Assembly: GCA_002104905.1 (NCBI GenBank)
Contig: MCFE01000346.1
Coordinates: 25,852 to 89,851 of the forward strand
Reading direction: 5' to 3'
DNA: 64,000 bases
From: Basidiobolus meristosporus CBS 931.73
Taxonomy: Eukaryota > Fungi > Basidiobolomycota
Part shown: positions 1 to 64,000 of the stretch, piece after piece
Position numbering within the stretch: the stretch's first letter is position 1
How the letters are laid out: every line of letters starts with the position of its first letter
The notes under the pieces: generated by a model
Database searches by the model: none
The model's input: the letters and a program-made list of their open reading frames with translations, nothing else
Told to the model about the DNA's origin: nothing
Translations under genes and position numbers: made by a program

Positions 1-2212
1 TATAATGCATAACACTGATAAACGGAGATCATTCACTGGCCAATCAATCTTAGAATCGGATGGGTAACGTTTAGGTTGGTTTTGTCGGAATTTGACAGCA
101 TCTAACCCCTTCCTAGCCCACTTGTCACCATTGTTGTCAGAGATGTGGCTCGTATCAAGACCATTACCCTGAGAGTTCCCCAAGGAACAAGAGTACGCAA
201 GGTGACCGAGATGGTAGGGCTTTGGACACGATATCACCCACTGGTCTTGGATTAACTTGCTCATAAACCACAGTGCTGTGAGAAGTTTGAGTACTGGGAA
301 GAGTGGAACTATGCAATGTAAGGAAATCGCGAACATACCAACCTTGATGCATCTACAGTATCAGCACGTTTCTAACCACAATGAATTCCGCGCTATAGCT
401 ATTCCGATCTACTGGATAGCTGGCTAAACGACGACTTCTCAGTTGACGCCTACCCCCCTGAGGCCAAAGTAAGTCGTCAAGGCAATCCACGTGCGCTCTA
501 GTTTACTAAGCCTAACCTCCAAAGAAATCACTGCTACTCTTGAGCAAGAAGCCTGATTATTACGAGTTAATCCACTCCAAGATGGTAATCCATCATCCCA
601 CCCAATAGATGAATATTTCCCCTAACGCCCCTCGATTTAGCCAATATTGTCTCGCAACTCTGAAGAGGCCCTCCGTTATCTTCCGCCGAAGACTAACTCC
701 TTCAGCTCCTTCTTTAATCGCCCTTATACCTCCTTGAAGTCAAAGCTCCGCAACGACTGCTTGTTCCTTTCCGTGATGATATTCCGCAGCGACCACAAGG
801 TATTGCAGACGGGAAGCGGTCTACTCCCAACCCTACTGGTGGTGGACAACTTTGCGGCCAATGGGGGAAAAGACTTCTCCGAGAGCTCCGAGGAGTTTTC
901 GTGGATACTGAAGAGCTCTATGGAATGGGAAAAAACCAACACTTCGGAGTGCTACAACCCGGTTCTTCACAACACATCGAGACACCAGGGCTACTGCACA
1001 AGTCTGAGATTGGCATTTTGTGAGGCGGCGGACAACATGATGAAGATCCTCCCGATCCCAAGACTTGGCCATCTTTACGAGCAGCTGATTGCCCTTCCTC
1101 AGTACAACTCCAAGACATTCTTATCGGTGCAGTACGTCAACGATGCTTTATTGCCCACTATCGCCACGGAGTCGATCAAGAACGGAACACTGAAATGGCG
1201 CTCGATCGAATCCCTGGATCAAGATGTGTATGCACCATGCTACTCGGTCCTCTCGCAGGCGTGGACCTTGTATGCAGCACGAAATGTCAAGCCATCGCCA
1301 GGGTTGTATGTTGGGTTATATTACATGGAGACTGCCACGAACGGGATGAACATCCTGCTTCCCCGAGACCGCAAGCATATGATCCCCATGATCAAGATCC
1401 GGGAGGCTCCTGATCTCAAGGATGAGGAGTGGAAGCTTCTGCTTGAGGCCAAGAAAGATTCCAATGAGACCGATCTGAGTGAAGACATGTACTTCAGTCT
1501 CCAGGCACGCAAGGACGAATCCGCCTCATCCTACTTCAAGTACCAGTTTGCGACGGCCTTCTTGAAATTGCAGCATCTAGTCCGTCTGAACCTGAACGTC
1601 AAAGACCTCTACGATGTGGGGCCGGTCGACTTCCAGGTTCCAAAAGATCTTGGAAAGCTCAGCGGGTTGATGGACACAGTTCGAATCATCCTGATTGTTA
1701 AGCCTCTGCGACTACTGCAGGAATCAAATAGCCTTCAAAGCTACGCCCATCACCCGCGGCTTGCCATGTACCCATTCAGACACTTCGAAACCATCCATAA
1801 CCACATGTATAATCCACAGTATGTGCCTTATCGCCGTAAAATGCTCTCATTCCAAAACCATCTGCATGAGGCCAGGAGAGGGGTTTTGACTTGTGTCCAG
1901 CAACTAAAACTTTCCAGTGGGAAACCCGGGCCACTGACCAAGGAGGTTGCCCTCTCACTGATCCAGGAAAGGATCGACCAATTGAAAAGCACCTGGCCCA
2001 CCATTTCCTGGAGTGTTCGCGTTTTGGACTGGGATCGGGCTAGACAATGGCAGCAGTCAACCAAAACCCAGGCCGTGCTGTCCGGTGGCGACTCGTCTAT
2101 CAAGCGTCACAAGGAAGACGCACCCCTTGTAAACAAGAACCCGGAAAAGATCGCGTGTGTCACCCCCGTGATTGAAGAGTTGCAAGGATACACCAACAAC
2201 ATTCTGTTGTAA
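1..2212 (+). CDS. ANKFN1/wide-awake (Nmf9)-like protein, 5' part outside window; ubiquitin-like/RA-type segment followed by the conserved ANKFN1 C-terminal domain
   Basis: Exons <1-63, 117-213, 274-317, ~399-468, ~525-584 and 641-2212 join in frame through GT-AG introns. Blocks LFLSVMIFRSDHKVLQTGSGLLPTLLVVD, EFSWILKSSMEWE, LGHLYEQLI, PGLYVGLYY..MIKIRE..EEW, YPFRHFETIH and WPTISWSVRVLDWDR match, in order, my recollection of ANKFN1 blocks (LYIAVIFYYKDNILVT..VPIVEID, DFLWFTKLSCMWE, LGRVYYEPI, PGLYLGYLK..VKIRE..EEW, LPLQMFELVH, WREMRWIMDALQYAR). Confidence 0.72.
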
Positions 2213-3168
2213 CCACCTGCGCATGTATCCTACAACAATTTTGATGGAATTCTCCAGCTATTCTGCGAAGTGTATTGCCATATGTGTCTATCATTCATTG
2301 CCTATATATTATATATCCGATTTTGCTTTACACTAATAAACCTTCCCGTATTGGCCCATTAACCCATATATGGTTAAGTTGGTAGAATCTTGGCTCTCTA
2401 TCTATCTTTCGCTGCAACCGGGCCTCCCGACCGTTTAATGTGTATCCCACCTTAGCCGCTGGTGGCCTTGCAACCCGCGGCTACCGATGCCAGCGAAACT
2501 TTCCATTTACCGTTCCACTTGCCCCAGTCCCAGCGCTGTTTTCGCATCAATACTCGTACTACAATTCAGTGATGCGGTGCGTGGTCACATAACAACGACT
2601 TACTCTCCGATAGGGTTTGGTTACCTTATGAACGCTGTACGCCACAGACACAGATATACTCATTCGGCGGATGGTTCAGGAAAGCTCTCGAAATAGCCGT
2701 TGGAATCCTAGGCGTGTGTCACATTCCGCATCGACTGTAGCGCGATTATCGATATGACACCCATCCAGTGCCATGTAGGGAATAAAGTTTTCGAACCGGT
2801 TGGGGTGGTGTCAGCAGATTGCCAGGCTTGAAGATCGCTATCGAAATAGCATCAGTAAACCAATATGCACATGGAGAGCGCAAATGCGGTGAGATTAATA
2901 GAAATCCACAGAGGTGAAGCCCCAATATAAACGGATTTGTCTTAATCCAACATACTGACCATCCATTCACCCAAATAGGCATAATATCCACAAATAATCC
3001 CATCAGATCAATTTAATTTGACCAGCCAATTTTAGATGTGGCCAGGAAGCCAAGACTCTTCGAAATCAAGTGTAGACGACTCCGAAGAGGGATCCTTATA
3101 TATACTCGATTGACCATCCATGTCCAAGTGTATATTCATCTCCGAGCTCCACAAGCTTCTACTCAACC

Positions 3169-4130
3169 ATGCATCGTCCTACTGCCCAACTCTTGATCGC
3201 CGCCGCTTTTCTGGCCCGTGCTGCTGTTGATGCTACTCTCGCCTTCACAGCACCTTTAGGTGCTACATGGAATGTGGGCACCAAGCACACCATTTCCTGG
3301 TTAGTAGAATGACCTCTGTTGTTTGATAATTTGCATGCTCATCCGCTGACTTACGATTGCTTACCAGGACCGACAATGGTGATGGAAAAGAGAGCCCTGA
3401 GACCGTCAATTTCTATCTCGTGAACGGCAACGCCGATGCCCTGCAGCTAGTTGCCACCATTGCTTCTGGAGTCAATACTGAGTCAGGCTCGTATGAGTGG
3501 ACCATTCCTGCCAATATTGCGCCTGGTCAATACGCCATAAGAGCCAACGAAAACCTCCAGTATTCACCCTTCTTCACCATCAGTGAAGCGGATTCAAAGC
3601 CAAGCAGCGCCGAGCCAACTAGCACAGTTTCGTCATCTTCGGCCTCATCCAGCTCGCCCAAAGAAACCTCAACTTCCGCGTCAACCTCTACCTCAACTTC
3701 CACCTCCACCACTGCTTCCACCTCAACTTCCTCCTCAACCAGCAATACGGATAGCAGTTCTACTGCTACCTCCGAAGAGACCAGCGACGCTACCACCTCA
3801 ACACCCACGGAGTCTACAAGCACCGATACCGACTTGAGCTCCACCAGCTCTATCTTAGTTAGTAGCCCCTCGGTAGCCTCATCTACCTCTGAGAGCTCCG
3901 AGGAATTGGTAAGCTCCACCGCCGATGCTTCATCTTCTGAAGCGGCTGCCACTTCTACCCCCGAGCCCACTTCAGCCACTTCCTTGGAGACATCATCTAC
4001 CACAGAACCGGAGAGCTCCACCACCCCCGTCCCTACGGAGGATGCCCAAAATGGAGTTGGGCGAGTGATTCCCTCTGTTGTAGCCATTTCCGCAGCCATG
4101 ATTCTTGGATTCTTCAGCAACCTGGCATAA
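3169..4130 (+). CDS. GPI-anchored Ser/Thr-rich cell-surface protein with Kre9/Knh1-like N-terminal Ig-fold domain
   Basis: ATG 3169 with signal peptide MHRPTAQLLIAAAFLARAAVDA; intron 3300-3367 splits the W codon of TISW; motifs GSYEWTIP and QYSPFFTI; long S/T tract; hydrophobic C-terminal GPI signal. Confidence 0.88.
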
Positions 4131-4367
4131 GAAAATCGGACCCGTCTTCATTCCCACCATTTTTTCATACCCACAGTCGCCTGGATCCATGTAACATTTT
4201 GATGAATAAAGCAATCTTCGAACACACAGAAAGGGGACGCGAACCATTGAAAATCATCTAATTGTTTATTATTATTGCAGAGTTTTAGGCCATGCTTCAG
4301 CGGCCAGTCTATTAGAGTGAACAAAATCGAGGCTATATAAATTACGAGGATAGGATCGGGGGTTGAT

Positions 4368-5116
4368 CTAAGCCAAGGCTAAGAAGGAGCTGGCAAGGGC
4401 AAGGAAGCTCACGAAGATCATGGGCAAGGCAACTGCGTTAGAATCGTTCTTGTGTTCGTCGGATTTGGCCTTAGGTGAAGTGGTACTGGACGAGGATGAG
4501 GAGACGCTAGTGGTGCTTTCAGTCTTGGTGGCCTTAGAGGAAGATTCGGTCTCTGACTCTTTATCGGACTTGGAGGACTTATCCCCAGACTTGGGTGATT
4601 CAGTCTTTTTGGAAGAATCGGAGGAGCTTGTTTTGGTGGCTGAGGATTCGGTTCTATCGGACTTTGAAGAAGTTGAGGTCGAGCTGGCGGATGCCGCGTG
4701 GGACGAGCTCTTGTAGGTGCTGTCAATTTTGAAGCTGTGGCTGTAGACACATTCATTGCCGTAGCAGCCACTGATCACATACGTTCCCTCTACCAAATCC
4801 TTGGGAATGGTCCACTCATAGGAAAGCTTGGATGAATCAATGTTACCAGTAACGGTTCGAGCAATTTTCAAGTCCTTGTCTTCGCCATCAAAGAGCATGA
4901 TGTTCATGGTGGGCATGGATGGAGCCTCGTTCTTGATCTCCCTATAATCATGATTAATCACTAGCACGTGGTACGGTTCCAAGAAATCATAGACACTTAC
5001 CAGGTGATTTCGTGTGTGGATCCAGCAGTCCAAGTGTCTATCTCAGGGCTGGTGAAGTAAACCTTGGCATCGACAGCAGCATAGCTGAGAAGAGAGGCAG
5101 CGAGGAACAATTTCAT
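4368..5116 (-). CDS. Paralogous GPI-anchored Ser/Thr/Lys-rich protein with Kre9/Knh1-like N-terminal domain
   Basis: ATG 5116 MKLFLAASLLSYAAVDAKVYFTSP; intron 5000-4942 splits the W codon of EITW (same position and phase as the neighbour); SYEWTIP, YSHSFKI; S/T tract; hydrophobic tail. Confidence 0.86.
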
Positions 5117-6781
5117 GGTTTGTCCGAACATATTTGAGGATAAGGTGATACCAGATGATTGATGGTTGTGAGAAACTGGTTCTTGGAGAGAGGAATTTAT
5201 ACTTTCCCGCTAAGGCTGCTTTTCACCCAATCCATATCTGGAAATAAACATCACTCGGTCAGTATTTGGAAGCCATCCCCAATTCGGAAAGTGGCCAGGA
5301 ACGTGTCACGAAAGACTGATGATTCGATCCAATCCGCCATTGATCAGCAACCTACCTCATTCTCGACGTTTCCATGAGCGCTGGAAATTTCCTATACGAG
5401 TCAGACAAACAGAGAGTTAACCATATCTGGCTTCTTCCATAGAGTCTTTTTGAAATTTACCGTCAACACGCAGAAAACTCTGAAGAGAAGGCACCCTGTT
5501 TGGAAGTCCACAGTATTTTTAGATCGAGTTGGTTTACTCGTATGTTGTAAAGCCAACTCCTTTATGTGTAGTATGTAGCTCAATACACCTGGTCATGCGT
5601 CCCCAATGATAAGGGAAGCCGAGGCTCTCAGCTTCCACTCAACAGGCTATAGCTTCTTGTCGGTGGTCTGCGGGACAGTGGGGTATATGTTCGTAGTGGT
5701 GACCATTGCAATCAACCAAAGATACTTCCGTGATTGGCATGGCCTATCGATGTGTATCGGCTGGTAAGATGATTGGAGATCGGCTTCACTCCAAACATGC
5801 CAAGCCGTCTAGCACTTGGTGGCAAAACTTTCTTGATTGGGACGTATGTTGTCCGGGAGATTTTCGCCCAAGTTGGGTGGATAATACTTATCGTTGGTTT
5901 CTTTCTCGAACGCGCCGCATAATGATGAAGAGTGAAAGTGCTATACACCATGCAGGGTTGAAAATAGGAAGCCCCTTCTGTCCCAGAGTGACAACACCCC
6001 ATCCTACGAGGAACACTAGAAAACTCCTGAACTCGATACGCCCCGCAGTATGTATACCAACCTTCCATAATTGTTAATATAACAACAACCAAAGGAGAAA
6101 TAGGCCAGTTCATGACATTCCATTTTTGGCATTGTGGGTGGTGTTGATGTTAGTGTTATGGTAAGTATAGATTTGAGCGTGTTTTGCAAAACTTCCAACA
6201 CGTAACGCGGCACATAAGCTTAACATCCATTTACAAATACTTTGCCTACTTTGAGAAGCTCAAAACGTGGAGATTACCATTAACAAACAATGCAGGAAGG
6301 TTCCAAGCCAAGCTTGAATGAATGCCATTGGGTTACTGTTCAACACTCATAACAAACGATCATGATGATATGTATGCTTTTAGATGGATGATTAGCAATA
6401 CATAATATACGTCCGTTAGTTGATTTTTATCCAACTTATACACTGCCAATTATCTTGCAACTGACATATGTATATATGTACTTTCATACGAAGGGATACC
6501 AAGTGTACACGGTTTGCCAGGCAGAGTTCCTCCCTGTGTTTGGGCGAGGTTCATTTGTATTATTACCCAATTTCACCAGTATATACGTTAAGATGGTTGA
6601 AAAAGGCTTTCATTTCGCTTGGATATACATTTTTGCAAAGAAACAGGGAAGTGGGGTTAGTGGCAGAGAAAGTCCTATCAAATAACTGTTGTGAAGAATC
6701 CAAAGGTTTCCTTGCCACAATAGACTATAATACAAGCACCTATTCCATGAGGATAGTCGAACGTCACATTATCACAGATAG

Positions 6782-7051
6782 TTAAGCACCGTGTGAAGGA
6801 AGGACACGTTCCGAGGACATAAAGCTGGAGGTAATTCAGGACATTGATTAGTAACATTTTCAAGAGCACTACAAGTCTTTTCAAGATGCTTACATAGAGC
6901 CGTGGGAGATGGCCAATTGGGTAGCTGCTTGGGAGTTTTCTGAAGCGACATTAATATTATTCTCTAGTCTTTTAAGATTCTTGTTAAGCTCGGTGAGCTT
7001 TTTGGCAAGAGTTGCATATTGGGCCTGCTTGGATGTAGAGTTTTCCGGCAT
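6782..7051 (-). CDS. HSK3: DASH/Dam1 kinetochore complex subunit Hsk3 (66 aa, two exons)
   Basis: Exons 7051-6894 and 6824-6782 with a gtaagc...ccag intron give MPENSTSKQAQYATLAKKLTELNKNLKRLENNINVASENSQAATQLAISHGSIFMSSERVLPSHGA, matching the Hsk3 pattern KQ.QY..LA..L.EL..NL...HGS.F. Confidence 0.8.
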
Positions 7052-8550
7052 TATTTTGGTTCAAAGTTGACTTACAGTATTTTTCTGAATGCGGTCCAAT
7101 TCTTTGGGGATTGTTTTCGTCTTGGTTAGCAATTGCCCCGATTGGACGGGCATTGTTTTGATTAATCACTGTTTAATCTCTAATCAAATTGACTCAGTTA
7201 TGCAAGTCAATTCACTTTGAGCACCATTCTGAACAACATTAGGATTGATACAACGTTGGGGATATCGTCGATTTGCTCGATACCTGTCTAGCACAAGCGA
7301 GGCATTAGTTCCTGGGTACTCTGGTGCTCTATATTCAACAATCCTCCAAATCATGTCCACACTGTTGATTGGGGGCTTATCTACGGCTTTCTGTTCCATC
7401 CTCCACGCTCCCTCAGAGAAATTCATAGTTTCTAGATCCAACCACAGAGCAGTCGCCAAGTAATCCAAGAATGATCGTATGGACCCTTTGGAAAAGTAGC
7501 ACAGCTACCATGTTGCATATCCACCTAACAAATCAATACCAATCATGCGTAAACAGTCTGATCATAGGGTAATTCTCGGTTTGTAGTGTGTTTATTGCAC
7601 GAGTGCTCGATAACGTCATCTTCACTAGATGTTCTGTTTGTCGGGTTGCTAGGATACACAATATACGGCTTACCTTGATATGTCACACCGTTGTTGTATT
7701 TGGGTGCATTATGGGGATGTATATCGACAAGCCGTCTTCGTTCCCACCATGCTCTGTGTTACTGAAACCACAGTCATACCAACAAGTTTGGTGTGGTATT
7801 TGTAAAGATAGCTAATGAGGAACAAGGCGCTGGTTGCACATGCAGCTGCTTTCCTGCTCATTCGACTTCCCATAGCCCCATTCGTTCTCTGGTATGCGCC
7901 TTCGACAACCAAGCTATTAAACCGTTGGTCTCGGGCACATTGGCTACCGCCACCAACACAATTGTGTCTATCTAGTGACAAGATATCCACGTAGCTCATG
8001 GAATTTCCCTATCTTCCCTGGATCATTTCCCTTTCGTGCAACATTCTGGCCTTGGGCTGCTTAACACTGCCTGGTCTGTGGTTTTTGTCGACCACTTTCA
8101 TCATCTAGTTCGAAACAACATGCGATACATATGTTATGGGTGCTAAAATATTATCCTCAACTCAAAACCCACTATTTTAGCATTCCTTCCTGATTCCCCC
8201 GAATATTATTGCTTATTATTATAAACAAGTGTAACCTGCATATGGATAGCACTAGAACAGTCTTGGTAAGAGCGGAACCTCTGGGTCACGTGTCGATGGG
8301 AACACACCGAATTGATTGTGGGAAAGACCCGAATCAGGAATCCTAGGACCGAAGCAGGAATGGAAGAGGAAATTGGGGCCACATCCGGCTAGCCGAGGTT
8401 AGGTAGGTAACGATCCAGGAATCGCCCAATTGGGATGGTTCGGTTCGGACCATGTGGGTAAGAATTCTTTCGTTTTTCTCACTGCCGTTTTTTTCTTAAG
8501 GTTGGTTTCTTTGAAGTACAGACCCAGTCCCTTCCACTACTTTGACAGGA

Positions 8551-9987
8551 ATGCTGACGGAGCCCGCTCCCCAAACCGCTACCGCTTGCACAAAAGAGCT
8601 CCCCCTCTACGAAGCCGAGGGAGAGGCCCGAATGAATCCCAACTTCTTGCCACAGAAAAGCCATCCCATTAGTTGGAGCGATTCGGACGTCGAGAAGCTT
8701 CTGGATTTCCTCCACGAGAATTTCGAAGATTACAGGGAGAAAAAGTCCGACTTCTACAACAAAGCTTCCGAATTGTTTGAGGGGATTAGCCCCATGCAGA
8801 TAAAGAACAAGTTCAAGAAACTCTTTCTCAGATACAGAATGATAATGAAGGAGGCTGGCCAGGCTGGCCCCGAGTATTACAACCCTTGGAGATATTACGA
8901 TAAAATCGACCGGCTTTTGCGGTCCCACTTGGGCCCAGACGAATTCACTCAGTCGGTTGCTACCGAAGGGGGTCTAGGAGCCCCCCCTTCTCCTACCGGG
9001 ACTGGAGCTATTCACAGTGGCCAGCAGCCAGCCCCCACCACAAACTTGCCGTCACAGAATTCTCCCATCACCCCCGCTCAAAATGGTGTAGCGGACGACA
9101 CGCGCGAGAAGGTCATGGCTTTCTTCAACGCAGGCCGCCGAAGTACCGACGTATTCATATGGACTCATACCGAAACCCAGCGGTTGCTTGATTGTCTCGA
9201 GAAGCATTTCGACCTGTATTCCAGGAAAAAGACCGACTTTTACGAAAAGGCCGCGCAGTTATTACCGGGAGTCACCTCATTACAGATCAACAACAAACTG
9301 AAAAAAATGGTTCGCCGGTATCATGATATTCGCAAAAGCCCCACTCCTAGCAACAACGGTGCGGCGACCTGGGTTTATTTCAAGCAGCTTGATCGTATAT
9401 TTCGTTCTAGTTTGGACGGTGGGGGTTTCGATAGTGACAGCAACAGTTCCAATATGGACTCGAATCACCATGAGGATGCTTGCCTTCCGGGGATCACCCC
9501 GGTCGCTAAGCCCCCGAATTCGATAGACTCAAATGGTAATGGTGGGGGCATATCGCTATTTAATCAATTCCCTTTGGGCAATATTGTGCATCGCGTCGAT
9601 AAACCAAGCGTCGTCCCTACACCGTCGACCCCGACCTCTCTTGATCTGGAGACCTTACATGCTACGCCATTTCGTGAGGTGGAGTCGCGCGGTCACAGCC
9701 AGAAGAGACCACGATACGAGGATCATTCAAACCAGGGTATCACTAGTACGACTTCTCTCGAATTGGAGGAGATTTTACGACATTCGGAGCCGGAGGTTCG
9801 AAGCCAACTACTCTCCATCAAACAGAGGGAGTTGACGATGAAGGAGAAGAGCCTGGAGATCGATCGAGAAGTTCGGTTGAAGCAGTTGGAATTCGACCGG
9901 GAAATTCGGTTGAAGGAGCTCGAGCTTGATAAAGAAATCCGTCTGAAGGACTTGGAATACAAGTACTTGCAAAGGCGGCCTTTGTAA
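8551..9987 (+). CDS. Protein with two tandem Myb/SANT-like (trihelix) domains and a C-terminal coiled coil
   Basis: Repeats WSDSDVEKLLDFL..DFYNKASELF..QIKNKFKKL..RY..WRYYDKIDRLL and WTHTETQRLLDCL..DFYEKAAQLL..QINNKLKKM..RY..WVYFKQLDRIF; 11-residue repeats REVRLKQLEFD/REIRLKELELD/KEIRLKDLEYK; probable 5'UTR intron ~8459-8548. Confidence 0.8.
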   Translation: MLTEPAPQTATACTKELPLYEAEGEARMNPNFLPQKSHPISWSDSDVEKLLDFLHENFEDYREKKSDFYNKASELFEGISPMQIKNKFKKLFLRYRMIMKEAGQAGPEYYNPWRYYDKIDRLLRSHLGPDEFTQSVATEGGLGAPPSPTGTGAIHSGQQPAPTTNLPSQNSPITPAQNGVADDTREKVMAFFNAGRRSTDVFIWTHTETQRLLDCLEKHFDLYSRKKTDFYEKAAQLLPGVTSLQINNKLKKMVRRYHDIRKSPTPSNNGAATWVYFKQLDRIFRSSLDGGGFDSDSNSSNMDSNHHEDACLPGITPVAKPPNSIDSNGNGGGISLFNQFPLGNIVHRVDKPSVVPTPSTPTSLDLETLHATPFREVESRGHSQKRPRYEDHSNQGITSTTSLELEEILRHSEPEVRSQLLSIKQRELTMKEKSLEIDREVRLKQLEFDREIRLKELELDKEIRLKDLEYKYLQRRPL

Positions 9988-10089
9988 GCCAGCCCCGCAA
10001 TCGATGCAGATCTGGTTGAACTTCACCCCATCTTTGTCGCATTTGCAATACCTCAGTTGTCCTCCCGATTATCGCGCACCTCGTGTCCT

Positions 10090-10141
10090 ACATACATCCA
10101 TCACATCCGCATACACACACATACACATACGCATACGCATT
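10090..10141. repeat. Degenerate CA/CATA(C) low-complexity microsatellite between convergent genes
   Basis: catacatccatcacatccgcatacacacacatacacatacgcatacgcat. Confidence 0.55.
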
Positions 10142-10527
10142 CACTATATTCGATTGTTTATATCATTTTTGTCCAGAAGCAATGGTTTATTTTGATGTCG
10201 ATTCACTGGGATATTGAGCCATGAGGACAAACCCGCCTGAGAATTGGCTTGGATATATCAAATGGCCTGTAATATACGTTCGTTTTCTTTAGAATATCAT
10301 CCTGCATGCGTGCGTTTCTGGATAAGCCACGCAAAGATGGGTATATGTATGGGAGCCAGTTTCCGGTCTCCGAGGGGATTACGCAACGGAGCTATGGCCA
10401 ACGAGTTGATAGATGAGAGATTCTCGGAAATATGCCAATGTAAATAAACTCTATAATGTATGCTCAATGTTATGCCAGGGGAATGGTGCATAGGCGGCAG
10501 GCTCATTGCCATGAGCTGGACCTAAGT

Positions 10528-12544
10528 TTACGCGTTTGTAATCAAGTTCCTTCCATGGCGCAGTGTTTCCCACCATATCTTGAGTGCACCAGTCAAGTGC
10601 AACCACGTCTCGTACATCCCTAGTGGGACATCCATTCTGAGGAAGCGCATGTAGCACTTACACCAGCGCCAGATGGACCCCAGACCACTCACATTTGCAT
10701 TGGCCTCCTGGCATTCTTCTCGGATAGCGTTTGCACAGTAGCGCCCCATGATCACGTAAGTTAGCCGTTCGCTGTGAGTAGTTTGGAGTGCCTCGTCGAC
10801 CGATCTCAGCAGATCGTTTGTTTTAATGAGTAGTAGTACTATCCTGGGGATCTTCGCCAAGAGTCCGACGATCTCGCCAAGCAGATGATCCATCACAGTC
10901 TGTTGGATTCTCAACATCTCCTCCTTTGTGCGCTTTTGCGAAAGATCTTCGCTTACGATATTCCACTCGCGCCCGGTTAGTACGCTGGAAAAGAGTTTGT
11001 ATGCGTTCGTGCCGCCGACTCGGTTACTGTAGAGCCGGATGACCTCTTCGTCTCGGGAGATTAGTCCGTTCCAAAGATGTGCGTAGTCTAGTCGAAATTC
11101 TTTGCTCAGGGACCGGTAAAGCCCGTGGTCGAGGAGCACGATCTCGAAGTTCCTGTGGGATCTGGAGCCCTCCGGCTTGGTCCGTATGAATATATTCCCA
11201 GGGTCTGAAGGTAGAAGAGTTAATCTTAGAGAAAACTTGAGTCCACCGCACTATGGACATGAAGAGGTTACTTACGTGGATCACAGTGCACCCAGCTGAT
11301 GGAAATATCCAAGAATGGCTCGGTTAGATTGGATGGATTGACTTCAAAACACTGGTGATTTCTTACCCTTGAATGAAGATCATCTCGGAGAAGATTCTTG
11401 TCAGCTCAGTGGAGACGTCGTTAGGGTTGATATTATGCAGCTTCATGAAGGCAAGGTCGTCGATTCGCGTTCCGTCGATGACTGGGAGAGCCAAGTTAAA
11501 CAGGTTGTGCGCAATTTACAAAGGGGGGGAGACTTACATTCCATGCACAGAATTCTACGTTGTGCCCAATACACCTCCGGAATTTTCAAGGTGGTGTTGC
11601 GAATGGTCGAGAAGTTTTGTTCGACCTTTCTGGCGTTGTCCATCTCGAACATGAAGTTCAACTCTTTTGGTAAGCTCTCGGACATTTCATCCGCTAACCA
11701 CGAGAACTCGAACTCGGGTATGGCCCATTTGACCACTTTCGTGACGAACGTCACAGTGGCGATATCTATCTTCGAGTAGTCATCAAGATACGGATGCTGA
11801 ACCTTAACGGCAACCTCTTGTCCAGTTTCGCGCAAGGTGGCTCGGTGAACTTGGGCAAGAGAGGCTACGCCGAGAGGGATGGGATTAAACTCAGAGAAGA
11901 GCTCGTTGATTGAATGGCCAGTATCATTTTTGAACAGCTCGTCGATGTCCTCCATGGAAGTGACCGGACAGCGATCCTGAAGTGGCGCCATAGTCTCGGT
12001 CCATTCATCTGGCAGTATGTAAGACATGGCGGAGATATGTTGGCCCTACAAAGGGTTGAGCTGGTAAGCGAAAGGGTGCTCGGGGGGAGCTGAGGAAATA
12101 AGTGTTTACCAGTTTGATGTATATCCCTGCGTTCTTCTTCAACACCTCGAGAATTTTTTCCGCTGATCTTTTGTGAACCTGAGATTTCAGTTGCTTGTGT
12201 CTAACCTCCTCATCTGGAGTGACTGGCTCGTGTCTTAATGTCCATTTGTAATCCACAATCACCACTGCTCCGACCCAGCCTGAGCGAGCGCATCTTACTA
12301 GGCCGTCAGTGAAGTAACGAAAGGGATCATATGTATGATAAGCCACACCGCCAGCCGCGGCAATTGTAGTGTACTTCAAAGCGGTCTTGCCTACATTAGA
12401 CCAAGCGGAAGCTACAGGCTTGATTGTTGTTGTTGAGGTCAGCTTTCGGCGTAGAAGGAGAGGAGGGAGGCGACTCGGTGTCTTTGGTAAGAAGTCACAT
12501 TTCGCCCCTAGTCCCCGTACGGTGAACAACTTTCTAGAGGTCAT
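10528..12544 (-). CDS. ADCK1: ABC1/UbiB atypical kinase, ADCK1/Mcp2 subfamily (mitochondrial)
   Basis: Five exons; motifs GIYIKLGQHIS, LQDRCP, PLGVASLAQVHRA, VAVKVQHP, ELNFMFE, HCDPHPGNI, LLDHGLY; basic N-terminal presequence-like region. Confidence 0.92.
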
Positions 12545-13391
12545 TTCTTTCTTCCACGGTCAAAGCGAGGAGCGGGCTTGACTCCCGGTGGATAAAAAAT
12601 TTATTTATCATACCATTCTTTCCTCCACCGAATCCCGCAGTAGGTGATCGAGCAAGCGGTGATGGCCCTGATTTCTCCATTCAGTCAATGCTAATCAAGT
12701 CACAGGTGGGGTGAGGAACATAGACGGGGGCGTTGGTTGGTCCAGGTAAATATGTACTTGGGACAATACTCGTTCCGATATATTATAGGAATGAGATGAT
12801 TTGAAGGATCAGGAGGGCAGATGGTTTCGGAAAAATTAGGCCTATCCTGAAGAAGCTCCAGCACTATGACCCAACCTCGATCAATAATGCCATTTCGATG
12901 GGATTGCTGGAATGTGACAAGCTGGGGTTTGGATGTAGCTGATGGTTGGAGGGAAATAAAATGCTGAGTGGCGTAACTATGCCGGCATGTCCGTTGGGGT
13001 ACTGTTCATCGCTCATTAGGTGCAGTAGCAATGTTCTGATGTACAGCCGCCTCCTGCACTCTTGAAAGACTAGCAATTTATATCTCGCATTTGAATGCAG
13101 AAATGAATGGTGTGCTGAAGGATGTGTCTTGTTAATAATATTACCATATCTACAAAGCGCTTCAGAGTGAGTCTCGAAGAGTAACCCCAAGTAGCGCGCC
13201 TGATCCGTCTGAGGAACGGATCTTTTGGACCATGTATCTAATATTCCACTTGCTTTCTAAGAAATCCCAACCCGAATTTGACAGCAGCAAGTATTCCATA
13301 ATTGGTTGAATGTGTAGGCACGTCCTTGGCGGGGCTTTGAATAGACTAATGAGGAGTGCTCTCCTTCGCTGCTGTGCATACCTTCTTCGAG

Positions 13392-13398
13392 TATAAAG
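13392..13398 (+). promoter_or_regulatory. TATA box upstream of small peptide gene 1
   Basis: TATAAAG 88 nt upstream of ATG 13480, followed by a pyrimidine-rich leader. Confidence 0.6.
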
Positions 13399-13479
13399 CT
13401 CTGACTTTTGTGCCCGGAAACTCGCACTCCCTTCCTTATCTAAGATTCTTATTGCCTCCCTCTAATCACTCCTAAAGCC

Positions 13480-13614
13480 ATGAATACTCAGGACATCCGT
13501 CTCCTCCTTGCAACTCTGGCTGTTCTGGCTTTCACATCCTATGCAGCAGGATACTCTTTACCAATCAGCGAATTAGAAAGCACATGTTGTGATAAAGGGA
13601 AGCCCTTCGGCTGA
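13480..13614 (+). CDS. Small secreted peptide precursor, CCD family member 1 (44 aa)
   Basis: MNTQDIRLLLATLAVLAFTSYAAGYSLPISELESTCCDKGKPFG*: signal peptide, acidic pro-like segment, CCD core; TATA box upstream; clear similarity to 54402-54524. Confidence 0.7.
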   Translation: MNTQDIRLLLATLAVLAFTSYAAGYSLPISELESTCCDKGKPFG

Positions 13615-13891
13615 TATGGATCGCCACTTTACTCATGATACCCGCACCGCATATCGAGGGCCAGTTTGAACATTTTGTGTTAGGTGATTATTAGAAATTC
13701 AAATAAATGGCGCGCTATCCCATATGACTACTTTCACCTGTCGGCGCGCTTGGAGGAATAGAAGCAACATTTATTGATTCTAACGAAATATATTGTACAT
13801 CCACGGATCTTCCAACCCAGTGGTGGAACCTACTATTATAAATGGGGCCCTGGTCAAACATTATCGGCTGGTAAAATAGCTATAATACAAA

Positions 13892-14959
13892 TTAATTCGG
13901 GCTCACACTGTTCTCGTTGAAGACCAAGGCCGGCACTCGGGCCTCTGCCCTACTCGGTTGAGAGGACGTGATTTTTTCTAGCAATGAAGATGATGGGACT
14001 GAGACAGTTGATGAGGTTGAGGTTCCTGAGTAAGTAGGGTAGCAACGCGAGTGACCTTCGTATTGCACCGACTCACGACACCCTTCTATCGTTTGTCTGT
14101 AGGAACGAGCAGGCTGCTCAGACGGCGGGCGAGGTCCAGTTCGCTCGCTCCTGCCCAGCTCAGGACAGAGTGGCAGCCGTGCCATGTGGTGACTGGGATA
14201 CGGATACTTGGTATTTTTACACCTATAGCTGTTCGCAGCAAAAATAGGCTCGGGTCGATAGAGCGGCATCTCCGAAATATGCAATGAGTGGGATAGGATT
14301 CTTTCAAAGATAGCGGTGGAAAACTCCACCAAGGAAAAACAGCTATTCCCCATCTCGGTATCAGACGGGACAAATCGCTGCTGTTGAAGAAGGATTCTTC
14401 GAGCTTGGAATCGTTGGCGGATATGGTTGATAGCCATCCGTGTACGATGGTCGTATTCGGATGGAGATAGTTGTGGAGGTATTGTGTTGGAAGCGGGCTC
14501 ACGATGCATACTTGCAAAATGGAACAGAAAATGCTTGAAGTAGCGCTCATTCCATCGAAGTCGGATTCCTGTGCTTTTAACCAGCTGGACCGTTGCTAGC
14601 GTGCTCCAAGAGGTTGTGAGCTGCTTGATGAATTGGGCAACCTTACTTGAACGCTCGCCTATGACCAGCGTTACCACCAACTCTATCGTCTGCTTGATGT
14701 CCCATTCACCCACCACTTCGGCAATAAGGCTGGCGAACCTCGGACAGTCGATTCCCCAGTGATAGAACAATTTCACCAACAACTCGGCAGTCCTCTGAAC
14801 TGACCATTCGTTCACTAGCCACTTGATGGCTCTAAATACAGATTTGAGGTTGGTTTCTTCGTAATCAGCGATGATCCTGCGCATATAGTATGCTATATAA
14901 TCGACGTTGTTTTCATTGTGAATCCAGTTGTAGAACTGAGTGTTATAAGTGTAGTCCAT
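13892..14959 (-). CDS. Uncharacterised protein with Trp-spaced degenerate helical repeats and a disordered C-terminus
   Basis: Long ORF starting MDYTYNTQFYNWI; amphipathic helical segments with periodic W (EWSVQRTAELL, EWDIKQTIELV, SWSTLATVQLV). Confidence 0.7.
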   Translation of the reverse strand: MDYTYNTQFYNWIHNENNVDYIAYYMRRIIADYEETNLKSVFRAIKWLVNEWSVQRTAELLVKLFYHWGIDCPRFASLIAEVVGEWDIKQTIELVVTLVIGERSSKVAQFIKQLTTSWSTLATVQLVKSTGIRLRWNERYFKHFLFHFASMHREPASNTIPPQLSPSEYDHRTRMAINHIRQRFQARRILLQQQRFVPSDTEMGNSCFSLVEFSTAIFERILSHSLHISEMPLYRPEPIFAANSYRCKNTKYPYPSHHMARLPLCPELGRSERTGPRPPSEQPARSYRQTIEGCRESVQYEGHSRCYPTYSGTSTSSTVSVPSSSLLEKITSSQPSRAEARVPALVFNENSVSPN

Positions 14960-15391
14960 GGCTAAAGAAAACCCAAAAGTAAAGGATGAGAAATGGGGCC
15001 CTGGAGGCATCAATAGAAAAAAATAGTTACATACAGCGCATAGCGGCATCGACCTCTTCCAACAGGCTGGCATCGGTCAACTTGGAATCTGAAGCAGTGG
15101 TCGTTGTAGTGAGTGCTTGGTCGAAGGACAGGTCAAATGGTGTACATACCGCTTTCAGAGCCAAATATATGCTTCATTATTTTCTAGTGAAAGTCAGGCT
15201 ACGGATATCTGAGTAAAGTCAAGACGACACTTATCCACCCTTGTCTTGAGCAAAAGCAATATGGCGGAGAGCAGCCATCATGGGGAGTTATAAGGACGAG
15301 GGAATCCAAAAAAGGGAATCTAGCCCTTAATTGGATTGTTGGTTAGGTGGGCTGGGAAAGGAGAGAATAGGAATGTGCCTACGCAAATCTG

Positions 15392-15452
15392 ATATGAAAT
15401 TATTCAAACAAATATCAAAATGGAAATCGAATATGAAATTATTCAAACAAAT
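15392..15452. repeat. 22-bp perfect direct repeat, period 39
   Basis: atatgaaattattcaaacaaat at 15392-15413 and 15431-15452. Confidence 0.85.
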
Positions 15453-16216
15453 GAACACAATTCAACCTATTCACCACATTCAGCGGCCCACTCTATTCTT
15501 CCATATCTCGTAATAGACGATAGTTTGGAGATGTATGAGTAACATGAGTGGCCAGAGCGAGTGGGCCGATTAGCATCTATATTGAACCATAATTAATAAA
15601 TCAGCCATAATGAGCACATTTCATATCACAATCGAGATTTTCATATCATGTTGGGGCTCAAGCGCCACCCACCTTGGCGTGGCCATTTGTTTGGGCTCAG
15701 CTCCACGCTAGGCATACCCAGCGCTAGCCCACAGTCTGTGCGATCTCCATCCGCATTGCCCTGCACCTCTCTATCCTCCTCAAGGAAATCAAGACATCTG
15801 TGCCATTCGGTTTACACAAGGCTTCCCAACTAATTGAGACAGATGTGCAATCTGATCAAAAGCCTGCTTGCCTCATGGGAAAGAGGCCAGTGCCCAATCA
15901 AGAAGGCAGCATTCTCCCCAAGATCGACCGCATGGCTGAGCACAAAGCGCACATGGCCCCCAGCTTTCGAGAAATATGCGCAACTGAAGATGGGTAATTC
16001 TTCCTGACACCTTTTGCCCTTAAGGGGTGAAGATTAGTCATTTTTACTGGCGCTGCATGTACTTCTAAATTCAACGCATGATTTCGTATACCTTTTTGGT
16101 TCCGGTTATTCCATATGTCCGCAGTGCAATCGATCAAATCCACCCATAAAACTTTCGCTTGAAGACTTATCGCAGTACCTTGGTAAATTTGTATATTCTA
16201 TTATCGATCGATTCTC

Positions 16217-17258
16217 ATGTCAGCCACTTCCCCACCACCTCCCTCCGAGGTCAACGAAGCCAGTCCACTGCTTGCAAAGACCACAGAGCCTAATGTGCGC
16301 CACGTTTTGTTGGGACTCATTCTGGTCGCCACCTCTTCGTTGGCTTTCTCTACCATGTCTTTGTTTGTTAAGCTGGTGGGCTTCAACTTTCCCCCCATGG
16401 AGATTGTTTTCATTAGAAGTATCCTTCAGTTCGGTCTTGCCATAATCTCCTGTTGGTACATGGGTGTGTTTCCTTGGGGTGAGCCCAGTTTGAGGAAAGG
16501 GCTCGTAGTTCGTGGATTCGCCGGCTCCGTAGGTCTTGCACTTTTCTACTATTCTCTGACGAAGCTGCCGCTATCCGATGCAACAGGTAAGCTTTATGCA
16601 TAGTGGATGTTAACGTACTCGTGCTTACTCCACCATCCTAGTGCTGTTTTTTGTGAGCCCCATTTTCACCGCCATCCTTGCTCGCCTATTCCTTAAGGAA
16701 TCGTACTCACTTTTCGACCAAGCAGCATCGGTCGTTTCCTTCACCGGGGTGATATTCGTTGCCCAACCGGAATTTCTTTTCGGAGCCAGAAAATCCAATC
16801 CTTCTGACATCGACTCCACCTCGCGCATCATCGCCTGTGTGGCCTGCGTATGTGGTAGTGTTGCTTCCTCAATAGCATTTGTTACCATCCGTCAGTTAGG
16901 TTTAGGGGTTCATTACATGGTTCATGTCGTGTATTTTGGCGGGATTTCCTCGATTTTCTCATTGATCGTCTCGTTGATCTTTGAGCCCGTGAAGATCCCT
17001 AGCACCCTGTACGATTGGGTGGGTCTGTCAGTGATCAGCGTCTCCGCGTTTGTTGGTCAAGGTCTTCTCAACTACGGCCTTCAGCTTGCCCCGTCAGGGC
17101 CTGCGACATTGATGCGGAACTTTGATATCGTGTTTGCGTTCATCTTTGGAATCACTATCTTCAAGGAGATTCCAGCAATGAACTCCCTCCTGGGAACTGG
17201 ATTGATTCTGTGTAGCACGATTGGCATGGGAATCAAGAAATGGGCTGGCCGTAGATAG
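16217..17258 (+). CDS. EamA/DMT family transporter (SLC35G-like)
   Basis: Exons 16217-16586 and 16642-17258; ~10 TM segments in two EamA repeats; motifs EIVFIRS, LVVRGFAGSVG, LPLSDATVLFFVSPIFT, GLQLAPSGPATLMRNFDIVFA. Confidence 0.9.
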
Positions 17259-17674
17259 ATTCCGTGTGTAGTCCTACTCTCCGTGTGTTGCCAGCCATCG
17301 AGTACAATAAATAGGGATTTGTTAGACTTGCACATGTGCATTTCATTTGCCATTTGATCATGATGCACTGCGATATTCAACGAGCGCAAGTCATATAAGC
17401 CATTCCAAAAGCATAAGTTAGCAGAGAAACCAATGTGAGAAATACAAACTCCATGATTGTGTGTTCTAGAACGTTTCATGGGACTGCTGTCCGTCTAAAT
17501 TCATTAGCGGCTGAGGCATCACTGGTGATGTGACAGTATTCAATTGATATGCAATAATATTTGTCTACTAGCTAACTCTTAATTACTACTCGACTAGCTA
17601 TTACCAACCACATACGTAGATTGAATCCTTTTGGACACCTCGGAAGAATCTCCATCTTCACCTCAGCATACAGT

Positions 17675-18806
17675 ATGACTGAGAATACGCCATCCCCAGT
17701 TGCGTCCGAGGTGAGAGAGGATCCGACAACCTAAGTTACTAAAACTCTGGAAGCCATCCGTCTAGCAACTGAAGAAGTCGGGTGCAAGGTATTTGTGGGC
17801 AATCTTTCTTTTCAGACCACCGAGGAAGGGCTCAAAAGTTTCTTTGCTGTTGCGGGTAAAGTGTTGGTATATCTCTGGGGTTCTGTCAGGATAAAATACT
17901 CTTCTTTACTAAACTCTCCCTTCCCTATAGCCTGAAGACAAGCGTTATTACCCGTGGTACACGTTCTCTGGGATATGGTTTCGGCTTCTATGAGAGCGAG
18001 AAAGAAGCTGAGGAGGCTGTCAAGCAACTGGGCAAGAAGGAGTTGGGTGATAGAGTGATAAACGTTGAGGTGGCTAAGCCTTAGGAGATTCATAGTATCC
18101 AAGCCCAAGCTCAATCACAGCGCGAACGTGGAAGAGGTGGTCGCGGTCGTGGTCGTGGCAATCTGGTACGTGTTCAACAGGAATGGCGGTTTCGGATAGA
18201 GCTGGTTTTCATCGAACTTGCTTGGTACAGGAGAATCGTTGTAGGTTCTCTAATCAAGAGCATAACAATGGTGAGAGTGAGCTAGGGAACCAAGCGCTAA
18301 CTTACCTAGGCGAGGAAGTATCTCAAGCTAACACCGAGGTACTTGACTACAATCAGACTACCAATGACTCGTACCATGACCGATATCGTGGAAGAGGGCG
18401 TAGACGTGGATCAACGAGAGGTCGCAGATTTGGAAGTGATCGCGGAGGATTAGCTTCACAGCCCCACCTGAGAAAACCATCAAAGACTACGGTGTTCGTT
18501 AGCAATTTAACATATTCATATGGTAATGTAGAGCTTCAGAACCTTTTCCAAGGATACAAAATCGTGTCATCTCATGTTGCGTACATGAAATCCGACCGCT
18601 CCGAGGGCTTCGGGTTAGTTGAATTCGCTGATGAAGCTGAGCAACAGTGTGCCCTTGCCAACAATGCCAACATGCACATAGATGAGCACGATATTTCGGT
18701 GAAAGTAGCACGAAGCGAGACACATTCAGAAAGCACCAATAATGATGAAGATAACCAACTACATCTTGAATCTTCTAATCTTGCTCCACCATCCTCTAGC
18801 GAATAA
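17675..18806 (+). pseudogene. RRM-RGG-RRM RNA-binding protein (Sbp1-like) with two in-frame nonsense codons
   Basis: RNP2 KVFVGNLSF, RNP1 RSLGYGFG, RGRGGRGRGRG, second RRM TTVFVSNL..RSEGFGLVEF; introns retained; in-frame TAA 17732-17734 and TAG 18082-18084. Confidence 0.75.
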
Positions 18807-19158
18807 ACCTAAAATTTTGGACCACTCAAACCGACAGGCAAGTAAATAATCAAGACACCCTTTTCCTCTGGGACTTGTACAGATTCATATATCAACCCTT
18901 GCTGCTTCCACTTCCTTCATCAACCACAATCATGATCAATTCTGAAGAAGTTTATTTATTGTTGTTATTGCCCTTGAAAGATCCTCACCAAATACACGTT
19001 TCTGGAAAGGCTTGCAAATTAGACATTATGTACAGGTGGAAATTGGCTCAGAGGGACTTGCTCCACACATAAATGCAGTAGACTTGCCCAGAACAATCAA
19101 AGAGCGTTGGCTTCGTTGGAACCTGGAATATCATGGTAGCTGCGTTAAACCCAGTCAA

Positions 19159-19743
19159 TTAGATAGGGGTATACAAAGATAGTTTACTTGCAACTAGTTC
19201 CAGCGTTTTGGTCACATCACGCATATCTTGCTCAATAACCTCGGCCCAGTTCTGAACATCCCCCAGTTCCTGTAATGAATAGAAAACGACATGTAAGCAT
19301 CCAACAGAAAGTCAACTGGAAAGTCGGTATAGGGTACCTTGAGTGCGCTGTTAAATTGATCAATGAGCTGAAGCCAATTCTTGGCTTGCTTAGAATATTT
19401 GTGAGCCTGTAAGCTGATCTTCTTCGCAGATTGCTCAAGCTCCTTTTGATTGGTGTATACTTGTGCTACCCTAGATTCCAAGTATTGTCAGCGGGACAAG
19501 CCATCACTTTGACACACAGAAATAGGGTGAACATGAAGTTGGAGACAGGTACCGTTCGTTCAAATTGTCCGACAAACAATCAGTTAAATCATTTAAAGAC
19601 TTGACTGCCTCTCGTCGAAGTTTCTCTATCAAAAACAAGCTCAGTTACCCTGCAACTGAAGACAGGTTTTTCAAGCTGTTACCATTATCTTTACGTAAAG
19701 CTGCCTGCTTAGCATTGTGCTCCTTCAAAGCTTTCGCCAACAT
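19159..19743 (-). CDS. BLOC1S1: BLOC-1 subunit 1 (GCN5L1)
   Basis: Spliced product MLAKALKEHNAKQAALRKDNEKLRREAV..LNERVAQVYTNQKELE..WLQLIDQFNSALKELGDVQNWAEVIEQDM; the 3' end is uncertain (a further exon is possible). Confidence 0.87.
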
Positions 19744-20090
19744 GTTAACGTGGTCAAGTATGTTCAGCAGACACTCATGACATTCAACTCACCATCATCC
19801 CAAGATCACGTGGGATAACCATTTATTTGTCAATTCGCAGATCTAGTCGTGATGAAGCATGAGCAACTGCATATTCCTAGGCGATCTACAATTACATGTA
19901 AAAGCCATAGAAAAAGTAGCCAGCATAACCATCAAAAGTAAAAGATATCACGGATCCTAAGTGAGCCAGCCCACCATATGTCCCACCAGCGAATATGTAA
20001 ATGAGAAAAGATACGGAAGGTGCTCAATTGGCAATGCAAAAGAATAGAGTAAAACACTATCTACAAGTATAGTAAGAGAATCGAGAGTTG

Positions 20091-21566
20091 CTAGAATCTC
20101 ATAGAATGGGACTTCGTCGGCATGCTTCCATTAACAGCTTGAATATTATGGGATGTACCTCCTACGCCAACGTTGGTAGGGACCCCGTGCATTGGCTGAC
20201 CTTGAATATGTGGGGGCACGCCCATCTGGTTGATACCGGGCGGAGGGCCAGGAATTACCTGCGGCATGCCTAGCATATTCATAGGGACATTCATCGGCGG
20301 CATTCCTAGATGCGTTGGCGCAGCCATAGGTGGGCCAGTCATCACGGGCACCAACCCTTCGATGCCCATAGCACCGTTGGCTTGGGCTATGGGGCAGTCT
20401 TTGTGCGCCAACAACAAGGTCTTCAAGTTGATGATCTCTTCCCTGAGGCCGGTTGCTTGATTTTGGAGGGTCTCGTTTTCCTGTGACAAATACTCCACCT
20501 GCGCCTGTAGGTTATTGAGCCATTGCTTCTTGCGTTGACGACATTTCGAAGCAGCTAAAGATTGGGACGAGCATAAGTATTATTCCTGCCGAGGGTAACA
20601 CTTCCAATCACCCTACCTTGGCGATTCCTCTCCAAAAAACTTTTTCTCTTCTCATCCGGACTCTCCGCTTTAGGTTTTTTGTCGGGTTTCTTGTCACTAC
20701 CTAAATCATCATCTTCGGAACCCCCGTCTCCCTCCCCCGAACCGGTACTGAGAATACTTCTTCTTCGGTTTATTCGCGCCTTGTTTCCGTCTTCGTGCGA
20801 TTCAGATTCATTCACGCCCCCATTTCCACGAGTAGGTTTTGAGTGGAATTGGCTTCCTTTTTCGGGATTATTCTGACGTTGGTTGACTGGCTCTGTAGAT
20901 CCCACGTAAGAATTCATCGGTCCTTGGTTTTTAACCACTTCATATACACCAGTACCAGTGCCACCTTTCTTATCGGAGGCTGTCACGCCAACATTCGATG
21001 AATTTAATTGCAAACTTGTAGTTTCAGGTAAATTTCTCAAGAAGTTTGGCGTAGCATGTGCAGCAGCCCCAAGTAAGGCTGTTGTCATCGGTGAAGGTTG
21101 CGCGCTATACGCGCTAAAGCCGTGACGGTTACTAGAAACGGCTGAGCCCTGAGGCCCTAACAGCATAGATGGTGAAAGTGGCCCTGAACGTAATGATTGA
21201 GCACCCCAACTACGCATGTCCGCGGGGGCCTGTGGTGTGTCTATATTGGCTATTGGGGGAAGAATACTTTTTGAAGCAACAGCGCTAGTCGTAGGGCCTT
21301 CTGCTCCAGAGACAGAACTAAAACTCTGCTCAAAAGGATTTGGCTCCTGGTCCAGCTTTGAGGGGGGGTTCAGAAATTCATCGGGTCCAGTCCGATTCAT
21401 ATCTGTATGTGAGAGAGTTGGTCCGTTGGTGGTTATAACGTTTGGGTTAGTCCTTTTAAAAGGATTGGTTGAAACATCTACATATACAGAAACGTTAGAA
21501 CCAATTCATTGGAGCCGTGTGGAGACCTCTAAAGCAGCCTTTAGTACCTTTTTCAACTTGTGACAT
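20091..21566 (-). CDS. ATF1: ATF/CREB bZIP transcription factor (Atf1/Aft1 type)
   Basis: KLDQEPNPFEQSF (OSA), LRSGPLSPSML (HRA-like), bZIP EKRKSFLERNRQAASKCRQRKKQWL..L..LREEIINLKTLLLAHKDC; three exons. Confidence 0.9.
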
Positions 21567-22002
21567 TTTCGGAAAGTGATTTCGAAGTGTGGCTATTCTC
21601 AAAGAAGTATCAAATATAAACTAACTTGTTAGGATGTAGTTTGGTCATGCCTGATATTCGAAATAAAATGGATCGAGTTAATGGTCGGGTATATGTGGCT
21701 GATGAGTAATTAGCCGAAACGAGGTCCATTTCCATACCACACAGTGAATGCAACTCAAATTTCGCAAATTAGTTATGACCAGTATATATTCAAGGAAGGG
21801 AAATGAAGCGGTGTGAACAAAAGCACAGGGCGCTGAATATGATAGTGCGTAAAAAAGTATTGTTAGAGAACAAAATAGGGATTTGCAATAAAGCAGTATA
21901 CCAATAGCACAAACTCAACTTTTGGTAATTCTTAAAGATCAAATATCGGGTTATAGCTGAACTCAGGCCTAAATTGGTAATGGACAGATTGGAGATATGA
22001 AA

Positions 22003-22010
22003 ATGACGTC
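22003..22010. promoter_or_regulatory. ATGACGT (M26/CRE-like) site in the ATF1-CIA1 divergent promoter
   Basis: aaATGACGTCta at 22001-22012. Confidence 0.4.
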
Positions 22011-22388
22011 TACTTGCCAGTATTTTAATATACTCTCTGCACCATAATTGTAAGTGAGGGGTTCATAGGCAAGAGTGCTGAGGAATACTTAAAATAAACA
22101 CAAAATCTCGATTGAATTTCCATTCATTATTCACGAGAACTATGTGACATCTCAGCTCCCATAGCATGATGAAACCAATCATAGGTAGTATGATGTAATG
22201 GAATAGGGACTTTGGTATTGTTGATTGGATGTGCCTCCAAACAGTCCGGTAATATTGAGAAGAAGCAGAGAAGCCCACCAAGCGAGAGCATCTACTAGTA
22301 CTTCACCAGTTCATTCTAAATCCCGTAAACACGATAATCATGAAACATGATTTTCATCTGTATAACGTGATACAGAATCCATCCACAC

Positions 22389-22397
22389 ATGACGTCA
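22389..22397. promoter_or_regulatory. Perfect palindromic CRE TGACGTCA in the ATF1-CIA1 divergent promoter
   Basis: ATGACGTCAG at 22389-22398. Confidence 0.5.
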
Positions 22398-22844
22398 GTA
22401 TTTTCAGGTGGTTCTAGAAATCTAGATTAAGTCATTCCAGTATAGAGTGTTACATTGGGAAGAATCGATGATTAACTTCATCGATCGATCATCATTTCTC
22501 AGAAGGTAAGAACTAGAGTTAGAATTGAATTAGACTATTTATTAGAAAAACCGAAGTTCCTTATCTGATGATCAGATTTCTTAATCAAGCATTTACACTT
22601 ATTACTAAGTAGTGGCAATGTTGGTTGGTTTTTGTTAATCTGATAATCGTTATACAGATCAGTTCAAAAGCTCCTATAGTCGTTATCTGATGCCATTGTA
22701 GATGTAAAAAAATTCGAGAAGGAGCAACTTGGGGAACTGATTGAACGCGATTTAATTGTACTTCTAGGGAGTTTACTTGTACTTGCTTGACACTTGTTGT
22801 TTTCGAAGTTTACATCAACCTAACTTAATTTCTCTGAGGAAAGC

Positions 22845-24286
22845 ATGCCAAGACTGGAGTTGATAGCTGAATTAGAGGGTAAACAAAGCAAGCCTCTGCA
22901 ACGGTGTGCAATAAAAAAGAAGCTTTTCTGACTCGCCTTCTATCTTATGAAAAGGTCATGAGGATCGTGTTTGGCAAGTTTCTTGGGATCCTAGCGGAAC
23001 TCAATTAGCTTCCTGCAGCGGAGACAAAACTGTCAGGTTATGGGTGCCTGATGAGCATAACCCAGGAAAGGCTAGCTGGAACTGCGTAGGGCTACTTGAA
23101 GGGTTTCATGAGCGTACTATTCGAAGTGTTCAATATTCTCCTTCTGGGCAAGTCTTAGCCACCGGGAGCTTTGATGGCACTACTGGCATATGGGATAAGA
23201 GCGAAAGTATAGGTAGAATAGCTCGAAAAAACCCTCTCGTTGGTTTTCAGATACCTGACTTTTCCTAACCTCCACTTTTAATAGAATTTGATTGCGTAGC
23301 TACACTAGAAGGGCATGAAAACGAAGTCAAAAGCGTCGCTTGGTCCGCCACTGGATCTTTGATTGCTACCTGCAGCAGGGACAAAAGTGTTTGGATTTGG
23401 GAAGGTTGGTTGTCGTAGCAATGACTTTGTTACGGACGGTAGCTCATTTGCATTCAAGCTGCATCCTACGACGATTTTGAATGCTTAGCCGTACTACAAG
23501 AACACACCCAGGATGTCAAAACCGTTAAGTGGCACCCTAATGAAGAGGTAGCTTAAGAGTGGATATGCTACATCAGAACCATGGTTAGCCTAAAATTGGC
23601 TATTTAGATTTTGGCTTCCGCCGGTTATGATGATACAATCAAGATATGGGAAGAGCAGGACGACGATTGGTACTGCACAGCCACTTTGGAGGGCCACAAG
23701 TCCACTGTATGGGCAGTAGATTTTGACTCGAGAGGGGATCGACTTGGTAAGGTCAAATCTAACCTGAACATGAGCCACTGTGCTAATATGGTTGTGCAGT
23801 TTCTGCTAGTGATGACAAAACCTTGAAAATCTGGAAACACGAGAAAGTCCCCAAAGTGCATAGTGAGTTTCAGTTTAATTTATCTCATACCAGTTGATCC
23901 TAATCACATGGGTTAGGCTTCAATCCTTCTTCTTGGAGATGCGTGACTACCTTGGAAGGATACCACAAGCGAGCCATTTATAGTGTCTCTTGGTCCAAGC
24001 ACCATGGTCATTTAGTAAGTGGAGGCGATGATAATGCCGTACGTATATTTGCCGAGGTAATATCCATTTTAAACTCCTTAGAAATACGTACCTGCAGCTG
24101 ATGCCTTCCATATAGACGTCGCCAGAAGATGCAGAGAATCAATTTGAGGTGGTTGCAACCGTTGAGGGTGCCCATGGAGTTCATGATGTAAATTCGGTGG
24201 TCTGGAACCCCAACGAAGAGTTTGGATATATCTTTGCTAGTGGCGGTGATGATGGAGTTGTCCGCGTGTGGCAGTATATTCCATAA
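22845..24286 (+). CDS. CIA1: Cytosolic Fe-S assembly WD40 protein Cia1
   Basis: Multi-exon; [84 protein letters not shown]. Confidence 0.95.
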
Positions 24287-24842
24287 TTTAGATGTAAACA
24301 TAGTAGGACTCTCATGATTGGAGCTACTCTATATTCCCTGTTTAATTGTTCTTCTCGTTGGACAATCAAGCCACTTGTTAAAGTGCTACTCTCCAACTTC
24401 CCAATATGTAATCACATCATTAAATCAGACCTTAGCGTCTATGACAGTCATAACTCAGGCGGATAAAGGCAGTCCGAGGGTGAGGGGACGGGGTAGGTTG
24501 ACCCGTCGTCCATAGTGGAGTGATGTGATGAGAATTGGCATATTATGGACCAGATCCCTCAATTCATGCAGGTTGGACTGAATTCACGTGAATCTATGAG
24601 CAGTCCTCGTAAACGTGTACATATTATAGTTAGCCAATATAATCCAGGTGATACAAGATTGTAAGAACTACAACCAACGTCCATTTAATCCATTATAATA
24701 CAAATACCGAAATTTGTTCCCAAGCCAAAATGTACCAAATCATTTATGATGACAAAGCTGAACTCCTAGAAAGCGCCACGAATATATATCTCAGTCACAT
24801 CGATTTCCCCCTTGTTGGTTTGTTCTATAGCTGCCTTTTTCA

Positions 24843-27296
24843 ATGTCGCTACTAGCTTTACGCTCCTTTGGCAATCTCCTACAGGCCAGAAAAACTGGTC
24901 TACGGTGAGTGCTTTATATGTTACTTACTCTTGAATACAGCCATTCATGTGAGTCTATTTCATCTTCGTTTGGTAGTGTTGTATATCCTGCGTACCGCAC
25001 TTTTGTTTCCAAGAAGGCTGGTGTCACTTTTCAAAACCAAGATAACCTACCAAAATTGCCGGTACCAGAGCTACATGATACAGCCGATAGGTACTTGAGA
25101 AGCCTAGAGCCAGTGCTGCGGAATAGCGAGGAGTTTGAGAGGGCTGCCCAAGCGGTGAGCACGTTTATAAAGCCAAACGGCTTAGGAGAGACGTTACAAA
25201 ACCGTCTCCTTAACCTTCAAAAAAATGCGGAGGTATGCAGTATTTCTTTGCCAAGCATTTACTTGAAAACCTGTTGATTGGAAGGATCTTCTGATTAGCT
25301 TTCATGGTTGGAAGATATCTGGGTTAACAAAGCCTATTTGGAGTATCGGGAGCCAGTTCTCCTTAATGTCAACTGGTGGTGTACTTTCAGCAACCCACCC
25401 CAAGGACTTGTTGAGGCGAAGAAAGGGAGCTTTTCTGAGGCTCAAATTAAGAGAGCTTCTAGCTTCGTTAGACGAGTTCTAGAGTTCAGTGATTTAGTCA
25501 ACAGGTATTGATTGTTTAGCCTTGCATTTGTTGGAGTTTATGAATACTAAAATACTGCTAGGCAGGAACTACCTGTGGATCAACTCCGCAAGGCTCCATT
25601 ATGCATGAATCAGTACAAAAGAATCTTTGGAACGGCCAGAATTGCAGACACTACTCGTGATAGACTGGCATACAACTATCCTGCTACAGCAAAGCATGTC
25701 ATCGTTATGGCCAAGGATCAGTTTTTCAAAGTCAACGTCCTTGGAGAGAATGGCCAATTAGCTTCAACGAAGCAAATTCAACAGTAACTACTATTTATCT
25801 TAGCACACCAATGCTTATTGTCTGATGATTCCAATTGTCTAGCCAACTCTCCGAAGTTGTCAAGCTCGTTTCAGACCTAGCCGAGACACAACCATCAGTC
25901 GGAATACTGACTTCTGAGCATCGAGATGTGTGGGGCAAGGTAAAGAAAGATGTGGGGCAGTTGATCTGACCGTTGCTAAATGTAATCCTGCAGATTCGAA
26001 ATGACCTCGCCGCTTTACCGGGAAATGCCCAAACTTTCAAGGACATCGACGAAGCCTTGTTTGTAGTGTGCCTGGATGATATCGGCCCAGATGGCGACCC
26101 AGATCATGCTCACCGTCATATTTTCCATCGAGATGATGCGAAGAATCGGTGGTTTGATAAGCCACTGCAATTTATTGTTGCAAATAACGGAGTTGCTGGT
26201 GTGAACGGCGAGGTAAGTGGTGTTAAAGGGAGTTCTGCTTATTTGTTAGATCCAACTTATACTTTCCATACGCCTCTAGCACTCGCCTGTTGATGCCGTT
26301 GTCCCTGGCGCTGTTTTCAATTACATCGTGTCCAAGTAAGAGTTCGAGTGGTTTTTGGGACGGATCCACCCCCTTACACAGTGCATTAGGGAAAATGAGA
26401 AGGAAGAGGCCGAGTCCTTGATACAACTCGCCCCTCCTGTGCAACTTAAATGGTCAGTCACTGGAGAGGTAACTGACGCGATCAAGACAGCCGAATCCAA
26501 TGCCAAGAAATTCATCAAGACTATCCAAAGCTTGTGCCTTCATTACAACGGGTATGGCTCCGATTTCATTAAAAAGGGTAAGAGTTCAGTTTAGGAATGT
26601 GATCATGTTCATCAATATTCAGCGTGATTACCCAGTCAAAGTAAGCCCAGATGCATTCGTTCAGATGGCACTCCAGCTGGCATATTACAGACAATATGGT
26701 GAAAGTTGCCCTACCTACGAGACAGCCTCGACACGCGCATTTGCATATGGTCGAACTGAGACGGTTCGCGTATGCTCTTCAGACAGCGTAGCCTTTGTGG
26801 AGGCATTTGATGATAACTCTGTAGAAGTATGCAATTGTACTTTGCATTCTTTGAGATCAATCTCTAATATTTGTTGTTGAAGGATCGCGAGAAGTTGATA
26901 TTGTTCAAGAAGGCCATTGAATCACACCTGGAGTATATGGGGGCGGCAAGCAGCGGTAAAGGTGTTGATAGACATCTCCTGGGGCTTCGGTCGGTAATTG
27001 AGACAGATGCGGAGCGCGAAAAGGCTACTATTTTCTCGGACCCATCTTATATCAAGTCCATGTATTTCAAACTCTCCACTTCAAACATGAGCCCAGGTGA
27101 CCACTTTTACGGTGGTTTCGGTCCAGTAGTCCCTGAGGGATATGGAGTGAACTATGCTATTGGTAAAAATAACATGAAATTCAGCATCTCTAGCTGGAGA
27201 ACCTGTAAAGAGACGGACAGTGATATCTTCCGAGATACCTTGAATAAGTCCTTGAACGATTTGCGCGAAGCTGCAGATAAATTTGTCCAGTCCTAA
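24843..27296 (+). CDS. Carnitine/choline O-acyltransferase (Cat2/CPT2-like), probably mitochondrial
   Basis: [40 protein letters not shown] (catalytic His), [40 protein letters not shown]; Arg-rich N-terminus. Confidence 0.92.
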
Positions 27297-27589
27297 ATTG
27301 AGTGGACTATCATTCTATTGTTACATATCCAGCTGTCAGGGGGCTTAAAGAGTCCTCGTGCCTGTTCTTTCCATGTCCGCGGCATTCGTGCTATTAAATT
27401 CTTTCAAGCGATATGCTTCACATCACCACCTAACATGTCAAAGGACCAACTATTTCTTGCTGGTTGTATCAAGCTGTGCGGCGTGCTTTGAGGATCTATT
27501 TATTGTACACCAAATGTAAAAATGGAAGGTATATGTAGAAGCGATGATGCATGGATATGAAACAAGTTGTAGTGAATAGGGTGGACTGG

Positions 27590-28648
27590 TTATTGGGCAG
27601 CAATAACTCTGTCGCGCCCAGCTAAATCAGCCCAGACTTGCACCGACTCAAAATTATGAGCCTTCAAAAAGGCAACCATCGGCTCAACCTGGTGTTCCCC
27701 TCCGATTTCCATGGCTAGCCTTGGGATTGATGGGATCTTGATTTTGGATGAGAGCTGACCAGACAGCGACGCCAAACGCTTGTGGAATAGCATTCCGTCA
27801 TCATCTGCAACTAGGGCGTTAGGATCTTCCCAGAGCTTGACCTCGGGCGAGAGAGTTCTGTACTCGTCTCGAGTGATGTATGGGGGATTTGAAACAATCA
27901 TGTCGTATGCTCCATCTTGAACAATCCTTGCCAACGAAGACTCGTCGAGAATATCCATAAGTTGGAATTTAACTGGGTTGCTTAGTTTTTCTGATAAAAG
28001 GTCTTTGTTTAATTGTGAAAGCGAGATTGCATGCTGAGCGTTATCCAACCCCACCACCTCGCAGGTATCGCTGGGTAGCATGGCAGCAAATGTTAATGCA
28101 ATACATCCAGAGCCGGAGCACACGTCCAATATTCGGAGCTTCCGTTGGTAGTGAGCCTTGAATTTGCTGATGTTCGCGTTTAAATTGTCCACAATTTTCA
28201 GTGTCCATTCTTCTGTCTCCCACCTAGAGAGCAGAATTTTGAGTTATCGTGAAGGAACACACAACCGCGAGGGAGAAACTAACCTAGGTATAAGAACCGG
28301 AGGCCTTGTGACAATGTCCAGCTCACCAAACGGCTGAGTCCCTAGGATGACAGCCATTAAACACACAGCCTATCGCAGGAAAAGAAATCCACAAGTACCT
28401 AGTATGTATTGCAAAGGTTTGCGCAAATTAACTCTTTGGGCCACGAGTTCCTCTAATTTTTCATTCTCCTTCTGCTCCAATTCACTTTTAGGAAGGTTGA
28501 CTAATTGGGCATTGCTTCGCAGGTCCAACTTGACATATTCTGAAAGCCAACGAATCTCTTGCAGCGCATTGTCAAGGTTGTCGTCGCATATGGGTAGCAA
28601 ACGTTTGGCCAGTTGTACCCGGAAGGGTAAACTTATGTTTAACTTCAT
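27590..28648 (-). CDS. HemK/PrmC release-factor glutamine N5-methyltransferase (Mtq1/HEMK1-like)
   Basis: RKPLQYILGTQPFG, PPVLIPRWETEEW, ILDVCSGSGCIA, IVSNPPYI, LAMEIG. Confidence 0.92.
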
Positions 28649-29118
28649 AAAGGATGTCTCTGTTCGAGTCAGGAAAGCTTAATACTGTTGTATATAAGCG
28701 AATTTATTCCGCAATTCAGTTGTTCCACCAATGACACGTGAATATAACGTTTGGAGTTTTTAATCTACAGACAGCAGTGAGGAAGGAATAGATCAGAAGA
28801 TCCCAGTCTAGCCTGATGATAGATGATGGGATTGCTAGCTAGCGACTGTGACTAATCGATTTCATGACTATTTGCTTCTGTTTGAGTTGGGCAGGGGATT
28901 TTGTTTGTTTACTTTATCCTTTAATTCCACTGATGTTATTTTGAGAGCTCATATAGCCAGGGAATTTTCATTGGCACTTTTTTCACGTACCGGTTGTGAC
29001 GTTTACTACGAGGTGCAAGAGAAAAAACACACTTCTCATTACTCCACTCGGCTTACTCCTTTTCAAACTTCTCTTGTCCTCCAGTTAAGAAGCTGACTGT
29101 TGATACCGGCCCCTTTAA

Positions 29119-32100
29119 ATGAGCCATACTATGACTCAAGAGATTCCCTCGGAAAGCAAGAATCGCAAACATGTTATGTTTAGTAGTGAATGTCTAGGTC
29201 CCGCGACCTCAACCCCAGACTCCTCCAGACCGAGGAAAACGAAGGGTATACTTAAAACTCCTTCCAAGCCAACCGAGCAGGAATTGAAGGAACTAGACGA
29301 AATGCAGTCACAAAGTGCGCTCTCTGATTTTGTCACTCCCGCTCTAGAAGCTCTAAAAAAGGGGGACAGTAACGATTGCGTGGACGCATACATAACAATA
29401 CATAACAAATTTCGCCTTAAAGATGAGAATCAGCAGCTACGCAAAGTCGAGGCAAACATTAATGAGTTCGTTGCTGTATTTAAAAGAGATATCGGCAATT
29501 CACCTGACGTGAATGTGTACGTGTGAAATCAACCACTCCTACTAGCATTGAGTTCCCATGTAGTAATATCTCCGTGCTTTTTAGAACGCATGCTGCACTT
29601 CGGTGCTTGGGCTTCTTTTTGTATCACCCGGTCATCGTATCATTGTTCTCACGTAAGGCCAAGAACGTTTTACGTATATATTTCGTCAGACTAGCGCTAA
29701 TACTTGCTCTTGTAGCAACTGAGTTGTGTGACTTACTGAAGATTCTAGTATCCAAAATCTACACTTCGCAAGACAAGGTAGCGACTTGCTTCATATGTGT
29801 CTTGTGATTCCCAACCTGATCTTTTCTCCCAAGATCGTATGTAACCTTTCAGTATGGTGCATAGCGGTTCAGAGGATGGCACCTACCGTTATTGCGCCGA
29901 TGGCTTCTACATTGGTAGACGCAGTGGTTTTTGCAAGTGGCTCTACTCATAAATCCGTGACCATCCAGAACGAAGCACTTACGGTAATCAGCACTTGCAC
30001 TTTTCCTTCAATCCCTGGTCACTGAAACACCCTGTTGGAAGGCATTGGATGTTATTTTCAAGCAAGTCCCCTATGCTGCATCTTCAGAGGCCCGATCCTG
30101 GCTCCTGCCAGTTATCAACTACTCCATCAATTCGATACCTGGGCTGAGAGCCAAAGCACTTCAAGTCATCCAAACGTCGTTGATAGATCTGATAAAGCAC
30201 CACGATAAAATCGGCACTATTTTAGATGTAAGATTGGCGCTGCGTCTATCCAATCCACAACAAACTCTCATAATACCCCATCCTTGCAACAGGAGTTTAT
30301 GAATACACATTTCTCCGATTTTGTTCTGAATCTGAACGAGCTACTCGGCTCAAACGAAGGTAACAAAAAAGTCGTTATCTCAAGAACTGATCAATGCCAA
30401 CGTTCAACTTTCGCGTTTGCTGTAGAAATCTATGTGATTCAAGTATGGGGCGCTGTGGTTGCTTTTCTCGGCAGGAAGCTTCACCGAACCACGGTCCTCA
30501 ACTCCTTATTGAAAGTCATGGAGGTAATTTCGGTGATTGTTTTAACAAGTGCAGGATTTGTTACTAATGCCAGTGAACCGATAGAAATGCTTCAACACGA
30601 AAAAAGCTGAAGTCAGATATGCAGCCTTTCAAAGTTGGAAGTAATATATGTTCTAGCTCGTTCAACAATCGCCACTCGTTAACTTACTCGATGCCTTAGG
30701 TACCTCATATACAACTTTTCTCTGAATGGTCACCTGTTCCATGATAAACGCATCAAACTTATCATGGTGCCATTACTCAATTGGTTCGTAGAGGTCAATT
30801 CGTGGAAGTAGCCCGGCGATTGTACCTAATCTCCATCTCCAACTCCAGTTTTAACTACGAAAAAAACAAGAACGTTAAGCTGTCTTGCTTGAAAACCTGG
30901 ATCGGGCTTGTGTATATATTCGGCGACTCCTTAACAAAGGTACGGTGCTGATATGCTGAAATCCAGTTGAGAGTCTCTACTCACCATTACCATCGGTGAA
31001 CCTAGTATTTTGATAAGGTGTTTGTGCCTGTGATCAAATTCACTTTGTCCGACGATGCTGAGGATATTCGTCAGTTAGGATTCAGTATTGTTGATAGCCT
31101 TCTAAGCTGGGAAGGGAGAGGTGACATTTTTACAGTGGACTGATGGTGAGGTGTGCCATTCAACTCATCCCTTATACTAGCTCCGAATGTCGCCCTGCCT
31201 GACTCACTCAGCTTCATACAGCTCGAGAATATCACCCCAGACATGATCAGCAGAAAAGATCCAAAATGGATTCGGTTAAATGTCAGGCATTTTCTAGATA
31301 TGTTGTTGGTGGGGCTCAGTAACCAAGCCAAATGGACCCATTCGGCTGAGTGGGTTGAAAGCTCGTTGACGGAGAAACATATTCTAGTGGTAATGTTGAC
31401 CTTTCGTACCTGCAACCCGGAAGGCATCCTAATCGATCGCCACAGAAACCGATCAACAATGTTTGGATACATCTGTTACACATCATGGAGATTTTGCTTC
31501 AAAAAGGTATGCCCTCTGATTTCCTGTTGAACTTGTAGAATGCCTAACTCATGCACATATCAGAGGTCAATCCATCCACCGAAGGCATTCAGAGTGTTCA
31601 TCAATCGCTCCACTTCATTTCGCAAGTATCAGGGATAGAAGGCTCGATATTGACCTCTTCCTCAGCAATGGATACAGGTTACATACATTTCCACCATTTT
31701 TCATAGATTGGTAAAGTTAAACGTTCAATGTAGATCAAACCAACCTTGAGGATCAGAAACTTGAGCTTGTGTACTATATGATCAAAGGATTACTGCAATC
31801 ACTTACCCCCCGCACTTTGGTTTTGACCAAGTATCGAATGAATGAGGAGGAAAGAAAGCTGTCAGTTGCTATATCGGAAAATGCATCACTTAACCTGGGT
31901 GATAAAATGCGGAAGCAGCTATCAATTAACATGGTGGTTACTCCTATCGGTAATTATGGAATATCATCCTACATCTGGAGCTATTGCTTATTGTTTTCTA
32001 TCCTTACTAGTGTACATCGCCAAAATATGGATGGACATCTTTAGTCGTACACTGAGCCCTCCGATAGCCAAAACCTATTGGGAGATGTACGGGCATTTTA

Positions 32101-34611
32101 TCGAGATTTCCCAGAATGGACCCGCAGTTCTGGATGTATTTTCCTCATTTTTTGGGCTGCTATCGTTGTCCAGTTCAAATGAGGATGCGTTAACTGCGTG
32201 GTCATATATTGGTAAATGCGGATTTGTCTTCAATGATTGTTCAAGCCAGTAGTAATCATGTTTTCCAGTGAAGGGACTATGCTACCATATTGACGAATCC
32301 AATACAATTTCTGAGGATCTCAATCCTTTTGCCGATGATAGCCACGAGGTTATCTACGAGGCATTTATGTTTCCTATTCGGTACGTTGCATTCCATTCAG
32401 CATCGATACTTCCTCTTAATAAGATTGTTTGTAGCATCGCATGCAAAAGCCCTGTGTACTTGAAGGAAGAGTACGTCACGCTATGGAAAGAGCTATTTGA
32501 CTGCTATCATCGTGTCATAGAGAGCAAATCTGCAGACAAAGTCTTTTACATCCACCAACTTATCTCACAACTTTGGTTGCAAATGGAGGATTCAGATTCG
32601 TTTGGGTATATTTCTTTTTTGGCATTCCGTTGGAAACAGCCATTCACATGAATATATGGTATTGTGATATTTCCAGGATGGTGGCGTTGTATGTAGAGAT
32701 CACCCGGCATTTTCTGGACACGTTAAGCTTCGAAAGCGGGACCATGACCAACATGCTTCCTGGCGTGCAACTCTTCCGGAAAACAATCCCCGACAACCAG
32801 CACTCGGCCAAAGAATTAAGGTTTTTCAAAGCAGTATACTTTTAAGTCGGATAATCAGTTATTGACTCAATATTCTGGTCAGTCCTTCTCAAATTCTTGG
32901 AATTATTTGCGGCATTTTGTTCCAGAAACTCTACGACTCGCTCGATCTGACCCTCCCCGAGCCTTACCATATTGTTACGCTAACCGAAGGCCTATTCTCC
33001 TCAATTACAAGCGCCATCAACAAAGCCAGTAGAGGCGGCTACATTACAGTAATAGATTATCTGACTCTAGGGTTTAGCAAATGGCTTCAAGATGAGGATG
33101 GTCATATTCTAAGCCAGTGCCCTGAGAACCAACAAAGCTACTATAAGATGGTTCGCATCGATTCCGTGTCGTATATCATCCGCCACCTGATACTAATTCT
33201 TGCCGTATTAGGTCGATGTTCTGTGGGGTGCTGTCTTGGAGCGTGTCAACAGTTTACCGGACCTAACCACGCAAGATGCGCTTTTTCATCTGTCAACTTT
33301 GCTCATTGCTGGTGCCAATAGTAGCCGTGAGCAAATTAAAATCACATCTGCGCAATATCTGAAAAAATTCCTTGAGCAATGTTCCCCGGACGATGTTCCT
33401 CTCTCGTTACAGCCACTCCTGCGATCTAATGTTGGTATATGGTATTGTCGAAAATCCAGCAGTTGAAACTAACAAATTCAATATGATAGTGTCTCGATGG
33501 AGCAAACGAGAATGGAAAGGTAAGTTTTAGCTATATTTGATCGATCATACTCGAAGGAATGCTTATCCGTCGTTTTCTACTCAGCGCGATATTATTTGTG
33601 AGCGAGTTGAATTCAGAAGGGAAGTCACTCCAGAAAGCCCGGCTATACGCCCTAAACCACGGACTCCCAAGAAGAAACTTGGTTAGTATATATTCTGTTG
33701 ACTACTATCACTCAATACTAACTATTTACAGCCTCCCCAGCGGCGATTGCTGAGTACAATGAGCTAGAGGGCACGCCTTCGCATGGTGCGCGGGTTCAGG
33801 TCAACCAGACGGAGGTAATGTACGGCACGTTATACTAGACACATTTTTCCATGCTGAGCTTGTCCATCACAGCAATTTCGAAGGGACTCTCAGAAATTAA
33901 ATCAAGGGAAATATTCAGCAGTCAAAGACGCACTCTTAGCAATCCCAGATGGCATTGGCAGCAGAACACCTGTTTATTGGAAAGGTATATAGTGTGTGGG
34001 ATAAAATACTGGACGCATGTTTCTCATCAACTAGAACTTTTCTGAACCAGGAAAACGCAAAGCCTCCACTCCTTTCAAAAGCCCAACTATGAACACCCCA
34101 TGCATTCAAGTGCAATCGACTTCTGCAGGAAGCTCACAGTCAAATGCAGGTAAATAGAATGATTCGGGGCAGCCCATAAAATATTCAAAACTGAAGCTTG
34201 AAAATTAGACGATGAGCCAGAAACCCCCACCAAGCGTCTGAGATGTGTAAAAATTAGCGCTGATACTCCTGCGAACCTGGAAAATACGGTAAATATGGTT
34301 GGATCTCTTTTCTAAGCCTCACCTGTATTTACAAGACCAATCTGCAGTCACCCACACTCAGAGATCAGAGTCCTAAACCAACTCTACTACCCCCGCCGAA
34401 GTTCGATCTGCGTGAGTTGAGCGCGTTGCGTCATGCTGATGACAACGAAGTCGAGAGGCTCTTGGGATATATCAACGAGCTCCTGGAATCCAGAGATTTA
34501 CTTGAAGAGACTTCCCCAAGGTCAGTTGGCCGAGCTCCTTTGTGGAGAGTATCCGAACTAACCAGAGCCTCCAATGATTTAGCACACTTGCTCAGCTGCA
34601 CACCAAACTAA
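29119..34611 (+). CDS. RIF1: Rif1 (telomere length and replication-timing regulator), many exons
   Basis: N-terminal PP1-docking KHVMF (RVxF-type) and KGILK; HEAT-like Rif1_N blocks (VWGAVVAFLG..LNSLLKVME, KRIKLIMVP, SEWIRLNVRHFL). Exact exon boundaries not all resolved. Confidence 0.82.
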
Positions 34612-35274
34612 ACAAGCTTTCGGAGACAATTGTACAAACACTTGCACAAAAAGTCGTCGACTCTACCCCATGATTATAGAGCTGGGAGTCTTTCGACTGA
34701 TGAAACATAATCCACCACAATATTTTTATATCGTTCTTTCGCCTGTATTCTATCCTATGGAGAATTGCTGCATTTAGTTTTGACCAAGTCAGCATCTATG
34801 TAATGAGCATGTAGCATGCGCCCCACTTTCTTAGCGATCCCCTGTGACGTCTTGACATTTGTGTTTAGTGGTGACAGTTTTAAATGCGGGGGGATGACAA
34901 TAAGAAACCGTTACAAAAATCCATCATTGCTCACACACTCCAATCCTGTTACATTATTTCCGGCTTATTCGAGTATTGGTCTGGGACTTGTTTCGAGTAG
35001 GAATCGCCGGATCAAGCCATTCTAGACTTGAAATGACCTGGTTGGGGCTACGCCTCACATCTCACCGACAGTAAAAGCACGCCCCGTCGTTAGCACCACT
35101 TTTGGCAACACTGGAAGATTACTCTTCATCGGCACTGATCTGAGTAGGGATTTTCCTTCTGTAGTTGGGCGACACAGCTGGGTTTGTTTGCCTTGACTTG
35201 ACTAAATCGGAGGGGCTCACACCATCCGCATCATCGAGCAGAATTGAGATTGGTTCGCAAATATAGCTGAACAC

Positions 35275-36349
35275 ATGCTAAAAGATATTTCCGGGCTCCT
35301 GGTAGTGCGTGCCTGTGGTGGCCGAGATTTGACTGTGGTCCAAAGGATCGGGAAGCAGGACCCATACCTGGAATTCAAACTGGGGGACGAGAATCAGCGC
35401 ACCCATACGGACAATAACGGTGGTCAGAAGCCCACATGGGGGCAGGCAGTGAAATTCGATCTCAACAATGAACGGGAGTTGCTAGTCAAGTGCATAGACA
35501 AAAACCCCGTTCACGACTCGCACATCGGCCAAACGGAGATCCTGCTGGACCCAGTCCTGGAAAATCACCAGTACGACGGTGAGCTGAATCTATCGAGTGC
35601 CTCCCTATACGGTTACTCAAGCTCGTTCATCTTATTTAGGCTGGTTTATGATTAAAAATCGAGATTCTCCGGCAGGTGAGATCTATCTGGAGCTTACCTT
35701 CTATCCTTCGGTAAGGCCGACCTGAGGAAAGTCTCCGATGCTATGCTAATAAATCCACGTAGGATGGCTCATACAACCCAAGGCCCTTGGTCACTCGAGG
35801 CTCCTACATTGCCCACTACCCTGCTGCGCCGCCCAACAAGGCCATCAACTCGAGGATCCACCCCAAGCATGTGTCCTTGAACCCCGCATATTTAGCCAAC
35901 AAACCGCTCCCAGCAATCCCGAGTTCTCCCAAGAGTCAAGAGAACAGCAAAAAGCTTCCCAAGCCTCCAGTACCACCCAAAGACCCCCGAATTAAGGTTT
36001 GTCTTCGGCGTGTAGCATGCCATCAACCACTATCTGACCGTATTTCCCACACCAGCGAACATACTGGCCGCAACACCAAACGATCACCCACAAACGATAC
36101 GGAGCCGCTTCGTTCATGGGCAACTTCCCGCCGAGCTTCGTCTACGGTGGCTTTCCAGTTGGGGTCCTACCAAGCGGGAATTCGTATTCGCCGGGAATGT
36201 ACATGCCCGTACCTGACGACTACATGGCTAGACAGAGTTACTACTTCGCACCACCCCCATCTGTTCCGTCATATCCACGAGAATTCATCCCGTCCTGTCG
36301 GGAACATACGTCATATAGGAAATCCGGTAGACCCCATAGCTATTTCTAA
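35275..36349 (+). CDS. C2-domain protein with Pro-rich tail (Inn1/Fic1-like)
   Basis: GKQDPYLEFKL..QRTHTDNNGGQKPTW..GEIYLELTFYP, followed by PPxPPK-rich segments; four exons. Confidence 0.72.
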
Positions 36350-36793
36350 TCTGTGATCAGTCCTAGCCAACACCCAACATCCCGTTTTAATTGCGCCCGT
36401 ACAAACTACAAAGAGTACGGCGACTCTCTTCCCCCTTCCCCCTTCACATGGCAACTAGCGTTCTATCCTTTGTCAAATGGCGATAAGATATAAATTATGA
36501 AGTCTAAAAATACCAAGACTGACCCAAGAGTGGAGGCTAGTCGACACTATTGTTAATCGCGGCGAGAGCAGTCCATTTATGGCGGAGTTTCTCCGAGGTT
36601 GCTTAATGAGGAGTATATTAAAAATAGGCTCCAACATGATCCTTTCGGTTTGGTTTCCATTGATCTACTCCTGCATAATTGATTTCCACATCAATTAGAC
36701 GACTCAGAATGCACTGATTGATGTGTGCCAAATCCAGTCAGTGATTTCCGTACTTAAAGGCATGAAGCACTGGCATGGCCGCATCAAACTGTC

Positions 36794-38384
36794 ATGGCCA
36801 AAGTGAAAACGAATCCTCCAGCCACCATACAGAGAGTGCCCTACAAGATACTGACCGTGGTATTCATAGCGTTGCTTCTAGATATCCTGTCCTTCACTAT
36901 TATTCTTCCCTTGCTACCAAGACTTATAGCATACTATGAAGGGATTGAAATGAACCAAGTGGTAGGTTTTCTCGTTCTGTTTGTCGTTCTGTACGAATTA
37001 CCCCGTTGAAAACCTTCCTTACAGAACACCTTGTTGGGCTCTTTGATGTATTATATCGGCCACTTTAAAAAGAACGTGATCGGAGAAACGACGGTTTCCA
37101 GGGTGGACATTGTTCTGTTGGGCGGGGTTCTTGGCTCTTTGTTCTCGCTTCTACAAAGTTTGGTGGCTCCCTTTATAGGCCGTCTATCCGATAAATATGG
37201 CCGCAGAAGGGTGCTTTTGATAACCACGGTACGTTTTCGTAGTTGGTTCAAAGGCCGCCATCTATAGACCCTAATCTCCTACGTGTATAGCTTGGCAATG
37301 CACTCTCCTGTCTCATTTGGGTGTTTGCTCATGATTTCAAGACCTTTGTGCTGTTTCGAGTGGTAGGTGGGCTGTGCGAAGGGAATGTACAGCTTTCCAA
37401 CGCTATCATTTCGGACATCACTACTCCGGAGACCCGCTCCAAGGGCTTGGTAAGAAAAAATCCACCTAACAGGAATCTGGCACCGGCACTAACCGTCAGC
37501 CCCAGGCATTGATCGGGGTAGCCTTTGCAATCGCTTTCACATTTGGCCCTGCTACAGGAGCATTCTTCGCTTCCAAAGATCTATCTGCTCTTTACCCAGA
37601 TATTGCGGAACGAGGGCTTCATCCGTACTCATACGCGGCCTTCATATCTCTGGCCTTGGTGGTCGTGGAAATCGTTTACTTGTATTTCTTCCTCGAGGAA
37701 ACGATTCACTACAGAAAACACCAGGAATCAACCGGAACAAACGAGCAGAGCAACAACGTCAAACGAGACCAGATGATACGACAGAAGATCCGGAGTCTCG
37801 GCTTTTTGAACTGGATCCATCTAGGGTTCATCTTTATCTTCTCCGGTATGGAGTATACCATCACCTTCCTTACTTTCGACATATTTGATTTCAACAACAT
37901 GCAGCAAGGAAAGTTGCTTGGCTTTATTGGAATCTTGTCTGCCCTGCTCCAGGGCGGCTATGTCCGAAGGATGGCGTACAAGGTTGGAGAGAAGCGGATC
38001 GTGATTCAAGGAGTGACCGGATGTGCGTTAGGGTTAGGGTCCATAGCATTCTTCGCTATAGGGAGGAGATCAATTTTCTGGATGTACGTGGGCGCATCCT
38101 TCCTGGCCTTTACCTCGGCGACGGTGGTAAACTGCCTCACCGCCTTGGTCTCTTTACATTGTGATCAAGAGCTGAACAATCAGTTGGCGCGCGGCCATGT
38201 GTTAGGAACGTTTCGGTCCTACGGACAGATTGGGCGCGCGGCTGGGCCGGTTGCTTCAAGCACGTTTTATTGGATCTTTGGGAGCACGTACTGCTATGGA
38301 TTTGGATGCTTAACAATGATCATCATTACCATGGCGATCTCCCGCTACGTTCAACAACCGAAGCCCGAGGAAAAGGAAGATTAG
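36794..38384 (+). CDS. MFS transporter, MFSD10/TETRAN-like
   Basis: VFIALLLDILSFTIILPLLP, GRLSDKYGRR, RVVGGLCEGNVQLSNAIISD, GVAFAIAFTFGP, GTFRSYGQIGRAAGP. Confidence 0.9.
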
Positions 38385-38748
38385 AGCCTGATCGAGTGGG
38401 TACGAGAGGGCGAGTTGGCCGAACCATTACTTGGATTTCTTCTGCCGGTGTATTTTTTTCGTATATCCATGGGCTACAGCCCAGGCGATTCTTCATTTTA
38501 TGTAGATCCCTTCCCATCATAGAACCCTTTTCTACTTGACCAACATCCACTATCGACTGCTCGGCTGGATGAATACATTATTTTAATTTTTTCAATGAAA
38601 GTACCAAAGTACATAGGTATTGCTTGTGTATTTGAGTTATTTACAGAAAATTGCTGCCCAAGTGATTAGGAGTTCCGGGAGTAACCGGCAAGGCTATTGG
38701 ATTGCTTAGTGTGGCTTCGATTCCGGCGTTACTAGGGACAGGGATAAT

Positions 38749-39954
38749 TTAAATGAGGGACATGAGCTTGGTCTTCGGTGGTTGGGAATGGAATGGGTGT
38801 AATTCTGGGCCTGTGGCCATGGATGAATCTGTCGAGAGAGTGCTGTCTCTGGAATTAACCTGATGGTTTGGCGGCACCTCATGAACTTGATAAGTCGGCT
38901 TCAACTTACTGTTCGAGCTATGAGGTATGGGGGATGGAGGGCTGATTCGTATCAGGATATCCGAGTCCTCCATGGGCCTCAAAAGGTCCGAAGGGGACTT
39001 TGGTTGTTTGTGGCCCATTTCATTCTTGAACCTGGAGAGGTAGAACGAGCGATCGTCGGACCCACTGCCACTAGTGGTGGATTCTCTGCGATTGCTGTGG
39101 AGAAGCTCCCGAACCGCTGGGTCAAATATGAACACAACGGCGTTGAGTAACCCGGCACAGGCTGGTAACACAGCCGACAGTAAATATAGGGAGAAGTAGA
39201 GTTCCCCGTGGATGAATGTGTAGAATTCGCAAAGGCAATTGAACGTTTGCGTAACAATCAGGACCACTGGGTAAAGAATGATCCGACGCATCGCCTTATT
39301 CATCTTACGGTTGACAAAATGCATATCTACTGAGATGTTGGACCGCAAGTTCTGCTCGTGCTTGTGTAGCTTGTATCCAATGAAACAAACTGCGAAGATG
39401 CAATACAGAACTACAATGAAGACCCAGCCAAATAGAGTGCATATCTCCCAGATCATGGTCCGGCTCGTATAGGTTGAGCTGTACCAGCAAGTACCTACTA
39501 CCGGGTCGGCCTCGAACTGGTTAGCGGCTAGTGGCACCAGACTGATACTAGTGGCAAGAGTCAAGGCAGAGGGAAAGTAGAATTTTTGATAGCGCACAAC
39601 ATCATATATGTCGCTGACAAATATTGCATGCAAATTGAATGCGATGGTAGCGGTCAGGAAAACCGGTAACAGCGTAAACTCCAGGTAGCCCCATAAGAAA
39701 AGTGCACACAGTTGATTTGAGGTGATTTTTCGTTGTAAAATGAGCACAAATACACTGTAGACAATATCAGCCAATGCTATCCAGAAGGTCAGCTTCAACG
39801 AGAGCCGGTTCGCCAGAAGAGGGCGGTAAACTCTTATGTACGTTATGGTGAGCACTACAAAAATGCCACCTAGAAGAGATATCGCGCTAAAAATGGAGGT
39901 AATAATACGCTTAATTTCAACCTGGTTGTCGGAGGCATCGTATATGACAGGCAT
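38749..39954 (-). CDS. 7TM receptor, Git3/cAMP-receptor-like family
   Basis: Seven hydrophobic segments; LALADIVYS, C after TM2, IAFNL, CWY in ECL2, RRIILYPVVLI, GLLNAVVF; Ser-rich tail; intronless. Confidence 0.78.
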   Translation of the reverse strand: MPVIYDASDNQVEIKRIITSIFSAISLLGGIFVVLTITYIRVYRPLLANRLSLKLTFWIALADIVYSVFVLILQRKITSNQLCALFLWGYLEFTLLPVFLTATIAFNLHAIFVSDIYDVVRYQKFYFPSALTLATSISLVPLAANQFEADPVVGTCWYSSTYTSRTMIWEICTLFGWVFIVVLYCIFAVCFIGYKLHKHEQNLRSNISVDMHFVNRKMNKAMRRIILYPVVLIVTQTFNCLCEFYTFIHGELYFSLYLLSAVLPACAGLLNAVVFIFDPAVRELLHSNRRESTTSGSGSDDRSFYLSRFKNEMGHKQPKSPSDLLRPMEDSDILIRISPPSPIPHSSNSKLKPTYQVHEVPPNHQVNSRDSTLSTDSSMATGPELHPFHSQPPKTKLMSLI

Positions 39955-40610
39955 CTCCCAAATGGAGCAGTTTCGTCAGAAAAATGGCTTCTACAGGGTC
40001 GGAAAACAGGTGAGTTATGTAGAGCGGATGTTGAATGCAGAGAGGTGGAAAGTAATCAGCGCACGAACGGGGTAATTCGTTTGGCATGATGGTTTTATAA
40101 GCTGGAGGCTGGGTGATACTAGAAACCGTTTCAAGCAAGGACAATCAATCACCATCCATAGGCTGGTGCAATCGTGACGGAATAGAGTGAGCAAGTATCG
40201 CGAGCAATGATTGCTGATATTAATGTGAGTCCCAAATCCTCCACGCGTGTTACCATGAAAAGCCTTGCGTTGGCCATTGTCCGTGTAGGGCGTTAGCAGC
40301 CATCACACTCCACCCTCCCCAAGACTATCTCGAATTCGGCATGGTGATTGGATCGCAAACTTCATACAAGTTTGGGTCTTAAACGAGGTTAACAGAGTTT
40401 GAAACACAGATCGCTCTGGGCAGATGTTTCTTATGCTATCCCGATAGATCGAATAATTATGATACAACAAAACCCACTTTTATTCAAGCAGCTTTTGTGC
40501 TGGTGTTCAAAAAATGTGACAAAATGAAAAGATCTCGACTTGTGCGCTACGCTGTGTAAAGAACTAAAGATGATACTAACTGCCAATAAGTGTTTGAAAT
40601 GCCTTGTTGA

Positions 40611-43600
40611 TTAGATAACATCCTGCTCGTTGTGGTATCCGTGTCGTCTCATTTCTGCCAACTTTCTTCTAGCATAGGTTAGCTCGATTTCAAGGTTGTT
40701 GAGCTCCATCAGCTGCTCCATCTCCTTCACCTTGAATTCATGCTTTGGCATATTGGCCAGGTCCAATTGCGTGTCTTGTTCTTCAAGTTGCTTGGCTGCG
40801 ATCGCCTTGACAGCTTTGACCATGTTCTTGGAAGCATCAGTAACAGCTTTGGAAGCCAGTTCGAGTTGCTCCTGAGTTTTGGAATACATGTTGGCCTTAA
40901 CACGAGAAGCGGCTACTAACTGTGCAGTAGCTGCAGCAACTTCGTTGGAAGCTACGATCAACTGTTCAAGAATGTGTGTTCCATTGATCACACCATCGGC
41001 AGCTTCAACCAAGAAGTTGGTGGCCACCGCCACAGCCTTGGCTGCAGAGATCAAACCCTCAGTCCAACGATTGTTTTTCTTGTAAAAGGCAGTGGTCGAA
41101 CTGGCACCCTTTCCTTCAGCGACGATCTCCTGCTGAGAAATTGTAGCACGGCGGATAAGATTAGCAATAGCGCTGGTCATTGCCATGGCGGAATCCAAAA
41201 TGGCTGAATGAACTTGATATTCAGTAGCGGTGATCTCAGGATTGCGAGGTTTGTTCATCAAGTTTGCCAATCTTGCGTTGGCTTCTTCGATAACTCTGGC
41301 TGCATTTCTCATCTCCCGCTCTACTGCATCGCCCAAATCCTCGTCACCGCTCTTGACAACAGTGGCTTTAGGGATAAGCGCCTCGGTGAGTTCGATGACT
41401 GCGGTTAAAGAGGCTTGCATATTGTGGTTGGATTCGGCGATTAGATCGGGACGATCGGTATCGGGAATGTTGGCAATGTTCTCAGATTCCATGTCTCGGA
41501 AGAATTTTTGACACACTTGCGCAGAATTCTTGGCGGCCCTGATAAGAGGCTCCACTTTGTTGTCCTCAGCAAGGCGAGATACCCCTTTAGCATTGCTCAA
41601 GAACTGAGAGATAGCTTCGGCAAAGCCAGTGGCGGCGGAAATAACCTCTGTTTGATCATCATCTCCAGACAAATACTTCATGACGTTGATAGCAAACTCA
41701 CTACTGGCAATGTAGGCTTTTTCGATCATGGAGAGTACATACTCAGGAGTAGCAGATTGGTTGCCAAGATGCACTTCAGATTCCAACTCAAAGACGGAAT
41801 CGTCTACTTTACGAATGCAGCTCTCAAGGATGGCATCCAGAATTTTGTTGAGTTTAGATCGATGAGTGGATTTCATACTCTCTAGCTTTCTTTGCATGTC
41901 TGATTCTGAGTTCGCAGAGTTGTTTTGTAGCTCGGCCAGGGCCATCAAGCTCTGGTCCATACCAGCTTGCAAAATAGCAACCTCCTCCTCTCTGCTCTCC
42001 CCTACTCGGGTAAGCTCATCACGAGCCTCTTGAATCCGCTTCAGCATTTGGTCAATGTTTCTTTGACTATCAGAAATCCCCTTTTCCAATTCTTCTCTCT
42101 TACGATTGAAATCTGACAAAAGTGTATCTGACTCTTCCACCTGAGATTTTTCAAGGCGCTCCAGTTCACTTTTAGCGTAAGAAAGCTCGCGTCTAGTTTT
42201 TGAAAGTCCTTCCCTTTGACCATACTTGAACTTCTCAAGATCAGCTCTAGCACGATCCCGATCTCTAATTTTCTCTGCCAGCTCGGAATTCTTAGCCTTG
42301 AGCTCGGCTTGTAGCCCTTCTAGCTTGGACATGATTTCGGCCACAGAGCCTGCTTTAACATTGGCTTGTTTGTATTTGCCCAGAAGTGCTAAATGCTCTT
42401 GTCTTAATTGAGAATAGAGCTTAGCCAATTGTTCATATTTAGATTTCCACATAGCTAGCTCCTCTCTCAGTGCTTTTAGCAATGCTTCTTTGTTGCCATC
42501 CCTTTGTTGCTGGGCAAAATTTAGGTTGGACAACTCACTTTCCAATGCTTTAACTCGGCGATCGTACTGAGAGAGAGTCATTTGGTTACGTTCATGTTGG
42601 CCTCGGTAATTTAAAAGCTCTTGCTCCATTTCTTGTAGTCGACCTACAACGTGCTGCTGCATCTGCTGACGAGCGAGTTGTTCCTGAGCCTGCTGTTGGC
42701 GCTCCATCATTTGTCTCTGCTGCTCTTCGTACTCACGACGTTGTTGGGCCAATTGTGCCTCCATTTGTTGTTGTCGTTGAAGCTCCTCTTGTCGTTGCTG
42801 TTCTTGCTGACGTAAAAGCTCTTGTTGGCGCTGCTCGGCTAACTGTTGTTGACGGACCATTTCCTGTTGGCGTTGTTGCTCTTGCTGCTGTAAGAGCTCT
42901 TGTTGACGCTGCTGCTCCCTCTGTAGAGCTAGTTGCTCTTGTTGTTGTTGGTACCAAAAATCCCCTGTATCTGTGACAGTTTCCTGAACAGTGGTTGAGG
43001 TAATTTGTCTAGGCGCTGCAGATGATGTTGAAGATGGTGCCACATCTTCACCGGCATCTAAGAAATTGGGGGGATCCTAAAGAGGGTAATATCACTTAAT
43101 AAGCAGTTTTGGAGAACGATATATCATTAAGTGTATAGCTTGCCTGTTGAAGGTGGGGTACTGAAATCAAGCTGGTCAAGTACTTCAGATTTGAGCATTC
43201 ATAGAAAAATTTTCGGAGTGCATAATGTTGAGCATTGAACCGTGAACGGAGTGCTTCCAAAGCTTCGTGAGCTTCGACGCCTACGCAAATACATACCACA
43301 TTTAATGACCACCTTCTTTCGAGGAGTAGGATTGATTTCTACTAAACCAAATGTGTATACTTACTTCTATGCATAGCCATCAGCATTCTGGTGGAAAATT
43401 CGTAAATACCGTAGCTCTCTTCCACAAGTGGCACCAAAGCAGCAATGCGGCACTCGTTGTTGGAAGAGGCCTGGAAATTGTTGAAAATCAACTTCTGCAG
43501 TTCATCAACACGGTCTTGGAGCGTAAGCAAATCTCCGATGGTCTCGTAACTAGAATCCAAGAGTTCTCGATAAGTGACATCACAGGTCAAACTTGAATGC

Positions 43601-44269
43601 TAATCAGCGTTACCCTTCATTGAGATCACTAATACCCTTGAGACTAATATACTCATCATAGTCAAAATTACCGTTGAACTCGGGATGAAGACGGTGATAA
43701 TCCAATTTGGCCAGCAGAAAAGATACATAGCCGCGTATGAGTACACCGTAGCCTAACCACTCGTTATTAATAACGTTGAAACGGACATTGAAATTCAAAT
43801 ACGAACCTCGGAACCCATTGCCTGGAGCAGATTGTGCTAGGGTATCAAGAAATCCAAATTCGTTGACTGCCTCTCTCAGAGTCTTATGTGACGATGTTAA
43901 ATGAGAAAAATATGTTTCAAAGAAATTGGATTCTTTGTGTACGAGAAATTACCACTGGATGACCACCTCGAATAACTTTGTGGATGGTGATGAGGGCTTT
44001 GAAACATTGAACTTCATCTGATAAAAGCGGCAGGTTCTTGAGCCCGGCCCAGAACATTTGAGAGGACTTGTGGTCCCAAGTGTATACTATGCAACCTAAT
44101 AACAGACAAATCACCCCAAATTAACATGAGGAAGCATAGGATTTCTCAGAACAAAACACTTACTTCTAACATGCTTTTGCTTAGGCGCTGTTTCCTCGGG
44201 GCTTACGGCTTTCTTGATGATAAGAGCCAACTCTTGATCACCTTTATCTCGAAATTGACGTATGGACAT
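40611..44269 (-). CDS. SLA2: Sla2/End4 (ANTH + coiled coil + I/LWEQ) endocytic adaptor
   Basis: ETAPKQKHVR, KALITIHKV, YVSFLLAKLDYHRLHPEFNGNF, ECRIAALVPLVEESYGIY, Gln-rich repeats, FYKKNNRWTEGLISAAKAVA, AQLVAASRVKA. Confidence 0.95.
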
Positions 44270-44540
44270 CTGGAAGAGTTTAGTTGACTCAAAACGAGCT
44301 GTCACGCGAAGTTATAATTATCAAGCAGTGATTATTGCGTATCTAGCTAATATCAAATCATCAGTTAGTTAGCTCTCGAATGATAACTGGTGCATACGAT
44401 CTAATTCAGCTATCACCCAATAGATAATACCTATCAGTACATGGATTTATGCGAGTGACTTGGATCCACCTTTCATAGATTGGAGCAATACTGAAGAGAG
44501 ACAACTACCCTAACCAAATCATACAAATATACAAGCTGCA

Positions 44541-45909
<1,369 letters not shown>

Positions 45910-46719
45910 ACCAAACATCTAAAAGCTGAGAAATTTCATGAAGTGCCATTTCATACTATTATCATATTTGAAGCTATTTACACCGCAACCTCTGAATAAT
46001 AAAGCATCACTACCTATTACCTTAATGGCCAACTATGCGCCGCAGCAGACCCCCTCCCCCAGGGAAGGATGGATTCGAACTCAGAATTCGGGGCAATTCT
46101 AGAATGATAGCACTGACAGGAATGATGGTATCAGCGTTGAATTCCATTCTGGCATACTTGATGTTAGCATTGATAGAGCCCAAGCTCCGGCATCTGGAGC
46201 ACAAATTAAGTGGCAAAGCTAATCACAGTCACACAACGACTTTAACGGGTGTATCTATTCTAGACTGCATAAAAAAAGGACTGGCTTTTCTGCTCAGAAA
46301 AAAAGAACCACTGAGATTAGAAAAAAAGAAAAAAAACATGCTAGATAACTGAGCACCTAGCAAAAACAATGAGTTTCTAGGAAAAAAAATCCGATGTTAA
46401 TTAAGGGTTTCATGACCTTTTGTACGTCTTTCAAGATAAGCCAATGGCACCGCTCCTCTTTGGTACGAAAATGGTAACTCCCGCGATGATGATTCTGAAA
46501 AAAGAAGGATAAATAATTCCCTAGGACGACGTAGTATCTTCGCCTTTTTGCTCTGGTAACAGTTGAAGGAACTCTGTAGTAAGAAGTTAGATAAACAAAG
46601 CTGTCATACTCATATTACAACGCACCGCGCTCAGTCAGCAGTATCTTTATCGACGTTACACTTGCTATAGTATAGTGTTATCACTCTTTACTCTTTCCTT
46701 CGTTGCATAGAACCTCAAC

Positions 46720-48275
46720 ATGAATCCAGACACCAAATTGTGCCTTAATGCGGCCAACTCTCCGGGTCGCCGTATAATGGCTGTCCGATTATCGGAAGAT
46801 ATGTTAAAAACCCTACAAAATCGAAATGGCGAGCCTATGAAGATTCACTTTGGTACTGACCAAGTGGGTGCAGTTTATAAAAGGTGCTTATCTCGGACTT
46901 GTTATTGACCCGCAGTCCACTTTGCTCCCCGTTTTTATAGAAAATTACAATTGGCTCTGCTTCTTTCAAATTCGATAAAGTGGACGAACTGCAACGAGTT
47001 CAGATATACAGAAAAGATGCTTCCAAATCTGAGCTTGATCTTGTTGGAGAAATGTCCCATAGACTAGCTGTTCAGCGTAAATTCCCTGAAAGAAGTCGAG
47101 ATAAAAGTCGCGTTCGTTTGACAACAATCGAAGGTAAGTAGCAAAGTCAAAATACAGAGCTTTTGCGTTTTTCATAATAATACTTAACCCTCCAAATAGC
47201 TCAAAAGCACGATATCAAGTCTTCTTCCATTGTTGCCAATGAGTCTGGTTCTTCCATTGAGCAGAGTATTTCCCTGAGAACAAGAATCCTTCAAATGCTT
47301 GCTCTTAAGCCAATGGGACAGGCGCAAATAGCCATGGCCGTCAAGAAGCCCAAAGATGAGCTTATCAGAACTTTGAATCAGGTTTAGTTTTCTTCCAAAA
47401 TGGTTCGATAAGCTGGTAGTTTTTACTAACAATTTCATTTCATTGAAAAGGTTGGCACTGTTTCTGGTGGCATATGGTCTCTAAAGCCAGAGTTATACAG
47501 CGAGGTTCAGATTGACGGTTGGAGGCTCTACACCACTGAACAACGTGCGACTGTTTTACTTAATGTACAAGAGGCTCTTGGTAATGAACCTAGCGATGAG
47601 CGTAGTCACACGGGCTCCTCATTGAAGCAAGAGGCGCATATATCTGTAGACTCTAATCAAGCTCAAGCTCCCTCAGTCGATACCTACAAGCGTAAAGCTG
47701 AGTCCCCTATCTTAGTGGATGATGAGCCAGCTCCAGTTCAAAATCCATTATTCGTTGTCCCTGATGGAATGAAGCATAGGTCGACTGCCCGTCCCAACGA
47801 ACTCCAACGTAATACTAAGATATGTAGAAACACTGCCACCCCTTTGAAGAAGGCAAGAGTAGTCAAGGAAACGTCTTCTATCTACAACATGAAGATTCCC
47901 AAGCGCTCCCTCTTAGTTCGTGAGAAGACTGCATCCATTCGGAAGTCGAAAGGATTCCGTATTCCCGCTGTTAAGACGGCGTCTGATTACCAAGATTTGA
48001 CTGCCCTTTTCCGAGTCAAGTATTCTAGTTACATCCGCCTAAACGAAAAGCTGTCGAAGAGACGACCAATATTCGAGAAGCTTAATGAGCAACTTCAAAC
48101 AGCCATCGGAACCCCTCAAGAATCCGAACTAAAGCGAAAAATTGACATGGAACTTGCTAAACACAATGCTAATGAGGTAACCAAATGGGCCAAGCAATAT
48201 TGCAATCTTCACCAAGAGCTCGAAGCGATCAAGAAGGAATTGTGGCGTGCGTATGAAGAGGGTTGCATGAATTAA
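46720..48275 (+). CDS. ELL: RNA polymerase II elongation factor ELL-like
   Basis: N-terminal AVRLSEDML; winged-helix block LRTRILQMLALKP..WSLKPELYSEVQIDGWRLYT; C-terminal Occludin/ELL-type IPAVKTASDYQDL..FRVKYSSYIRL. Confidence 0.75.
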
Positions 48276-48879
48276 GAGCCAGACTAAGGGGGAATCCAAT
48301 CGGCACAATTCTATCTTCGCCTTCGTCTCTATTGTTACCATATCCATATTATATAATCTATAGAGTTATCATTATCCGTTCCTTACTATCACCAAACTCA
48401 TTCCATTTATCGATCCCTCCTCCCCCCCCCTCCCTTCCACCCAATATCATCTCAACATATGCCCGTTCTGTAGCCTCTCCTTTTTTACACAGACATAGAC
48501 TGAGAGGCACACATTTGGGCTAACATTCCACTATTCACCCAACCCTCATCCTTGTATAAACAAAAGATTGGATTTCTGAAACGATATCCCCCTAATTTCA
48601 AGCCTGAAGTCTGCTACTGCTGCCACTACAGGAATAAAAATGTATGCACACCACAAAATTTGTTCTCGGCTTTTTGGATTTTTCGTGGTTTTCATTTTTG
48701 TTTTGTTAATGATGCAAATCACGTGTCATACAAACAATACAATCATCGAAATCACTGAAAGTTGTTACGAGCGTGACAAAAAAAACTCAGCGTCGAGTAG
48801 TAAATTTATCCCAAGTTTTCGTTGCAAGTGACTCGTTCCCACTGTCTCTCTTCCACCACTCTTTACCTTCTATATTCAC

Positions 48880-50402
48880 ATGTACGGAACACCACTTCAA
48901 GTTGCTGGTAACAGGATCTCCTTCAACAACCCAAATACTTCTCAAGTATCAAGCACACCTGCAGGGAATCCACCCAGATCTATGTCAAACACCAATCCAT
49001 ATGGCTCTTTGCGCCAGGCGAGTCAACCACAAGCGCGACAAAATTCTTTCGTAAGAGAAGATAGCCTCTCCAGTTCGCAGTTTTTCATGGGTTCTGAGGG
49101 AGTGACCCAAAGATCTCCACCTACGCCTAATGTTTCACAAAGCCCAAAGGCAAATTATTTACCTTCTTTCCTGATGAATGCTGCTCAAGGACAGGTAATT
49201 CCACCTGGGGTTTTCTCTTCATAGTATCCCAACTAATCTCTCCCTTCAAGCCTGCCACGTCCTATAATACTGAATTTGCCACACCCAATAAGAGAGCTTC
49301 TGGTTGGTCAAGGTATGTAGCCCAATATTCTCGCACATATTCCCATATCTTACCCAGGTCGATTGTAGTCCACAAAAACCCACTTCAGGCGGCGCTAGTC
49401 GTGATTTGTATGAATCCAGGTAGGATCCTACGCAAGTGAACCTTCCACTACCTAATACTAAGGGCATTCGATTTTCTACGTAGATCAATGAGTGCTTATT
49501 CGAATAATGAGGATGTTCCACCTTCTGAATCAATCTACGATATGGAAGCCTCACCTCAAGGTCCCAGAGATGTAAGTTGATGTTTTTCTTTTGAATCTTG
49601 TAGGGTTTGTAATCGACGTATTTTTTCGTACAGAACGGGTTTTACACTGGAGCTGCTGTCACTCGTCCTTCTGTCATGTCCGTCTCGACCTCGGCCAGCT
49701 CTGTTCCTCGTGAAAATGATATCTCGCACACAGCCCGTTTGGACCAGGAGTAAGTATAACAAAGATAATAGTAGGTGAAGTGAAAAAGTCTGATTTATAA
49801 CATCTGAATTATTTCGTAGTCGCTTGATGCAGCTGACCTCTAACTCCGTAGTTGTCTTTGGGTTCCCACCTTCGGCAACCTCATTGATTTTATCTCAATT
49901 TCGTAGCTATGGCGATGTCACTTCATATGAGATGTCCCCATCTGGCGGTAACTGGATGACTATCACCTACACATCTCGTTGGCAAGCCCATCGAGCACTC
50001 GCCAAAAATGGCAAGATTTTCAACAATTCAGTCATGATCGGCGTTGTGCCAGTTGCTCAAGACCTTAATGATAGCACCAACGGAGAGACAGTTGCTGACA
50101 TGAATTCTAGTATTAGCGGATACAACACACTGCCGCCAGTTCAATCGGTTACTGAAGAGCGCAATAGAATATCTATGCTCTCCGGATCAACAGTTGCTCC
50201 CCAAAGGGTTTCTCAGGATATACCCAGTGCCTCCTTGCTTGACTCGTCCACTTCTACCATGAGAAGAGGCAATGGTGCACCTGCACTCAACGTCAAGCAG
50301 GCCACTGACCTTCCTTCTGCCCAGCCACAGTCTCAATCGGAAGGGGCAAAGTCCGAGAATAACACATGGGGTAAAGCTTTAGATGTAATATTCGGATGGT
50401 AA
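48880..50402 (+). CDS. NUP53: Nucleoporin Nup53/Nup35
   Basis: YLPSFLM motif; RRM-like VVVFGFPP..FRSYG..GNWMTITY..QAHRALAKNG..VMIGV; C-terminal amphipathic helix WGKALDVIFGW. Confidence 0.9.
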
Positions 50403-50818
50403 TCCCGGCTGCGCAAATCCACCGGGTTTTACCTATTTTACACCAATATATTACACTTACTTTCATCCTCACCAAACGTGACTTTCATGAGGCTCAGGGG
50501 TCGCCAACCGAGCCTACGCTCGGCCTTCCTAATAATTTACACCAAGCCTTATTATTTACGTAGATAGTCATTGTAATTCAGTGTTATTATCAGGCGATCC
50601 CTCTTAATATCAATCATGTATCCTTTGTAGTACATGTACATACGCACGTATCATATTAAATTATGGTAAAGTTAAATCTAAATCTTGGATTGTTCCGTAG
50701 AGCTGGTTTATTGGGCAATTGCCGTAAAGTCAGCAGATATAGCGAATTGGTTATTTGGATGGGAATCAGATATTATCTTGTGAATATTGTGTCAATGAGC
50801 TACAAGGGTGTGGACATC

Positions 50819-51979
50819 CTAATTGAGTCTCAGTAATCCGTCAAGACAAACCACGGCATCTGCTCTTATGCCAAGAGCATCAGCATGTGCTACAATATCC
50901 CTGCAGGCCTCTCTCTTCTTCCATTGTGGGTTCAGGACTCCGTCAATATCCACATCAACAAACACTTTGACTAGACCACCAATGCACACAACAGCATCCA
51001 CATCAATGCCCAATGCTCTAGCATGAACCTTGATATCTTGACACTGTGAGCGAGTGATGTGATCATTTCTGATAGAGCTGATCTTAGGAGGGAAGTCAGT
51101 GGCAGGGCGTTGTGGGAAGCGCGAGTCCTTGGGGGCTGCAGGATTACTGTTCTTACTGCTGTCGTGGTCTTGGGATCTGTCTTGTGAAACTTCCCGAGCC
51201 TTCTCTATCCCCTGATCTATTCCTTTACTCTGGTGGTCATTGCCGGTTCTGTTGTCAGGCGTACGATCATCCTTGTCTTTCCCAGCTTGATCGGCCCCTT
51301 GCTTTGCTGAGTCCTTTGGAGACTTAACCTCTTCCATTGGAGTCCCTTGCTTGGGTATCGATGCATTTCCTGAGTCATCCTTCTTCGAAGAGTCTTCGGG
51401 AGTCGAATGCTCAGATTGTTTGGTATTATTGGTAGCGTCTTTAGACAAGTCATGAGTGCCAGGTGCATCAGTCTTGGATATATTTTTGGGGTCCTCGACA
51501 TGAAGAGGATCATTTTTAGCATCCTTTGGAACCGGCTTGGCATCACCGTCGTTCTTTGAGTCGATGTCTGATTTCGGTTGCACACTAACTGTCTTTGGGG
51601 AAGCATCATCCTTGCGATTTCCCGTCACCTGGTTTGAATCGTCTTTGGGAGCATCCATTGGCTTGGCGTTTGGGGACGATTCATGATTCAGTGGCTGGGT
51701 GTCAGGGCCTGGGTTTCGAGTTTTCGAATCATTTTTGTCCGAGTTGAGAACAGTACTCTCGATGTCTTTCTTTCTATCTTCTTCCTTCTCTCTGTCATCC
51801 TTGGGAGACGGCTTGCGATTGGGTCGGAGGTCGTCTGGTCCATTCCATCTATCATTGTATCTCTTCTGGAACCTAGAGACGGCTGCCACTTGATTGGATT
51901 CTAATGTATTCGGAATGGTCATGCCAATCACGTCGACCATACTAAGGGCGCACAACAGGGCAACGGCGGAAAGCTTCAT
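50819..51979 (-). CDS. Secreted Kex2-type precursor: signal peptide, QKR site, long D/K/S/P-rich linker, two Cys-flanked hydrophobic repeats separated by KKR
   Basis: MKLSAVALLCALSMVDVIG; FQKR; repeats CQDIKVHARALGIDVDAVVC and CRDIVAHADALGIRADAVVC; TATA-like tatataa upstream on minus (~52100-52107). Confidence 0.8.
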   Translation of the reverse strand: MKLSAVALLCALSMVDVIGMTIPNTLESNQVAAVSRFQKRYNDRWNGPDDLRPNRKPSPKDDREKEEDRKKDIESTVLNSDKNDSKTRNPGPDTQPLNHESSPNAKPMDAPKDDSNQVTGNRKDDASPKTVSVQPKSDIDSKNDGDAKPVPKDAKNDPLHVEDPKNISKTDAPGTHDLSKDATNNTKQSEHSTPEDSSKKDDSGNASIPKQGTPMEEVKSPKDSAKQGADQAGKDKDDRTPDNRTGNDHQSKGIDQGIEKAREVSQDRSQDHDSSKNSNPAAPKDSRFPQRPATDFPPKISSIRNDHITRSQCQDIKVHARALGIDVDAVVCIGGLVKVFVDVDIDGVLNPQWKKREACRDIVAHADALGIRADAVVCLDGLLRLN

Positions 51980-52666
51980 TGATGTAAAATGGAGATTACG
52001 AGTTTGTGCGGACAAATGCTGATGGCCTGAGATTGGCAGAGTGGACCGAGAGAAGGAAGTAGAGAAAGTACTTGTCGTGCTATCATGAGAGAGCACAGGG
52101 TTATATAGGTACAAGAGATGGGGGAGAACAATAGGCCAAATGTCCACAATTAGCAATATGACATCTGGAAGGCATAAATTGCTGAGCCATTCAAGAAATT
52201 GCCTGCAGGCCTACATGTGTTGCGAATTCGGAGATTTGTTCAAGGTCGATGCTATCATGGATCTTGGCGCCTGCGGATAAAGCCCCGGTCATGAGCTCTA
52301 ATAAAATCGTCACAGCAACCCAAGTGGGCCCTTTACAAATCCCAAGCATTGGTCTTGACTTTAAGCAACCTTTTCCGTCGCCAAAACCGTCGCTGCTCAT
52401 GAATGGCCAGATAAATATTCAAGCATGTTGAGTCGAATACTCGAAATGAGGTCTTACAAGTTCTAGACTCCACCAATTGTCTTCGCCCGATTCCAGCAAT
52501 GTATACTAGGTTTCGTAGCGGATCGGTGTGAGGTTCTTTCCCTGGTAAATCCAAGTACAACATAGGAGTTCTTGCCAAATCACTGTTCAATTGGTTTTGT
52601 CACCACAGGGATATTTAAAGTCTTCTCCATCACACACTCTTTCTCCTATGTATAGTCCTCAGCTAA

Positions 52667-53476
52667 ATGGCAGAAATCGATTTCAGTAGCTACTTTCTCT
52701 TATGCCAGAGCATTTTCTTGATTTGTTTATGTGTAGTGTCTGTAAATATCGGCCGGCGACTTGGAAAATGGATGATGCTTTCATACATCCATACTCTCAT
52801 TCTAACGATCCTTGTCTGTACGGCCATCTTTAATTTCATGGCGGTCACAATGCTCTACGTTAACCAAACTGTTGCACAGTCATGCCAGATATTCGCCTGG
52901 ATCTGTCCGGTCTGCTACCTGGGAACGAAAAACATTACTTACATGTATTTCATGGAGCGGGTGTACATCATCAAAGGGAACTGCACTTCTCGCCTACGGT
53001 TCAAGCTATACTGGTTCCATGGGTTCCTCCTTTTATTGTGCTTTACGCTGATGATCACCGTCATTGTTTATGATACTCACATGCGAAGCAGTGCTGGCTG
53101 CCAACTGCGCTTTAGTTTTTTTACTACCACTGCACTACTGGCCTTCGATTCCACCTTAAACCTGTACCTCACCTTGCTGTTCGTTGTTCCCTTATGCGTT
53201 ACCACCAAATGGTCTCCATATAGGACAAGGTTCAAGAAACTGGCCAAACGCGTACTCTTTGCGTCGGTAGTTGCGCTGTTGTTCACTGTTGCTAATCTGG
53301 TGGTCTGTCTGGCCAAACCCGATTTACTCGATAAGGAATGCCTGCTACTTTGCTGTTTAGATTTGAATGTCAACGCACTAGTAGTGGATTTTTCATCATC
53401 GGCGAAAGTCGAAGATACAACTGAAACAGAGCTCACCACCAGCGGGGTTGCAGGGATCCTCAAAAGTCCTGCTTGA
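52667..53476 (+). CDS. Orphan 7TM (GPCR-like) protein
   Basis: Seven hydrophobic segments; Cys at the start of TM3 (QSCQIF) and in ECL2 (AGCQL); MERVY at the end of TM3 (DRY-like position); basic ICL3 RTRFKKLAKR; intronless. Confidence 0.75.
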   Translation: MAEIDFSSYFLLCQSIFLICLCVVSVNIGRRLGKWMMLSYIHTLILTILVCTAIFNFMAVTMLYVNQTVAQSCQIFAWICPVCYLGTKNITYMYFMERVYIIKGNCTSRLRFKLYWFHGFLLLLCFTLMITVIVYDTHMRSSAGCQLRFSFFTTTALLAFDSTLNLYLTLLFVVPLCVTTKWSPYRTRFKKLAKRVLFASVVALLFTVANLVVCLAKPDLLDKECLLLCCLDLNVNALVVDFSSSAKVEDTTETELTTSGVAGILKSPA

Positions 53477-54270
53477 CTTGCAAAAGGACCTAACCATGTA
53501 CAGATGTTCATACTTGCATCGAATTGAATAGAATCATAATGTGTGGGTTGAGCCTAATTACCATATTCGTCACCTTCAGATAAAAGATGTACCAAAATAA
53601 TCGGCCGTATTTGGAATGTTGTACGCAGCCATTTTACCCCCTAGCAAATACATGGAATCGCATTTGGATGCATCTGGATGCATCAGCCAAAGACTAACCA
53701 TCCCGCCCTGCATTCAGAACCAGTTCTTGTATTTCCTGCGACTAAGGGTCTTATCCGCCGAATCTTATGTGGATAGTAAAAGCTGATCCAATTACGGACA
53801 TGTCATATGTTGTGGTGTGGTAATTGACCCCAAATAGTGAAGGAGAGGTGGCAGACATCACCTCGCCAATTTGCAGGAGCCCTGTTGATACCACTTAATC
53901 AAAGTAATGCAAATGTATCTGATCAGCTTGGGTGGGCAATAGACAATTTGTTCCTTTTCTTGAAGAAAAACATCAAGCAACGTCAATCCCTTGGTAGATC
54001 CTCAGACAGGCATAACCAGTGTTGCGAAGACAATCCCTAGGGAAACAATCAACGAAAACTTCCTTCCCACCGACATGAGCGCTTGAACTTTAACTATAAA
54101 TAGAAATTGATCGATGAGCATTATAAAACCAATTTTCCGCTACAGCTGGGCCCCACCACCTGATCAAGGAGAAGTGGTTCGTACCTGAGTTCGAGTTAGA
54201 GCCATTGTATTATATGAGTGGGCTCATTGTACAGTGTTGATTGTGTTCAGCCATACATCAACCGTATTTA

Positions 54271-54277
54271 TATAAAG
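54271..54277 (+). promoter_or_regulatory. TATA box upstream of small peptide gene 2
   Basis: TATAAAG within gtatttatataaag, 131 nt upstream of ATG 54402. Confidence 0.6.
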
Positions 54278-54401
54278 TCAGTGGTGGTCTGATATCCCCA
54301 AACACATTCCCATTGAGCATTTCCACTTCTTTCGGAGTAGATCTTACCCTACACCCACATTCACTCGTGCTCCTTTGCGTAACACATACCGTTATTGTAA
54401 G

Positions 54402-54524
54402 ATGAATTTCCGTCTCTTGGCTACAGTATCCTTGGTTTTGGTCGTGGCCAGCATGGTAACAAGTGCACCAGTTCCCGATGTTGAGAAGCGTTGCTGTGAT
54501 AGAAGACCACCCGGACTTGATTAA
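54402..54524 (+). CDS. Small secreted peptide precursor, CCD family member 2 (40 aa), Kex2 site before the core
   Basis: MNFRLLATVSLVLVVASMVTSAPVPDVEKR|CCDRRPPGLD*; TATA box upstream; AATAAA at 54574-54579. Confidence 0.78.
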   Translation: MNFRLLATVSLVLVVASMVTSAPVPDVEKRCCDRRPPGLD

Positions 54525-54705
54525 TTTCATTCATTAGCTTTTCTGTCATTAACTTAGCCATAATATCTGCCTCAATAAAGAAGTCAGAAATTTTCCTATT
54601 TCGCTGAGAATTCTGTGGATGTGCAAACTATCCGATTCTACTCGAGGTGGCTTAGGGCAGATCCAGTGATGGCGGTAATCAAGCCAATTCTCGGAATTGA
54701 TCCTC

Positions 54706-57300
54706 ATGACACATTATCTGCGAGTATGGGAGTTGTTAGGATTCGTCATGCACAGATTGGCCATTTTCTACTACAAATACACGGCTAGGGGAGCAGTCCA
54801 AATCAACATGAGACTCCTTCCCAACAAAACAGCGCTTGTTGTGTACTCTTTCCTGATATTGATTTACACATTGACACTGACCACAGTGTTGCACCTTCGG
54901 GAGAGCCTCCCTGATGCAGTGTCGGAGAACGAGGCGAGTGAGTTCTCTGCGTTAAGGGCGTGGAGACAACTTGAGCAATTTGCCGACGAGCCCCACCCTT
55001 TTAATTCCGAAGCAAATCTGAAAGCTCGGGGGTATCTCAGCAGTGTGCTATTAAGGCTCGCAGAACGAGGGAAGGTGCTGAACCGTAATATCGAGTTAGA
55101 CCTACACGATAATACCACCTACACTGGGTTCATCGTAGGCGGAGGGCCTTATATCGGCTGGCGTTACTTTGAATCCACTAACTTGCTGTTACGCATCGAG
55201 GGAACCAGAAAGCGTCGCGAGGCCCTGCTACTTTCTGCTCATTTCGATACAGTACCCTTCAGTCATGGTGTTACAGATAACGGAATTGGTGTGGTGGTTG
55301 CCTTGGAGGTCGCACGTATTCTGATCGAAAAACCGATTGCCGATACTGTGATTTTGAATCTCAACAACTGTGAGGAGACTGGACTTCTTGGCAGTGAAGC
55401 TTTCATGGAGCATCCTTGGGCTAAGGACGTGCGCGCCTTTATCAACCTGGAGGGCGCTGGTGCCGGGGGGAAATCAATGGTGTTTCGCTCCTCTGACCTG
55501 CCATTGAACCAATTCTATTCCCACTCACCATTTCCTCATACCTCAGTTATCGCAAACGACGTTTTTAAATTGGGATTGATCAGGTCCGGTACTGATTTCC
55601 AAATCTATGCCTTTAAACACAATATTCCCGGCCTAGATATTGCTTTTTACAAACGTCGATCCCACTATCATACTCTACTCGACAACCTGAATACTACTTC
55701 CCCTCGCTCGGTGCAGCAAATGGGTGATGCGACCCTTGCTACCACAAGATCATTAGCCAATTCCGAGTATCTCTACAGGGACCCTACCCAGTCCACACAA
55801 TTGGCTATCCATTACGATATCGTGGGGAAAATCACGGTGACACATAGCTTCAAGTGGTACATTGGGCTAAATGTATTCATCCTAATTTACGTTCCATTGT
55901 TCTATATCCGTGGATATCGAAGAATGAAGCGGCAAAATACCGGGAAAAATCATCGATTCACACTCAGAGCGTTTGTCTTGCCGCTCTTGAGGTCTTTCGT
56001 TGCTGTATCAACGACCGTCATTTTCGGCATTCTTTGCAATGTGCTGTTTGGATTTTGCTTGGCAAAGGTGAATGGAAATGTGGTGTATGGTCAGCCAAAC
56101 CTGGTGATGCTCACATTCACTGTAACGACTGTATGGGGATATGCCATGGCCCAATGGATATGGAGATGGATGGAAAGTAGACATACGGGCGGTACTTTTG
56201 TCCTTAAATCGAATCTAAGTCGAGATCGCCTTGCGTTCCATGGAATGATGATCATGTGGTGGTGTTCTACTTTGATTGCACTTGTTGCCAGTGTTTACGA
56301 GCTAGGGGTTTTCTACTATGTATCGTGGCTGACGCTAGCCCATCTTGTAGGGGCTTACCTGTTAGAGGGGACTGAGTTTTGCTGGGGTAATTGGAGTAAG
56401 CCCAGCGCCATTCGAGCATGGATCTGGCCCTTGCGGATGTCGATCAGCTGTATACCGCCGCTTCTCCTAATTGTTGACATTGTCAAGATCCTGGTGGATG
56501 CTACATCCCAGACAGTTGCAGATGGAACACCAGCATTCATGGTGTACGTTTTGTTTTCTATTGGATTTGCTACCTGCATGTTATGTGTAATCCCATGGTT
56601 CCAGAGAGGAGATGGATTCCCCAGCCTATTGGGACTGCTTACAATTTTCAGCATAATACTGATCGTCGTATCTGGATTAATCTTCCCTTACAATTCCGGA
56701 GCACCGATTCGGATCTTCCATAATGCCTACTACGAACCATTAACCGGCAACAAATGGGTCACGCTGAGATCTGCCTGCAATTTGCCTGAGCTGTTAGGAA
56801 AGACCCAGCCAGCCAGTTCCAACCTACACTGCCAACTAGATGGTGGTATATATGAGTGCAGCTGGAACTCTTCAACTAGGCCTTACTTCTCAAAGCTGAA
56901 TAGCGAGGAATCACCTATCACTACTCAGGTAAGCAGGAGTCTCCACTCTAATGAGGAGCATGAAATAGTTCTTTCTATTTTCGCTCCTGAAACGCGTACA
57001 TGTAGTCTCCAATTAAACTTCAATCCCGCTGAGAAGTATTACATCAATGATGACCTGGTTCAGGATGATCTTAGTGGAAGTAGGGCCTACATATTCAAGA
57101 GAGAGTTTGAAAAAACCATCTCCTTGAGAATTATAACCAGGAAAGACGAAGTGCACCCGGTCTCCATCCATTGCTATTACGATGATTTCTCTAAGCACCT
57201 ACCTGCCTTTGAGGGCTTCAAGAACTCGTTGCCAGATTGGTCTGTCATCTCATTGCGCGGCTTTGGCGCATTGACAGTAATCTTTCACGTCGATATTTAA
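54706..57300 (+). CDS. PFF1: M28 family multipass membrane metallopeptidase (Pff1/ERMP1)
   Basis: LLLSAHFDTV, GVTDNGIG, NNCEETGLLG, INLEGAG, SGTDFQIY, HYHTLLD, then ~8-9 TM segments; intronless; start may be 54808. Confidence 0.9.
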   Translation: MTHYLRVWELLGFVMHRLAIFYYKYTARGAVQINMRLLPNKTALVVYSFLILIYTLTLTTVLHLRESLPDAVSENEASEFSALRAWRQLEQFADEPHPFNSEANLKARGYLSSVLLRLAERGKVLNRNIELDLHDNTTYTGFIVGGGPYIGWRYFESTNLLLRIEGTRKRREALLLSAHFDTVPFSHGVTDNGIGVVVALEVARILIEKPIADTVILNLNNCEETGLLGSEAFMEHPWAKDVRAFINLEGAGAGGKSMVFRSSDLPLNQFYSHSPFPHTSVIANDVFKLGLIRSGTDFQIYAFKHNIPGLDIAFYKRRSHYHTLLDNLNTTSPRSVQQMGDATLATTRSLANSEYLYRDPTQSTQLAIHYDIVGKITVTHSFKWYIGLNVFILIYVPLFYIRGYRRMKRQNTGKNHRFTLRAFVLPLLRSFVAVSTTVIFGILCNVLFGFCLAKVNGNVVYGQPNLVMLTFTVTTVWGYAMAQWIWRWMESRHTGGTFVLKSNLSRDRLAFHGMMIMWWCSTLIALVASVYELGVFYYVSWLTLAHLVGAYLLEGTEFCWGNWSKPSAIRAWIWPLRMSISCIPPLLLIVDIVKILVDATSQTVADGTPAFMVYVLFSIGFATCMLCVIPWFQRGDGFPSLLGLLTIFSIILIVVSGLIFPYNSGAPIRIFHNAYYEPLTGNKWVTLRSACNLPELLGKTQPASSNLHCQLDGGIYECSWNSSTRPYFSKLNSEESPITTQVSRSLHSNEEHEIVLSIFAPETRTCSLQLNFNPAEKYYINDDLVQDDLSGSRAYIFKREFEKTISLRIITRKDEVHPVSIHCYYDDFSKHLPAFEGFKNSLPDWSVISLRGFGALTVIFHVDI

Positions 57301-57983
57301 TAATGTAACGCACCAGCCAGCTTAGCAGGGTGTAGAAGTCAGCATTCGTTTAATCCATCAAAATTTAACTGCTTATATCTTAAAATTCTGCTATTGTATG
57401 CAAATCTTGTGAGGTTCTTGGAGTATCCATGAGGAAGTGCCCAAGCATATGGATTAAAGATAATGTGTATATACATAAGTGTATTTCTGGCTCACTACTC
57501 AGCTACTTGCCCACCGGTTATGATGTATTGCGCCATCCAAAGATATGACTTAGCCAGGTTGCTATTCTGGAAATACCTACAAGTTCCTGTTCTGTTGGTT
57601 GTAGTGCAACCAAAAAAGCGCTTATCATCCAAAAAATACACTATCTCCCTAACCCACTGTGCAAGGAATATTACCCATATTGGTTATGATTGGCTGATAT
57701 TTGATTTGGTGCTTAATATACAAAATGTACTTAAACTTGTTCCATCACTGGCTTAGCAGTTTTTATAGGTTTTTATGGTGTAGGTGTTGAAGCAAAGGCT
57801 AGAAAAGTGGAAATGATTTGTAAATATTGCACTTTCAGGGTTAGGAGGATGATGTCTGTTGTAAGAGCCGGAGATATTGGAGGTGACTGGAAGAACAAGT
57901 ATATTATGTTGTTTTCACTTGAGGATTTATTGAATGTGAAGGTAGCATTTATACTTTTACATGGTCTTGGCATAAAAAGCACA

Positions 57984-58445
57984 TAGGGGGAGGGAAAGTC
58001 ACCAAGGTAGGTGAAATCTGTTTTTGATTTCAGACAAGTCTAACTACAAATAAAGAAGCCAGCTGGGAATAGAAGATTCCCAAAGTAAAAACCAAGTTGA
58101 ATATGAATAAATCTAAGCTAAAGTTAAGGCAGTATCCCAGAGTACACTGGAGTTCAGGTTCATGGGGGAGTGAAGTAGATAAGCTTGAGAGATATAATAA
58201 TCTTTTAGGAAGTGGGTACCAGCAGATGAAGGGGAGTTTTTGATAAGTGAAGTGAATCTTGAGAGCAGAGATTCCTCTAATGAGAAGGTCTTGTAAACTG
58301 GAGAATCAGGAAACTCTTTGAAGGCATGGTCAGTAGGTCCCCAGAAAAACTGGTCAGAGACATTTTGGGAGAATTGTTTAGCAATACTTTTGTCAAGTAC
58401 TACCTCTAGAGTATGATGGTTGATATATCTCATGTTTACAACTTT
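57984..58445 (-). mobile_element. 3' fragment of a second telomeric retroelement family (family B) carrying the shared terminal hairpin module
   Basis: taggggg-agggaaag-TCACC aaggta GGTGA-aatct...aaagaagcca at 57984-58060; open frame of ~110 codons ending at 58113; truncated at the linker of LINE copy 1; no CpG seen. Confidence 0.6.
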
Positions 58446-60927
58446 AGGGCTAGGGGGGAGACAGTCACCAACAGGTGAAATCTTTATTTCAGTTGAAACA
58501 AAGAAGCCAGCACTACTGTTGTGGCTTTGATACAAGAGTGTGTAGCTGAGGGGAATTTGTAGGTAAGTTAATAAGAAGTGATGATAGTTCTTCAGTGCTC
58601 AAGATACTGTTCAGTGGGAAGGGGGGGGAGCAAGAGAGGTAAGAATGACTTGTGAACAACATCAATGAGGGGAATTTGATAAGGATTGATATTCATCACA
58701 TAGGGAGTGTGCTGCTGCAGATATTGCTGCCAAAGGTCTGTCAAGTACTTCAGGTAGGCCAGCTTGGGTTTTGCTGACTGCAGAATATAATGAGCAAACT
58801 GCTTGACTTCAGCATCTCCAAGTATAGTTCTCCATCAGGAGCCAGGTGTAGTGTGGTGTGTTCTCTTCCAGGCCTTAATCAGTGGATTGTTGCAGTTGTG
58901 AAGTCTGAGGTATAATCTGGTTCTAAGGTAGAGAAGTCTGATCTTATAGGGCATAAACCCAAAAGCACCAAGAATGGCATGTCTGTAGGGGCATTCAGGC
59001 AAATGAGGCACCAAGGAGGTAATGCACCATACTGCAAACTTGTCAAGCTTAGTGCAGTCTCTAGATGTAAGAGAGAGAAGTGGTAAGCCAAATTCCAGGA
59101 CAGGGAAGACAAACTGCTTGAGTAGAAGGAGGCAGCTGGGAGCTGAAGTTGTAGGAGGAGTAAAAGCCAGTAGCTTGTGGAGTGCCTGTCTTGCCAGGAT
59201 GATTCTCTTCTTCAGGTGTGCTCCAGAGTCTAGTCCAGCAGGAAGGAAAGGAAAGCCAAGATATGTAGCAGAAACCTGGGCAGATAGAGTGGAGTTCTTC
59301 AAGTTGATGGGAGAGCCCAAAGGTACTGTCTTTGCAATGGAAAGCTGGAGATTATTCTTCTGCAGATACTGGTGGATGGTCTGGGAGTCTTGTTGCACAT
59401 TGGAGGAGGATATTCTGATGTCATCAGCAAAGAGAGTAACCAGGCAGTCAGCTGAGAGTCTTGGGAAATCATTCAGGAAGATGGCAAACAGTATAGGACC
59501 AAGCACAGAGCCTTGAACCCCTCCATTAGGAACTGAGAACACAGCTGATTGCTCACTTGGGTGAAGAATTCTTGCTTGTGGATCCAGAAACAGAGACCTG
59601 ACAAGGAGGGTGAGAAAGGTACTGGAGAAGCATTGCAACTTGGACCAAAGCAGATTTCTGTCTACTGAATCAAAGGCCTTAGTAATATCAAACAGAACAG
59701 AGGGATACTTGCACTGGAGAGAGTGATCTTGGCTAAGTATAACTACATATTCCAAGGAGAGGCCTGGAACAAAGCCAAACTGTGCAGGGTGAAACTTGAG
59801 GGAGTCAGAGTAAAGCTCCTGAGCAAGCAGAAGCTCAAACACCTTTCTGCAGGAGGGCAGCAGAGATATTGGCCTGTAGGAGCTAGGATCCAGGTGCTTT
59901 CCTTTACCCTTGTACAGTGGCAGAACATTTGCAAAGGACCATTTAGGACCATTTGTCAGGAGTAAAAAGCTGGGCTGAACATTGCTGAAACAGTGGAAGC
60001 AGAAGTGCAGACATGGCCTTGGTACTAGTCTTCAGAAGCTCATAGGAGATTGTGTCCACACATAAGGCAGTAGAGTTGAGAAGCCTTTTGAGCACATTAT
60101 GGACTCTCCCTTGATCAAGTGCAAGTGGGATGGGCAGAGTCTTGAAGTCAGGATGAAAGCCAGGAGTTGAGTACTGCTTTGTAGAGAAGAAGATGTTAGC
60201 CAGCTGTTCTGTTGAAGGTAACTTCTTGGAAGAGGGCCTCATTGCCCTGTAGAGTCTTGATACTGTTCTTGTTATAGAGTTGGAAGATTGCAGAGGCAAA
60301 GAACTCTTAATATGATCCCAGAGCTGAGTATGCAGAGTTTGGTGAATTGCCTTGGAGTGGTGTATTGCTGTCAGGAGGAGTTTCTCTGTTTTTGGGTTAG
60401 GGAAACTCAGGTAGCTTTGTTGCAGGGCTGAAACAATGGATTCCCATTTTCTTGAAGTAACAGCAGTAGTCTTGCATGGTAGTGAGAGGGAGGCAGAGAC
60501 CAGAATCAGATGCTTCACAAAGAGCCAGGCATAGTTGAGATCATCTGGCAGAGAAAGTAGCAAACTGGCAAGCTTCAAGTAGTTCCCAAAGTCTTTCTTC
60601 TGATTCTTGGTAGCTTTGTGGGTGAGCACAGTAAGTTTTGGCAGCTTCTTCTTCACAACTGGTTGCATAGAAAGAGACCAGGCTGGGTGGTCAGAGGCTC
60701 TCAAGGATCCTAGCTCAGCTCCAGAGATATTACTTGACTTCATTCACAAGGTAGAGGGCCGCAGCAGAAGGGCAGATCCAGTCAACACATCTTTTCTCAG
60801 ATTGAGCACCTAGTGCTAGCAGATGGTTTTCTCTCAGGAAGTTCAGTAGGAATGTAGACCTTGACTACATTCTTGCAGCCACAGTAGTCTTGTTCTCAGG
60901 ATGGGGAATGTTGAGAGCTCCACTTAA
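58446..60927 (-). mobile_element. Non-LTR (LINE-type) retrotransposon copy 1, 5'-truncated within the APE endonuclease, frameshifted
   Basis: RT motifs YRPISLL, QFGF, FDITKAFDSV, QGSVLGP, FADD, YLG; APE remnants GALN/VDWI/SDH at 60690-60925; 10-nt duplication (taggaccatt, ~59944-59953) breaks the frame; 3' hairpin module at 58451-58510. Confidence 0.9.
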
Positions 60928-60975
60928 GGTTAGGGTGTAGGTGTTATAGTAAGGGCTAGGAAAAGGTTAGGGGGG
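60928..60975 (+). repeat. Degenerate telomere-like linker between elements
   Basis: ggttagggtgtaggtgttatagtaagggctagggaaaaggttagggggg. Confidence 0.7.
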
Positions 60976-61050
60976 AGACAGTCACCAACAGGTGAAATCT
61001 TTATTTCAGTTGAAACAAAGAAGCCAGCGCTACTGTTGTAGCTTTGATAC
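60965..61050 (-). mobile_element. ~85-bp 3' tail of the LINE (extreme 5' truncation)
   Basis: Identical to the terminus of copy 2 from the G-run through gctactgttgtagctttgatac, then diverges. Confidence 0.85.
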
Positions 61051-61247
61051 TGTTGTAAAAATTTGTAATTCCACCTAAATATTCACCTAACTTAGTCACT
61101 TAGATCATCACCTTCAAATCCTAGAAAATACTGACCAAATTCCTTGTCAGGATTTACCTAGAATATTTTCACCAAAATGCCAGGTACCCAGAACATGAAA
61201 ATTCTCAAAGTTGTCCAAACAGCCCCAAACTTTGCACACATGTTCTT

Positions 61248-63254
61248 GGGTTAGGGGAGACAGTCACCAACAGGTGAAATCTTTATTTCAGTTGAAACAA
61301 AGAAGCCAGCGCTACTGTTGTAGCTTTGATACAAGAGTGTGTAGCTGAGGGGAATTTGTAGGTAAGTTAATAAGAAGTGATGATAGTTCTTCAGTGCTCA
61401 AGACACTGTTCAGTGGGAAGGGGGGTAGCAAGAGAGGTAAGAATGACTTGTGAACAACATCAATGAGGGGAATGTGATAAGGGTTGATATTCATCATAAA
61501 GGGAGTGTGCTGCTGCAGATATTGCTGCCAAAGGTCTGTCAAGTACTTCAGGTAGGCCAGCTTGGGTTTTTCTGACTGCAGAATATAGTGAGCAAACTTC
61601 TTGACTTCAGGATCTCCAAGTATAGTTCTCCATCAGGAGCCAGGTGTAGTGTGGTGTGTTCTCTTCCAGGCCTTAATCAGTGGGTTGTTGCAGTTGTGAA
61701 GTCTGAGGTATAATCTGGTTCTAAGGTAGAGAAGTCTGATCTTATAGGGCATAAACCCAAAAGCACCAAGAATAGCATGTCTGTAGGGGCATTCAGGCAA
61801 ATGAGGCACCAAGGAGGTAATGCACCATACTGCAAACTTGTCAAGCTTAGTGCAGTCTCTAGAAGTAAGAGAGAGAAGTGGTAAGCCAAATTCCAGGACA
61901 GGGAAGACAAACTGCTTGAGTAGAAGGAGGCAGCTGGGAGCTGAAGTTGTAGGAGGAGTAACAGCCAGTAGCTTGTGGAGTGCCTGTCTTGCCAGGATAA
62001 TTCTCTTCTTCAGGTGTGCTCCAGAGTCTAGTCCAGTAGGAAGGAAAGGAAAGCCAAGATATGTAGCAGAAAACTGAGCAGGTAGAGTGGAGTTCTCCAA
62101 GTTGATGGGAGAGCCCAAAGGTACTGTCTTTGCAATGGAAAGCTGGAGATTATTCTTCTGCAGATACTGGTGGATGGTCTGGGAGTCTTGTTGCACATTG
62201 GAGGAGGATATTCTGATGTCATCAGCAAAGAGAGTAACCAGGCAGTCGGCTGAGAGTCTTGGGAAATCATTCAGGAAGATGGCAAACAGTATAGGACCAA
62301 GCACAGAGCCTTGAACCCCTCCATCAGGAACTGAGAACACAGCTGATTGCTCACTTGGGTGAAGAATTCTTGCTTGTGGATCCAGAAACAGAGATCTGAC
62401 AAGGAGGGTGAGAGAGGTACTGGAGAAGCATTGCAACTTAGACCAAAGCAGATTTCTGTCAACTGAATCAAAGGCCTTAGTAATATCAAACAGAACAGAG
62501 GGATACTTGCACTGGAGAGAGTGATCTTGGCTAAGTATGACTGCATATTCCAAGGAGAGGCCAGGAACAAAGCCAAACTGTGCAGGATGAAACTTGAGGG
62601 AGTCAGAGTAGAGCTCCTGAGCAAGCAGAAGCTCAAACACCTTTCTGCAGGTGGGCAGCAGAGATATTGGCCTGTAGGAGCTAGGATCCAGGTGCTTTCC
62701 TTTACCCTTGTACAGTGGCAGAACATTTGCAAAGGACCATTCCTCAGAAGTAGAAAGCTGGGCTGAGCATTGCTGAAACAGTGGAAGCAGAAGTGCAGAC
62801 ATGGCCTTGGTACTAGTCTTCAGAAGCTCATAGGAGATTGTGTCCACACCTGGAGCAGTAGAGTTGGGAAGCCTCTTGAGCACATTATGGATTCTCCTTT
62901 GATCAAGTGCAAGTGGGATGGGCAGAGTCTTGAAGTCAGGATGAAAGCCAGGAGTTGAGTACTGCTTTGTAGAGAAGAAGATGTTAGCCAGCTGTTCTGT
63001 TGAAGGTAACTTCCTTGAAGAGGGCCTCATTGCCCTGTAGAGTCTTGATACTGTTCTTGTTATAGAGTTGGAAGATTGCAGAGGCAAAGAACTCATAATA
63101 TGATCCCAGAGCTGAGTATGCAGAGTGTGGTGAATTGCCTTGGAGTGGTGTATTGCTGTCAGGAGGAGTTTCTCTGTTTTTGGGTTAGGGAAACTCAGGT
63201 AGCTTTGTTGCAGGGCTGAAACAATGGATTCCCATTTTCTTGAGGTAACAGCAG
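61248..63254 (-). mobile_element. LINE copy 2, 5'-truncated upstream of RT, RT frame intact
   Basis: Close match to copy 1 (roughly 95% by eye); begins gggttaggggagacagTCACCaacaGGTGA; ends at ...aacagcag where the SINE tail is attached. Confidence 0.92.
61312..63254 (-). CDS. Reverse transcriptase ORF (RT_nLTR-like), partial at 5', with one in-frame TGA at 61633-61635 and a 106-aa extension to TAG 61312
   Basis: APGVDTISYELLK, W..ANVLPLYKGKG..DPSSYRPISLL..RKVFE, QFGF, DITKAFDSV, GGVQGSVLGPILF.IF.ND, FADD, TYLG; the frame stays open after the TGA (WRTILGDPEVKKFAHY...). Confidence 0.85.
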
Positions 63255-63785
63255 TTAGGGGGGGAGGAAAGTCACCAAGTGGTGAAATCTTTATTTACTT
63301 ATGACAAGTATTTAAAGAAGCCAAGTTAATCTGAAGTAATTCCTAGAAAGCTAGGTCTGAGAGATATCTTCCTGGTAAGCCAGGTCTGAGAGTTGAGAAG
63401 CTGAGTGGTACTATATTTCCTAGTTAGCTAGGTCTGAGAGAGGTTTCCTGGAAAGCCAGGCCTGAGAAGTGAGAATCTGAGTATATCTGAGGTGAGTTGT
63501 ACTGATTTGCGGTAGCTTGTTTGTGGCCAGAATGGCCAGTAGACTGGGGGAACTGAGGGGTATTTCTGGGCGATCACTGGCCAAATTTACTAGGCAAATT
63601 TGACCAATTAGCATTTCAAGGATTTCAGCCAATCAGAGCCTTTACTTTGCCCGATGGTTGATCAAGCCATCTCCCAATGAGCACACATCAATTTATTGAT
63701 CAAATTTTGTTGGATCCAGGATTTGAACCCACAACCATGGGTATGGAAGGGTTAGGGATAACCACAAGGCTAAGTGTTCTTGGTT
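63255..63785 (-). mobile_element. tRNA-derived SINE-like element sharing the LINE 3' terminal module, abutting the telomere
   Basis: Minus strand: A-box TAGCCTTGTGG (63772-63762), B-box GGTTCAAATCC (63729-63719), T-arm GGTTGTGGGTTCAAATCCTGG; no T4 run in the body; 3' end aaagaagcc/TCACC-loop-GGTGA/C7-TAAC as in the LINE. Confidence 0.72.
63342..63460. repeat. Four 14-bp inverted repeats (CCTRG-N4-CYAGG, each followed by tctgaga/cctgaga) arranged as a ~77-bp tandem duplication
   Basis: 63342-63355 cctag-aaag-ctagg, 63371-63384 cctgg-taag-ccagg, 63419-63432 cctag-ttag-ctagg, 63447-63460 cctgg-aaag-ccagg. Confidence 0.85.
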
Positions 63786-63804
63786 AGGCTAAGTGTTCTT
63801 GGTT
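63767..63804. repeat. 19-bp tandem duplication at the SINE/telomere junction
   Basis: aggctaagtgttcttggtt at 63767-63785 and 63786-63804. Confidence 0.9.
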
Positions 63805-64000
63805 TAGGGTTAGGGTTAGGGTTAGGGTAGGTTAGGGTTAGGGTTAGGGTAGGTTAGGGTTAGGGTTAGGGTTAGGGTTAGGGTTAGGGTTAGGGTTAGG
63901 GTTAGGGTTAGGGTTAGGGTTAGGGTTAGGGTTAGGGTTAGGGTTAGGGTTAGGGTTAGGGTTAGGGTTAGGGTTAGGGTTAGGGTTAGGGTTAGGGTTA
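63804..64000 (+). repeat. Telomeric repeat (TTAGGG)n, right chromosome end
   Basis: About 32 units running to the window end, G-rich strand 5'->3' outward; variant GGGTA-GGTTA at 63825-63834 and 63847-63856. Confidence 0.98.

Follow-up and report, generated by a model that had tools for sequence, protein, structure and literature searches.

A probable Basidiobolus-specific family of unannotated micro-genes predicted to encode secreted Cys-Cys-Asp peptides

The terminal 64 kb of Basidiobolus meristosporus contig MCFE01000346.1 (the window, meaning the whole stretch of 64,000 nucleotides analyzed here) carries two very short open reading frames (ORFs) that are likely paralogous stand-alone micro-genes of a Basidiobolus-specific family, with a secretory prepropeptide as their product. 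A preliminary description of this DNA had proposed an unannotated family of tiny genes with a signal peptide, an acidic pro-region, and a Cys-Cys-Asp (CCD) element, and that proposal is upheld by six intact syntenic members in two species, all evolving under purifying selection. The six members fall into two clades, each comprising one ORF of the window, its counterpart on contig MCFE01000580.1 of the same genome, and its counterpart in B. ranarum, which belongs to the other major clade of the genus. That these genes have stayed intact in both major clades and in both B. meristosporus duplicates reflects purifying selection at the protein level.

Results and discussion

Two tiny ORFs with a common layout

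Both ORFs, hereafter member 1 (M1-A; 44 codons) and member 2 (M2-A; 40 codons), are present as originally quoted, and among the 1477 ATG ORFs in six frames of the window, they are the only ones of 20-150 aa that contain CCD. The features of the two loci are as follows.

13274-13287 (+): conserved block GAATTTGACAGCAG, invariant alignment columns between B. meristosporus and B. ranarum
13392-13398 (+): member 1 TATAAAG box, 88 nt upstream of the ATG
13480-13614 (+): member 1 coding sequence, 44 codons plus TGA stop, from the ORF listing and the 44-codon syntenic counterparts
13480-13551 (+): member 1 predicted signal peptide, residues 1-24, maximum Kyte-Doolittle 11-mer 2.79
13552-13584 (+): member 1 acidic pro-region or linker YSLPISELEST, from the alignment, ending in Ser-Thr versus Lys-Arg in relatives
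13585-13611 (+): member 1 core CCDKGKPFG, of which CCDKGKP is invariant in 3/3 orthologues
13702-13707 (+): member 1 AATAAA poly(A) signal, 88 nt after the stop
54271-54277 (+): member 2 TATAAAG box, 131 nt upstream of the ATG, at a similar distance in both counterparts
54402-54524 (+): member 2 coding sequence, 40 codons plus TAA stop, from the ORF and its syntenic counterparts
54402-54464 (+): member 2 predicted signal peptide, residues 1-21, maximum Kyte-Doolittle 11-mer 2.94
54465-54491 (+): member 2 pro-region APVPDVEKR, with two X-Pro dipeptides, an acidic stretch, and a Lys-Arg (Kex2-type) site
54492-54521 (+): member 2 core CCDRRPPGLD, with CCD[RK]RP conserved and the last four residues variable
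54574-54579 (+): member 2 AATAAA poly(A) signal, 50 nt past the stop, ahead of the M28 peptidase gene

The TATAAAG that had been reported upstream of each ORF was found at both sites, and all six members have a TATAAA upstream (88-170 nt) and an AATAAA downstream (50-103 nt) that stand as conserved islands in diverged flanks. For member 1, GTATAAA is invariant in the three-way alignment despite the divergence of the surrounding DNA, and a TATTAGA..TCAAATAAAT block at its AATAAA is kept across species in a 3' flank that is otherwise unalignable; in the member 2 counterparts, the AATAAA lies 50 nt past the stop on MCFE01000580.1 (L009) and 73 nt past it in B. ranarum (L001). Further short conserved blocks occur upstream of member 1, near 13330-13340 and 13374-13381. 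Within the divergent intergenic region that separates an ABC1-kinase gene from member 1, GAATTTGACAGCAG, GCTTTGA, and GTGCATAC (13274-13381) are invariant between the two species, making these blocks candidate promoter elements for either the ABC1 kinase gene or member 1. The leader of the B. ranarum member 2 orthologue (L001 4100-4200) holds three to four tandem units of ~30 nt (cacctcacagtcactctctaaacaa...) that are absent from B. meristosporus.

The shared architecture and sequence noted for the two ORFs is borne out by several comparisons. Members 1 and 2 match each other by tblastn within the window (E about 2e-3), cross-clade tblastn matches among the compared loci have E values of 2e-4 to 3e-3, and a profile of the member 1 trio aligns to one of the member 2 trio with an hhalign probability of 95% (E 2e-8). 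To judge from these sequence comparisons, the similarity exceeds chance and the two clades are homologous. What is invariant after the signal peptide is one Pro, a Cys-Cys-Asp eight residues on, a basic residue, and a Pro two to three residues further on. In the consensus that had been suggested from the two ORFs, the trailing ".P.G" does not hold, since the B. ranarum member 2 stops after CCDKRP and the tails of the duplicates differ. The pro-region is almost as well conserved as the core (PVPDVEKR is the same in both B. meristosporus copies of member 2, with one V to L change in B. ranarum), which would be unusual for a throw-away propeptide.

Syntenic counterparts and a probably old duplication

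A search for further copies, suggested when the ORFs were first described, returned intact syntenic counterparts of both on MCFE01000580.1 and in B. ranarum. Member 1 lies between the ABC1-kinase gene and a gene whose 393-residue product is 100% identical to a protein of B. meristosporus CBS 931.73, with the downstream neighbor convergent, and the same two genes flank its 44-codon counterparts in B. meristosporus (MCFE01000580.1; L004:11573-11707(-)) and B. ranarum (L005:6499-6633(-)). Member 2 is flanked by the genes for a multi-pass membrane protein and an M28 peptidase, an arrangement repeated around its counterparts on MCFE01000580.1 (L009:11962-12084(+)) and in B. ranarum (L001:4240-4359(+)). 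Precursor length across the six members ranges from 39 to 44 codons.

In B. meristosporus, one gene order spanning at least 40 kb is found on two contigs (window 13480-54524 versus MCFE01000580.1) and reads RRM, EamA, the 39x-aa gene, CCD-1, ABC1, Myb ... I/LWEQ ... membrane protein, CCD-2, and M28 peptidase. At about 0.35-0.54, the synonymous divergence of the CCD genes between these duplicates points to an old event, either a segmental or a whole-genome duplication.

Several observations concern the neighboring genes themselves. The membrane protein directly upstream of member 2 has 269 residues (window 52667-53476 (+)), and its duplicate and B. ranarum orthologue have 4-5 or more hydrophobic segments in a crude hydropathy scan. 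It carries a GPCR family profile label in one database and adjoins the CCD gene in both species and in both duplicates; in Pfam it has no match, pheromone-receptor families included. The M28 peptidase ORF of the window (54808-57297) is uninterrupted and, like the B. ranarum proteins, has a length of 830-841 residues; the deposited model of the B. meristosporus duplicate (L009 12360-13505), at only 382 residues, is probably truncated, which also accounts for the lack of any B. meristosporus protein among the results of a length-filtered search. A second B. ranarum peptidase paralogue (L002, JASJQH010000436.1, 63% identical) has no CCD gene upstream, meaning that the member 2 gene was either lost from that copy or never there. 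Likewise, no CCD ORF is found at the loci of more distant paralogues of the 393-aa neighbor (two in Basidiobolus, one in Neoconidiobolus), indicating that the linkage of CCD-1 to this gene is plain synteny rather than a recurring gene pair.

Evidence for coding and selection

Substitution patterns were assessed with dN/dS from Nei-Gojobori counts and with Fisher tests on synonymous versus non-synonymous changes. The dN/dS ratio, which the preliminary description had named as a check on the family, is 0.04-0.11 downstream of the predicted signal peptide (Fisher p 2e-5 to 7e-3), and the frame-disrupting changes that it had held would speak against these genes occur in none of the six members, all of which are intact. 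The predicted signal peptide itself evolves at 0.37-0.57 overall (0.37-0.49 for member 1, 0.44-0.57 for member 2). Between the duplicates, the post-signal part of member 1 has a dN/dS of 0.11; against B. ranarum it shows 10.5 synonymous and 8.5 non-synonymous differences (Fisher p 2e-5), with synonymous sites between the two species saturated. When the duplicates of member 2 are compared, residues 23-36 carry 4 synonymous and 0 non-synonymous changes (p 0.001), and residues 37-40 carry 0 synonymous and 3 non-synonymous ones. The third codon position has the most changes.

The member 1 ORF aligns with 0 gap columns and keeps its length and stop position, against 23-85 gap columns in its flanks; between species these flanks are 42-55% identical with 31-85 gap columns in a forced alignment. 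Of the six frames, only the annotated one is open in 6/6 genes. Taken together, the skew toward synonymous change, the conserved stop, the lack of indels, the single open frame, and the genes' own TATA and AATAAA signals indicate stand-alone, unspliced protein-coding genes. We rejected the idea that these ORFs are initial or sole exons of longer spliced genes, given the conserved member 1 stop, the convergent gene that comes next, and the poly(A) signals downstream.

Predicted signal peptide, Kex2 site, and mature product

Signal peptides were called with a home-made heuristic based on crude hydropathy and charge rather than a trained predictor, and this rule is passed by 7 of the 190 window ORFs of 35-60 aa, members 1 and 2 among them. 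At the N-terminus of both ORFs, a basic residue leads into 11-15 uncharged, hydrophobic residues; in member 1, Arg7 lies in the n-region, the hydrophobic core covers residues 8-18, and the c-region ends in A-A-G. By the same heuristic standard, all six members pass for hydropathy, charge, and the -3/-1 rule, with small residues at -3 and -1 after the hydrophobic core in every case, including all three member 1 orthologues. Cleavage after this small-x-small site, which we infer from the sequence, would leave N-termini of Tyr-Ser-Leu-Pro... or Tyr-Tyr-Leu-Pro... in the member 1 clade and of Ala-Pro-Val-Pro, Val-Pro-Val-Pro, or Ala-Pro-Leu-Pro in the member 2 clade. X-Pro dipeptides such as those at the predicted member 2 N-termini are removed by Ste13-type dipeptidyl peptidases (specificity in PMC6339444).

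Kex2 cuts after KR, RR, or KK (PMC6339444), and Lys-Arg directly precedes Cys-Cys in four of the six members, namely all member 2 genes and the B. ranarum member 1 (...NELDKR). The predicted Kex2 products of these four are CCDRRPPGLD, CCDRRPSEVD, CCDKRP, and CCDKGKPFS. Ser-Thr occupies the Lys-Arg position in the window member 1 and its MCFE01000580.1 duplicate. With member 2 as outgroup, Lys-Arg is the ancestral state, and the change to Ser-Thr took place in the B. meristosporus lineage before the duplication. Because CCDKGKP has remained invariant after the loss of Lys-Arg, either cleavage is not essential and a peptide of ~20 residues is active, or another protease acts. Since the window member 1 has no dibasic site, Kex2 release cannot be a general rule for the CCD family.

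These data modify what had been predicted for the product of member 1. A peptide of ~9-10 residues had been expected, but with Ser-Thr in place of Lys-Arg a 9-residue Kex2 product is not indicated, and the product may instead be ~20 residues long. The lack of KR in this member had been recognized correctly, and the Ser-Thr accounts for it; the idea that its terminal Gly is an amidation donor did not survive comparison, the residue being Ser in both relatives. C-terminal amidation of member 1 was accordingly rejected for want of conservation.

Overall, we envisage a secretory route for these precursors. The N-terminal signal peptide would direct entry into the ER and be removed after the small-x-small site, exposing a short Pro-containing acidic linker and then the C-terminal core Cys-Cys-Asp-[Lys/Arg]-x(1-2)-Pro, the most conserved part. 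In the four members with Lys-Arg, Golgi Kex2 would release a peptide of 6-10 residues that begins with the vicinal cysteines, and the B. meristosporus member 1 copies would probably be exported as a ~20-residue peptide with the same core. The adjacent cysteines may be oxidized in the secretory pathway to a vicinal disulfide or to an interchain-linked dimer.

Annotation gap and searches for relatives

The deposited annotations of B. meristosporus and B. ranarum leave the interval between the flanking genes empty at both sites, and the exact peptides of members 1 and 2 are on record as gene products in no assembly. An exhaustive profile search of 1.84 billion protein representatives likewise returned no relatives; its three matches, all translations of tandem-repeat DNA, showed neither a signal peptide nor the family layout and were set aside. 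There was no match below E 0.44 in Pfam or below E 0.42 among PDB sequences, and no usable match in the ESM Atlas. A metagenome scan produced 92 pattern matches, 0 of them confirmed, and a scan of bacterial and archaeal genomes gave one 11-residue match in a gammaproteobacterial MAG, which was dismissed as chance, its frame being broken by stops and overlapped by real ORFs in other frames.

Since annotation seldom picks up tiny ORFs, a lack of matches in protein libraries is poorly informative about other fungi. With no relatives found outside the two species, the evolutionary depth of the family is small. On balance, sequence analysis supports the CCD genes as a new secreted-peptide family that has no detectable relatives and lies within a known kind of fungal gene; the biology they suggest is not surprising in kind.

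Comparison with known peptide systems

One parallel in this organism is with Kex2-processed repeat proteins (KEPs), and a fungus-wide survey counted more of them in B. meristosporus CBS 931.73 than in any other strain (PMC7329392). By definition, a KEP contains several near-identical peptide repeats split by KR, RR, or KK (PMC6339444). CCD genes share with them a predicted signal peptide, a presumed secretory release, and, in four of the six members, Lys-Arg immediately ahead of a short conserved peptide. KEPs, however, have several repeats and are found among annotated proteins, whereas each CCD gene has one core in 39-44 residues and is unannotated, and two of the six CCD members have no dibasic site. 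Given the missing repeat structure and these two members, the CCD family would work like KEPs but is not a member of that class. A tandem array of ~50 genes for single-core tiny putative secreted precursors with a Cys-containing core DLHDFCGGWFCGHV has also been described in the same genome; the CCD genes differ in being dispersed singles with another core.

Precursors of the Ascomycota alpha-factor type likewise have a signal, pro-region, Lys-Arg, and short peptide in that order, and single-copy precursors of this type are known (PMC6339444). In alpha-factor precursors, X-Ala or X-Pro (Ste13) dipeptides come after Lys-Arg (PMC6339444), whereas member 2 has X-Pro before it and Cys-Cys directly after. 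The position of member 2 beside a GPCR-labeled multi-pass membrane protein is another point of likeness, but the CCD peptides have no sequence similarity to the alpha-factor type and carry a vicinal Cys pair in their core. To our knowledge, the CCD peptides have no link to mating.

A third resemblance is to conotoxins and similar animal venom or hormone prepropeptides, which also have a dibasic site with Cys-Cys at the start of the mature peptide. Conotoxin-type peptides have four or more cysteines in a defined disulfide framework. CCD peptides share the prepropeptide layout but have only two, adjacent, cysteines, and no homology was detected in the 1.84-billion profile search, Pfam, or PDB. 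Among fungal peptides that are modified after translation, precursors of ustiloxin/dikaritin-type RiPPs have repeated cores and clustered modifying enzymes (DUF3328/UstYa, tyrosinase, others); none of these Pfam families is present in the genes flanking the CCD loci, and the cores are not repeated.

Alternative explanations

ORFs this short, called by no annotation pipeline, could in principle be chance frames within conserved non-coding DNA, but we give almost no credence to this explanation in view of the synonymous skew, the lack of indels, the conserved stop, the single frame open in all six genes, and their retention after duplication. For member 2, a role in cis has to be considered as well: in both B. 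meristosporus copies, the peptidase gene starts ~280 nt beyond its stop and in the same orientation, as would be expected if the M28 peptidase mRNA carried member 2 in its 5' leader as a conserved upstream ORF that controls translation and yields no secreted peptide. Against this, an AATAAA follows the ORF in all three member 2 copies, the spacing to the peptidase widens to ~790 nt in B. ranarum, the paralogous member 1 has no co-oriented gene downstream (the next gene is convergent), and a signal peptide plus KR is unlike the layout of regulatory upstream ORFs, leaving this option highly improbable.

Two further explanations accept a protein product but assign it another fate, and both seem unlikely to us. 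A leader followed by a conserved short C-terminal core is also the layout of a RiPP precursor, in which enzymes encoded at other genomic sites would add chemical modifications to the Cys-Cys-Asp core, and this fungus is rich in Kex2-type precursors and biosynthetic clusters. Yet the neighbors (an ABC1 kinase, a soluble protein with no Pfam match, a multi-pass membrane protein, and an M28 peptidase) include no adjoining modifying-enzyme families, and known Kex2-type fungal RiPP precursors are repeat proteins, unlike the CCD precursors; we doubt this reading strongly. Doubts are only slightly milder for signal-anchored micro-membrane proteins, in which the N-terminus would stay uncleaved and the 40-44-residue product would remain in the membrane with its CCD tail on the lumenal or outer side. 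The member 2 hydrophobic stretch, at ~15-17 residues, is at the long end for a signal peptide, but small -3/-1 residues are kept in 6/6 members after a core of 11-15 residues, the hydrophobic part evolves 4-10 times faster than the tail at non-synonymous sites, as cleaved signals do, and four of the six members have a Kex2 site. A secreted prepropeptide encoded by stand-alone micro-genes is the explanation that we prefer.

Possible roles and significance

As to what a secreted CCD peptide would do, an extracellular signaling or regulatory role is our first guess; its chief rival, ranked second and equally a guess, is that the Cys-Cys-Asp end binds metal. A more specific proposal, that the CCD peptides are diffusible genus-specific self-signals (a hormone or pheromone with an N-terminal vicinal-cysteine warhead) and that member 2 is sensed by the adjoining GPCR-labeled membrane protein, is a long shot; if true, it would describe a peptide-receptor pair in an early-diverging fungus that is unrelated to the Ste2/Ste3 systems.

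In conclusion, neither of the two reference Basidiobolus genomes available has these genuine, selected coding genes of ~40 codons in its annotation. That one lineage has lost the Kex2 site yet kept the core provides a natural experiment on the need for cleavage, and the very short CCD core makes synthesis for direct assays feasible. Basidiobolus dwells in the vertebrate gut and occasionally infects humans, and this lifestyle, together with the unusual richness of the genus in Kex2-type precursors, makes its secreted peptides candidates for self-signaling or for interactions with gut microbes or the host.
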